NCBI RefSeq assembly: GCF_024700885.2 | Contig: NZ_CP117016.1 | Length of the DNA stretch: 64,000 nucleotides | Direction: 5' to 3' (one strand) | Origin: Escherichia coli | Lineage (GTDB): Bacteria; Pseudomonadota; Gammaproteobacteria; Enterobacterales; Enterobacteriaceae | Part shown: piece after piece, positions 1 to 64,000 of the stretch | How the letters are laid out: the number at the start of each line of letters is the position of its first letter | Numbering within the stretch: position 1 is the stretch's first letter | Notes under the pieces: generated by a model | The model's input: only the letters and a program-made list of their open reading frames with translations | The model's database searches: none | What the model was told of the DNA's origin: nothing | Translations under genes and position numbers: made by a program

Positions 1-9023: not shown

Positions 9024-11455
9024 TCCAGCCCCATCGCCCGCAAATGCTCGGCCACTTTCTCGCTCAACGCCTCAACGGAGGCTTCAAGCGCTAGCAACGG
9101 TTCAGCATAACGCTCTTCCAGCTCCTTTACGCGCGACGCCAGTTGCTGGGTAATACGCTCAATCTCCGCCTTGATCCCTGCCTGCAACGTTGCCAGCCAC
9201 TTATCCTGCACTACCAGCGTTTTAATCGCTGCTTCATCCAGCGTGGGATAATGTTTAAACACCGCCCGATCCAGCGCTTCTTGTGCGGCTTTCAGCGCTT
9301 TTTTCGCACTGGCTTCGGCCTTAATTAGCGCCAGGCAGCGGTTCAGCACTGCCAGCTCATCTGGGCCGGCAGTGGTTTTCTTTAACTGTGCTAGACGGGC
9401 ATTCACCAGCTTTTGCGTCACCTTATCTTTATCGTTCTTCGCCTCGGCCAGCAGATCCTCTTCACCTGCCTGCTCCTCGATGAATTCCACTAGCTGACGA
9501 CTGGCTTCTTCACTGCGCTCCTGCGCGCGGTTCAGCGCATCCAGCAGTTCCGGGAAACAGCGAATTTCCACCAGCGAACGGGGCAGCACATCGGCCTTGT
9601 AGCGCCGTTTGGTAAACTCGAAATCGTGCGTTTCTTTCCAGATGTTTTTGCCATCTTTGCCTTTCACCGGCTGAAGCTCGCGGATTTGCGCGGCGGCTTG
9701 CCAGCCATCCTGCATAATCGCATACACATCGTCTTGCATGACATCAGTCCAGTAATCCATCAGGATCTGGTACACGCTGTATTTGTTCAGCAACTCACTG
9801 TTGGCGTACTGCGCCAATAGCATTTCGCTGATATCGTGGATTAGCGCTTTGGGTTTATCACCTTTGCGAATCTCTTCCAGACTTGCCTCTTTCACCCACG
9901 CTTTAAACGGTAGCAGGCTGCGGGTGGCAAAATCCTTAAACTCCTGATGCGCCAGAATGGTCGGTTTCACCTGTTGCGCGTTCACCTGCGCCCGACAGTA
10001 ACCGGGACGGTCGTCAGCAAACAGCACGTTGCGCAGGGCAGGGAATACCCGCCAGTAATCTTGCAAAGCATCCACATCGCGTGCCGGAATACCGCCCTGT
10101 AAGTGCGCGGTCAGATCGTGTAAATCTTCCGGCTCGCCGCTCTCGATATAGCGAGGAATATTCAGGTTGTAATCATTTCCGGCGATCTCGCTGGAGGGCA
10201 CCATCCGGCTGTAGCCAGGTACCGTTCGCTGATGGTTGAACACGTCCACAATGCGGTGAATATCTCGGCTACGCAGGCGGTTCTTGTTGCCATCTTTGAT
10301 AAAGCCCCGGCTGGCGTCGATCATAAAAATGCCTTTGCGGCTGTGGGCGTGCTCTTTATCAATCACAATGATGCACGCCGGGATGCCGGTGCCGTAAAAC
10401 AGGTTGGCTGGCAAACCAATAACGCCTTTGATATAGCCCTGCTTGATTAGATTTTCACGGATATTCGCTTCGGCGTTACCGCGAAACAGTACGCCGTGGG
10501 GCAGGATCACCGCGCCTTTGCCGGTACTTTTCAGGCTTTTAATGATATGCAACAAAAAAGCATAATCGCCGTTTTTTTCCGGCGGAATACCCCAGCCGAA
10601 GCGTTCAAACGGATCTTTTTTCGGCGTCAGCCCGTTGGTCCAGTTTTTATTGGAAAAAGGCGGGTTCGCCACGGCAAAATCGAAGGCTTTCAGTTTGCCG
10701 TTCGCCTCTTTCCACTGCGGATCGCTCAGCGTATTGCCCTGCCAGATTTTCGCGGTGGCATTGTTATGCAGAATCATGTTCATCCGCGCCAGCGCACTGG
10801 TAGCGTTATCCATCTCCTGGCCGAAAATCGACAGTCCGCGCCGGGCTTCATCATTCACTTTCAACAGCAGCGAACCAGAGCCACAGGTTGGGTCATAAAC
10901 CGTTGCATCTTGCGGAGTATCGGGAGTAATACCAATCACCTTCGCCAGAATACGTGACACCTCCGCTGGAGTGTAAAACTGCCCTTTACTCTTACCGGAT
11001 TCGGTTGCGAAGTGACGCATCAGATATTCATAGGCATCGCCCAGCAGATCGTCGCCTTCGGCCCGGTTGCTGGAGAGATTTAACCCTTCAAAGATACCGA
11101 CAAGCTTGCTCAGGCGGTCAATCATTTCCTTGCCTTTGCCGAGCTTATCTTCGTCGTTAAAGTCGGCTTCGTCGATGACGCCCTTCAGGCCGTTCTCTTC
11201 CGCCAGCTTGTGGATGATTTTGTTGATTTTGTCGCCGATCTCTTTGTCATTTTTCAGCGCAACCATATCGTCAAAGCTGGCTCCTTTGGGTATCACGATC
11301 ATCCCGTAAGGATCGCCTTTATACTTATCGGAAACGTACTTCATAAACAGCAGGGTCAGTACATAGTCTTTGTACTGGCTGGCGTCCATCCCGCCACGCA
11401 GTTCGTCGCAGCTTGCCCACAGGGAAGAATAGAGTTCGGTTTTTTTGATAGCCAT
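9017..11455 (-). CDS. hsdM: Type I restriction-modification methyltransferase subunit (HsdM), long form with ~300-aa C-terminal coiled-coil extension
   Basis: 812 aa; HsdM N-terminal domain (MAIKKTELYSSLWASCDELRG...), AdoMet motif I DPTCGSGSLL and N6-adenine motif IV NPPF; C-terminal third is Ala/Glu/Lys/Leu-rich and predicted helical. Confidence 0.85.
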   Translation of the reverse strand: MAIKKTELYSSLWASCDELRGGMDASQYKDYVLTLLFMKYVSDKYKGDPYGMIVIPKGASFDDMVALKNDKEIGDKINKIIHKLAEENGLKGVIDEADFNDEDKLGKGKEMIDRLSKLVGIFEGLNLSSNRAEGDDLLGDAYEYLMRHFATESGKSKGQFYTPAEVSRILAKVIGITPDTPQDATVYDPTCGSGSLLLKVNDEARRGLSIFGQEMDNATSALARMNMILHNNATAKIWQGNTLSDPQWKEANGKLKAFDFAVANPPFSNKNWTNGLTPKKDPFERFGWGIPPEKNGDYAFLLHIIKSLKSTGKGAVILPHGVLFRGNAEANIRENLIKQGYIKGVIGLPANLFYGTGIPACIIVIDKEHAHSRKGIFMIDASRGFIKDGNKNRLRSRDIHRIVDVFNHQRTVPGYSRMVPSSEIAGNDYNLNIPRYIESGEPEDLHDLTAHLQGGIPARDVDALQDYWRVFPALRNVLFADDRPGYCRAQVNAQQVKPTILAHQEFKDFATRSLLPFKAWVKEASLEEIRKGDKPKALIHDISEMLLAQYANSELLNKYSVYQILMDYWTDVMQDDVYAIMQDGWQAAAQIRELQPVKGKDGKNIWKETHDFEFTKRRYKADVLPRSLVEIRCFPELLDALNRAQERSEEASRQLVEFIEEQAGEEDLLAEAKNDKDKVTQKLVNARLAQLKKTTAGPDELAVLNRCLALIKAEASAKKALKAAQEALDRAVFKHYPTLDEAAIKTLVVQDKWLATLQAGIKAEIERITQQLASRVKELEERYAEPLLALEASVEALSEKVAEHLRAMGLEW

Positions 11456-11494
11456 TAAATATCTCGTTTTGCGCGATAATGTGCCGTAAGTCGG

Positions 11495-11800
11495 TTACAG
11501 CAGATCGGTATTCAGACCGGCGGCCTTTAACCGATGGGTTAAGTTACGCATTTTGCTGAATTCGGTACCGAGGCTCTGGTTCAGACCAGTGCCTTCGCAA
11601 AAGGCTTTTGCCGTAATGTGTTCCAGTTTGTCGGCATATTTAATCATTTGCAGGTGCAGCTCGACGGTGTACTGGTTACGAGGCGCACTGGAAAGTGCCT
11701 GCCGGATATGGCGATAAATCTCGTCTTCATTCATATTCATGGCAACCACTGGTATAATAGATAAGTTAGCTAAATTAGCTAAATGTGGTATCAGGTTCAA
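11495..11800 (-). CDS. Hypothetical small protein at the head of the hsd/darTG operon (80-101 aa)
   Basis: ORF immediately upstream of hsdM on the same strand (39-nt spacer); protein-like composition; internal Met (MNMNEDEIYRH...) is an alternative start; no family recognised. Confidence 0.4.
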   Translation of the reverse strand: MNLIPHLANLANLSIIPVVAMNMNEDEIYRHIRQALSSAPRNQYTVELHLQMIKYADKLEHITAKAFCEGTGLNQSLGTEFSKMRNLTHRLKAAGLNTDLL

Positions 11801-12015
11801 GAACTACAGTGGGAGTCGGATTTGACTGCGCGATTTATGCACGTAAATGCCTTGTGGCGGATTAATGGCCGCAGTATCTTCTCCTTCCGCGCCTGCAAAA
11901 TCAGGCGTCGGGATTAGCTTCCTGAAAACCGTTACAGGAGACTTCTCTATGACTACAATCCTTGTCCCTGACTGCGATTTACTCGATCTATTGTTCGTTT
12001 CCTTATAATGTCACT

Positions 12016-12270
12016 ATGGATTTCACCGCCTTGGTCGACAACTGCGCCCACTTCGTCGAATCCCTGATAGAAACCGAGGATCCCGCGCTGTGGCTTACCC
12101 TCTGCGGGCGACATTGTACTGCTGCAACCCACGCCGACCTCATCCCGCCGCATTTTACCGAAAGCCTGCTCAGTGATACTCTCCCCACCATGCCAGATCA
12201 GGTTATTTCTGAACCTGATTCTTGTGCGAATATTGCCTCGTGCGGGCTGTGCATCATCGCCGCTCTTTGA
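12016..12270 (+). CDS. Hypothetical small Cys-containing ORF (84 aa)
   Basis: ATG at 12016 preceded by TATAAT at 12004-12009; product MDFTALVDNCAHFVESL...PDSCANIASCGLCIIAAL; no family recognised; coding status uncertain. Confidence 0.25.
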   Translation: MDFTALVDNCAHFVESLIETEDPALWLTLCGRHCTAATHADLIPPHFTESLLSDTLPTMPDQVISEPDSCANIASCGLCIIAAL

Positions 12271-12732
12271 TAAGAGGCGTCAAAGGTAAGGGGCGTAGCG
12301 TTATTAGTTTGGGCTATACACTTGCGCTACAACTCTTCAAATAGCTATATATCAACAATATTTAGCCATAAACCGTCTACTTCCGTCTCAATTATACTCA
12401 AATTAAGGCATGCGGCATCTTTGTGACACATTTGTTTTTTTGATACAGGTTAGAGTTGACCTGCTCTCCGTTGATTAACTCACATTGTTGTTAACCACGT
12501 CTACTTTTAGCACGACACTGATGCGTTAACTGAGCGAATGGTCTGCTTTGAGCGAGGAACGGACATTACTAACAGCATTCTGTGTGAATCACCAGGGAGC
12601 AGGTCAGCGCCACTACTCTATATAATCGCTAACGATGACAAGTATAATTATATAAGTCTTTGCCCTTAGCTTTTGGATAAAATTGTTGAAGTTTCACGAA
12701 AATAATGATAAACAAAAACAGTAGCAATAATT

Positions 12733-13677
12733 ATGGATTTAATTATGGAATGGAGATTTTTAGGTTCTCTATCAGAGGCCAGGAAATCTGGCTGTAGCGG
12801 AGTTTATCTTATTGTCCATAAAGGACTTTTCAGTCGTGTGGTTTACGTTGGGGTAAGTTGTAATGTAGGTAGAAGGATAACCGAACATTACGACGGTTAT
12901 CTTAGAGGAAATCGAACAATTTACGACGCTGGTCACGACGAAGACGTTTATCGCTTCATGTCAGCTTATAAAATTCATAACCACACAAAATACTATCAAG
13001 CCTTGGCGAATGATTATAAGATATGGGCATCTACCACAATGTATTCTGATTTGCCGAAAAACATGCTAGCAAAAAGCCAAACCTTTGATACTGATTGGCA
13101 GAGCATTGCATTAGAAAAATATATTCCTCAACTGGTAGTATGGGCCCTTCCAATGGCAAAGTACTGTTATTCAAATGCAAGCAGGATTGAAAGTGTAATC
13201 CAATCAAAGCTCATTAAATCTTTTGATTTGAGAGGTTTTTTTAATATAAAGCAATTAAGCATATTGGGTAAAATTGAATATCCCTATATGGAAAAGGTCA
13301 AAGTTTTCATTATTAACACACCTGATTTAGACCCGGCATCCCAGCTTATTTTTAGCAATCTATATAACAAAAAAACTGATAACAACTTCTGTAAAGAGTT
13401 CCGTTCACAATTTAAAAGCGAGATTTTTCAGAGGGAAAGTGAAACTCAGAGAAAGCGAACTATCAGGGAGCATAAGGTATCTCTTTATGAAAATTATGGC
13501 AAGCCTTGGACTTTAAAGGAAATGGAAAAACTTAGAGTCATGCTTGTCGATTTTGATTTGTCCCCGATAGAAATATCTGAGTATCTAGGAAGAGAGCCGC
13601 GCTCTATATCTAAAAAAATAAGCGAAAATGATAAAGTTACTAATTATAAATGGCGAGAGAGCGTCGGCTGGTTGTGA
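12733..13677 (+). CDS. Hypothetical protein with GIY-YIG-like nuclease N-terminus and HTH-like C-terminus, in an AT-rich segment
   Basis: 314 aa; N-terminus GVYLIVHKGLFSRVVYVGVSCNVGRRITEH resembles the GIY...YIG...R...H core of GIY-YIG nucleases such as I-TevI; C-terminal ...WTLKEMEKLRVMLVDFDLSPIEISEYLGREPRSISKKI resembles a helix-turn-helix; flanked by ~400 bp of AT-rich non-coding DNA. Confidence 0.55.
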   Translation: MDLIMEWRFLGSLSEARKSGCSGVYLIVHKGLFSRVVYVGVSCNVGRRITEHYDGYLRGNRTIYDAGHDEDVYRFMSAYKIHNHTKYYQALANDYKIWASTTMYSDLPKNMLAKSQTFDTDWQSIALEKYIPQLVVWALPMAKYCYSNASRIESVIQSKLIKSFDLRGFFNIKQLSILGKIEYPYMEKVKVFIINTPDLDPASQLIFSNLYNKKTDNNFCKEFRSQFKSEIFQRESETQRKRTIREHKVSLYENYGKPWTLKEMEKLRVMLVDFDLSPIEISEYLGREPRSISKKISENDKVTNYKWRESVGWL

Positions 13678-13892
13678 CGTTACGTTTTGATTGAAATAAC
13701 CCCCATTTTGCAAAGTCCGCTCTTGGCACAGAGCGGACTGTCAGATGAGGTTTAGTTCTGTACTAATGAGCCGATACAAATTAGCTGCATATACCTGCAT
13801 TCCAAATAATTTTAGGCAGATATTATCTCCGTGAGTCCCCCGCCACTTTTCCGGTGCGCGGGGTTTTGTCTTTTTTCACCGGGAATACATGT

Positions 13893-14765
13893 ATGAATCC
13901 GTCTGATGCCATTGAGGCAATTGAAAAACCGCTCTCCTCCCTGCCTTACTCACTTTCCCGTCACATCCAGGAACATCTGCGCAAACTCACCAGTCACGAA
14001 CCCGTGATTGGCATTATGGGTAAAAGCGGGGCCGGTAAATCCTCACTCTGTAATGCACTGTTTCAGGGGGAGGTCACCCCGGTCAGTGATGTTCACGCCG
14101 GCACCCGGGAAGTGCGGCGCTTCCGTCTGAGTGGCCACGGTCACAGCATGATTATCACTGACCTGCCCGGGGTGGGCGAGAGCCGGGACAGGGATGCAGA
14201 GTATGAAGCCCTGTACCGTGACATTCTGCCTGAACTTGACCTGGTACTGTGGCTGATTAAAGCCGATGACCGTGCCCTGTCTGTGGATGAGTATTTCTGG
14301 CGACACATACTGCACCGGGGACATCAGCAGGTGCTGTTTGTGGTGACGCAGGCCGACAAAACGGAGCCCTGCCATGAATGGGATATGGCCGGCATTCAGC
14401 CTTCTCCCGCACAGGCACAGAACATTCGGGAGAAAACGGAGGCGGTATTCCGTCTGTTCCGGCCCGTACATCCGGTTGTTGCCGTATCGGCCCGCACCGG
14501 CTGGGAACTGGATACGCTGGTCAGTGCGCTAATGACAGCACTTCCCGACCATGCCGCCAGTCCCCTGATGACCCGCCTGCAGGACGAGCTGCGCACGGAA
14601 TCTGTCCGCGCTCAGGCCCGTGAACAGTTTACCGGTGCGGTGGACCGGATATTTGACACGGCGGAGAGCGTCTGTGTTGCCTCTGTTGCCCGTACGGTTC
14701 TGCGTGCCGTCCGTGACACGGTGGTCTCTGTTGCCCGCGCTGTATGGAACTGGATTTTCTTCTGA
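13893..14765 (+). CDS. yeeP: YeeP/YkfA/YfjP-family GTPase (CP4-type island gene)
   Basis: P-loop GIMGKSGAGKSS, G3 DLPG and TQADK G4 motifs; start placed at MNPSDAIEAIEK (13893) rather than the ORF-track start 13854. Confidence 0.85.
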   Translation: MNPSDAIEAIEKPLSSLPYSLSRHIQEHLRKLTSHEPVIGIMGKSGAGKSSLCNALFQGEVTPVSDVHAGTREVRRFRLSGHGHSMIITDLPGVGESRDRDAEYEALYRDILPELDLVLWLIKADDRALSVDEYFWRHILHRGHQQVLFVVTQADKTEPCHEWDMAGIQPSPAQAQNIREKTEAVFRLFRPVHPVVAVSARTGWELDTLVSALMTALPDHAASPLMTRLQDELRTESVRAQAREQFTGAVDRIFDTAESVCVASVARTVLRAVRDTVVSVARAVWNWIFF

Positions 14766-14879
14766 ACACTCTGCCAGGGGAAATGCCTGATTACATTGCG
14801 TTAACCAACTGAAAACATGATACAAACACTCCATCCCCCTCCTGTTTCTCTTGCGTGACTGCCCTGCTGTTAATAGAAT

Positions 14880-14925
14880 AAAACGATCGATAAAACAGGT
14901 ATCGATCGTTACCATCGATCGTTTA
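14880..14925 (+). promoter_or_regulatory. agn43 (flu) phase-variation switch: three closely spaced GATC Dam sites in the OxyR operator
   Basis: GATC at 14885-14888, 14904-14907 and 14917-14920, ~210 bp upstream of the Ag43 start, matching the known Dam/OxyR switch architecture. Confidence 0.75.
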
Positions 14926-15137
14926 TAGTGGTTAATGGTCTGCGAAAAGGCAGCTGAATCTCTTCATCATGCAGAACGGAATTGCACACAACGGACTGAT
15001 ACTTCTCTGGCGGATGAGAGAGGGGAAGCATTTATGTCCGGGAAAAACCACTTTATCTGACCATGCTGTTTTGTACCTGCCGGTATCCACATTTGTGGGT
15101 ACCGGCTTTTTTATTCACCCTCTGTAAGGAAAAGCTG

Positions 15138-17984
15138 ATGAAACGACATCTGAACACCAGCTACAGGCTGGTATGGAATCACATTACGGGCACCCTGGTG
15201 GTGGCTTCCGAACTGGCGCGCTCACGGGGAAAACGCACCGGTGTGGCGATTGCGCTGTCTCTTGCTGCTGTCACATCAGTTCCGGCACTGGCTGCTGACA
15301 CGGTTGTACAGGCGGGAGAAACCGTGAGCGGCGGAACACTGACAAATCATGACAACCAGATTGTTCTCGGTACGGCCAACGGAATGACCATCAGTACCGG
15401 TCTGGAGTATGGGCCGGATAACGAGGCCAATACCGGCGGGCAATGGATACAAAATGGCGGTATCGCCAACAACACTACTGTCACCGGTGGTGGTCTTCAG
15501 AGAGTGAATGCCGGAGGAAGCGTTTCAGACACGGTTATCAGTGCCGGAGGCGGACAGAGCCTTCAGGGGCAGGCAGTGAATACCACTCTGAACGGCGGTG
15601 AGCAGTGGGTACATGAAGGCGGGATTGCAACGGGTACCGTCATTAATGAGAAGGGCTGGCAGGCCGTCAAATCCGGCGCAATGGCAACCGACACGGTTGT
15701 GAATACCGGCGCGGAAGGGGGACCAGATGCAGAAAATGGTGATACCGGGCAGTTTGTTCGCGGAAATGCCGTACGTACCACCATCAATAAAAATGGTCGT
15801 CAGATTGTGGCTGTTGAAGGAACAGCAAATACCACTGTGGTTTATGCCGGCGGCGACCAGACGGTACACGGGCATGCGCTGGATACCACACTGAATGGCG
15901 GTTACCAGTATGTGCACAACGGAGGCACAGCCTCTGACACGGTTGTAAACAGTGACGGCTGGCAGATTGTCAAGGAAGGTGGTCTGGCGGATTTCACCAC
16001 CGTTAACCAGAAAGGCAAACTGCAGGTGAACGCCGGTGGTACAGCCACGAATGTCACCCTGAAACAGGGTGGAGCACTGGTCACCAGTACTGCGGCAACG
16101 GTTCTTGGCAGCAACCGTCTGGGCAATTTCACGGTGGAAAACGGTAAGGCTGACGGCGTTGTTCTGGAGTCCGGCGGTCGCCTGGATGTACTGGAAGGCC
16201 ATTCAGCGCAGAAAACACGGGTGGATGACGGCGGAACCCTGGCAGTGTCTGCCGGTGGTAAGGCAACAGATGTCACCATGACATCCGGTAGTGCCCTGAT
16301 TGCAGACAGTGGTGCCACTGTTGAGGGGACCAATGCCAGCGGTAAGTTCAGTATTGATGGCACATCCGGTCAGGCCAGCGGACTGCTGCTGGAAAATGGC
16401 GGCAGCTTTACGGTTAATGCCGGGGGACAGGCCAGCAACACCACTGTCGGACATCGTGGAACACTGATGCTGGCTGCCGGGGGAAGTCTGAGTGGCAGAA
16501 CACAGCTCAGTAAAGGCGCCAGCATGGTACTGAATGGTGATGTGGTCAGTACCGGCGATATTGTTAACGCAGGGGAGATTTACTTTGACAATCAGACAAC
16601 ACCGGATGCCGTACTGAGCCGTGCTGTTGCAAAAGGCGACTCCCCGGTAACGTTCCATAAACTGACAACCAGTAACCTCACCGGTCAGGGTGGCACCATC
16701 AATATGCGTGTTCGCCTTGATGGCAGCAATGCCTCTGACCAGCTGGTGATTAATGGTGGTCAGGCAACCGGCAAAACCTGGCTTGCGTTTACAAATGTCG
16801 GAAACAGCAACCTCGGGGTGGCAACCTCCGGACAGGGTATCCGGGTTGTGGATGCACAGAATGGCGCCACCACAGAAGAAGGTGCGTTTGCCCTGAGTCG
16901 CCCGCTTCAGGCCGGCGCCTTTAACTACACCCTGAACCGTGACAGCGATGAAGACTGGTACCTGCGCAGTGAAAATGCTTATCGTGCTGAAGTCCCCCTG
17001 TATACATCCATGCTGACACAGGCAATGGACTATGACCGGATTCTGGCAGGCTCCCGCAGCCATCAGACCGGTGTAAACGGTGAAAATAACAGCGTCCGTC
17101 TCAGCATTCAGGGCGGTCATCTCGGTCACGATAACAACGGCGGTATTGCCCGTGGAGCCACGCCGGAAAGCAGCGGCAGCTATGGCTTCGTCCGTCTGGA
17201 GGGTGACCTGCTCAGAACAGAGGTTGCCGGTATGTCTCTGACGACAGGGGTGTATGGTGCTGCAGGCCATTCTTCCGTTGATGTTAAGGATGATGACGGT
17301 TCCCGCGCCGGCACGGTCCGGGATGATGCCGGCAGCCTGGGCGGATACCTGAATCTGACACACACGTCCTCCGGCCTGTGGGCTGACATTGTGGCACAGG
17401 GAACCCGCCACAGCATGAAAGCGTCATCGGACAATAACGACTTCCGCGCCCGGGGCTGGGGCTGGCTGGGCTCACTGGAAACCGGTCTGCCCTTCAGTAT
17501 CACTGACAACCTGATGCTGGAGCCACAACTGCAGTACACCTGGCAGGGGCTCTCCCTGGATGACGGCCAGGATAACGCCGGTTATGTGAAGTTCGGGCAT
17601 GGCAGTACACAACATGTGCGTGCCGGCTTCCGTCTGGGCAGCCACAACGATATGACCTTTGGCGAAGGCACCTCATCCCGTGACACTCTGCGCGACAGTG
17701 CAAAACACCGTGTGAGTGAACTGCCGGTGAACTGGTGGGTACAGCCTTCTGTTATCCGCACTTTCAGCTCCCGGGGTGACATGAGCATGGGTACAGCCGC
17801 AGCCGGCAGTAACATGACGTTCTCACCCTCACAGAATGGCACATCACTGGACCTGCAGGCCGGACTGGAAGCCCGTGTCCGGGAAAATATCACCCTGGGC
17901 GTTCAGGCCGGTTATGCCCACAGCATCAACGGCAGCAGCGCTGAAGGTTATAGCAGTCAGGCCACGCTGAATGTGACCTTCTGA
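15138..17984 (+). CDS. flu: Antigen 43 self-associating autotransporter
   Basis: Signal peptide MKRHLNTSYRLVWNHITGTLVVASELARSRGKRTGVAIALSLAAVTSVPALA, repetitive passenger (…GGTA.NTT.N.GG.Q.V…) and C-terminal beta-barrel ending ...ATLNVTF. Confidence 0.9.
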   Translation: MKRHLNTSYRLVWNHITGTLVVASELARSRGKRTGVAIALSLAAVTSVPALAADTVVQAGETVSGGTLTNHDNQIVLGTANGMTISTGLEYGPDNEANTGGQWIQNGGIANNTTVTGGGLQRVNAGGSVSDTVISAGGGQSLQGQAVNTTLNGGEQWVHEGGIATGTVINEKGWQAVKSGAMATDTVVNTGAEGGPDAENGDTGQFVRGNAVRTTINKNGRQIVAVEGTANTTVVYAGGDQTVHGHALDTTLNGGYQYVHNGGTASDTVVNSDGWQIVKEGGLADFTTVNQKGKLQVNAGGTATNVTLKQGGALVTSTAATVLGSNRLGNFTVENGKADGVVLESGGRLDVLEGHSAQKTRVDDGGTLAVSAGGKATDVTMTSGSALIADSGATVEGTNASGKFSIDGTSGQASGLLLENGGSFTVNAGGQASNTTVGHRGTLMLAAGGSLSGRTQLSKGASMVLNGDVVSTGDIVNAGEIYFDNQTTPDAVLSRAVAKGDSPVTFHKLTTSNLTGQGGTINMRVRLDGSNASDQLVINGGQATGKTWLAFTNVGNSNLGVATSGQGIRVVDAQNGATTEEGAFALSRPLQAGAFNYTLNRDSDEDWYLRSENAYRAEVPLYTSMLTQAMDYDRILAGSRSHQTGVNGENNSVRLSIQGGHLGHDNNGGIARGATPESSGSYGFVRLEGDLLRTEVAGMSLTTGVYGAAGHSSVDVKDDDGSRAGTVRDDAGSLGGYLNLTHTSSGLWADIVAQGTRHSMKASSDNNDFRARGWGWLGSLETGLPFSITDNLMLEPQLQYTWQGLSLDDGQDNAGYVKFGHGSTQHVRAGFRLGSHNDMTFGEGTSSRDTLRDSAKHRVSELPVNWWVQPSVIRTFSSRGDMSMGTAAAGSNMTFSPSQNGTSLDLQAGLEARVRENITLGVQAGYAHSINGSSAEGYSSQATLNVTF

Positions 17985-18098
17985 TAATTCTGCATTGCCT
18001 CTCTGTGGTCCCGGTCATCATGACCGGGACCCGGACGGGGGAAAACGTTTCAGTGCCACATTCACTGGCATTCACAATAACATGATATTCATCACGGA

Positions 18099-20621
18099 GT
18101 GACTATGTTACAGATAGTCGGCGCGCTGATTCTGCTGATCGCAGGATTTGCCATTCTTCGCCTTTTGTTCAGAGCATTAACCAGCACAGCGTCTGCGCTG
18201 GCAGGGTTCGTATTGCTGTGTCTGTTCGGCCCGGCTTTACTGGCTGGCTATATCACTGAACGCATAACCCGGTTATTCCATATTCGCTGGCTGGCAGGCG
18301 TATTTCTGACGATTGCCGGAATGATTATCAGCTTCATGTGGGGACTTGATGGTAAACATATCGCACTGGAGGCTCATACTTTTGACTCTGTAAAATTTAT
18401 TCTGACCACCGCTCTCGCCGCTGGTCTGCTGGCTCTTCCCGTGCAGATAAGAACCATTCAGCAGAACGGGCTCACACCTGAAGATATCAGCAAGGAAATT
18501 AACGGGTATTACTGCTGTTTTTATACTGCTTTTTTCCTTATGGCGTGTTCTGCATACGCACCATTGATCGCATTGCAGTTCGATATTTCACCCTCACTGA
18601 TGTGGTGGGGCGGGTTGTTGTACTGGCTGGCTGCATTAGTGGCGCTGCTATGGGCGGCCAGCCAGATCCAGGCGCTGAAAAGACTGACCAGTGCCATCCG
18701 CCAGACACTGGAAGAACAACCGGTGCTCAACAGTAAATCGTGGCTGAGCAGTTTGCAAAACGATTACAGCCTTCCTGAAACGCTGACGGAGCGCATCTGG
18801 CTGACACTCATTTCACAACGGATTTCCCGGGGAGAACTGAGGGAATTTGAACTGGCAGACGGAAACTGGCTACTGGACAATGCCTGGTATGAAAGAAACA
18901 TGGCGGGTTTCAACGAAAAGCTGAGAGAGAGCCTGTCATTTACCCCTGATGAACTGAAAACCCTCTTCCGGAACCGCCTGAATTTATCACCGGAAGCGAA
19001 TGACGATTTTCTCGATCGTTGCCTGGACGGCGGTGACTGGTACCCCTTTTCAGAAGGCCGCCGTTTTGTATCATTCCACCACGTGGATGAGCTTCGTATC
19101 TGTGCCTCCTGCGGGCTGACAGAAGTACATCATGCCCCGGAAAATCATAAGCCGGATCCGGAATGGTACTGCTCCTCTCTTTGTCGCGAAACAGAAACAC
19201 TGTGTCAGGACATTTATGAACGTTCTTACACCGGTTTTATTTCCGATGCAACGGCGAATGGTCTGATTCTCATGAAACTGCCGGAAACCTGGAGTACAAA
19301 TGAGAAAATGTTTGCTTCCGGAGGGCAGGGACATGGGTTTGCCGCTGAACGGGGAAACCATATTGTCGACAGAGTCCGTCTGAAAAACGCACGGATCCTC
19401 GGTGATAATAATGCCAGAAATGGAGCAGACAGACTGGTCAGCGGAACAGAAATCCAGACGAAATATTGTTCAACTGCAGCCCGTAGCGTCGGTGCGGCAT
19501 TCGACGGACAAAACGGACAGTATCGTTACATGGGAAATCATGGTCCCATGCAACTGGAAGTCCCCCGTGATCAGTATGCCGGCGCTGTGGAAACCATGAA
19601 GAATAAGATCCGCGAAGGTAAAGTACCCGGTGTAACCGATCCCGCAGAAGCGTCCCGGCTGATTCGTCGGGGACATCTGACTTATACCCAGGCCCGTAAT
19701 ATCACCCGGTTCGGGACCATCGAATCGGTCACTTATGATATTGCCGAGGGGTCGGTTGTCAGTCTGGCGGCCGGAGGGATCAGTTTTGCCCTGACGGCAT
19801 CGGTCTTCTGGCTCAGCACCGGCGATCGCGATGCTGCCCTGCAGACAGCTGCTGTCCAGGCAGGAAAAACCTTCACCCGCACACTGGCTGTCTACGTCAC
19901 AACCCAGCAACTTCACCGGCTCAGTGTTGTTCAGGGTATGCTGAAGCATATTGATTTTTCGACGGCCAGCCCGACTGTCCGGCAGGCGCTTCAGAAGGGG
20001 ACCGGTGCAGGAAATATCAGTGCCCTGAACAAAGTGATGAAGGGTACGCTGGTGACATCTCTGGCACTGGTAGCTGTCACAACCGGCCCTGACATGATCA
20101 AAATGTTGCGGGGACGGATCTCCGGTGCGCAGTTCATCAGGAATCTTGCCGTGGCATCTTCCGGTGTGGCAGGTGGTGCTGTCGGGTCAGTGGCGGGCGG
20201 GATATTGTTCAGTCCACTGGGACCATTTGGTGCACTGACAGGGCGTGTGGTTGGCGGTGTTCTGGGGGGAATGATTGCCTCCGCTGTATCAGGAAAAATT
20301 GCCGGAGCGCTGGTTGAAGAAGATCGCGTCAAAATTCTGGCAATGATTCAGGAGCAGGTGACATGGCTTGCCGGCAGTTTCCTGCTGACCGGACATGAGA
20401 TTGAAAATCTGAACGAGAATCTGGCCCGTGTTATCGATCAGAATGCTCTGGAGATCATTTTCGCCGCCGGTATACAACAACGGGCCGCGACCAATATGTT
20501 AATCAAACCACTGGTGGTCAGTATCATCAGGCAACGCCCCGTCATGGAATATGATGCATCCCATCTCGGCAATATGGTTAACCGACTGGAAGAAGCATTA
20601 CCCCCGGAGTTACCGGCATAA
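18099..20621 (+). CDS. yeeR: YeeR-like inner-membrane protein, full length
   Basis: 840 aa; N-terminal hydrophobic helices, internal Cys cluster (CASCGL...CSSLC), C-terminal Gly-rich hydrophobic region; positioned after flu as in CP4-44. Confidence 0.65.
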   Translation: MTMLQIVGALILLIAGFAILRLLFRALTSTASALAGFVLLCLFGPALLAGYITERITRLFHIRWLAGVFLTIAGMIISFMWGLDGKHIALEAHTFDSVKFILTTALAAGLLALPVQIRTIQQNGLTPEDISKEINGYYCCFYTAFFLMACSAYAPLIALQFDISPSLMWWGGLLYWLAALVALLWAASQIQALKRLTSAIRQTLEEQPVLNSKSWLSSLQNDYSLPETLTERIWLTLISQRISRGELREFELADGNWLLDNAWYERNMAGFNEKLRESLSFTPDELKTLFRNRLNLSPEANDDFLDRCLDGGDWYPFSEGRRFVSFHHVDELRICASCGLTEVHHAPENHKPDPEWYCSSLCRETETLCQDIYERSYTGFISDATANGLILMKLPETWSTNEKMFASGGQGHGFAAERGNHIVDRVRLKNARILGDNNARNGADRLVSGTEIQTKYCSTAARSVGAAFDGQNGQYRYMGNHGPMQLEVPRDQYAGAVETMKNKIREGKVPGVTDPAEASRLIRRGHLTYTQARNITRFGTIESVTYDIAEGSVVSLAAGGISFALTASVFWLSTGDRDAALQTAAVQAGKTFTRTLAVYVTTQQLHRLSVVQGMLKHIDFSTASPTVRQALQKGTGAGNISALNKVMKGTLVTSLALVAVTTGPDMIKMLRGRISGAQFIRNLAVASSGVAGGAVGSVAGGILFSPLGPFGALTGRVVGGVLGGMIASAVSGKIAGALVEEDRVKILAMIQEQVTWLAGSFLLTGHEIENLNENLARVIDQNALEIIFAAGIQQRAATNMLIKPLVVSIIRQRPVMEYDASHLGNMVNRLEEALPPELPA

Positions 20622-20696
20622 CGGCTATTCTGCGCCTTTTACGCTTTATCACCTGATTTGTCAGTGTCATCGTCATGACTCAGAGAGGTAAATACC

Positions 20697-21152
20697 ATGA
20701 TTCACCTGTTCAAAACCTGCATGATTACCGCCTTCATTCTGGGGTTAACGTGGTCTGCCCCACTCCGGGCACAGGATCAACGTTACATCAGTATACGCAA
20801 TACAGATACGATATGGCTCCCGGGAAATATTTGTGCCTACCAGTTCCGGCTGGATAATGGCGGAAACGATGAAGGATTTGGCCCCCTCACCATCACTCTG
20901 CAACTCAAAGACAAATATGGTCAGACGCTGGTGACCAGAAAAATGGAAACGGAAGCCTTTGGTGACAGTAATGCCACGCGAACCACAGACGCATTTATGG
21001 AAACGGAGTGCGTGGAAAATGTCGCCACAACCGAAATCATTAAAGCAACTGAAGAAAGTAACGGCCATCGTGTCAGTCTGCCGTTATCGGTTTTTGATCC
21101 CCAGGACTACCATCCACTGCTGATTACCGTTTCCGGAAAAAATGTTAACTGA
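20697..21152 (+). CDS. Hypothetical secreted protein (signal peptide)
   Basis: 151 aa with N-terminal hydrophobic signal-like segment ...ITAFILGLTWSAPLRAQ; no family recognised. Confidence 0.55.
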   Translation: MIHLFKTCMITAFILGLTWSAPLRAQDQRYISIRNTDTIWLPGNICAYQFRLDNGGNDEGFGPLTITLQLKDKYGQTLVTRKMETEAFGDSNATRTTDAFMETECVENVATTEIIKATEESNGHRVSLPLSVFDPQDYHPLLITVSGKNVN

Positions 21153-21483
21153 TCCCTGAAGTCAGTTTCATGCTTCAGCCTCTGCCACAACGTATGGCAG
21201 AGGCTATTTATCAGGAGAAACCAGATATGCCGGGTTACACACAGAGTATGTCCTGGCTGAAGGATCTTTCTCATACGGGCAGACGGTGGCTGTCACAACA
21301 GCTTACCTTAATGTGCTTATTGAAGATGACCAGGTGCGCACTTCCGGCTGGTTATCCGCAACGCGGAAGGTCAGCGACGCTGGCGCTGCCGGAATACTGA
21401 ACCCTGTGCCGGAAAGCAGCTTAATGCGTGGCTCGCCAGTGAAGGGCTTCTCAGACAATAAACGTCATTGATTTCGTCCATCA

Positions 21484-21515
21484 GGCCGCGTCTTCTCCGG
21501 GAGACGCGGCTTTTT
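21484..21515 (+). terminator. Rho-independent terminator-like hairpin
   Basis: GCCGCGTCT ... AGACGCGGC stem followed by TTTTTT (21510-21515). Confidence 0.45.
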
Positions 21516-21561
21516 TCATTTATTACACCAGTAAATCTTAACCACCGATAAGGAGCAAAGT

Positions 21562-22383
21562 ATGCGATTAGCCAGTCGTTTTGGTTATGCTGCAAACCAG
21601 ATACGCCGTGACCGTCCACTGACACATGAAGAGCTGATGCACCATGTGCCGGGGATTTTCGGGGAAGATAAACACACGTCCCGAAGCCAGAACTATACGT
21701 ACATCCCCACCATCACCGTGCTGGAAAGTCTGCAGCGGGAAGGCTTCCAGCCATTCTTCGCCTGCCAGACCCGTGTGCGCGACCCGGGCCGTCGGGGATA
21801 CACAAAACACATGCTGCGTCTGCGGCGGGCCGGAGAGATAAACGGAGAACATGTCCCTGAAATTATTCTGCTCAACTCTCATGACGGTACCTCCAGCTAC
21901 CAGATGCTGCCGGGTTACTTCAGGTTCGTCTGCCAGAACGGGTGCGTCTGTGGTCAGTCTCTGGGGGAAGTGCGTGTTCCGCACCGGGGAAATGTAGTGG
22001 AGAAAGTTATCGAAGGGGCTTACGAGGTGGTGGGGGTTTTTGACCGGATAGAGGAGAAGCGTGATGCCATGCAGTCGCTGGTCCTGCCGCCACCGGCACG
22101 CCAGGCGCTGGCACAGGCGGCACTGACTTACCGTTATGGTGACGAACATCAGCCCGTCACCACCGCCGACATTCTGACGCCACGACGCCGGGAGGATTAC
22201 GGAAAGGACCTGTGGAGTGCTTATCAGACCATCCAGGAGAATATGCTGAAAGGGGGGATTTCCGGTCGCAGTGCCAGAGGAAAACGTATCCACACCCGTG
22301 CCATTCACAGCATCGACACCGACATTAAGCTCAACCGCGCATTGTGGGTGATGGCTGAAACGCTGCTGGAGAGTATGCGCTGA
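21562..22383 (+). CDS. DUF932-family protein (YfjQ/YafZ-like)
   Basis: 273 aa; position and sequence character match the DUF932 genes of CP4-type islands. Confidence 0.7.
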   Translation: MRLASRFGYAANQIRRDRPLTHEELMHHVPGIFGEDKHTSRSQNYTYIPTITVLESLQREGFQPFFACQTRVRDPGRRGYTKHMLRLRRAGEINGEHVPEIILLNSHDGTSSYQMLPGYFRFVCQNGCVCGQSLGEVRVPHRGNVVEKVIEGAYEVVGVFDRIEEKRDAMQSLVLPPPARQALAQAALTYRYGDEHQPVTTADILTPRRREDYGKDLWSAYQTIQENMLKGGISGRSARGKRIHTRAIHSIDTDIKLNRALWVMAETLLESMR

Positions 22384-22474
22384 TGCCGTTTCCCTGAAAG
22401 CGCAGTTCTGACTCACGTCTGTCCCTTCCCCCGGGATTTCTTCCATTCATTTACTTTTTATAAGGAATAATCTC

Positions 22475-22960
22475 ATGACAACCGTCTTGCATAATTCCAC
22501 CACTCCTTCTGTTTCCGTAACCGCTGCATCAGGGAATGACCAGCCTCAGCTGGTTGCCACCATAGTCCCTGATGAACAGCGCATCAGCTTCTGGCCGCAG
22601 CACTTTGGCCTCATTCCACAGTGGGTGGCCCTGGAGCCCCGTGTCTTCGGCTGGATGGACCGTCTGTGTGAAGACTACTGCGGTGGTATCTGGAATCTGT
22701 ACACCCTGAACAACGGCGGGGCATTTATGGCACCCGAACCGGATGACGATGATGACGAAACATGGGTACTGTTCAATGCCATGAACGGTAACCGCGCTGA
22801 AATGAGCCCGGAAGCCGCCGGCATTGCTGCCTGTCTGATGACGTACAGCCATCATGCCTGTCGTACGGAGTGTTATGCCATGACGGTCCATTATTACCGG
22901 TTGCGGGATTACGCCCTGCAGCATCCGGAATGCAGCGCCATTATGCGCATCATCGACTGA
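22475..22960 (+). CDS. Anti-restriction protein (ArdB/KlcA family, YfjX/YafX-like)
   Basis: 161 aa; acidic DDDDDE stretch and ...FGWMDRLCEDYCGGIWNLYTLNNGGAFMAP... typical of this family; position upstream of the radC-like gene. Confidence 0.75.
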   Translation: MTTVLHNSTTPSVSVTAASGNDQPQLVATIVPDEQRISFWPQHFGLIPQWVALEPRVFGWMDRLCEDYCGGIWNLYTLNNGGAFMAPEPDDDDDETWVLFNAMNGNRAEMSPEAAGIAACLMTYSHHACRTECYAMTVHYYRLRDYALQHPECSAIMRIID

Positions 22961-23452
22961 ATGGAGAGAAGCACAATGCAACAGCTTTCCTTTCTGCCCG
23001 GAGAGATGACGCCCGGCGAGCGCAGTCTCATTCTGCGGGCCCTGAAAACTCTGGACCGCCATCTTCATGAACCCGGCGTGGCCTTCACCTCCACCCGTGC
23101 GGCACGGGAATGGCTGATTCTGAACATGGCGGGACTGGAGCGTGAAGAATTCCGGGTGCTGTATCTGAATAACCAGAATCAACTGATTGCCGGTGAAACC
23201 CTCTTCACCGGCACCATCAACCGCACGGAAGTCCATCCCCGGGAAGTGATTAAACGCGCCCTGTACCACAATGCCGCTGCCGTGGTGCTGGCGCACAATC
23301 ACCCGTCCGGTGAAGTCACACCCAGCAAGGCAGACCGCCTTATCACGGAACGTCTGGTACAGGCACTGGGCCTGGTGGATATCCGGGTGCCGGACCATCT
23401 GATAGTCGGTGGCAACCAGGTTTTCTCCTTTGCCGAACATGGTCTGCTTTAA
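22961..23452 (+). CDS. yeeS: RadC-like JAB-domain protein (YeeS/YfjY/YkfG family)
   Basis: JAMM motif HNHPSGEVTPSKAD; alternative start at 22976 (MQQLSFLPGE). Confidence 0.85.
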   Translation: MERSTMQQLSFLPGEMTPGERSLILRALKTLDRHLHEPGVAFTSTRAAREWLILNMAGLEREEFRVLYLNNQNQLIAGETLFTGTINRTEVHPREVIKRALYHNAAAVVLAHNHPSGEVTPSKADRLITERLVQALGLVDIRVPDHLIVGGNQVFSFAEHGLL

Positions 23453-23514
23453 CCCGTCACAACCACATCACACCTGTTTTCACTTTTATCTTCTGTCTTC
23501 AGAGGTATCACATC

Positions 23515-23736
23515 ATGAGAATCATCACCCGTGGTGAAGCCATGCGTATTCACCAACAGCATCCTGCATCCCGTCTTTTTCCGTTCTGTACCGGTAAGTA
23601 TCGCTGGCACGGCAGTGCTGAAGCGTATACTGGTCGTGAAGTGCAGGATATTCCCGGCGTTCTTGCCGTGTTTGCAGAACGCCGTAAGGACAGTTTTGGC
23701 CCGTATGTCCGGCTGATGAGTGTCACCCTGAACTGA
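23515..23736 (+). CDS. yeeT: YeeT-family small protein (DUF987)
   Basis: 73 aa; position between radC-like gene and cbeA. Confidence 0.7.
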   Translation: MRIITRGEAMRIHQQHPASRLFPFCTGKYRWHGSAEAYTGREVQDIPGVLAVFAERRKDSFGPYVRLMSVTLN

Positions 23737-23898
23737 TGTTCCGTCACCCGGGAAACGAGTACGACCAGATGACCTCAGACGCCGCTGTGGATGAGGCCAT
23801 TCTCATCAATGCATACATCTTCACCGAAACCGGTCAGCGCGCCGGCTGACCTGTCATCGTTAAACCATTCTTAACCACTTTTCAGAGAGGATTTTATC

Positions 23899-24273
23899 GT
23901 GTCAGACAAACTCTCCGGGATAACTCATCCCGATGACAATCACGACCGCCCCTGGTGGGGGCTTCCCTGCACAGTGAGGCCCTGTTTTGGCGCTCGTCTG
24001 GTGCAAGAGGGTAACCGCCTGCATTACCTTGCCGACCGCGCCGGTATCAGAGGCCGCTTCAGCGACGCAGATGCATACCATCTGGACCAGGCCTTTCCGC
24101 TGCTGATGAAACAACTGGAACTCATGCTCACCAGCGGTGAACTGAATCCCCGATATCAGCATACCGTCACGCTGTATGCAAAAGGGCTGACCTGCGAAGC
24201 CGACACCCTCGGCTCCTGTGGTTACGTTTATCTGGCTGTTTATCCGACACCAGCACCCGCAACCACCTCATAA
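23899..24273 (+). CDS. cbeA: CbeA (YeeU) type IV antitoxin
   Basis: 124 aa, ...[34 protein letters not shown]...; immediately upstream of cbtA. Confidence 0.85.
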
Positions 24274-24319
24274 CCCCGAAGCTCTCACCTTTAGCACTAC
24301 CAGTTACAGAGAACTTAAG

Positions 24320-24694
24320 ATGAAAACATTATCCGACACACATGTACGGGAGGTATCTCGCTGCCCGTCTCCCGTCACCATCTGGCAGACACTGCTCATC
24401 CGACTGCTGGACCAGCATTATGGCCTCACACTGAATGACACACCGTTTGCCGATGAACGTGTGATTGAGCAGCATATTGAGGCAGGCATTTCACTGTGTG
24501 ATGCAGTTAATTTTCTCGTGGAAAAATACGCGCTGGTGCGTACCGACCAGCCGGGATTCAGCACCTGTCCCCGCTCTCAGTTAATAAACAGTATTGATAT
24601 CCTCCGGGCTCGCCGGGCGACCGGCCTGATGACCCGCGACAATTACAGAACGGTAAATAACATTACCCTGGGTAAGTATCCGGAGGCGAAATGA
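24320..24694 (+). CDS. cbtA: CbtA (YeeV) type IV toxin (cytoskeleton-targeting)
   Basis: 124 aa [26 protein letters not shown]...; ATG at 24320 preferred over the ORF-track start 24218. Confidence 0.85.
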
Positions 24695-25182
24695 TGAAAC
24701 TGGCCCTGACACTGGAAGCCGACAGCGTTAACGTACAGGCACTGAACATGGGGCGCATTGTCGTTGACGTCGATGGTATTGAGCTCGCTGAACTGATTAA
24801 CATGGTCTGCGATAACGGCTACTCCCTTCGTGTTGTTGATGAATCTGACCAGACCTCAGCAGAATGCACGCCACCATTTGCTACCCTTACCGGCATACGC
24901 TGCAGTACCGCACATATCACGGAAACGGACAACGCCTGGTTGTACTCGCTGTCACACCAGACCAGTGACTTCGGTGAATCAGAATGGATTCATTTTACAG
25001 GTAGCGGATATCTGTTACGTACCGATGCGTGGTCATACCCGGTTCTGCGGCTTAAACGCCTGGGGCTGTCAAAAACGTTCCGTCGTCTGGTCGTCACACT
25101 CATCCGGCGTTATGGCGTCAGTCTCATTCATCTGGATGCCAGCGCTGAATGCCTGCCGGGTTTACCCACTTTCGACTGGTAA
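24691..25182 (+). CDS. yeeW: YeeW-family protein
   Basis: 163 aa, start overlaps the cbtA stop by 4 nt. Confidence 0.65.
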
Positions 25183-25193
25183 CCAGGAACAAC

Positions 25194-25391
25194 ATGAAAT
25201 CATTAACCACGGAAACAGCGCTGGATATTCTGATTGCGTGGCTGCAGGACAATATCGACTGCGGATCGGGAATTATCTTTGACAACGATGAGGATAAAAC
25301 GGATTCAGCAGCACTGTTGCCCTGTATCGAACAGGCCCGGGAGGATGTCCGTACCCTGCGTCATCTGCAGCTTCTGCACCAGAACCGGTGA
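25194..25391 (+). CDS. Hypothetical small protein (65 aa)
   Basis: MKSLTTETALDILIAWLQDN...; start placed at internal Met of ORF-track ORF 25149-25391. Confidence 0.45.
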   Translation: MKSLTTETALDILIAWLQDNIDCGSGIIFDNDEDKTDSAALLPCIEQAREDVRTLRHLQLLHQNR

Positions 25392-25475
25392 AGCTCACTC
25401 ACCAGACTTCATTCCTCTGACGCCAGCCTGCACAGGGCTGGCGTTTTCATTTATCTGCAAAAAGGAATATCGATT

Positions 25476-26318
25476 ATGTCAGATATCACAATCTCCCGTC
25501 CGGAAGTGGTCAACGGGCATACGGACGTTATCTGCTCAACCAGCATTCGCCACATTCTGGCTGTACGAAAGAGTACACTGTTGCAAATCGACACACTTAT
25601 CCGACAACTGGCTGAAATCTCGGTGCTGACGGAAAGCATCGGAGGTAAAACTGCCCCGGACTGGGCCATGAAACAGGATTTTCGCTGCGGCTGCTGGCTG
25701 ATGGAGAAACCCGAAACAGCAATGAAAGCCATTACCCGGAATCTTGATCGCGAAATCTGGCGTGACCTGATGCAACGTTCCGGGATGCTGTCATTAATGG
25801 ATACGCAGGCCCGTGATACATGGTACCGGTCACTGGAGTACGATAATTTTCCGGAAATCAGCGAAGCGAACATTCTGAGCACATTTGAACAACTGCACCA
25901 GAATAAGGATGAGGTGTTTGAGCGAGGGGTGATCAACGTCTTCAGAGGGCTGAACTGGAATTACAAAACCAATTGCCCCTGTAAATTTGGCAGTAAAATT
26001 ATCGTCAACAATCTGGTGAGATGGGACCGGTGGGGATTTCATCTTATCACCGGACAACAGGCTGACCGACTCGCCGATCTGGAAAGAATGTTGCACCTGT
26101 TCAGCGGTAAACCAATCCCCGACAACCGGGGAAACATCACCCTTCGTCTGGATGATCACATTCAGTCTGTTCAGGGTAAAGAGAGCTATGAAGATGAGAT
26201 GTTCAGCATCAGATACTTTAAGAAGGGCTCCGCGCATATCACGTTCAGAAAACCAGAACTGGTTGACAGACTGAATGATATTATCGCAAAACACTATCCT
26301 GATATGCTGGCAGTATAG
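25476..26318 (+). CDS. Hypothetical protein (280 aa), last island gene before the tRNA
   Basis: Long ORF with protein-like composition; no motif recognised. Confidence 0.6.
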   Translation: MSDITISRPEVVNGHTDVICSTSIRHILAVRKSTLLQIDTLIRQLAEISVLTESIGGKTAPDWAMKQDFRCGCWLMEKPETAMKAITRNLDREIWRDLMQRSGMLSLMDTQARDTWYRSLEYDNFPEISEANILSTFEQLHQNKDEVFERGVINVFRGLNWNYKTNCPCKFGSKIIVNNLVRWDRWGFHLITGQQADRLADLERMLHLFSGKPIPDNRGNITLRLDDHIQSVQGKESYEDEMFSIRYFKKGSAHITFRKPELVDRLNDIIAKHYPDMLAV

Positions 26319-26467
26319 CTTTGCCAGTATGCTCAAAGATCGGAAATTGTCCGATAAGATATAATCGCGGGGCATATAAACCGGTTTCAGATGGCATACC
26401 CGATGGCATACTGTCTGGAAGGAAAAATAAAAAAGCGCATGTTAAACAATAACATGCGCTTATAATC

Positions 26468-26555
26468 TGGCGGTGAGGGGGGGATTCGAACCCCCGATAC
26501 GTTGCCGTATACACACTTTCCAGGCGTGCTCCTTCAGCCACTCGGACACCTCACC
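26468..26555 (-). tRNA. serX: tRNA-Ser (anticodon GGA), serX-like
   Basis: Reverse complement reads GGTGAGGTGTCCGAGTGGCTGAAGGAGCACGCCTGGAAAGTGTG...GGGGGTTCGAATCCCCCCCTCACCGCCA: long variable arm, T-loop GGTTCGAATCC, CCA end, GGA anticodon. Confidence 0.95.
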
Positions 26556-26749
26556 AAATTGTTGTTCCTGTCTTGCTGGAACGGGCGCTAATTTAGGGAA
26601 ATCATGACCTGAGGTCAACAAACTTTTTTAAAAAATCGCGCGTTTATTCAAACTTCAATCAATATGCAGTTTTAATAAGCGAAATCTGCTTTTTTTGCCA
26701 CCGACCACGGATTTGTTATGCTGGTGGCTTTTGTAGATCATAACGATAA

Positions 26750-27727
<978 letters not shown>

Positions 27728-27781
27728 TAAAGCATCAGGTTTCCTGCTATCCTTGGCGGGAATTGAATACAGGAGAGAGTT

Positions 27782-28519
27782 ATGTATCCCGTCGACCTTC
27801 ATATGCATACCGTTGCTAGCACGCATGCATATAGCACATTGAGTGATTACATTGCCCAGGCCAAACAAAAGGGCATTAAACTTTTTGCGATCACCGATCA
27901 TGGCCCGGATATGGAAGATGCGCCGCATCACTGGCACTTCATTAACATGCGTATCTGGCCGCGAGTGGTTGATGGAGTAGGGATCCTGCGCGGCATCGAA
28001 GCTAACATTAAAAATGTTGACGGTGAAATTGACTGCAGTGGCAAAATGTTTGATTCGCTGGATCTGATTATTGCCGGTTTTCATGAGCCGGTGTTTGCGC
28101 CGCATGACAAAGCGACCAATACGCAAGCGATGATCGCCACTATCGCCAGCGGCAATGTGCATATAATAAGCCATCCCGGAAATCCGAAATATGAAATAGA
28201 TGTTAAAGCCGTTGCTGAAGCAGCTGCGAAACATCAGGTGGCGCTGGAAATCAATAATTCCTCATTTTTACACTCACGTAAGGGCAGTGAAGACAACTGT
28301 CGTGCGGTAGCCGCAGCGGTACGTGACGCTGGAGGTTGGGTGGCATTAGGCTCGGATTCTCACACCGCGTTTACCATGGGTGAATTTGAAGAGTGTCTTA
28401 AAATCCTCGACGCGGTAGATTTTCCGCCAGAGCGCATTTTGAATGTTTCTCCGCGCCGCTTACTGAACTTCCTTGAATCTCGCGGTATGGCACCGATTGC
28501 GGAATTTGCAGACCTTTAA
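27782..28519 (+). CDS. ycdX: PHP-domain phosphatase YcdX
   Basis: [20 protein letters not shown]... His-rich PHP motifs. Confidence 0.95.
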
Positions 28520-28542
28520 TTACTAGTAATGGAAATATATTA

Positions 28543-29097
28543 ATGAACGAGTTTTCTATCCTCTGTCGTGTGCTGGGTTCGCTCTATTACCGCCAACCAC
28601 AAGATCCTTTACTGGTGCCGCTGTTTACCCTGATTCGTGAGGGGAAACTGGCTGCGAACTGGCCACTGGAGCAGGATGAGTTACTGACGCGTTTACAGAA
28701 AAGCTGTGATATGACGCAAGTCTCTGCCGATTACAATGCGTTGTTTATCGGCGATGAATGTGCTGTGCCGCCATATCGTAGTGCATGGGTTGAGGGCGCG
28801 ACGGAAGCGGAAGTGCGCACTTTTCTTTCCGAACGAGGGATGCCATTAGCGGATACGCCAGCCGATCACATCGGTACATTGCTGCTCGCGGCTTCCTGGC
28901 TGGAAGATCAGTCAACGGAAGATGAGAGCGAAGCACTGGAAACACTGTTCAGTGAGTATCTGTTACCCTGGTGTGGTGCGTTCCTCGGCAAAGTGGAGGC
29001 TCATGCAACCACGCCTTTCTGGCGCACCATGGCACCGCTAACCCGCGATGCCATTAGTGCAATGTGGGACGAGCTGGAAGAAGATTCTGAAGAGTAA
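28543..29097 (+). CDS. ycdY: Chaperone YcdY
   Basis: 184 aa, conserved position after ycdX. Confidence 0.9.
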   Translation: MNEFSILCRVLGSLYYRQPQDPLLVPLFTLIREGKLAANWPLEQDELLTRLQKSCDMTQVSADYNALFIGDECAVPPYRSAWVEGATEAEVRTFLSERGMPLADTPADHIGTLLLAASWLEDQSTEDESEALETLFSEYLLPWCGAFLGKVEAHATTPFWRTMAPLTRDAISAMWDELEEDSEE

Positions 29098-29198
29098 ATG
29101 TGATCTGCATCACTCATAACTGCAACAGATAATTTGTTGTTGCATAAAATGTGTGCTCGATCTCATTCATGGCCGCGTTTTCTGCTATCATGCGCGGC

Positions 29199-29690
29199 AT
29201 GAACATACTTCTCTCTATTGCAATCACAACAGGCATTCTCTCCGGTATCTGGGGATGGGTGGCTGTTTCCCTGGGCTTACTAAGCTGGGCGGGCTTCCTG
29301 GGCTGTACGGCCTACTTTGCCTGCCCGAAAGGTGGGCTGAAAGGGCTGGCGATCTCCGCTGCAACCCTGCTTAGTGGCGTGGTGTGGGCGATGGTCATTA
29401 TTTACGGTAGTGCACTGGCACCACATCTGGAAATTCTCGGTTATGTCATAACCGGTATTGTCGCGTTTCTGATGTGTATTCAGGCCAAACAGCTGCTGCT
29501 TTCATTTGTTCCGGGAACGTTTATAGGCGCATGCGCGACGTTTGCCGGGCAGGGTGACTGGAAACTGGTGTTACCTTCGCTGGCGCTCGGGTTGATATTT
29601 GGTTACGCAATGAAAAACAGCGGCTTGTGGCTGGCGGCGCGTAGTACGAAGACCGCTCACCGTGAGCAGCAAATCAAAAATAAAGCGTGA
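29199..29690 (+). CDS. ycdZ: Inner-membrane protein YcdZ
   Basis: Hydrophobic 163-aa product starting MNILLSIAITTGILSG. Confidence 0.85.
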   Translation: MNILLSIAITTGILSGIWGWVAVSLGLLSWAGFLGCTAYFACPKGGLKGLAISAATLLSGVVWAMVIIYGSALAPHLEILGYVITGIVAFLMCIQAKQLLLSFVPGTFIGACATFAGQGDWKLVLPSLALGLIFGYAMKNSGLWLAARSTKTAHREQQIKNKA

Positions 29691-29717
29691 GGGGCACTCA
29701 CGCTTTCGCTTAAACAG

Positions 29718-29748
29718 TAAAATGCCGGATGATAATTCCGGCATTTTT
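29718..29748. terminator. Bidirectional rho-independent terminator between ycdZ and csgG
   Basis: AAAA-ATGCCGGA-TGATAAT-TCCGGCAT-TTTT: perfect 8-bp stem flanked by A-run and T-run. Confidence 0.65.
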
Positions 29749-29753
29749 ATCTA

Positions 29754-30587
29754 TCAGGATTCCGGTGGAACCGACATATGGCGGTATTTCACCAGAATGT
29801 CATTCTGCCGTTCTGCTTTGTTCTGCAAATCCCAAAGACCGCGGTCGATACCATCATTAATCAGGAAAATGACGCCTGTTTCGATAGCCGACATCAGGCA
29901 CAGCATAACGGGTTCGTTCGAGGTGTAACCCACTTCCCCTTCCAGCAAGCGCTGGTAGTCAATAAAGCGGAAGACCCCCGCCTGAACTTCATAGGAAAGT
30001 ATCGTCTTACTGGTGTTCACCGAGGAGAGGATCTCACCGGTACTCACATTGACGACACGCAGGTTCACGGCAATCTGATCAAGCTGGTATTGCGTGTCGG
30101 CACCGATCCCAAAATATCTTGCCCCAACACCGCCCGATTTAACGTTGCTTTCATAACCGATAATCGAACCTTCAACCATGATATTTGCCGCCGTTAAAGA
30201 TTGCAGCGGGATTCGGTTATTAATGGCAACCGTGCCGTTTTCTTGTGCCGCACGAATAATCTTGCGCTCGTTAAGCAGGTTTTGTAAGCCCTGGCGCTCC
30301 AGCGGTATAAACCAGCGAGAATCTTTCAATGCCGTGACCAGCATTGCCGTGGCGCTTTGCGGAACAGCAGTGGAGAAGTTACTTGCCGGGTAAGGTTTAA
30401 ATTGCCCGGTTTCGTCCTGAATGTTGTATACCGAAACAAAGATCTTACCCGTCGGCGCTGGCAGATGGGTCAAATCTTTGTAGCTCTGAGCACGAGGCAT
30501 TAATGTCGGTCTGGCGGCTTCTTTAGGCGGGGCGGTTAAGCATCCGCTCAGTAACATGACGGCAACCAAAAGAAATAAGCGCTGCAT
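29754..30587 (-). CDS. csgG: Curli secretion channel lipoprotein CsgG
   Basis: MQRLFLLVAVMLLSGC lipobox; 277 aa. Confidence 0.95.
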   Translation of the reverse strand: MQRLFLLVAVMLLSGCLTAPPKEAARPTLMPRAQSYKDLTHLPAPTGKIFVSVYNIQDETGQFKPYPASNFSTAVPQSATAMLVTALKDSRWFIPLERQGLQNLLNERKIIRAAQENGTVAINNRIPLQSLTAANIMVEGSIIGYESNVKSGGVGARYFGIGADTQYQLDQIAVNLRVVNVSTGEILSSVNTSKTILSYEVQAGVFRFIDYQRLLEGEVGYTSNEPVMLCLMSAIETGVIFLINDGIDRGLWDLQNKAERQNDILVKYRHMSVPPES

Positions 30588-30613
30588 GATTATTTTCCTT
30601 ATGAAGCTGGGGC

Positions 30614-31030
30614 TTAAAAATCGGTTGAGTTATTTTGTAAACCCGAAACCTGGATGGTCGAGGTTTGTCCGGTTTTACGATCTGTCACGTTCAACTGCAA
30701 TTGACCATCGCGGTTAGCAATATCAACAATATAATCGTTGGTCACCATGCGGCCCGGTTTACCGGTATTAATATTCGACAGTAGCCCACCTAAAATTTGT
30801 GACTGGATGGCCTGAGTAAAGTTATCTAACGCTGAGGGTGTTTCAATACCATAGTCATCGTTATAGCTCGGATCTTTATACGAGTTTTGTGCCTGGGCGC
30901 TATTTAATAAAAAAGCGCCATTATTTGGGTTACCACCAAAGTTTGGATTACGGAACTGAAAAGTCATGGTTCCAGCCCAACTTAATGGCGAAATAAGCAT
31001 GAGTAGAACTACTGCATGTTTGACACGCAT
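30614..31030 (-). CDS. csgF: Curli assembly protein CsgF
   Basis: 138 aa with signal peptide; operon position. Confidence 0.95.
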
Positions 31031-31054
31031 TGCAGCCTCCGAACAATTTTTTAT

Positions 31055-31444
31055 TTAGAATTCATCATGCGCCAAATCGCCCGTACTTAATAACGCCTGA
31101 TTTATCTGGCGACGATTTAGTGCTTCTTCAGTTTGAATCAGTGCAAAGACGACAGTTTTTTCGAAGTCTCTTTTCAACGGGAATAAAAAAGTCTGGAAAA
31201 TAACGTCCTGATTGACCGTTATAGTGATCCAGCTTCCCCATCGTGCACTGGGCCTTTCATTAATCGTTAAGTTACCCGTATAGTCACTTTCCCATTTATC
31301 ACTAAAGGCTCGGTAAAAATCATGGCCAATAGATGAAACAGTATGGTCAGTTAACAATCCCGGGACTTCTACCTCAACGGCGTGAAGATTCCCTGCGGCG
31401 AACAGAAATTCTGCCGCCACAATCCAGCGTAAATAACGTTTCAT
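31055..31444 (-). CDS. csgE: Curli assembly protein CsgE
   Basis: 129 aa; operon position. Confidence 0.95.
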
Positions 31445-31448
31445 GGCT

Positions 31449-32099
<651 letters not shown>

Positions 32100-32853
32100 G
32101 ATGAAACCCCGCTTTTTTTATTGATCGCACACCTGACAGCTGCCTCTAAAATAGAAGCACCAGAAGTACTGACAGATGTTGCACTGCTGTGTGTAGTAAT
32201 AAATCAGCCCTAAATGGGTAAAATATAAAACTAATGGATTACATCTGATTTCAATCTAGCCATTACAAATCTTAAATCAAGTGTTAAACATGTAACTAAA
32301 TGTAACTCGTTATATTAAAATGTTAATCTTAAGGTTTTATTAAGTTTAGAAATGATAGAAAAGTTGTACATTTGGTTTTTATTGCACAATTTTAAAAAAT
32401 CATACAAATGGTGCTAACTTACTAATAATGCATATAAAAAATATTTCGGTGTAGTCCTTTCGTCATGTAAAACGTTCTTGTTTTTTCTTCACACCTCCGT
32501 GGACAATTTTTTACTGCAAAAAGACGAGGTTTGTCACGGCTTGTGCGCAAGACATATCGCAGCAATCAGCGACGGGCAAGAAGAATGGCTGTCTGGTGAT
32601 TTTTGATTGCGGAAAACGGAGATTTAAAAGAAAACAAAATATTTTTTTGCGTAGATAACAGCGTATTTACGTGGGTTTTAATACTTTGGTATGAACAAAA
32701 AAAGAAAAATACAACGCGCGGGTGAGTTATTAAAAATATTTCCGCAGACATACTTTCCATCGTAACGCAGCGTTAACAAAATACAGGTTGCGTTAACAAC
32801 CAAGTTGAAATGATTTAATTTCTTAAATGTACGACCAGGTCCAGGGTGACAAC
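32100..32853. promoter_or_regulatory. csgD-csgB divergent intergenic regulatory region (754 bp, AT-rich)
   Basis: 754-bp non-coding AT-rich segment between divergent csgD and csgB starts, matching the known curli control region; individual binding sites not mapped here. Confidence 0.7.
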
Positions 32854-33309
32854 ATGAAAAACAAATTGTTATTTATGATGTTAACAATACTGGGTGCGCC
32901 TGGGATTGCAGCCGCAGCAGGTTATGATTTAGCTAATTCAGAATATAACTTCGCGGTAAATGAATTGAGTAAGTCTTCATTTAATCAGGCAGCCATAATT
33001 GGTCAAGCTGGGACTAATAATAGTGCTCAGGTACGGCAGGGAGGCTCAAAACTTTTGGCGGTTGTTGCGCAAGAAGGTAGTAGCAATCGGGCAAAGATTG
33101 ACCAGACAGGAGATTATAACCTTGCATATATTGATCAGGCGGGCAGTGCCAACGATGCCAGTATTTCGCAAGGTGCTTATGGTAATACTGCGATGATTAT
33201 CCAGAAAGGTTCTGGTAATAAAGCAAATATTACACAGTATGGTACTCAAAAAACGGCAATTGTAGTGCAGAGACAGTCGCAAATGGCAATTCGCGTGACA
33301 CAACGTTAA
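32854..33309 (+). CDS. csgB: Minor curlin nucleator CsgB
   Basis: Signal peptide MKNKLLFMMLTILGAPGIAAA followed by Q/N/G-rich repeats. Confidence 0.95.
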   Translation: MKNKLLFMMLTILGAPGIAAAAGYDLANSEYNFAVNELSKSSFNQAAIIGQAGTNNSAQVRQGGSKLLAVVAQEGSSNRAKIDQTGDYNLAYIDQAGSANDASISQGAYGNTAMIIQKGSGNKANITQYGTQKTAIVVQRQSQMAIRVTQR

Positions 33310-33349
33310 TTACTATTCGACTTTTAAATCAATCCGATGGGGGTTTTAC

Positions 33350-33808
33350 ATGAAACTTTTAAAAGTAGCAGCAATTGCAGCAATCGTATTCTCCGGTAGC
33401 GCTCTGGCAGGTGTTGTTCCTCAGTACGGCGGCGGTGGCGGTAACCACGGTGGTGGCGGTAATAACAGCGGCCCGAATTCAGAGCTGAACATTTACCAGT
33501 ACGGTGGCGGTAACTCTGCTCTTGCTCTGCAAGCTGACGCCCGTAACTCTGATCTGACCATTACCCAGCACGGCGGCGGTAACGGCGCAGATGTTGGCCA
33601 AGGTTCTGATGACAGCTCAATCGATCTGACTCAGCGTGGTTTCGGCAACAGCGCTACTCTTGATCAGTGGAATGGTAAAGATTCTACTATGACTGTTAAA
33701 CAGTTCGGTGGCGGTAACGGTGCTGCTGTTGACCAGACTGCATCTAACTCCAGCGTTAACGTCACTCAGGTTGGCTTTGGTAACAACGCGACCGCTCATC
33801 AGTACTAA
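33350..33808 (+). CDS. csgA: Major curlin subunit CsgA
   Basis: Signal peptide and five S-x5-Q-x-G-x-G-N-x-A repeats. Confidence 0.95.
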   Translation: MKLLKVAAIAAIVFSGSALAGVVPQYGGGGGNHGGGGNNSGPNSELNIYQYGGGNSALALQADARNSDLTITQHGGGNGADVGQGSDDSSIDLTQRGFGNSATLDQWNGKDSTMTVKQFGGGNGAAVDQTASNSSVNVTQVGFGNNATAHQY

Positions 33809-33828
33809 TACATCCTCTGTATTAAAGA

Positions 33829-33854
33829 AACAGGGCGCAAGCCCTGTTTTTTTT
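33829..33854 (+). terminator. Rho-independent terminator after csgA
   Basis: CAGGGC-GCAA-GCCCTG hairpin followed by TTTTTTTT. Confidence 0.7.
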
Positions 33855-33866
33855 CGGGAGAAGAAT

Positions 33867-34250
<384 letters not shown>

Positions 34251-34251
34251 G

Positions 34252-34631
<380 letters not shown>

Positions 34632-34725
34632 GTTTCTGAACAACTCACCTTGCTGAGCAGAAAAATGCGATTTAACCAAAAAGCCTGCTGTACACTTAAG
34701 AAACAAGAAGGTGTAAGGAGGCGTT

Positions 34726-35259
34726 ATGAAAACGCGTATTCATGTTGTGCAGGGTGATATTACCAAACTGGCCGTTGATGTGATTGTGAATGCGGCTAAT
34801 CCGTCATTAATGGGAGGCGGCGGCGTCGATGGGGCCATTCATCGCGCAGCGGGTCCGGCGCTGCTGGATGCCTGTTTAAAAGTCAGGCAACAGCAGGGCG
34901 ATTGCCCTACGGGGCATGCCGTTATTACGCTTGCAGGCGATCTTCCCGCTAAAGCCGTAGTGCACACCGTCGGGCCAGTCTGGCGTGGTGGTGAACAAAA
35001 CGAAGACCAGCTTTTGCAGGATGCCTATCTCAATAGCCTACGACTGGTGGCGGCAAACAGCTATACGTCAGTGGCTTTTCCTGCAATTAGTACTGGGGTT
35101 TATGGTTACCCTCGTGCGGCAGCGGCTGAAATCGCAGTAAAAACCGTTTCAGAATTTATTACCCGTCACGCTTTACCCGAACAGGTATACTTTGTCTGTT
35201 ATGATGAAGAAAACGCCCACCTCTACGAAAGACTCCTTACTCAACAAGGAGATGAATGA
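34726..35259 (+). CDS. ymdB: O-acetyl-ADP-ribose deacetylase (macrodomain) YmdB
   Basis: [43 protein letters not shown]: macrodomain motifs. Confidence 0.95.
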
Positions 35260-36682
35260 TTTGCCCCGGCTGGCGAGCGCGGTGCTGCCACTGTGTTCGC
35301 AACATCCCGGTCAGTGTGGCCTTTTTCCTCTGGAGAAAAGTCTGGATGCGTTTGCCGCCCGGTATCGTCTGGCCGAAATGGCAGAGCATACGCTGGATGT
35401 TCAGTATTACATCTGGCAGGACGATATGTCGGGTCGGTTACTGTTTTCCGCCCTGTTAGCCGCAGCAAAGCGTGGCGTTCGCGTCCGTTTGTTGCTGGAT
35501 GACAACAATACGCCCGGACTTGACGACATTTTACGCTTGCTTGACAGTCATCCACGCATTGAAGTCCGGCTTTTTAATCCTTTCTCGTTTCGCTTGCTGC
35601 GTCCGCTTGGTTATATCACCGACTTTTCCCGTCTCAATCGCCGTATGCACAATAAAAGTTTCACTGTCGATGGCGTGGTTACCCTGGTGGGAGGACGAAA
35701 TATTGGTGATGCCTATTTTGGTGCAGGGGAAGAGCCACTTTTTTCGGATTTAGATGTCATGGCAATAGGACCAGTTGTAGAGGACGTTGCCGATGATTTC
35801 GCCCGCTACTGGTATTGCAAATCGGTTTCACCCCTACAGCAGGTGCTGGATGTCCCGGAAGGTGAAATGGCGGATCGCATCGAGTTACCAGCATCCTGGC
35901 ACAACGATGCCATGACGCATCGTTATTTACGCAAAATGGAATCCAGCCCGTTTATAAATCATCTGGTTGATGGAACGTTGCCGCTTATCTGGGCGAAAAC
36001 ACGTTTATTAAGTGATGATCCGGCGAAAGGGGAAGGCAAGGCAAAACGGCATTCACTGTTACCGCAGCGCCTGTTCGATATCATGGGCTCACCCAGTGAA
36101 CGCATCGATATTATCTCTTCCTATTTTGTACCGACACGCGCAGGTGTGGCGCAACTCTTACGGATGGTGAGAAAAGGGGTAAAGATTGCGATCCTAACCA
36201 ATTCTCTTGCCGCTAACGATGTTGCTGTCGTCCATGCCGGATACGCGCGCTGGCGCAAAAAATTGCTCCGCTATGGCGTGGAATTATATGAACTCAAGCC
36301 GACGCGTGAACAAAGTAGTACGTTACACGATCGCGGCATAACCGGTAATTCCGGTGCCAGCCTGCATGCTAAAACCTTTAGCATCGATGGTAAAACGGTG
36401 TTTATCGGCTCTTTCAATTTCGATCCACGTTCGACATTGCTCAATACTGAAATGGGCTTCGTGATAGAGAGCGAAACGCTGGCACAGTTAATTGATAAAC
36501 GCTTTATTCAGAGCCAGTATGATGCGGCCTGGCAGCTCCGTCTGGACAGGTGGGGACGGATCAACTGGGTTGATCGTCATGCAAAGAAAGAGATTGTTCT
36601 CAAAAAAGAACCCGCCACCAGTTTCTGGAAGCGGGTTATGGTCAAACTGGCGTCGATATTGCCCGTGGAATGGTTATTGTAA
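35252..36682 (+). CDS. clsC: Cardiolipin synthase C (phospholipase D family)
   Basis: Two HxK(x)4D-like motifs (HNKSFTVDG..., HAKTFSIDG...); start taken at MNDLPRLA, overlapping ymdB stop by 8 nt; start uncertain. Confidence 0.85.
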
Positions 36683-36689
36683 ACGCGGC

Positions 36690-37847
36690 TTAACGGGCTG
36701 GTGCTTTATCGTTCTCACGCTTAACAACCGGTTTACCAGAGAACAAAAACTTCAGTAATGGGATGCGTAAATGAATTTCATACAGAATTATCGCAATCCC
36801 TACTACGAATATCAGGCCACAGAGAAAACCAAGCCAGTTGGAGGTGATGTGCGGTGTAATGTACGCGCCGAAAAACAGCGTTAACGGGTGGTGAACCAGA
36901 TAGATAAACAGCGATGCGTTAACAAAGTAAGTCACCCGCGCTGACTGGAAGTTAAGCAAACGGTGGCCGAAGGAGAAGACCACATTCACCATCCACAGAC
37001 CGAGGACCATGGTGATCACCGACTCGGTTTCGTACATCCAGGCATCGCCACTGCCATAGCGCTGGTTGAGTAAGTAAGCGACAAATGCCAATGCTGCTGC
37101 GAGGGTACAGCCACGAGACGGCGTGGTAAACAAGGCTTTAAGATGAGGGAAAATGAAAGCCAGTGCGCCGAGGATAAAGAACGGCAAATAAAATAGCGTT
37201 TGCATGACAATAAAATTGAACATGCCGTTACTCAGAATGGGCGGATACACAATAAAAATCGTTCTTCTTATTACCGCATAGCCGATGCCGAGGCACAAAA
37301 AAATCACCGATAGTTTTACCATCGAGAATTTTTTATTCGTTTTATCAGAATTTTCTAAATTATTTCTGATGCGTTTAAATATCCAGACGCACAGCGTCGT
37401 CATGACCACTAACACCAATAAAAACCACAGGTGCGATATTAATTCCCAGGCCAACGTATTATATTTGTCATACAATGACAGTCCAGGCCAACTTTCCGCT
37501 TTCCCTTTGACGTATTGCAGCATAATAAATTGCGGTAATGTCAGTAGGGGGATGGCTGTTAACATCGGGATACCTACACGTTCGACACGTACTTTCCACC
37601 ATTTTTTCAAGGGATAGCGTAAAAAAAGCATGTAGGAAAAGTACCCGGATATAACGAAAAATACCTGCATGCGGAACGAGTGGATGAAGTCATTAAAAAG
37701 GGTCAGCCACAATGACGGTTCGGCGCTATTCACATGCCATGTATGGCTCGAATAGATTAAAGAAATATGAAAAGGGATCCCTAACAACATCAGCCAGGCG
37801 CGGATGGAGTCGAGAAAATATTCACGTTGCGCGGGTACTGGATTCAT
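36690..37847 (-). CDS. opgC: Glucans biosynthesis (succinylation) protein OpgC
   Basis: 385-aa polytopic membrane protein; conserved position. Confidence 0.9.
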
Positions 37848-38129
37848 ATATGGTTAACTAATCTCGGATTTTTCGTCTTATCCCTGTCGGGTTATGCCTT
37901 TAGGCTTGTTGCCATAGCGACACCGACCTGACCGCGCCAGGCGCAGGCTTCAAGGTTTTTATGCATAGCATCATCGCTACCACTAACCAGAATGGAAGCG
38001 TCTGTAAGACGGTTGATAAATAAATTTGCTGGCAAACCCTACACGAAGTCGATGCTTCTGTCTTTAGGAGAAGCACGGAAAGTGAAAACGGTTGCAATCA
38101 GGTGCTTAATCCATGAGCCAGCGTGCTGA

Positions 38130-42312
<4,183 letters not shown>

Positions 42313-42322
42313 AAACGTAGTT

Positions 42323-42416
42323 GCCTGATGAGCTACGCTTATCAGGCCTACATCGCTCCTGCAATATGTTGATTTTGCAAGATTTTGTAGGTCGGATAAG
42401 GCGTTCACGCCACATC
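42323..42416. repeat. REP/BIME element (two inverted REP copies)
   Basis: GCCTGATGAGCTACGCTTATCAGGCCTACA and GTAGGTCGGATAAGGCGTTCACGCCACATC, classic REP consensus in opposite orientations. Confidence 0.8.
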
Positions 42417-42442
42417 TGGCAAAAACAACGAGCCAATAAAAA

Positions 42443-42467
42443 TACCGGCGTTATGCCGGTATTTTTT
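42443..42467 (+). terminator. Rho-independent terminator downstream of opgH
   Basis: TACCGGC-GTTAT-GCCGGTA hairpin followed by TTTTTT. Confidence 0.7.
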
Positions 42468-42483
42468 ACGGAAGAGGTATCAA

Positions 42484-42711
42484 ATGCGTTTAATTGTGGT
42501 GAGCATCATGGTGACCTTGCTGAGTGGCTGTGGCAGCATTATTAGTCGCACTATACCGGGGCAGGGGCATGGCAACCAATATTATCCCGGTGTGCAATGG
42601 GATGTGCGTGACTCCGCCTGGCGTTATGTCACGATCCTTGATCTGCCATTCTCCCTGGTTTTTGATACTTTACTGCTGCCGATCGACATTCATCATGGCC
42701 CGTATGAGTGA
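42484..42711 (+). CDS. yceK: Lipoprotein YceK
   Basis: 75 aa, lipobox LLSGC. Confidence 0.9.
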   Translation: MRLIVVSIMVTLLSGCGSIISRTIPGQGHGNQYYPGVQWDVRDSAWRYVTILDLPFSLVFDTLLLPIDIHHGPYE

Positions 42712-43086
42712 TTAACGTTCATCCCACTCATCAGCTGCTGCGCGTCCTTCCTCGGTATCCAGCGGTGGCTCAAGCTGAAATTCCCCCTCGTCCCATTCAT
42801 GTAATGTATTCTCTTCCTGCCACTCCTGGCGGATCTCTATCTCATCATAGTCGCCATCAAAAACACTTTGCGCGGCTTCACCGCTAAGCATAGGTAAACA
42901 TTCACCTTCTTCCCCTTCGTCGGCAAAAAACTCAACTTGCCACATGATGTCGCCGTCCTGCAAAACGTATTTTTGGGCATTGAACTGTTGCACATTCGCG
43001 TCTTCGGCGTCGATGCCGGGGTTGTCTGCAAGAAATTCTTCGCGTGCAGCGTCAATGGCTTCTTCAAGCGTTGCGTACATGGTCAT
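42712..43086 (-). CDS. msyB: Acidic protein MsyB
   Basis: Highly acidic 124-aa product MTMYATLEEAIDAAREEF... Confidence 0.9.
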   Translation of the reverse strand: MTMYATLEEAIDAAREEFLADNPGIDAEDANVQQFNAQKYVLQDGDIMWQVEFFADEGEEGECLPMLSGEAAQSVFDGDYDEIEIRQEWQEENTLHEWDEGEFQLEPPLDTEEGRAAADEWDER

Positions 43087-43168
43087 CACGATTCTCCCTT
43101 TGAGTTGATGAGGTTTCAGGGAAAAGGATAGCTGATTCTCCGCTTTTGCAAGTATGAAAGGCGAAAAA

Positions 43169-44395
43169 TCAGTTCGATACCTGGGGTATTCGACGACGAC
43201 GTAGACTGTTCCATGAATAGACTGCGTTGAATAATACTACGCCAGCGGTGACGAGAAATACCGCTCTGAAACCGTAGTTCGCTGAAATCGCGGCTCCCAT
43301 CAATGGTCCGGTAACGTTGCCAATATCACGAAACGATTGGTTATAGCTGAAGATACGCCCGGCGATCTGGTTGCTCGAGTTATAAACTAACAGTGTCTGT
43401 ACGGCGGGGAGTAGTGCACCATCAGCGGCACCGAGCAAAAAACGTAAAATCCCAAGTTGCAATGGCGTCTGAACGTAAGACATTGGGATCAACAGCAGTA
43501 CAGAAAAGATCAGCGCCGTAATCAGGATCTTTTCGGGGCCGATTCGATCGCCAAGTTTGCCGAGTCGTGGTGCACTCAGCAGAGCAGCTACGCCTGGCAC
43601 CGAGGCGATCATGCCACTGATAAAGGCGACGTTACTGACGTTACCCGCCAGTTCGCGGACATACAGCGTCAGAATGGGGGCAATTGAGCCCGTTGCCACC
43701 TGGATGATTAACGTGGTGACAAACAGGCTGAGTACCAGTTTCGGGTTTTTAAGTGATGTCACCACTTCACGCATGTGCAGCATCTCTTTTTTGCTGACCG
43801 GCTGGAATTTTTCTCTGATGCAAAACAGGGTGACGAAAAAGCAGAGTATGAGCACACTGGCGGTAATAAAGAATACCGGACGTAAGCCGTAGCTATCGGC
43901 GAGCAGGCCGCCAGCCATTGGGCCGAGCAACGCACCGCTAACGCCGCCTGTGGAAAGCGTCCCCAGCGCCCAGCCGCTTTTATTACGCGGTACTTGTGTG
44001 GCGATAAGAGCATTAGCGTTGGGGACAAATCCGCCAAGTAACCCAAGAAGCGCCCGCAGGATCAAAAACTGCCAGATATTTTGTGCCAGCCCCATCAACA
44101 CCATCACGATGCCCATGCCGAGGGCAGAGCGTAATAGCATGAGTTTGCGGCCTTTACGGTCGGCGAGTCCACCCCAAAACGGTGAGGCGATGGCCGAAAA
44201 TAAAAATGTAATGCTGAAGACAATACCGGACCACATATTCAAGGCGGAGTGGCCCGTAACGCCAAGCTGCTCAACGTAGAGGGGTAAGAAGGGCATTACC
44301 AGGCTGAAGGCGGCACCCGTAAGAAAACAGCCTAGCCAGGCGACGATCAGGTTTCGTTTCCAGTTTATAGGGGTGTCATTTTCACAGGGTGACAT
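43169..44395 (-). CDS. mdtG: MFS multidrug efflux transporter MdtG
   Basis: 408-aa polytopic MFS protein; conserved position. Confidence 0.9.
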
Positions 44396-44566
44396 AGCAA
44401 TCCGCTGTTGGTGCGCCAGGCGCGGTGAACATAAGAAGAAAAGATAAGCACACTAATTATGCGCCCGACTTCCAGGGGGCGCAATCCAGAGAGCTTTTAT
44501 CGCTAAATCAGGGGGATTTGCTGTGGTAATGCCGGATACCCTTCTGAAGCATCCGGCATGGGAGAT

Positions 44567-45487
44567 TTAATAGCGTGAAGGAACGCCTTCCGGGCGTGTT
44601 TTAAAGCGACGGTGTAACCACATATACTGCTCTGGTGCCATCATGATGCATTTTTCTACCACTTTGTTCATCCACGCGGCGGTGGTTTCGGCATCATCCA
44701 GCGGCGGAGAACACTCTGGCGGCAGCATAATCAACTGATACCCTTTGCCATCTGGCTTACGGCGTGGAACGAAGGGCACCAGACATGCGCCGGACATCCG
44801 TGCCAGCATCCAGGTTCCGGTTGTGGTCGCAGCCTGCTCAACGGCAAACAACGGGACGAAAACGCTTGAGCGCGGGCCGTAATCATGATCCGGTGCGTAC
44901 CAGACCACTTCGCCTTTTTTCAGGGCTTTAATCATGCCTTTTAAATCTTTGCGGTCGAGCATCGATTTATTTGAGCGCAAACGGCCCCAGGTTTGTAGCC
45001 AGTCAATCAGTGGATTATCGTTCGGGCGGTAAACGCCAATGCCCGGCTCCTGCATACCAAACTGCCGCGCACCCAGCTCCAGGGTCAGAAAATGGATGCC
45101 AACTAACAGGATGCCGCGTTTTTGCGCCTGCACGTCACGAATGTGTTCCATGCCGATCACTTCCGTCCAGCGGGCGATTCTGCGGTCCGGCCAGAACCAC
45201 GCCATGCCAGTTTCCATCAGTCCCATGCCAACGGATTCGAAATTCTTCACCACCATTTTACGGCGTTCTTGTTCGCTCATTTCCGGGAAGCACAGTTCCA
45301 GGTTGCGATGCACAATTTTTGCGCGTCGTTTCATAAAACGTAACGCAAGTTTTCCTAATCCACAACCGAGGCGGTAGATAACCGGGTAGGGCAATTGCAC
45401 GACTAACCAAAGTACGCCAATACCCAACCAGGTTAACCAATAACGCGGATGAAGCAGTGCGGTGGAGAACTTGGGTAGATTCGTCAT
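44567..45487 (-). CDS. lpxL: Lipid A lauroyl acyltransferase LpxL
   Basis: Start taken at [17 protein letters not shown] (306 aa) rather than upstream ORF-track Met. Confidence 0.9.
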
Positions 45488-45711
45488 ATCAATCCTGTTT
45501 TTCAACCTATACGGGCAATTGTATGTATTGTCGCATTTTTTCGCCCGCAACCAAAATTTGTGACTGAAGACTGGGCGAAATTGCCGCGCTTGTAAATAAC
45601 AAATAATTTTTAATGCGCAAATGTAGCGTAAAATGTGTGGATGTTAATTATCGATAATTGCTATATCATGCCGCGGATTTTTACTTTCCCATCTCGCAGG
45701 AACCGTACACC

Positions 45712-46764
45712 ATGCCAGTGTTACACAACCGCATTTCCAACGACGCGTTAAAAGCCAAAATGTTGGCTGAGAGCGAACCGCGAACCACCATTTCGTTTTA
45801 TAAGTATTTCCACATCGCCGATCCTAAGGCGACCCGTGACGCTTTATATCAGCTGTTTACCGCGCTGGATGTTTTTGGGCGAGTGTATCTGGCGCATGAG
45901 GGCATTAACGCGCAAATCAGCGTACCTGCGAGCAATGTTGAAACATTTCGCGCGCAGCTTTATGCCTTCGACCCGGCTTTAGAGGGCTTACGCCTGAATA
46001 TCGCGTTGGATGATGACGGGAAATCCTTCTGGGTACTGCGCATGAAGGTCCGCGATCGTATCGTTGCCGACGGTATTGACGATCCTCACTTTGATGCCAG
46101 CAATGTGGGTGAGTATCTGCAAGCGGCGGAAGTGAACGCCATGCTTGACGATCCCGATGCATTGTTTATCGACATGCGTAACCACTATGAGTATGAAGTG
46201 GGGCACTTTGAAAACGCGCTGGAAATTCCGGCAGATACCTTCCGTGAGCAGCTGCCAAAAGCAGTCGAGATGATGCAGGCACATAAAGATAAAAAAATCG
46301 TCATGTACTGCACCGGCGGCATTCGTTGTGAAAAAGCCAGTGCCTGGATGAAACATAACGGATTCAACAAAGTCTGGCATATCGAGGGCGGAATTATTGA
46401 ATACGCCCGTAAGGCGCGCGAGCAGGGCTTGCCGGTGCGTTTTATTGGCAAAAATTTTGTTTTTGACGAGCGGATGGGCGAACGTATCTCTGATGAGATT
46501 ATCGCGCATTGCCACCAGTGCGGTGCGCCGTGCGACAGCCATACCAACTGTAAAAATGATGGCTGCCACCTGCTTTTTATTCAGTGTCCAGTATGTGCGG
46601 AAAAATACAAAGGTTGTTGTAGTGAGATTTGCTGCGAAGAAAGCGCGTTACCGCCTGAAGAACAGCGACGCCGTCGGGCAGGACGTGAAAATGGCAATAA
46701 GATCTTTAATAAGTCTCGTGGACGTCTGAATACAACACTGGGCATTCCTGATCCAACAGAATAA
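45712..46764 (+). CDS. yceA: Rhodanese-domain tRNA uridine hydroxylase YceA (TrhO)
   Basis: Start at [13 protein letters not shown]; rhodanese active-site Cys in CTGGIRCE. Confidence 0.9.
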
Positions 46765-46770
46765 ATATCA

Positions 46771-46795
46771 TTGCCGGATGCGTGCCATCCGGCAA
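46771..46795. terminator. Bidirectional terminator-like hairpin between yceA and yceI
   Basis: TTGCCGGATG-CGTGC-CATCCGGCAA perfect 10-bp stem. Confidence 0.45.
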
Positions 46796-46805
46796 CATTT
46801 CACGC

Positions 46806-47381
46806 TTACTTCTGCTGTACGCCTTCCACTGAAATAATCAGATCCACTTCCTGAGAAGCTGGACCTAAATCTGTTTTGATATTGAAGTCCTTGAGCTTAA
46901 TTTTGCCTTCGGCATCGAAGCCTGCACGTTTACCGCCCCACGGGTCGTCGCCCTGACCAATTAATTTCGCTTCCAGCGTGACGGGTTTGGTTACGCCATT
47001 CAGCGTCAGATCGCCGGTAATATCCAGGTCGTCACCGTCTTTCTTCACGCTGGTGGAGGTGAATGTTGCCTGTGGATATTTTGCGGTATTGAGAAAATCC
47101 GCACTGCGAAGATGTTTATCGCGTTCGGCGTGGTTAGTATCGACGCTGGTGGTGTTAATTGTCACATTCACTTTATCGGCAGCTGGATTTTTTTCATCAA
47201 AGGTAAAAGTACCGTCGAAATCTTTAAAGGTGCCGTATAACCAGCTATAGCCAAGGTGCTGTATGCGGAAGTTAACAAAGGCGTGCTGACCTTCTTTGTC
47301 AATTTTGTAATCGGCGGCAACCGCTGAACCGGCAGAGAACATCAGGGAAGCGAAGGTTAAACCAAGCAGGCTTTTTTTCAT
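46806..47381 (-). CDS. yceI: Periplasmic protein YceI
   Basis: 191 aa with signal peptide. Confidence 0.9.
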
Positions 47382-47384
47382 TTT

Positions 47385-47951
47385 TTATACTCCATAGTCA
47401 GATGACGACTTTCCCAGCATGCGCTTCAGAGTGTCGTCTTTATCGATGAAATGATGCTTCAGGGCCATAAATCCGTGCATAACGGACAGTACTACGACGC
47501 TCCACGCGAGCCAAAAATGCAGGGCACCGGCAAAGTCAGCCTGTGCGCCAGCGTCGGCGAGGGTCGCGGGGACGTCAAACCAGCCAAAAACGCTGATCGG
47601 TTTACCATCGGCAGTTGAGATCAGATAGCCGCTGATGCCGATGGCGAACAGCAATAAGTACAATGCGAGATGTCCAGCCTTTGCGCCAAGACGAGTCATG
47701 GGCGAATAACTCTGCAGCGGACCCGGCGGTGGAGATATGACGCGCCACAGAACGCGAATAACCAGCCCCATCATTAACAAAATACCGATGCTTTTATGCA
47801 GTTCGGGTGCTTTGTGATACCAGCCATCGTAATAACTGAGCGTGACCATCCACAGACCTAAAGCAAACATGCCGTAGACAATAATTGCGCTTAGCCAATG
47901 GAAGGCCGCAGATATAACACCATAGCGTTCAGGGGTATTTGTGAATGACAT
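47385..47951 (-). CDS. yceJ: Cytochrome b561 homologue YceJ
   Basis: Start at MSFTNTPERYGVISAAFHW; His-containing TM helices. Confidence 0.85.
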   Translation of the reverse strand: MSFTNTPERYGVISAAFHWLSAIIVYGMFALGLWMVTLSYYDGWYHKAPELHKSIGILLMMGLVIRVLWRVISPPPGPLQSYSPMTRLGAKAGHLALYLLLFAIGISGYLISTADGKPISVFGWFDVPATLADAGAQADFAGALHFWLAWSVVVLSVMHGFMALKHHFIDKDDTLKRMLGKSSSDYGV

Positions 47952-48211
47952 AAGTGCATCCAAAACGAATTTGCGAGAGAAAGAAAATGGCGTGTCGGAG
48001 AGTGAATTGCAACACAAAAAAAACAAATTGAATGATATTTATTTTTATTTCAATAATTTTGAATTAATAATGAAAGAATCTTCATAAGTTTAGTGGGTTC
48101 AGCATCAGAGATGTCTGGTGAGTGCTGTAGAAGCAGGAATAATCTCATTCAATTTTTCACGCTAAATGAAAGGGAGATTAAATATTTGTCAGTTTATGTC
48201 AGTGCGGAAAA

Positions 48212-48325
48212 CTAAAAATAAAACACATAGATCAGATCCATAATTGCCAACAATCCCCAGAGAAAAAGATAAAGCATCAGATGCTCGCGAATATTATTGA
48301 TGAGATAGTGCAACAGCCGACGCAT
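48212..48325 (-). CDS. yceO: Small hydrophobic protein YceO-like (37 aa as read here)
   Basis: Hand-translated: [37 protein letters not shown] then TAG; below ORF-track size cutoff; located between yceJ and solA. Confidence 0.5.
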
Positions 48326-48372
48326 TAAATACTCCTGTAAAAACGGCCTCATTCTGGAGGCCGTAATGATGA

Positions 48373-49491
48373 TTATTGGAAGCGGGAAAGCCTGAATGGC
48401 GTCAAATCAAAATCGCTTTTTTTGTCTTGCGCAAAATCGGCAGCTATTTCCCCTAAAACTGACGCAAATTTAAAACCGTGCCCGCTCAGGCCGGTAATGA
48501 GCAGTGTATTATCGTGGCCGGGTAGAGTATCGATAATAAAATCTTCGTCAGGCGAATTATCATAGGTGCAGGCAGCGCCGTACAGGCAGCAACCGATACC
48601 CGGCAAGACATTGCGCAAGAACGGGAAGGCTTCCGAACCATCGCTGACCACTTCCGCAAACGGAACACGTTCATCCGCTGAATGGATAATCTGGCCTCCG
48701 TTATGTTTGCCAATCTTCAACGCGTCGTTTTCTGCCGGAAAACCATAATATTGATCGCCATTGGGCAGTTCACCGGTAAACGCCGGGAATTTATTCTTCA
48801 CGCTATAGCGCCCATCGGCCTGATACCAGGCAAATACTTTGCGTACGGGCTGGACAGGCAACTCCGGGAGCAGGTCTTTTACCCATGTTCCCGCGCAGAC
48901 AATCGCTTTTTTCGCCTGATACTCACCGTCAGCCGTTTCAATAGTTACGCCATCATCGTCATGACGAATTGCGGTGACCGGGCAGTTGAACAGCTGCGCA
49001 CAGCCCGCTTCCTTCGCCAGTTGGATCCAGGTTTTAATCGCCAGTTCGCTGCGCAAAAAACCGGAATCAGTCTCAAATAAGCCGATGTAGTTGTCCGGGA
49101 CGCGTATTTCCGGCCAGCGGGCCATAATCCCTTGCGCATCGAGCTTTTCAACGTTGAGTTGCCATTGTTCGGCGCTGTGGGCGACGTTGGCGAGAAATGT
49201 GGAATCAGCCGGGCCAAGGTTAATGACGCCAGAGCGTACAAAAATGGGATCTTCTTCGTTGTGGCGGGAGAGTTCATCCCACAGCGTTTGCGCGCGAAGA
49301 ACCAGCGGGACATACTTTTCGCCTTCACCATAAGCATGGCGAATTAATCGCGTATCGCCGTGGTGGCTGCCGTGTTGATGTGGTGGCATATGGGCGTCGG
49401 TCATTAGCACGTTTAAACCGGCACGGGTTGCATAATACCCGGCGGCAGCGCCTACGGAACCGCTGCCAATAATGATGAGATCGTATTTCAT
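48373..49491 (-). CDS. solA: N-methyl-L-tryptophan oxidase SolA
   Basis: FAD-binding [21 protein letters not shown]. Confidence 0.95.
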
Positions 49492-49605
49492 TTTTTTCTC
49501 TCTGCTCTCATGGTTTAAGCAGAGTAATTAACTGAATGCAGATATACAACCCAGAAATGGTAAAGGCACCGGTGAGGTGCCTTTTGGGTGGATGGTCATG
49601 TCATG

Positions 49606-49860
49606 TTAATGACGCCGATACTCGTTTACCGGGAAATCACCGGATTCAATTTTGGCGATTCCTGCTTCTAATATCGAAATAAATTGTCTGGCAACATCAG
49701 TGGTTAACCAGAGCGTCTGACCAACTTCAGTCCCTTCCTGCTCGGACTTATTTGGGGTCTGGTAGTGCAAACGCAACATCAGCGCATCATAGCTATCAAC
49801 GGTGCTGATGTCCCACCCTACGAGCGGATGAGTCTGAATGACTTCATTATTTTTTTCCAT
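49606..49860 (-). CDS. bssS: Biofilm regulator BssS
   Basis: 84 aa MEKNNEVIQTHPLVGWDI... Confidence 0.9.
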   Translation of the reverse strand: MEKNNEVIQTHPLVGWDISTVDSYDALMLRLHYQTPNKSEQEGTEVGQTLWLTTDVARQFISILEAGIAKIESGDFPVNEYRRH

Positions 49861-50149
49861 CATGGCCCCCTAATTCGTGTTACTAGACAACGTTATTCGA
49901 GGTTCAATGCGTTTTTATCTGAAGCAACTTCAGTATACCAATAAGTAAGGGTATTCACCGAATTTTTAAAGGGGGGAACAGATAAATTTTTGCTTTTAAG
50001 ATTTATATGAACAATAAAACAGCATGTCATTCATATTTTTTTAGCATATTGTGCAATTATTTTGAGGAAGTGTAGAAATTTTGTACTCAAAATTTGTAAG
50101 TAAAATAAAAAAGCCGGGGCGACCCGGCAAAAACAAAAATCACTGCATA

Positions 50150-50395
50150 TTATTCGCTGACAAACCAGTCATCGGCGCTTTCCCACGTTTCCTGGAGAAT
50201 TTCGCTAATGCGCTGTTTATCTTCTTTTGTTGCGCCAATAACCGATAAATTATTCGCTGCGGCATAACGTACCGATACGTGGCCTTCATTATCAGGAAAC
50301 GCATACTGAATACGGCGGGAAAGTTCGCCAGCCAGGGCGTCAATAGCCCCAGCTGGCAATGGAGAAGTTTTCGCTATGGTGACTTCAATTCGCAT
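50150..50395 (-). CDS. dinI: DNA damage-inducible protein DinI
   Basis: 81 aa MRIEVTIAKTSPLPAGAIDALAGELSRRIQ...; LexA box immediately upstream. Confidence 0.95.
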   Translation of the reverse strand: MRIEVTIAKTSPLPAGAIDALAGELSRRIQYAFPDNEGHVSVRYAAANNLSVIGATKEDKQRISEILQETWESADDWFVSE

Positions 50396-50416
50396 AATAG
50401 CCCCCTGTTGAATATA

Positions 50417-50432
50417 CTGGTTATTTATACAG
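50417..50432. promoter_or_regulatory. LexA (SOS) box of dinI
   Basis: CTGGTTATTTATACAG = CTG-N10-CAG palindrome 22 bp upstream of the dinI start. Confidence 0.85.
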
Positions 50433-50468
50433 GTAAAATAACCTAATGACAACAGGAAGCTACGATTT

Positions 50469-51515
50469 TTATTGTTTAACGGACCAGCGTACCGTTTCCC
50501 CGGCGAGGAATGGCACCAGTGTGTCATCAGTCAGTGCGATGCTTGCAGCAACCTGTTGTTCTTCGTGGACCAGTTCGATGAATGTGTCGTTGACCGGCAA
50601 GCCATAGAACTGCGGGCCGTTTACAGAACAGAATGCTTCAAAGTGCTGCAGAGCATTCATCTCTTCAAAGACGGTAGCGTAACTGCCCAGCGCGGTTGGG
50701 GCGTTGAAGCAGCCCGCGCAGCCGCAGCTGCTCTCTTTGCGATGACGTGCATGCGGCGCAGAATCCGTACCGAGGAATACGCGATTAAAACCGCTGGCGA
50801 CCAGTTCACGCAATGCCTGTTGGTGAATATTGCGTTTGAGGATGGGTAGACAATACAGATGTGGACGCACGCCACCAACCAGCATATGGTTGCGGTTAAA
50901 CATCAGATGCTGCGGAGTGATGGTGGCAGCCAGCCGTTCATTTCCGTTACGGACATAGTCGGCAGCATCTTTGGTGGTGATGTGCTCAAAAACGACTTTC
51001 AGCGCAGTCAGGCGCTGGCGCAGCGGTTCCATCACGCTTTCTATAAAGCGTGCTTCACGATCAAAAATGTCGATATCTGCATGTGTCACTTCACCATGCA
51101 CCAGTAACGGCATACCGATTTTTTCCATGCGCTCAAGTACCGGCATGATTGCGTCAACTGACGTCACGCCGTGACTTGAGTTAGTAGTTGCGTTTGCCGG
51201 GTAAAGTTTTGCAGCGGTGAACACGCCTTCGTTAAATCCGCGCTCTAGCTCATTAGGGTCTAGTGAATCTGTCAAATAACAGGTCATCAGCGGGGTGAAA
51301 TCGTGCCCGGCAGGTACGGCGTCAAGAATACGCTGGCGATACGCCACGGCGGCCCCAACGCTGGTCACGGGCGGAGCCAGATTGGGCATTACGATAGCCC
51401 GTCCATAAATTTCGCTGGTATACGGCACGACAGTTTTTAACATGTCGCCATCGCGGAGGTGAAGGTGCCAGTCGTCTGGGCGGCGGATCTTTAATACCTG
51501 GGATGGTGCAGTCAT
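50469..51515 (-). CDS. pyrC: Dihydroorotase
   Basis: [23 protein letters not shown] metal-binding HxH motif; 348 aa. Confidence 0.95.
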
Positions 51516-51566
51516 TAATCTCTATGCTCCGGCTGAAGGGATGTTTTTGCCGGACACAAAGGATAA

Positions 51567-51582
51567 GCGGAAACGTTTTCCT
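51567..51582. promoter_or_regulatory. Putative PurR operator (pur box) in pyrC promoter
   Basis: GCGGAAACGTTTTCCT, near-palindromic around AAACGTTT, ~50 bp upstream of pyrC start. Confidence 0.4.
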
Positions 51583-51588
51583 TTGCAC

Positions 51589-51615
51589 GAAAAATAAAGG
51601 GCGCGAATGCGCCCT
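51589..51615 (-). terminator. Rho-independent terminator downstream of yceB
   Basis: AGGGCGC-GAAT-GCGCCCT hairpin with adjacent A-run on plus strand (T-run on minus strand). Confidence 0.55.
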
Positions 51616-51620
51616 CGTGA

Positions 51621-52181
51621 TTAATCAGTAAACGGAATGACAATTTCGCCTGGCTTCACTTCAATGCCTTTCGCCAGTTTCTTCGCCATTGCTTCGCCCT
51701 GGCTGCCATCTTCGCGCAGGACGTAAGCTGGTTGCTGGTTAAAGTAATTGCGTAATGCCTGGTTCAAATAGGGGAGCAACGTTTGCATCACCGTTTGCAT
51801 TTTTTCCGGTTGTACCGTCGCACCGACCACTTCCATCTCTTTCAGGAAGATCGCACCTTTTTCTTTATCAAACACGGGCAGCGCTTTCAGCTTCAGTTTC
51901 ATGGTCGCTTTCTGGCTACCGAACAGGGAGTTCATGTCCAGATTGGCGTCTCCGGTTAGGGTAACCTTATTCGGCTCTTCGCGACCAATTTGGCTGGTCA
52001 GGTTTGTCAGAACAATATGGGCGTCAGCCACGCCGGGTAAACCGATATCTTTTGAGAAATTATTATGTTTCGCAAGCGACTGGTTAATTTCTTGTTCGGT
52101 GATGGTGTATTGGGTGAGTTGATTACAGCCAACGAGCAGGCCACTGACGATCAATGCAGCGGCAAATAAAAACTTGTTCAT
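51621..52181 (-). CDS. yceB: Lipoprotein YceB (DUF1439)
   Basis: Start at MNKFLFAAALIVSGLLVGC (lipobox); ORF-track upstream extension rejected. Confidence 0.9.
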   Translation of the reverse strand: MNKFLFAAALIVSGLLVGCNQLTQYTITEQEINQSLAKHNNFSKDIGLPGVADAHIVLTNLTSQIGREEPNKVTLTGDANLDMNSLFGSQKATMKLKLKALPVFDKEKGAIFLKEMEVVGATVQPEKMQTVMQTLLPYLNQALRNYFNQQPAYVLREDGSQGEAMAKKLAKGIEVKPGEIVIPFTD

Positions 52182-52314
52182 GGTAGTCCTCGACATGAAA
52201 TCTGCGTCAATATCCTGACACAACGCAGCATGTGTCACCAGCGATAAACGCGCCAGCAGAAAAAACTGAAAACGGCGGCAACCCGCGAATACAGGCTGCC
52301 GCGGCGGGTCAGGA

Positions 52315-52962
52315 TTAAATCGCCATTGATGATAACAAATTGATTTGTGTCTGTTTCGCCATATTATCGCGGTAATCAGCAACGCGGCTTGGCCAGTTGA
52401 TTCCGGCTACCAGCGTCAGATTACGCAGTAGCGGAAAAAGCTGAATATCATCTTCCGAAAGTTCGCCATTCACGGCGTTCGGTTTGACGATCAGTTTGTC
52501 CAGCGCACGTAAATCATCGCTGATATTCTTAATCAGACCGTCAGAGTGGGCCAGCAGGTCGGCAAAATTACCCGCGCTGGCCTCTTTCTTGTCGACGAAA
52601 TATTTGCGCGCGGCGGGAGTAGAAAACTCATCAAATGCCGATTTGGCAAAACGCGGCAACAGCAGTTTGTTGGCGTAGCCATTGACCTTGCGCAGCCACT
52701 CTTCAATGGCAGGGGAACGTTTGCCGGTCAGTAACGGTTTGCCGTCGAGTTTATCGACATAGTGAACGATGTCCATGCTTTCTGGCATATAGCGGCTGTC
52801 ATCTTTTTGCAGAATGGGAACCTGTTTTTGACCGACCATCCGGGTGGGTGTTTCTGCGTCGTCGTTGAGCAGAACATGTAATTCGACGGGGATATTTTTC
52901 AGGCCGAAAATCATGCGGGCTTTGAGGCAGTAAGGGCAGTGATCGTAAATGTATAGCTTCAC
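52315..52962 (-). CDS. grxB: Glutaredoxin 2
   Basis: MKLYIYDHCPYCLKARMIFGLKNIP CPYC active site. Confidence 0.95.
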   Translation of the reverse strand: MKLYIYDHCPYCLKARMIFGLKNIPVELHVLLNDDAETPTRMVGQKQVPILQKDDSRYMPESMDIVHYVDKLDGKPLLTGKRSPAIEEWLRKVNGYANKLLLPRFAKSAFDEFSTPAARKYFVDKKEASAGNFADLLAHSDGLIKNISDDLRALDKLIVKPNAVNGELSEDDIQLFPLLRNLTLVAGINWPSRVADYRDNMAKQTQINLLSSMAI

Positions 52963-53025
52963 GTGACTCCTCCATTTGGCTGTCAGTTCACTTTCAGTAT
53001 GGAGGAGTCAGGGGGGAGTATCAAA

Positions 53026-54234
53026 TCAGGCGTCGCGTTCAAGCAAACGACGCGCGGCGCGTTTCTGGCTAAACTGCCAACCCAGCGCAAGGAAAGTGAA
53101 GATGCCAATAATGCCCAGCATCATCCACGGAAGCTCTGGCTGGTGTGCCGATTTGCCCAGGTCAAACAGCCAGCCGCCACCGATATAACCAATAGCGCCG
53201 CCAATCGCCAGACCCAGACGGCTAAACCCCATATAGCTGCCGCGAGCTCTTGCGTCTGCCAGCGAAGCACTTAAGGTTTCACGCGCAGGCTCGGCAATGA
53301 TCGACCCGATATAAAACAGACAAATCAGGGTGAAAAGTTGTTGCAGGCCGCTGACCATGCCCACCGGCATCATGCTTAATGACATTATCAACAGCCCAGC
53401 CATCAACCGGTGTTCCAGACGAAAATGCTTTTCACTCCAGCGGGCGATAGGATAGAGCAACGTTAACGACAGACACGCTTCAATGGCATACATCCATTTA
53501 ACGGCAGAGGGCGCGCCCGCCACGTCGTTGACCATAATTGGCAGCATCAGCATCACTTGTACAGCCAGCATGTAGTAACCCGCCAGCGTCAGGACATAGG
53601 TGACAAAACGCTTGTCGCGCATCACGCGGGTCATGCCTTCGCGAACGGGCGTGCGTACGGTGGAGAGTTTCCATGCCGGTAACAACCACGCATTGAACGC
53701 TGCACACAGCACAAACAAAACTGCCCCTGTGGCGCAGACCAGGCGAAAGTCGTATTGCAACAGCCAGCTACCCAACAATGCGCCAATGACCGCACCGGCA
53801 CTGTCCTGCATCATCAACAGCGAGAAAAAACGACCACGCTGTTGTGGACGGATTAGTTTCACCACCAGCGCCGAACGCGGCGGATCAAACAACGTGCCGC
53901 CGAGTCCCGAGAGCAGGCATGAAAACCACAATAGCCACGGTTCGTGGGCGATACCCATCGTGGCGAATCCGGCGGCACGCATCAGCATACCGGTAACAAT
54001 CATCGGTTTGGCACCAAAGCGGTCGGCAATTGCTCCGCCGAAAATACCCAGACCTTGCTGAATAAACTGGCGTAGGCCGAGGGCAATACCGACCATGACG
54101 GCGGCCCAGCCCATTTGATCAACGAAGCGGATAGAGATCAGCGGGAAGACAACAAAGAACCCCAGCACGACCAGCATATTATCGATGAGCAGGAAATATT
54201 TACCCAGGTTCCTCGCCTGCGACACGCGGGACAT
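53026..54234 (-). CDS. mdtH: MFS transporter MdtH
   Basis: Start at [16 protein letters not shown]; 12-TM MFS. Confidence 0.9.
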
Positions 54235-54469
54235 TTCCCCTCCCGGGAAATAAAAGATGAGCACTTTCTATTCTGCATTGCCGCTAAGACTTTTCCCATC
54301 ACTTCGGGGACAATATTTTTTTATCAAAACGTCGCTTTGATAGAGAGTTTTTATCAAATATGTGAATAATGCAGAAAATGGCATTCTGGACTTTTCACAG
54401 GGTCTGGTTGCGCAGGTATAGTAATACTTACAGCGTATTAAAGACGTTACGGGAAGGAGTAGGTATAGA

Positions 54470-55712
<1,243 letters not shown>

Positions 55713-55713
55713 A

Positions 55714-56637
55714 GTGAAAAAATTACGTATCGGCGTAGTGGGGTTAGGCGGCATCGCGCAAAAGGCGTGGTTACCGGTGCTGGCGGCAGCGTCTGACTGG
55801 ACGTTACAAGGTGCGTGGTCGCCTACGCGCGCGAAAGCCTTGCCAATTTGTGACAGCTGGCGCATTCCTTATGCCGATTCGTTATCCAGCCTTGCCGCCA
55901 GTTGCGATGCGGTTTTTGTGCATTCCAGCACCGCCAGCCACTTTGACGTGGTCAGTACGTTACTCAATGCGGGGGTACATGTCTGTGTCGATAAACCGCT
56001 GGCAGAAAATCTGCGCGATGCTGAACGGCTGGTGGAACTTGCGGCACGGAAAAAACTGACGTTGATGGTCGGTTTTAACCGTCGTTTCGCACCACTCTAC
56101 GGTGAGTTAAAAACGCAACTCGCCACCGCAGCCTCGCTAAGAATGGATAAACATCGTAGCAATAGCGTCGGGCCACACGATCTTTATTTCACGTTGCTGG
56201 ATGATTATCTGCATGTGGTGGATACCGCGCTGTGGTTGTCGGGCGGCAAAGCCTCTCTGGATGGCGGTACGCTACTGACTAACGACGCTGGCGAAATGCT
56301 GTTTGCCGAGCACCATTTTTCGGCCGGCCCTTTGCAGATCACCACCTGTATGCATCGCCGTGCCGGAAGTCAGCGTGAAACCGTGCAGGCCGTGACTGAC
56401 GGTGCGCTCATCGACATTACAGATATGCGCGAATGGCGTGAGGAGCGTGGGCAGGGTGTAGTGAATAAACCGATTCCTGGTTGGCAGAGTACGCTTGAGC
56501 AACGTGGATTTGTCGGCTGTGCGCGGCACTTCATTGAATGCGTGCAAAATCAGACAGTTCCGCAAACCGCCGGCGAACAGGCAGTGCTGGCGCAACGTAT
56601 CGTTGACAAGATCTGGCGCGATGCGATGAGTGAATAA
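55714..56637 (+). CDS. yceM: Oxidoreductase YceM (MviM)
   Basis: GTG start 2 nt after yceH stop; Rossmann motif IGVVGLGGIAQKAW. Confidence 0.85.
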   Translation: MKKLRIGVVGLGGIAQKAWLPVLAAASDWTLQGAWSPTRAKALPICDSWRIPYADSLSSLAASCDAVFVHSSTASHFDVVSTLLNAGVHVCVDKPLAENLRDAERLVELAARKKLTLMVGFNRRFAPLYGELKTQLATAASLRMDKHRSNSVGPHDLYFTLLDDYLHVVDTALWLSGGKASLDGGTLLTNDAGEMLFAEHHFSAGPLQITTCMHRRAGSQRETVQAVTDGALIDITDMREWREERGQGVVNKPIPGWQSTLEQRGFVGCARHFIECVQNQTVPQTAGEQAVLAQRIVDKIWRDAMSE

Positions 56638-56659
56638 ACCCTGTAACATCTGGCGGTAG

Positions 56660-58282
<1,623 letters not shown>

Positions 58283-58321
58283 CAATGCATTCCGGCCTGC
58301 AGTGCAGGCCGGAGATAATCT

Positions 58322-58738
58322 TCAGATCGTAATCTTTTTACCGCCGCGATGGGTTGTTGAGGTCTGACCGTTCGCTCCATATAGCGTCGGTTCCTGATGC
58401 GGTTTCAACATTTCCAGCGCCTGTTGATTGCGCTCAATCTGTCCTTCCAGTAACCAGCCGTTATGTTGATTCATTTGGCGTAGTTGCTGCGTTTTCACAG
58501 TAATTTCCTGCCAGCGTTGACTAATATCAACGCTATTTGCTGCATTGGGTTCTTTCCTGCGTAACTGTTCGAGGTAATCCAGCGTCGCCAGCAGAGAGCT
58601 TTTTTGTTCTGTAATCCATTGCAACTGGCTGCCGTTGATCTGCCCCATAGAGAGATGTTGCTGCTCTTGATCCATTACCGTTTTGAGATCGTTAAGCACA
58701 GCGGACATCTGGTCGAGGATCTCTGCAAGACGCGTCAT
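58322..58738 (-). CDS. flgN: Flagellar export chaperone FlgN
   Basis: 138 aa. Confidence 0.9.
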   Translation of the reverse strand: MTRLAEILDQMSAVLNDLKTVMDQEQQHLSMGQINGSQLQWITEQKSSLLATLDYLEQLRRKEPNAANSVDISQRWQEITVKTQQLRQMNQHNGWLLEGQIERNQQALEMLKPHQEPTLYGANGQTSTTHRGGKKITI

Positions 58739-58742
58739 ACGA

Positions 58743-59036
58743 TCAGTTACTCTGCAAGTCTTGCTGCGCTTCGTTGATCAGCGCATCGGCAATTTTGCCG
58801 GTGTCCATTTTTAGTTCACCGTTACGAATCGCCAGTTTTAACGCTTCGACACGTTCAAGATTGATATCACTGCTGCCGGGTTGCATCAGTTTTGCTTGCG
58901 CGTCGCTTAACGTCACACTGGTGCTGGTGGAGGCGGTTGTTTTTGCCGCCCGGGTGTTCGTTACCGGCGCGTCAATGGTTTCGCGCGGTTGAACGGTGCT
59001 TACGGGCTTCAGAGGCGAAGTGCGATCAATACTCAT
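58743..59036 (-). CDS. flgM: Anti-sigma-28 factor FlgM
   Basis: 97 aa. Confidence 0.9.
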
Positions 59037-59111
59037 GGTTTATTCCTCATTGAGGGCGCTTTTATCATGTGTTGCTTATTTATCGGCAAGGGACGGGTAA
59101 TCTTTAACAGC

Positions 59112-59771
59112 TTACAGGTTTATAAGAATATTCCCATCTGCATCAACAACGCCGCTGACCACCTGTCCCGATACCATGCGCACCCGCGCATTCTGTGCGA
59201 CGGCTGCATTGTTCAGCGCCTGACCTTCTGCGTTGGCGCTAAACCCATCACCACTGGCGATCACGTTGACGCGTTGTCCCGCTTTTACCCGCCATGCCTG
59301 GCGAAACTGGGTTAACTGGATAGGTTGATCGGGTGATAGATCGCGCAGGCTAACGGCATCAACAAGTTGATTGATATCCAGCACCGTACGCGGTGGCAAG
59401 GTGTCCAGCCGTCCGCGTTTCAGTTTGACATTGCCAGCTTCCAGCTTTCCTCCCCGCACAATGGGCATTGCGGCAACCACATAATTTCCTGTGGCCTGCA
59501 CATTAACCTGTAAATATCGTTTGTCGTTACCGCAGCGTGCCAACACATTCACATTGCCCCACAGGCGGGAATTATTGCTCATCGAAAGCAATGGCTGCTC
59601 GCACGGCGGTAGTAGATTGGGCGCTGTACGAATAGAAACACGAACCTCATCACTTACCCCCGCGAGCTGGGCGCTAAAAAAGGTGTGCAATTGCGATGTG
59701 AGATTGCTCGCCGCACTTAACGGACTGAACAGTATCGCGATGATTGCCACGCTACGTTTTATTGCCAGCAT
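59112..59771 (-). CDS. flgA: Flagellar P-ring assembly chaperone FlgA
   Basis: 219 aa with signal peptide. Confidence 0.9.
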   Translation of the reverse strand: MLAIKRSVAIIAILFSPLSAASNLTSQLHTFFSAQLAGVSDEVRVSIRTAPNLLPPCEQPLLSMSNNSRLWGNVNVLARCGNDKRYLQVNVQATGNYVVAAMPIVRGGKLEAGNVKLKRGRLDTLPPRTVLDINQLVDAVSLRDLSPDQPIQLTQFRQAWRVKAGQRVNVIASGDGFSANAEGQALNNAAVAQNARVRMVSGQVVSGVVDADGNILINL

Positions 59772-59925
59772 TTTCGCCCCCTGCCATTTCTACAACGTGA
59801 ATTGTACCTGTCCGCAATGACCATCAACGGCATAAATAGCGACCCATTTTGCGTTTATTCCGCCGATAACGCGCGCGTAAAGGCATTTAAGCTGATGGCA
59901 GAATTTTGATACCTGCGGAGGAGAT

Positions 59926-60342
59926 ATGCTCGATAAGCTCGACGCCGCCTTACGTTTTCAACAAGAGGCGCTCAATCTGCGCGCCCAGCGTCAGGAAGTG
60001 CTGGCAGCAAACATCGCCAATGCCGATACCCCTGGTTATCAGGCGCGCGATATCGATTTTGCCAGTGAACTTAAAAAAGTCATGCAACGTGGACGGGATG
60101 CAACCAGTGTGGTTGCACTGACGATGACCTCAACGCAACACATTCCGGCGCAGGCGCTGACCCCTCCTACCGCAGAACTGCAATACCGTATTCCGGACCA
60201 GCCTTCGCTTGACGGTAATACCGTCGATATGGATCGCGAACGCACCCAGTTTGCCGATAACAGCCTGCAATACCAGATGAGCCTTAGCGCGTTGAGCGGG
60301 CAAATCAAAGGCATGATGAACGTTTTACAGAGCGGAAATTAA
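59926..60342 (+). CDS. flgB: Flagellar basal-body rod protein FlgB
   Basis: 138 aa; first gene of flgB operon. Confidence 0.95.
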
Positions 60343-60345
60343 CGG

Positions 60346-60750
60346 ATGGCACTGCTGAATATTTTTGATATCGCCGGGTCGGCGTTAACTGCCCAGTCCC
60401 AGCGCCTGAACGTGGCGGCCAGTAATCTGGCGAATGCTGATAGCGTGACCGGTCCCGATGGACAGCCATATCGGGCAAAACAGGTGGTATTCCAGGTTAA
60501 CGCTGCACCAGGTGCTGCGACAGGCGGCGTAAAGGTTGCCGATGTTATAGAAAGTCAGGCCCCGGACAAACTGGTTTATGAACCGGGTAATCCGCTGGCG
60601 GATGCAAAGGGCTACGTGAAAATGCCAAACGTTGATGTCGTCGGAGAGATGGTTAACACCATGTCGGCGTCACGCAGCTATCAGGCCAATGTTGAAGTGC
60701 TCAACACGGTGAAAAGCATGATGCTGAAAACCCTTACGCTCGGTCAATAA
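60346..60750 (+). CDS. flgC: Flagellar basal-body rod protein FlgC
   Basis: 134 aa. Confidence 0.95.
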
Positions 60751-60761
60751 AGGAGAAAGCT

Positions 60762-61457
60762 ATGTCCATTGCGGTAACCACCACCGATCCGACAAATACC
60801 GGCGTCAGCACCACCAGTAGTAGTTCGCTCACGGGCAGCAACGCCGCAGATTTACAAAGCAGTTTTCTGACTTTGTTGGTGGCGCAGCTGAAAAACCAGG
60901 ACCCGACCAATCCAATGGAAAATAACGAGCTGACGTCGCAACTGGCACAAATCAGCACGGTCAGCGGGATTGAAAAACTCAATACCACGCTCGGATCTAT
61001 TTCCGGACAGATTGATAACAGCCAGTCGTTACAGGCCAGTAACCTGATCGGTCACGGCGTGATGATCCCCGGCACCACTGTTCTTGCGGGAACCGGCAGT
61101 GAAGAAGGGGCTGTGACCACGACCACGCCGTTTGGTGTTGAGCTGCAACAGGCGGCAGACAAAGTTACGGCCACCATCACCGATAAAAATGGCGCGGTTG
61201 TGCGCACCATTGATATTGGTGAACTGACCGCCGGAGTCCACAGTTTCACCTGGGACGGTACGTTGACTGACGGCAGCACTGCGCCGAACGGTTCTTACAA
61301 CGTAGCGATTAGCGCCAGTAACGGTGGTACACAACTGGTTGCCCAGCCGCTGCAGTTTGCTTTGGTGCAGGGTGTGATCCGCGGCAACAACGGTAATACG
61401 CTGGATCTCGGCACTTACGGCACCACCACCCTCGACGAAGTACGGCAGATAATTTAA
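60762..61457 (+). CDS. flgD: Flagellar hook capping protein FlgD
   Basis: 231 aa. Confidence 0.95.
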   Translation: MSIAVTTTDPTNTGVSTTSSSSLTGSNAADLQSSFLTLLVAQLKNQDPTNPMENNELTSQLAQISTVSGIEKLNTTLGSISGQIDNSQSLQASNLIGHGVMIPGTTVLAGTGSEEGAVTTTTPFGVELQQAADKVTATITDKNGAVVRTIDIGELTAGVHSFTWDGTLTDGSTAPNGSYNVAISASNGGTQLVAQPLQFALVQGVIRGNNGNTLDLGTYGTTTLDEVRQII

Positions 61458-61481
61458 GCCTTCACATTTCAGGAGTCAGTC

Positions 61482-62687
61482 ATGGCCTTTTCTCAAGCGG
61501 TTAGCGGATTAAACGCTGCCGCCACCAACCTCGATGTTATTGGCAACAATATCGCCAACTCCGCCACCTACGGCTTTAAATCAGGCACGGCCTCTTTTGC
61601 CGATATGTTTGCCGGTTCGAAAGTGGGACTGGGGGTAAAAGTTGCCGGTATCACTCAGGACTTTACCGATGGCACGACCACCAACACCGGGCGTGGTCTG
61701 GACGTTGCTATCAGCCAGAACGGTTTTTTCCGTCTGGTAGACAGCAACGGTTCGGTGTTCTACAGCCGTAACGGACAATTTAAGCTGGATGAAAACCGTA
61801 ACCTGGTGAATATGCAAGGTTTACAGCTGACGGGTTACCCGGCAACCGGTACGCCGCCGACTATTCAGCAAGGGGCGAATCCGACCAATATTTCGATCCC
61901 GAATACCCTGATGGCAGCGAAAACTACCACCACGGCGTCGATGCAGATCAACCTGAATTCCAGTGATCCGCTTCCCTCTGTTAACGCATTTGATGCCAGC
62001 AATGCGGATAGCTATAACAAAAAAGGTTCGGTGACTGTTTTCGATAGTCAGGGTAATGCTCATGACATGAGCGTCTACTTTGTGAAGACCGGGGATAATA
62101 ACTGGCAGGTCTACACCCAGGATAGTAGTGATCCAAACAGCATTGCGAAGACAGCGACAACACTGGTGTTTAATGCCAATGGCGTTCTGACCTCAGATCC
62201 AACAGCGAATATTTCCACTGGCGCAATTAACGGCGCAGATCCCGCCACGTTTAGCCTGAGTTTCCTCAACTCCATGCAGCAAAATACCGGTGCTAACAAC
62301 ATTGTGGCAACCACCCAGAACGGCTACAAACCGGGCGATCTGGTGAGTTATCAAATCAATGATGACGGTACGGTTGTCGGCAACTATTCCAACGAACAAA
62401 CCCAACTGCTGGGGCAGATTGTACTGGCGAACTTTGCCAACAACGAAGGTCTGGCATCCGAAGGCGACAACGTCTGGTCTGCGACGCAATCTTCTGGCGT
62501 GGCGCTGTTGGGGACAGCCGGGACGGGCAACTTTGGCACCCTGACCAACGGTGCGCTGGAAGCGTCTAACGTCGATCTCAGTAAAGAACTGGTCAATATG
62601 ATCGTTGCTCAGCGTAACTATCAGTCTAACGCCCAGACCATCAAAACCCAGGACCAGATCCTCAACACGCTGGTTAACTTACGCTAA
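61482..62687 (+). CDS. flgE: Flagellar hook protein FlgE
   Basis: 401 aa; rod/hook N-terminal ANNIANSAT and C-terminal motifs. Confidence 0.95.
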   Translation: MAFSQAVSGLNAAATNLDVIGNNIANSATYGFKSGTASFADMFAGSKVGLGVKVAGITQDFTDGTTTNTGRGLDVAISQNGFFRLVDSNGSVFYSRNGQFKLDENRNLVNMQGLQLTGYPATGTPPTIQQGANPTNISIPNTLMAAKTTTTASMQINLNSSDPLPSVNAFDASNADSYNKKGSVTVFDSQGNAHDMSVYFVKTGDNNWQVYTQDSSDPNSIAKTATTLVFNANGVLTSDPTANISTGAINGADPATFSLSFLNSMQQNTGANNIVATTQNGYKPGDLVSYQINDDGTVVGNYSNEQTQLLGQIVLANFANNEGLASEGDNVWSATQSSGVALLGTAGTGNFGTLTNGALEASNVDLSKELVNMIVAQRNYQSNAQTIKTQDQILNTLVNLR

Positions 62688-62706
62688 TCGCTGACGGGAT
62701 AGCTCA

Positions 62707-63462
62707 ATGGATCACGCAATTTATACCGCGATGGGAGCAGCCAGCCAGACGTTGAATCAACAGGCGGTAACCGCCAGTAATCTGGCCAATGCCTCTACGC
62801 CCGGTTTTCGCGCGCAGTTAAACGCCTTGCGCGCAGTGCCGGTGGAAGGGCTTTCACTGCCTACGCGCACGCTGGTAACGGCGTCAACGCCGGGTGCAGA
62901 CATGACGCCCGGCAAGATGGATTACACCTCGCGCCCGCTGGACGTTGCGTTGCAGCAGGATGGCTGGCTGGCCGTGCAGACCGCTGACGGCAGCGAAGGG
63001 TATACGCGTAATGGCAGCATTCAGGTTGATCCCACTGGGCAACTGACAATTCAGGGGCATCCGGTGATAGGCGAGGCGGGGCCAATTGCTGTGCCGGAAG
63101 GGGCGGAAATCACTATTGCTGCCGATGGCACAATCTCGGCGCTGAATCCGGGCGATCCGGCAAATACGGTTGCGCCAGTGGGGCGTCTGAAACTGGTGAA
63201 AGCCACGGGCAGCGAAGTGCAGCGCGGTGACGACGGCATTTTTCGTTTAAGCGCAGAAAGCCAGGCCACGCGTGGGCCTGTACTGCAGGCAGAGCCAACC
63301 TTGCGTGTGATGTCGGGTGTTCTGGAAGGCAGTAACGTCAATGCCGTTGCGGCAATGAGCGACATGATTGCCAGCGCGCGGCGTTTTGAAATGCAGATGA
63401 AGGTGATCAGCAGCGTCGATGATAACGCAGGCCGTGCCAACCAACTGCTGTCGATGAGTTAA
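62707..63462 (+). CDS. flgF: Flagellar basal-body rod protein FlgF
   Basis: 251 aa. Confidence 0.95.
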   Translation: MDHAIYTAMGAASQTLNQQAVTASNLANASTPGFRAQLNALRAVPVEGLSLPTRTLVTASTPGADMTPGKMDYTSRPLDVALQQDGWLAVQTADGSEGYTRNGSIQVDPTGQLTIQGHPVIGEAGPIAVPEGAEITIAADGTISALNPGDPANTVAPVGRLKLVKATGSEVQRGDDGIFRLSAESQATRGPVLQAEPTLRVMSGVLEGSNVNAVAAMSDMIASARRFEMQMKVISSVDDNAGRANQLLSMS

Positions 63463-63580
63463 TTAATCGATTGATGACATTGCAATAAAAGCGCGCGGAC
63501 TGTTCCCTCGCCCCTTTGGGGAGAGGTTAGGGTGAGGGGAAATGCGCACCGCCGCGTGCTTCTGCTCTGCTTGTCACTAA

Positions 63581-64000
<420 letters not shown>

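Follow-up and report, generated by a model that had tools for sequence, protein, structure and literature searches.

The window analyzed in this study (the whole stretch of 64,000 nucleotides of Escherichia coli chromosomal DNA) contains two genes encoding macrodomain proteins, ymdB and darG. Their positions, together with those of the other features discussed below, are presented in Table 1.

Table 1. Genes, RNAs and other features of the window, with the basis of their assignment.
Feature	Position	Strand	Basis and remarks
Truncated autotransporter beta-barrel fragment	213-1121	+	
IS600 (IS3-family) transposase remnant	1161-1775	-	
M48/YgjP-like metallopeptidase gene, last gene of the RRDM operon	2120-2836	-	Pfam YgjP-like, 209 bits; annotation
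hsdR, type I restriction subunit R	2836-5931	-	Pfam HSDR_N, SWI2_SNF2, T1R_D3; annotation; downstream of darG
darG, antitoxin	5950-7017	-	355 aa, WP_000634203.1; Pfam, NCBIfam, PADLOC
darT, ssDNA thymidine ADP-ribosyltransferase toxin	7014-7670	-	218 aa, WP_000312833.1; Pfam, NCBIfam, PADLOC
hsdS, specificity subunit	7683-9017	-	Pfam Methylase_S; upstream of darT
hsdM, type I methyltransferase subunit	9017-11455	-	Pfam N6_Mtase, 348 bits
rptR-type gene, small HTH repressor	11495-11734	-	Pfam HTH_73, 99 bits
Three direct repeats with 9-bp spacing: TTTAGCTAA, TTTAGCTAA, CTTATCTAT	11758-11781	-	From the sequence; upstream of rptR
Gene for a hypothetical protein	12733-13677	+	314 aa, WP_032171640.1; GC 0.39; between RRDM and a YeeP-like GTPase gene
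IS102 RNA	14883-15119	+	Rfam, gathering level; just upstream of the Ag43 gene
serX, tRNA-Ser(GGA)	26468-26555	-	ARAGORN, Rfam tRNA; 8.2 kb from ymdB
ES056 sRNA	32155-32246	-	Rfam, gathering level; csgD upstream region
ymdA, core neighbor upstream of ymdB	34320-34631	+	ORF and RefSeq annotation
Shine-Dalgarno sequence of ymdB, AAGGAGG	34714-34720	+	Read from the sequence; 5 nt before the ATG
ymdB, MacroD-type macrodomain protein	34726-35259	+	177 aa, ATG start, WP_000857405.1
clsC, cardiolipin synthase C	35201-36682	+	ORF, PLD domains (Pfam), RefSeq annotation
ES036 (CssrF)	42344-42386	-	Rfam, gathering level; after mdoH
PyrC leader	51516-51565	-	Rfam, gathering level

The product of ymdB matches the Pfam Macro family (PF01661) with its residues 21-137 along the whole model (positions 1-118; 154.4 bits, E 1.5e-45), and the NCBIfam equivalog NF001660, named 'O-acetyl-ADP-ribose deacetylase', with residues 1-177 (376.1 bits, cutoff 271). 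It is the same protein as the E. coli YmdB of PDB entries 5CB3, 5CB5, 5CMS and 1SPV, without any difference (177/177 residues identical to the crystallized protein of 5CB3/1SPV), and identical DNA carries the RefSeq annotation ymdB, with the same protein accession. A comparison with the catalytic and ADP-ribose-binding residues listed for YmdB (PMC8120803) revealed that N22, N25, G32, D35, H39 and Y126 are all retained, including the catalytic N25/D35/Y126 and the N-GGVD-GVYG motif. The deacetylase and de-MARylase activity of YmdB and its binding to RNase III are known from the literature on the identical protein (PMC8120803, PMC4222554), which, when over-expressed, alters how more than 2000 genes are expressed and elevates RpoS (PMC4222554).

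The ymdB gene is part of the conserved core block csgBAC-ymdA-ymdB-clsC. It forms an operon with clsC, whose 5′ end, in another reading frame, coincides with the final 59 nt of ymdB (35201-35259). Clones carrying ymdB yield more ClsC, by a mechanism that a review calls unknown (PMC8027125); a simple candidate explanation for this increase, in view of the 59-nt overlap, is translational coupling or an effect at the mRNA level. A scan for sigma-70-like consensus promoters around ymdB found none, terminator-like matches around the gene were no more frequent than in shuffled controls, and an Rfam scan of the whole window gave no match within or beside ymdB or darTG. The matches to IS102 RNA, ES056, ES036 and the PyrC leader bear no relation to the macrodomain question.

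The second macrodomain protein, DarG, matches Pfam Macro (76 bits), the NCBIfam family antitoxin_DarG (NF048014; 451 bits, cutoff 250) and the PADLOC DarG model (424 bits). It comprises an N-terminal ALC1/TARG1-like macrodomain with a catalytic lysine, K80, and a C-terminal DarT-binding domain that matches PDB 7YK3. The adjacent gene encodes a protein identified as DarT by Pfam (PF14487, DUF4433; 181 bits), NCBIfam (toxin_DarT, NF048013; 263 bits, cutoff 150) and a PADLOC match, which has both G49 and the catalytic glutamate E170. The program-made ORF of darG (5950-7029, minus strand) begins four codons before the annotated start (MVLL-MITY...). With the annotated ATG at 7017, the stop codon of darT overlaps the start of darG as ATGA (7017-7014), and the residue numbering is compatible with that of the Taq protein (K80). 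The corresponding residue is K54 in the EPEC paper, an offset of 26, because an older annotation began at the internal M27. Judged by these sequence matches, the segment 5950-7670 (minus strand) is a predicted DarTG2 toxin-antitoxin locus. The toxicity of DarT, the rescue by DarG and phage defense have been shown for the EPEC proteins (PMC7003065, PMC12255303).

The statement of the first-pass annotation that this DNA encodes two ADP-ribose-processing macrodomain proteins is thus borne out by Pfam, NCBIfam, PADLOC and the identity with PDB entries. A third or degraded macrodomain was also sought, using phmmer with both macrodomains against all six-frame stop-to-stop segments of at least 50 aa in the whole window (n=545); only YmdB and DarG were recovered, and this candidate was rejected.

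The RRDM operon and its island

The darTG genes lie between hsdS and hsdR in an operon with the gene order rptR-hsdM-hsdS-darT-darG-hsdR-M48 (RptR-RM-DarTG-M48; RRDM), which extends from position 11734 down to 2120 on the minus strand. This layout, together with both macrodomains, has already been described: it is that of EPEC E2348/69, the strain used to characterize E. coli DarTG (PMC7003065, Lawarée et al. 2020). The RRDM island of EPEC E2348/69 protects against phages, and RptR represses via TAGCTA direct repeats (PMC12255303, Zhang et al. 2025). Within the three repeats found upstream of rptR in the window, the TAGCTA palindrome is perfect in two and degenerate in one. They agree with the operator published for RptR (PMC12255303). 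The 66-base stretch 11735-11800, which begins immediately upstream of the rptR start and spans the repeats, does not occur in exact form in the EPEC locus.

The EPEC operon contains the same seven genes in the same order, at the same serX site and approximately 30 kb from ymdB, with approximately 34 kb between ymdB and darG. A comparison of the encoded proteins with those of the window revealed no differences in DarG or YmdB, one in M48, three each in RptR (compared with WP_000343040.1) and DarT, four in HsdR, and 19 in HsdM. The differences between the window DarT and EPEC DarT are Q97R, D139N and A213S, none of them at G49 or E170. The HsdS proteins, in contrast, are only 45% identical and have differing target recognition domains, and therefore a different DNA specificity is expected.

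The hsdS gene was compared with the locus copies of EPEC (5830-7191) and of the O157:H7 strain 7636 (21734-23083). At the level of sequence, swapping of target recognition domains around a fixed DarTG insert is suggested. The window HsdS is a mosaic, while DarG is invariant; relative to the copy of strain 7636, HsdS is 99% identical in the second half and only 50% in the first. The GC content falls to 0.385 at this gene.

The serX gene constitutes a border, with the island to its left and the core block ghrA...csg...ymdB to its right. The earlier assignment of YmdB to the core genome and of DarG to an island therefore stands, ymdB being located in the csgBAC-ymdA-ymdB-clsC block and darG in the island on the other side of serX. 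The island contains IS remnants, an Ag43 autotransporter gene, CP4-type genes with a CbtA/YeeU pair, and the type I RM operon. Positions 2001-27000 of the window are 100% identical to E. coli strain MLI114, in which the island runs at least 10 kb past the window start and carries an ABC transporter, TolC genes, IS481 and a group II intron maturase fragment. The fragments at 213-1775, directly downstream of the M48 gene, mark a decayed edge of RRDM.

The cargo flanking the operon differs from that of EPEC: an intact Ag43 gene and the gene for the 314-aa hypothetical protein are present in the window, whereas IS elements and dynamin/patatin genes occupy these flanks in EPEC. The hypothetical protein, WP_032171640.1, is missing at the equivalent EPEC position. 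It gave no Pfam or PADLOC match at E ≤ 0.001, and a GIY-YIG match of its residues 22-62 was below the threshold (15.8 bits, cutoff 22.6). On the basis of its sequence, it could be a putative nuclease or defense gene product.

Distribution and linkage of ymdB and darTG

The distribution of the two loci was determined in complete E. coli genomes. The ymdB gene was found in 5423 of the 5426 genomes, and the darTG pair of the window in 248 of them. Because ymdB is present in nearly all genomes, practically any carrier of darTG has both genes, and their joint presence is not above chance and carries no information.

In the window, ymdB is located 28 kb from darG and 27 kb from darT. The O157:H7 strain 7636 (NZ_CP038421.1, approximately 3.585-3.633 Mb) has identical DarT and DarG proteins, encoded by an RM-DarTG-M48 module in a related CP4-type island. 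The module is inserted there at another tRNA-Ser gene, by infA/aat/cydC, and ymdB is absent from the neighborhood. A type I Zorya system borders it there, as does a CDI (two-partner secretion) locus, and its rptR is truncated. The different tRNA-Ser site and the different defense cargo indicate that the module travels between tRNA-Ser islands. In BL21(DE3), ymdB is present, but serX is empty of the island and is directly followed by core genes. A conserved physical linkage of darTG with ymdB was therefore rejected, since the module lies elsewhere in strain 7636 and serX is unoccupied in BL21(DE3). The nearness of the two loci in the window results from integration of the island at serX.

Catalytic classes of the two macrodomains

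The first-pass annotation had raised, as speculation, the idea that YmdB could act on DarT-derived ADP-ribosylation. On this reading, YmdB would be a back-up glycohydrolase that takes DarT-made ADP-ribose off thymidine in ssDNA and thereby buffers toxicity whenever DarG is lost or titrated. The macrodomain fold and ADP-ribose binding shared by YmdB and DarG speak for this idea, which we nevertheless consider extremely unlikely, and the sequence relationships of the two proteins are among the observations that count against it.

Among solved relatives, those closest to YmdB were MacroD2 and MacroD1 (E 1e-44 to 1e-40 among the matches listed), and no DarG or TARG1 chain occurs among the best 60 of its 99 structure matches. 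The DarG macrodomain is closest to the solved DarG proteins of Taq and Mtb (PDB 5M31/5M3I), which it matches along the full length with E values of 1e-54 to 1e-56. These are followed by TARG1 (E 1.7e-7), where the catalytic lysines align, and YmdB is absent from the solved-structure matches of the DarG macrodomain. YmdB also gave no match to NF048014 or the PADLOC DarG model. The two macrodomain proteins of the window share 24% identity over 122 residues (BLASTP), and they find each other at merely 9-12 bits in phmmer searches.

The conserved residues of DarG include N8, L9, T20, N22, K29, T79, K80, H82, W83, G117 and G119-G121. All contact or mutation-sensitive residues named for TaqDarG (PMC5179494) are identical in the window protein, except for V31, replaced by I, and Q34, replaced by M. 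In the BLASTP alignment, G83 of YmdB stands opposite K80 of DarG. YmdB thus has neither the catalytic lysine of the TaqDarG K80/TARG1 K84 class nor the Gln found in SCO6735 (PTK-HW loop). It is a single domain of 177 aa, encoded between ymdA and clsC, without the C-terminal DarT-binding domain of DarG. By sequence criteria, YmdB is assigned to the MacroD type and DarG to the ALC1/TARG1-like type, i.e. to different catalytic classes. Bulk charge, also considered as a discriminator of the classes, was rejected: the pI is 5.4 for YmdB and 5.0 for the DarG macrodomain, which gives no separation.

The lysine is required in TaqDarG, which is inactivated by mutation of K80 (PMC5179494), and the activity of EPEC DarG is lost in the equivalent mutant K54A (PMC7003065). 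In SCO6735, however, Gln occupies the position of the lysine, and the enzyme, a member of the ALC1-like class, still cleaves the thymidine adduct (PMC9411070). For this reason, the missing lysine of YmdB is supportive of the distinction, but not decisive.

YmdB and the DarT adduct

DarT bonds the ribose C1″ to an in-ring nitrogen of thymine, and its substrate is described as thymidine in ssDNA alone, not dsDNA, RNA or proteins (PMC8883491). For MacroD-type enzymes, the following substrates are listed: (i) O-acetyl-ADP-ribose, (ii) Glu/Asp-linked protein ADP-ribose and (iii) phosphate-linked nucleic acid ends (PMC8120803, PMC8385414). Two relatives from the class of YmdB have been assayed: MacroD1 of humans and SCO6450, the MacroD orthologue of the bacterium S. 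coelicolor, for which, as for YmdB, the N-GGVD-GVYG motif is listed (PMC8120803). Both were inactive on DarT-modified thymidine, whereas DarG was active (PMC5787345). They strip ADP-ribose from phosphorylated DNA ends (PMC5787345) and from 5′-phosphorylated RNA (PMC8385414). MacroD1, PARG and ARH3 are also inactive on DarT-modified genomic DNA, according to a review (PMC9967889). By extrapolation from the two class relatives, we infer that YmdB is probably not usefully active on the adduct made by DarT.

The capacity to reverse this adduct is attributed to the ALC1-like class, represented by DarG, TARG1 and SCO6735 (PMC9411070, PMC8501950). Human TARG1 and S. coelicolor SCO6735 are stand-alone macrodomain proteins, encoded chromosomally and outside a darT operon, which remove thymidine-linked ADP-ribose and rescue cells (PMC9411070, PMC8501950). 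The concept of a back-up enzyme therefore has precedent, but every such precedent is ALC1/TARG1-like and thus of the DarG class, unlike YmdB. In the open-access literature, we found no report of an assay of YmdB on DarT-modified DNA or of the effect of YmdB over-expression on DarT; the search returned only reviews and data on class relatives.

Published genetic experiments also bear on this question. The YmdB proteins of BL21(DE3) and EPEC E2348/69 show no difference from that of the window, and both strains have the same ymdA-ymdB-clsC context. Expression of darT(G49D) nonetheless reduced viability by approximately 4 logs in BL21(DE3) and by approximately 1 log in EPEC ΔdarTG, and it blocked BrdU incorporation; wild-type darT could not be cloned or maintained without darG (PMC7003065). 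DarT thus kills strains bearing an identical YmdB. DarG acts by a dual mechanism, and the DarG-independent survival of EPEC relies on RecF-dependent recombination, then on nucleotide excision repair (NER) (PMC7003065). It should be considered that the native level of YmdB may be low in toxicity assays performed in exponential phase.

YmdB might also leave the thymidine adduct alone and yet affect the outcome of DarTG activity. The proposed indirect routes are (i) clearance of ADP-ribose linked to the phosphate of DNA or RNA ends, (ii) consumption of free ADP-ribose derivatives released by DarG, and (iii) a change in RNase III and RpoS-dependent expression under stress. The first is in line with the clearance of phosphorylated DNA ends and 5′-phosphorylated RNA by MacroD1 and SCO6450, and the last with the shift in gene expression and the increase of RpoS upon YmdB over-expression. 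Against such an interplay stands the restriction of DarT to ssDNA thymidine. The genomes, moreover, show no sign of co-adaptation, because the linkage of the genes is not conserved and ymdB is universal whatever the darTG status. We judge the indirect interplay to be highly improbable.

Some residual weight is left on both alternatives, since the published assays found concern class relatives of YmdB, native YmdB may be scarce, and SCO6735 functions with Gln. One may imagine that YmdB, induced in stationary phase or in the cold, or over-expressed, measurably modulates DarTG2, either by a weak activity on the adduct or indirectly, by clearing phosphate-linked ADP-ribose or through RNase III/RpoS effects. 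The core macrodomain would then set the threshold of DarT-mediated replication arrest during phage infection. The chance of this being so appears to be exceedingly small.

It is very probable that YmdB and DarTG represent two independent, already characterized systems that are neighbors by accident, and that YmdB does not substitute for DarG. The present analysis supplied the identities of the genes, the residues, the classes, the distribution and the absence of a conserved linkage that enter into this explanation, and the enzymology and toxicity data come from published experiments. YmdB would bind ADP-ribose, and a water molecule positioned by N25 and D35 would hydrolyze ester-type conjugates, namely O-acetyl-ADP-ribose and Glu/Asp-linked mono-ADP-ribosyl proteins. 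It would also bind and inhibit RNase III, while the overlapping ymdB-clsC operon would increase the output of ClsC. The darT-darG pair would be a horizontally acquired DarTG2 toxin-antitoxin and anti-phage module, placed inside a type I RM operon and borne by an island that integrates at tRNA-Ser genes. [quoted passage not shown]

Of the original reading, the gene identifications and the division between core and island are upheld. The suggested action of YmdB on the product of DarT is disfavored, although not formally refuted, by the MacroD class of YmdB, its G83 opposite K80, the inactivity of MacroD1 and SCO6450, the DarT sensitivity of strains with identical YmdB, and the incidental proximity of the two genes. 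Both genes, the structures, the island and its regulation have already been published, and the arrangement is an ordinary one.

Any action of YmdB on lesions made by DarT would break the current rule that ALC1/TARG1-like macrodomains alone reverse thymidine ADP-ribosylation, and would mean partial immunity to DarT-type toxins in every E. coli. Such an activity would also bear on DarT2 as a genome-editing tool and on DarG as a drug target, but the available evidence points in the opposite direction. As it stands, the pairing of YmdB and DarG matters little: the same protein pair is present in the EPEC strain that serves as the reference for work on DarTG.

Follow-up and report, generated by a model that had tools for sequence, protein, structure and literature searches.

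The dinI gene of Escherichia coli K-12 is induced 49-fold by AZT, with a 39-fold dependence on LexA cleavage (lexA3) and a heterology index of 4.8 (PMC11228462), and it is among the top UV-induced genes (PMC3009722). Its product stabilizes RecA filaments, and overproduction of DinI blocks SOS induction (PMC12448304). In Salmonella enterica, nalidixic acid raises dinI expression 22.8-fold, and the LexA box ends at a distance of 19 nt from the start codon; together with its homologues on the prophages Gifsy-1, -2, and -3, dinI shows heterology indices of 3.9–5.3 and strong induction by nalidixic acid (PMC8072944). For Klebsiella pneumoniae, LexA occupancy of dinI in ChIP drops with mitomycin C, the transcription start site mapped by dRNA-seq falls within the LexA box, and expression is induced by mitomycin C, ciprofloxacin, and UV (PMC10907235). 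Outside the dinI family, changing CTG to AGC in the SOS box of qnrD, which is carried by plasmid pDIJ09-518a, abolishes SOS induction (PMC8789287).

Here we compare these systems with the dinI locus in a 64-kb stretch of E. coli chromosome, referred to as the window. The neighborhood is encoded on the minus strand and comprises solA, bssS, dinI (50395..50150), pyrC (51515..50469), and yceB. The dinI coding sequence (50150..50395, minus strand; 81 amino acids plus stop) was assigned from its open reading frame, its identity with MG1655, and a match of its product to the DinI family in Pfam (PF06183; 102.1 bits against a cut-off of 24.2, E = 2e-29). An intrinsic terminator, GCCGGGTCGCCCCGGC followed by a T-run, was detected downstream by a terminator scan (50103..50128, minus strand). 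On the other side, the pyrC stop codon (50469..50471, minus strand) lies 16 nt ahead of the −35 hexamer of dinI. From the pyrC stop to the dinI start, the dinI strand reads TAA-aaatcGTAGCTTCCTG-TTGTCA-ttaggttattttacctg-TATAAA-taaccagtatattcaacAGGGGGctatt-ATG.

Within this interval, the minus strand carries the 16-mer CTGTATAAATAACCAG at 50417..50432, which corresponds to CTGGTTATTTATACAG on the plus strand. Read from 50432 to 50417, it has the CTG-N10-CAG core of LexA operators, with A or T at nine of the ten spacer positions, and it is enclosed by a 20-bp imperfect palindrome, ACCTGTATAAATAACCAGTA (50415..50434, minus strand). A gap of 21 nt (50416..50396) separates the 16-mer from the A of the dinI ATG at 50395; this places the edge of the box at offset 22, in agreement with the initial annotation, which had located it 22 bp upstream of the dinI start. 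Between the end of the 20-mer and the ATG there are 19 nt, as for Salmonella dinI and the three Gifsy homologues, though the boxes of the latter group and of Salmonella are nearer to consensus than that of E. coli (PMC8072944). We scored the element on a LexA matrix built from 17 other E. coli boxes (PMC3009722 Table 4), with dinI itself excluded. On this dinI-free matrix the 20-mer reached 21.0 bits, compared with 13.7–28.1 bits for the 17 boxes from which the matrix was made. The fit to proven LexA sites extends over the whole 20-mer, including the A/T-rich spacer and the CTGTAT...ACAG outline, and the 25-mer given as the dinI LexA motif in the same published table is also the one present here. 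The 16-mer is likewise identical to that of the qnrD box, which differs in its promoter, its gene, and its location on a plasmid. With very high confidence, we identify this element as the canonical SOS box through which LexA controls the chromosomal dinI promoter of E. coli, an already known, textbook element. This conclusion draws on the observed sequence, statistical specificity, promoter position, K-12 identity, and conservation of the site, and on the literature for its LexA dependence and induction by damage.

The box overlaps the promoter of the gene that it regulates. The promoter was read by eye and then checked by conservation, yielding a putative −35 hexamer, TTGTCA (50447..50452, minus strand), and, 17 nt after it and within the LexA box, a putative −10 hexamer, TATAAA (50424..50429, minus strand). 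This near-consensus combination (TTGTCA/17 nt/TATAAA) matches the sigma-70 consensus at 10 of 12 positions; the automated promoter scan missed it because the scan demands a T at position 6 of the −10 hexamer. Transcription is predicted to start at 50416..50418 (minus strand), in the right half of the box and 6–8 nt past the −10 hexamer, and the Shine-Dalgarno sequence AGGGGG follows at 50401..50406 (minus strand). Across 89 distinct orthologous sequences, conservation is at least 90% in the TTG of the −35 hexamer and in the G columns of the Shine-Dalgarno sequence, and the 17-nt spacing between the two hexamers is fixed and ungapped. In K. pneumoniae, the orthologous dinI (dinI/DinR) also lies downstream of pyrC, and its box overlaps the mapped start site and is occupied by LexA in ChIP (PMC10907235). 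The presence of the −10 hexamer within the box and the parallel with K. pneumoniae bear out the earlier description of the box as correctly positioned.

On the plus strand, a TTCGCA-18-TATACT arrangement at 50389-50418 faces antisense toward pyrC, matches the consensus at 9 of 12 positions, and has a −10 element that overlaps the box. It is included among the two plus-strand matches of the promoter scan, a number at chance level (1.4 expected).

Between the pyrC stop codon and the dinI ATG, every base of the window agrees with MG1655. The LexA box of MG1655 dinI (b1061) has the same 20-bp sequence at the same distance from the ATG and the same flanks (solA-bssS-dinI-pyrC-yceB), and, by offset from the dinI ATG, the 16-mer corresponds to MG1655 positions 1121509-1121524. 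The DinI proteins are identical at 81 of 81 residues. While the regulatory region is without differences, dinI differs from its MG1655 counterpart by two synonymous changes and a 3-nt indel in the 3′ UTR.

In Klebsiella, a genus-specific dinI 3′ UTR is processed into the sRNA DinR (PMC10907235). The 3′ UTR of E. coli dinI, in contrast, is short; the 3-nt insertion relative to MG1655 falls within it at about 50133-50140, in a T-rich stretch directly upstream of the dinI terminator (GATTTTTGTTTTTG against GATTTTTTTTG). To our knowledge, no DinR-like sRNA role has been described for this 3′ UTR.

We also examined variation of the locus within the species. An 801-bp query matched 5425 of 5426 complete E. 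coli genomes. The 91-bp stretch that contains the promoter and the box (50385-50475) is identical in 3736 of 5425 genomes, and for the 34 nt around the box, 4727 of 5424 share the same sequence and 674 differ by one base. Four sampled variants have changes at outer positions of the 20-mer only and leave the core unaltered: AAC in place of ACC at the left end brings the score up to 25.0 bits, and at the right end, where the window has CAGTA, CAGTG scores 18.7 bits and CAGCA 19.5 bits. Two of the 5426 genomes serve as contrast cases of a broken locus. In E. coli MLI108K1 (L127:2478-3900), ISKox3, a member of the ISL3 family, is inserted within the LexA box with an apparent 8-bp target duplication (ATAAATAA) and parts dinI from the −35 hexamer, the −10 hexamer, and the left half-site. 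In E. coli ST2747 (L128:2440-2550), dinI is deleted, and one breakpoint lies directly after ...TTTTACC, at the edge of the box. A further insertion, IS1A between bssS and dinI in E. coli GPEC403-625 (L126), is downstream of dinI and leaves the promoter and box unaffected.

The initial annotation had also judged SOS regulation of the locus to be intact. This holds for the cis elements, given the K-12 identity of the interval and of DinI and the published LexA dependence in K-12. Since lexA and recA lie outside the window, intact regulation is documented for the cis elements only; that dinI would be regulated in this strain is an expectation from its identity with K-12. Control of dinI by the SOS response might therefore have been lost through defects elsewhere in the genome, for instance in lexA or recA, with the box itself intact, and the insertion in MLI108K1 and the deletion in ST2747 illustrate that rare broken loci exist. 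However, natural E. coli seldom lose lexA or recA function, and the cis elements of the window and its DinI protein are those of K-12. We consider a loss of this kind very unlikely.

An alternative reading is that the element is a chance CTG-N10-CAG match without a regulatory role. The loose pattern is indeed common: dinucleotide shuffles predict 13.6 copies for the 64-kb window, which contains 29. Over-represented and non-specific, it is of no use alone as a criterion for SOS boxes. A copy at 8569, for example, has an all-A/T spacer, lies within a 446-aa open reading frame, and scores 4.6 bits. For the 20-mer upstream of dinI, in contrast, the exact score distribution gives a per-position probability of 5.4e-8, equivalent to 0.0035 expected sites in 64 kb. 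Its score is thus far above chance, which substantiates the earlier report of an SOS box upstream of dinI. The runner-up scores in the window, 11.1 and 11.0 bits, represent noise, since 1.4 sites of at least 11 bits are expected by chance. Other LexA candidates, at 2658, 37836, and 8569, were rejected on chance-level scores. Salmonella dinI has a second, very weak box with a heterology index of 17.6 (PMC8072944), whereas the E. coli window contains no second site above 11.1 bits.

Conservation across Enterobacterales bears on the same question. Orthologues were retrieved with a pattern from the conserved C-terminus of DinI (ETWESADDWF), which is coding and blind to upstream DNA, using one genome per species. 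The search returned 120 loci, and the 109 with a recognizable start codon and enough upstream DNA were used. These comprise 92 loci directly downstream of pyrC, from genera that include Escherichia, Citrobacter, Enterobacter, Klebsiella, Pantoea, Erwinia, Serratia, Rahnella, Dickeya, Pectobacterium, and Brenneria, and 17 located elsewhere (paralogues). All 109 carry a box, scoring 17.4–29.5 bits overall and 18.6–29.3 bits in the paralogues. The box ends 14–23 nt ahead of the ATG in 108 loci and 60 nt ahead in the remaining one (L073). When the 89 distinct orthologous sequences were aligned, the only invariant columns were CTGTA, CAG, and ATG. With its 21.0 bits, the E. coli box ranks with the weakest orthologous boxes and is well within the range of proven sites. 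Invariance of the CTGTA and CAG columns, the score of the full 20-mer, and identity with the published LexA-dependent site of K-12 make a chance match exceedingly improbable.

The operator suggests the following course of events. A LexA dimer would bind the 20-bp imperfect palindrome and, because the −10 hexamer and predicted start of a strong sigma-70 promoter fall within this palindrome, the bound repressor would occlude both and shut out RNA polymerase; from this arrangement we infer both where exactly transcription starts in E. coli and that repression works by steric exclusion. Upon DNA damage, RecA filaments on single-stranded DNA would stimulate self-cleavage of LexA and the operator would be vacated. 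The derepressed promoter would then give rise to a dinI mRNA of approximately 310 nt terminating at 50103-50128, and the 81-aa DinI would in turn modulate RecA filaments. Data contradicting the LexA-operator explanation were not encountered in the analysis.

The same region is predicted to form a strong hairpin. Sense RNA spanning 50475..50385 folds at −28.3 kcal/mol (z = −5.3 relative to shuffles). The 5′ arm of the long hairpin, GTAGCTTCCTGTTG (50450..50463, minus strand), ends in the TTG of the −35 hexamer and lies upstream of the dinI transcription start; the 3′ arm, CAACAGGGGGCTAT (50397..50410, minus strand), covers the dinI Shine-Dalgarno sequence. The arms pair over 14 bp, including three G·U pairs (GUAGCUUCCUGUUG, 50463..50450, with CAACAGGGGGCUAU, 50410..50397), and the resulting stem encloses 39 nt that hold an inner stem, such that the promoter and LexA box are enclosed. 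Because the 5′ arm is upstream of the inferred dinI start site, the long stem is possible only in read-through RNA from pyrC. The terminator scan detected no canonical intrinsic terminator between pyrC and dinI, and transcripts of pyrC presumably continue through the promoter and operator of dinI into the gene.

It is scarcely conceivable that the palindrome serves mainly to form a hairpin, in RNA or DNA, at the 3′ end of pyrC and that its resemblance to a LexA box is secondary: although the box sits inside this strong fold and contributes part of its sequence to the 8-bp inner stem (GGTTATTT/AAATAACC), conservation falls precisely on the bases contacted by LexA, CTGTA and CAG, the 17 paralogues retain strong boxes yet mostly lack the outer hairpin, and LexA dependence has been published (PMC11228462). 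A role of the region as a LexA operator and a role as a hairpin are compatible rather than exclusive.

Comparisons between families indicate that the hairpin is probably a selected RNA structure. Pairing between the 16 nt ahead of the ATG and sequence upstream of the box involves at least 5 of these nucleotides in 88 of the 92 pyrC-linked orthologues. The sequences of the arms are family-specific, with complementarity kept: they are GCCCCCTGTTG/CAACAGGGGGC in Enterobacteriaceae, TTGCCTCCG/CGGAGGCAA-like in Erwinia, Pantoea, and Serratia, and CCTCTTT/AAAGAGG in Dickeya. RNAalifold returned no consensus structure for all 89 orthologous upstream regions because the register of the anti-Shine-Dalgarno arm differs between families, and it was replaced by a register-free duplex test combined with partner swaps. 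The duplex energy was −17.4 kcal/mol with the own partner, compared with −9.1 kcal/mol with a shuffled upstream region. Swapping partners between families cost 5–10 kcal/mol in most comparisons, with the exception of Serratia against the other types, where the loss was smaller. For the Pectobacterium/Brenneria and Rahnella types, these tests gave no specific pairing signal within 34 nt.

Within Enterobacteriaceae, the core stem is kept in 85–96% of sequences, and there is almost no covariation (74.8% of cells paired, compared with 72.9% in shuffles). Nearly all changes in the stem are from C to U on the 5′ arm, converting C-G to U·G pairs. Given this near absence of covariation within the family, the support for the hairpin comes from the differences between families. 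Folding energies weakly favor the sense over the antisense strand (58 vs. 33, counts that are not phylogenetically independent); with so weak a preference, folding energy does not settle whether the element acts as RNA or DNA. A search of Rfam yielded no significant family, and the sole match to the hairpin, "mir-231" (E = 1.2), is attributable to chance.

The 3′ arm of the hairpin suggests an effect on translation. We computed the cost of opening positions −14 to +3 around the dinI start. For the window, this cost is 18.0 kcal/mol in read-through RNA, compared with 5.3 kcal/mol in the mRNA derived from the dinI promoter. The median difference across the 92 orthologues is 8.8 kcal/mol, with 78 exceeding 3 kcal/mol. 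It is −0.1 kcal/mol for the 17 non-syntenic paralogues and 0.4 kcal/mol for 56 control open reading frames of the window (95th percentile 4.5, maximum 8.7). By computation, the ribosome-binding site is thus predicted to be occluded in read-through RNA and accessible in mRNA started at the promoter of dinI itself.

An arrangement of this type is known from insertion sequences. Davis, Simons and Kleckner are said to have described in 1985 a "fold-back inhibition" that protects the transposase gene of IS10 from outside transcription. At the left end of IS200, the transposase gene is similarly protected from transcription originating outside the element (PMC4513863). In both, as in dinI, the 5′ arm of an inverted repeat lies upstream of the gene's own start, and only read-through RNA covers the ribosome-binding site. 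The dinI hairpin has this IS10-type geometry, with a 5′ arm upstream of the inferred start site and a 3′ arm that includes AGGGGG. It differs from IS10 and IS200 in that dinI is an SOS gene on the chromosome, transcription from upstream would originate in the housekeeping gene pyrC, and the effect is predicted here by computation.

We tentatively suggest that the hairpin may provide translational insulation of dinI from pyrC read-through. The hairpin may also be new: within the literature that was searched, we found no description of it or of pyrC-dinI read-through, which is not proof of absence. If insulation operates, read-through RNA from pyrC would carry a closed dinI ribosome-binding site, while mRNA from the LexA-controlled promoter, which is without the 5′ arm, would be open; synthesis of DinI would then depend on LexA release alone.

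Next in our order of preference, the hairpin would be a stem-loop that protects the 3′ end of pyrC transcripts terminated by Rho. An untranslated dinI segment could trigger Rho termination and leave the hairpin as the protective 3′ end of pyrC mRNA. Insulation and protection are compatible for this reason, as the untranslated segment would invite Rho. Protective stem-loops (PMC6061677) resemble the dinI hairpin in being stable, in following a gene, and in having no U-run; unlike them, the dinI hairpin surrounds an entire promoter with its operator, and the Shine-Dalgarno sequence of the next gene forms its 3′ arm. In the Term-seq tables covered by the analysis, we found no pyrC 3′ end at the hairpin; the only pyrC 3′ end listed there is internal to the gene, near its 5′ end.

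An atypical terminator of pyrC ranks third. A canonical intrinsic terminator was ruled out, as the stem is G+C-rich but is not followed by a U-tract: the 8 nt after the stem contain one to five T (mode three), with five in only 3 of 89 orthologues, and the hairpin was not reported by the terminator scan. A palindrome acting at the DNA level is the least favored of the four readings. We continue to prefer translational insulation.

As the dinI operator is a textbook element, confirming it matters as quality control only, in showing that this part of the E. coli chromosome is ordinary and that its dinI SOS operator is intact. For the annotation of SOS boxes, the comparison shows that CTG-N10-CAG alone is insufficient for calling. 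The hairpin, if real, would be a chromosomal case of the fold-back insulation known from insertion sequences, and would explain how a dose-sensitive SOS gene can lie 16 nt behind an unterminated housekeeping gene. If insulation of this kind does occur, a dose-sensitive modulator of RecA would be shielded from pyrimidine-regulated transcription.

Follow-up and report, generated by a model that had tools for sequence, protein, structure and literature searches.

The G-rich palindrome that lies between flgF and flgG in the window, the whole stretch of 64,000 nucleotides of Escherichia coli DNA that was analysed, belongs to the enterobacterial BoxC repeat family, of which it is a resident copy degenerate by one base. 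The description of BoxC dates from the 1990s, and the repeat has been studied as a candidate triplex or G-quadruplex element without a function being found. The explanation favored here, which as a whole is considered quite probable, is that a known BoxC copy with the site history given below persists in the flagellar operon as a passenger that is tolerated and plays no dedicated part in flagellar control.

The BoxC copy in the flgF–flgG spacer

The gene names were taken from RefSeq genomes with 100% identical DNA. The stop codon of flgF is at 63460–63462 and the ATG of flgG at 63599, and the BoxC copy lies between these two cistrons on the sense strand of the flg operon, in keeping with the BoxC/PIT/TMECO elements being always intergenic. 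The features of the region are the following.

62707–63462, plus strand: flgF coding sequence (RefSeq annotation of identical DNA).
63463–63598, plus strand: whole flgF–flgG spacer of 136 nt, BoxC allele, present in 1942–1943 of 5426 genomes.
63463–63585, plus strand: segment missing in Citrobacter and most Enterobacterales, an Escherichia-specific insertion between GAGTTAA and TACAGGACATTTT.
63489–63504, plus strand: semi-conserved left flank of the repeat unit, AAGCGCGCGGACTGTT, from the alignment with K-12 copies (consensus aaGCGCaCGgACgGTC).
63505–63539, plus strand: BoxC/PIT/TMECO type A core of 35 nt, read directly, at edit distance 1 from the commonest K-12 copy.
63505–63514, plus strand: C-rich (pyrimidine) block CCCTCGCCCC, read directly, partner of either G-rich block in folds.
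63518–63526, plus strand: first G-rich block GGGGAGAGG, one G short of the consensus GGGGAGAGGG.
63527–63529, plus strand: second loop TTA, read directly, which defines type A (type definition from PMC4666352).
63530–63539, plus strand: second G-rich block GGGTGAGGGG, the third strand in the triplex model (PMC4666352).
63544–63559, plus strand: locus-specific right flank GCGCACCGCCGCGTGC, not conserved at other BoxC copies.
63589–63592, plus strand: flgG Shine–Dalgarno sequence AGGA, unpaired in the predicted folds and conserved in both alleles and in Citrobacter.
63599–64000, plus strand: 5′ part of the flgG coding sequence, which runs beyond the window end (RefSeq annotation of identical DNA).

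The first-pass annotation had described a G-rich imperfect inverted repeat somewhere within 63495–63550, and this repeat is real: the core, CCCTCGCCCCTTTGGGGAGAGGTTAGGGTGAGGGG, occupies 63505–63539 on the plus strand, and the palindrome arms CCTCGCCCC and GGGGAGAGG can pair at 8 of their 9 positions. Two arms are indeed there, but the core is more than a two-arm palindrome, being built from three blocks, one C-rich and then two G-rich, as CCCTCGCCCC-TTT-GGGGAGAGG-TTA-GGGTGAGGGG; the third block was missed, as were the BoxC/PIT/TMECO name and the existence of two alleles at the locus. The second G-rich block pairs equally well with the C-rich arm, and better in RNA by virtue of one G-U pair. 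Taken alone, the bare palindrome is not beyond chance: stems of 9 bp with at most one mismatch and loops of 3–8 nt number 118 in the window versus about 42 in mononucleotide shuffles, and the DNA fold of the core has a z-score of only −1.07. The element is nevertheless considered non-random because the 21-mer GGGAGAGGTTAGGGTGAGGGG did not occur in any of 100 shuffles, because the core is a single edit away from the published consensus of a multi-copy repeat, and because the 57-nt unit that contains it recurs across E. coli genomes; a chance palindrome was thus rejected on family membership, the palindrome statistics themselves being weak.

A full-text literature search with its G-rich half led to the family. 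Under the name TMECO, 23 K-12 copies were listed by Holder et al. (2015; PMC4666352), with BoxC and PIT as earlier names, the PIT element being attributed there to Hoyne et al. (2000); Kaplan et al. (2016; PMC5100583, and its preprint) treated the G-rich part as HPG1, a candidate G-quadruplex/hairpin switch. The published BoxC family has a unit of 56 bp and about 32 copies. The 36-nt consensus of type A with one mismatch, CCCTCGCCCCTTTGGGGAGAGGGTTAGGGTGAGGGG, which is the commonest form in K-12, was drawn from Table 1 of PMC4666352 and from eight K-12 copies; when aligned, these eight agree throughout the 36-nt core and are semi-conserved over some 16 nt of left flank. The core in the window equals this consensus with one G deleted, that is, it agrees at 35 of 36 positions (edit distance 1), its second loop is the TTA of type A and not the CCG of type B, and its conservation extends past the core into the 16-nt left flank, which together with the core gives a repeat unit of about 56 nt.

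The missing G accounts for what the copy fails to match. The strict published pattern, CCCTCNCCC N3-6 GGGNGAGGG N3 GGGNGAGGG, had no regular-expression match in the window because the middle block reads GGGAGAGG, and the canonical G-quadruplex motif (four runs of at least three G with loops of 1–7 nt) was lost by the same deletion, the G runs being 4, 2, 3 and 4 in the window copy and 4, 3, 3 and 4 in the EDL933 allele. The extra G of the first G-rich block is retained in the EDL933 and O111 alleles, and the EDL933 and O111 11128 alleles of the locus match both the strict pattern and the quadruplex motif.

The earlier suggestion that the palindrome belongs to a short dispersed intergenic repeat was borne out by the genome search that the first-pass annotation had itself proposed, which found many further copies, the element being neither unique nor unconserved. 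Of 5426 complete E. coli genomes, 5400 contained matches to the 57-nt unit, with a median of 13 places in each (range 1–26); strain 1190, whose flgF–flgG locus has the same sequence as the window, had 14–15. In 5348 genomes some place covered at least 80% of the unit, whereas the flg BoxC allele was found in only 1943. The window itself holds a single copy, no other being present in the 64 kb with up to three mismatches, and no BoxC motif was found in the flg regions of 78 other Enterobacterales (455 kb). In K-12, BoxC lies between codirectional genes at pstA–pstB (L015:1996–2030), where the copy is antisense and inside the pstSCAB-phoU operon, and at fabI–ycjD (L011:1706–1740); the fabI (envM) copy is presumably the one at which BoxC was first described.

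Two alleles of the spacer and their likely history

The spacer exists in two forms in E. coli. A census of the 5426 complete genomes with a 338-nt query across the spacer gave full cover in 1942 genomes, which carry the BoxC allele, and cover of the coding flanks only (73%) in nearly all others; the K-12-type allele accounts for about 3480 genomes, or roughly 64%, and a few are disrupted. The K-12-type allele is a 171-nt spacer built from REP elements (L001:1559–1729), in which the right part is what we take, by the generally known consensus, to be a Y-type REP, while another REP-like palindrome, in degenerate form, makes up the left part. The REP segment of K-12 occurs at at least 40 places per genome. 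This allele contains the REP consensus palindrome, GCCGGATGCGGCG...CGCCTTATCCGGCCTAC, which is absent from the window with up to three mismatches allowed. The two alleles agree over 8–20 nt directly past the flgF stop and over the final ~30 nt ahead of flgG. Between these ends, the interiors of about 100 nt show no significant similarity (local score 14 versus a shuffle mean of 14.4), and homology between them was rejected as not above the shuffled controls.

The flanks of the BoxC allele occur at flgF–flgG only, always with BoxC between them (1943 genomes), and the right flank GCGCACCGCCGCGTGC is likewise restricted to this locus in E. coli. When the junction of BoxC with its right flank was sought in other contexts by a metagenome scan, all six matches were the flg locus. 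Plasmid-labelled records account for three of the 1943 E. coli matches to these flg-specific flanks; such records may be mislabelled replicons or chromosomal fragments. Several haplotypes of the BoxC allele were seen, besides the singleton of HH97 described below: one with the intact 36-nt core (EDL933, O111), that of the window with the G deletion, and one that combines the G deletion with C>T, C>A and G>T changes (WP5-S18, A1_136, O169:H41). By a rough estimate from match lengths in an evenly spaced sample, about two thirds of the BoxC-allele genomes have the intact length and about one third the deleted length.

Rarer forms were also seen. Strain HH97 (L097:246–399) has a 154-nt variant of the BoxC spacer with a different left flank, GCGAGGCTAAGCGCCGGGCGGGCTATGGGGG, and an altered third block, GGGATGAGGGG; as this rearranged-flank variant is a singleton among 5426 genomes, with no second locus, its reading as an intermediate or as a gene-conversion tract was rejected. 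In E138 (L007:1–1500), an IS66-family element, ISEc23, interrupts the K-12-type spacer immediately before flgG, which no longer has flgF as its neighbor.

The comparison across the order places the insertion in Escherichia. FlgG loci were collected from 80 Enterobacterales species, 78 of them usable, and the flgF–flgG spacer measures 8–33 nt in 70 of these 78 other Enterobacterales; in Citrobacter, nothing separates GAGTTAA from TACAGGACATTTT-ATG. This short junction marks the segment 63463–63585 of the Escherichia spacer as an insertion. Its ends (63463–63482 and 63570–63585) form an imperfect terminal inverted repeat, CGATTGATGACA / TGTCACTAATC, with GGATACATGACAAG / CTTTGTCACTAATCC in K-12. 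Both alleles preserve this repeat, and it is base-paired in each of the two predicted RNA folds. The Escherichia-specific insertion shows no evident target-site duplication.

The REP type was found in E. albertii and in a divergent Escherichia (L023), each of which differs from K-12 by about 12% in the region. An Escherichia-like metagenome contig (L105; OLSJ01000041.1, 1–3000), which is about 8% from E. coli in the flg genes, has BoxC with an intact core, and its spacer differs from that of EDL933 at 7 of 137 positions, as against 12.6% of third codon positions in flgG and 22.7% in flgF; this low divergence suggests either constraint or a recent transfer (introgression) of the spacer. By parsimony, the REP type would be the older one and the BoxC type would have arisen in or near the E. 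coli lineage, so that the BoxC allele looks derived.

The history proposed from these comparisons begins with an ancestral enterobacterial junction of probably about 13 nt, at which Escherichia would have gained an insertion of ~150 nt with REP elements in it. One lineage would then have exchanged about 100 nt in the middle of this insertion for a BoxC unit with its own flanks, leaving the two alleles that now appear to segregate in E. coli. We know of no transposase for BoxC. Speaking against this history is the search for an empty site or a donor locus, in which the joined flanks without BoxC, used as the query, matched E. coli genomes only with BoxC lying between the flanks, so that the insertion event is not reconstructable. 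If the history is true, the older state of the locus gives a natural before-and-after pair for BoxC mobility.

Another small repeat has entered the same junction elsewhere. Enterobacter sp. ENT03 (L031:2361–2500) carries a 140-nt ERIC/IRU element at flgF–flgG, where related Enterobacter have 11 nt. The spacer agrees with each of the primers ERIC1R and ERIC2 at 21 of 22 positions, and the name ERIC was given to it by these primer sequences, which we take from general knowledge. The presence of ERIC at this position means that the junction tolerates unrelated small repeats.

Predicted RNA structure and possible functions

RNA structure prediction, which had also been proposed in the first-pass annotation, does yield a stable hairpin. 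In the minimum-energy fold predicted for the core RNA, the second G-rich block, GGGTGAGGGG, pairs with the C-rich block (−21 kcal/mol, z −2.4), and the BoxC hairpin is predicted to be enclosed by a stem of 63491–63498 with 63549–63559 and by an outer stem of the spacer ends. The spacer RNA of the BoxC allele as a whole is predicted to fold with −49.6 kcal/mol (z −2.9), and that of K-12, at −59.1 kcal/mol (z −4.6), is predicted to be at least as structured. The flgG Shine–Dalgarno sequence (63589–63592) is free in these predicted folds. BoxC would be transcribed inside the flgB-J mRNA, in which the C-rich block and a G-rich block would form the hairpin of about −21 kcal/mol, nested in the fold of about −50 kcal/mol, with the Shine–Dalgarno sequence left accessible. 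A pattern scan of 63300–63750 found no terminator-like and no promoter-like sites, and a scan of 62000–64000 against Rfam with E up to 10 gave chance-level matches only, the best of them reaching 19.1 bits against a gathering score of 40, for an unrelated eukaryotic frameshift element.

The status of the copy is most likely that of a passenger without a dedicated function in flagellar gene control. This reading is preferred because most relatives have no such spacer, because the copy is degraded in part of the population (the G deletion, C>T, and C>A/G>T), and because copies elsewhere lie in either orientation. In the literature, PIT elements were reported to act neither as promoters nor as terminators and to be without effect in vivo, no bias of position or orientation and no effect on expression was found for BoxC-type elements, and loci with such an element were more variable than control loci (PMC4666352). 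The dimorphism of the flgF–flgG spacer and the repeated entry of small repeats into the junction fit this published variability. Two observations weigh on the other side: both alleles are predicted to fold far better than shuffles, and a structured spacer might itself be retained, while the conservation of the L105 spacer hints at constraint, or at recent transfer.

The idea that the spacer is a functional intercistronic RNA, which would act as a REP-like barrier to 3′-to-5′ exonucleases or as a processing site, set the stability of flgBCDEF relative to flgGHIJ, and also uncouple flgG translation from that of flgF, is an unlikely one, even though it draws on the strong predicted folds of the whole spacer and of the core, on the free Shine–Dalgarno sequence, on an alternative allele that is also a highly structured REP spacer, and on a spacer that evolved more slowly than third codon positions in one comparison (L105). 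Covariation across five haplotypes says little on this idea: where variant alleles alter pairs at three positions, they do so to wobble only, but among the 36 predicted pairs there were no compensatory changes and one pair was broken. Against it also stand the 8–33 nt on which most Enterobacterales manage without such a structure, the presence of BoxC copies in both orientations to transcription, as in the antisense copy at pstA–pstB, and a literature without positional bias or expression effect (PMC4666352).

A related proposal is that a structured spacer as such is under selection in Escherichia, and that BoxC was recruited in place of the REP pair as an interchangeable hairpin tuning the output or stability of flgBCDEF and flgGHIJ; this we regard as unlikely.

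Very improbable is a role at the DNA level, in which a non-B structure, be it an intrastrand purine-motif triplex or a switch between G-quadruplex and hairpin, would destabilize the locus by stalling replication or recombination, or else control transcription. The consensus oligonucleotide does form an intrastrand purine-motif triplex in vitro, as seen by CD and NMR, and sequence variability is raised around the elements (PMC4666352); CD data likewise back a G-quadruplex/hairpin equilibrium (Kaplan et al. 2016, PMC5100583), and the locus is variable, with its two unrelated alleles, the singleton rearrangement in HH97 and the IS66 insertion in E138. The G deletion, however, leaves the window copy with only three runs of at least three G and makes the triplex stem one step shorter, DMS footprinting in vivo gave no sign of the triplex, the duplex being the prevailing form (PMC4666352), and the variability may just as well result from repeat turnover as be the cause of it.

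That the hairpin is an intrinsic terminator or an attenuator parting flgF from flgG is hardly credible: a G+C-rich hairpin does stand 43 nt past the stop codon, and such a role was speculated on in a preprint for copies inside operons, but no T-run comes after the hairpin, where the sequence is GGGGAAATGCGC, the scan gave no terminator-like site, PIT elements were without terminator activity when tested (PMC4666352), and flgG-J lies downstream in the same operon with no promoter-like site to restart transcription.

As a discovery the copy has little value, BoxC having been described before; what is added, on a small scale, is the dimorphism of the alleles and the repeated entry of repeats into the junction, and the locus-level picture is of modest value. 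Small repeats of three classes would each have moved independently into a junction that was short in the ancestor, REP as well as BoxC in Escherichia, and ERIC in an Enterobacter; two unrelated structured spacers form a polymorphism of about 36:64 in an essential motility operon. The spacer polymorphism is thus a convenient natural test of repeat effects on polycistronic expression and of BoxC gain.

Comparison with known repeat families

Several other classes were considered for the flgF–flgG copy, which is not a REP, an ERIC, a terminator, a canonical quadruplex motif or a member of an Rfam family; for an intrinsic (Rho-independent) terminator in particular, there is no T-run after the hairpin, and the next sequence is AAATGCGC.

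The closest known system is BoxC/TMECO type A with one mismatch, with which the copy shares the three blocks, 35 of 36 positions and the TTA second loop, as well as the single-mismatch G in the C-rich block, the semi-conserved left flank, the intergenic site after a stop codon, and a number of about 13 copies per E. coli genome. It differs in its middle block, which is one G short, so that neither the strict published pattern nor the canonical quadruplex motif is matched. Furthermore, K-12 has no BoxC at flgF–flgG, and the locus is therefore missing from the published K-12 list of 23.

The REP/BIME elements of E. coli resemble BoxC in being short, G+C-rich, palindromic extragenic repeats of intercistronic and 3′ regions that give a hairpin when transcribed, and REP fills the same flgF–flgG spacer in the K-12 allele. 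BoxC, however, has no similarity to the REP consensus, is made of three blocks and not of two arms, and is present in about 13 copies per genome, whereas REP numbers in the hundreds. A further difference from REP and BIME is that, to our knowledge, BoxC has neither binding proteins nor a RayT-type transposase. ERIC/IRU is, like BoxC, a small dispersed enterobacterial intergenic repeat that is able to fill the same flgF–flgG junction, but with about 127 nt of unrelated sequence it forms a long imperfect palindrome.
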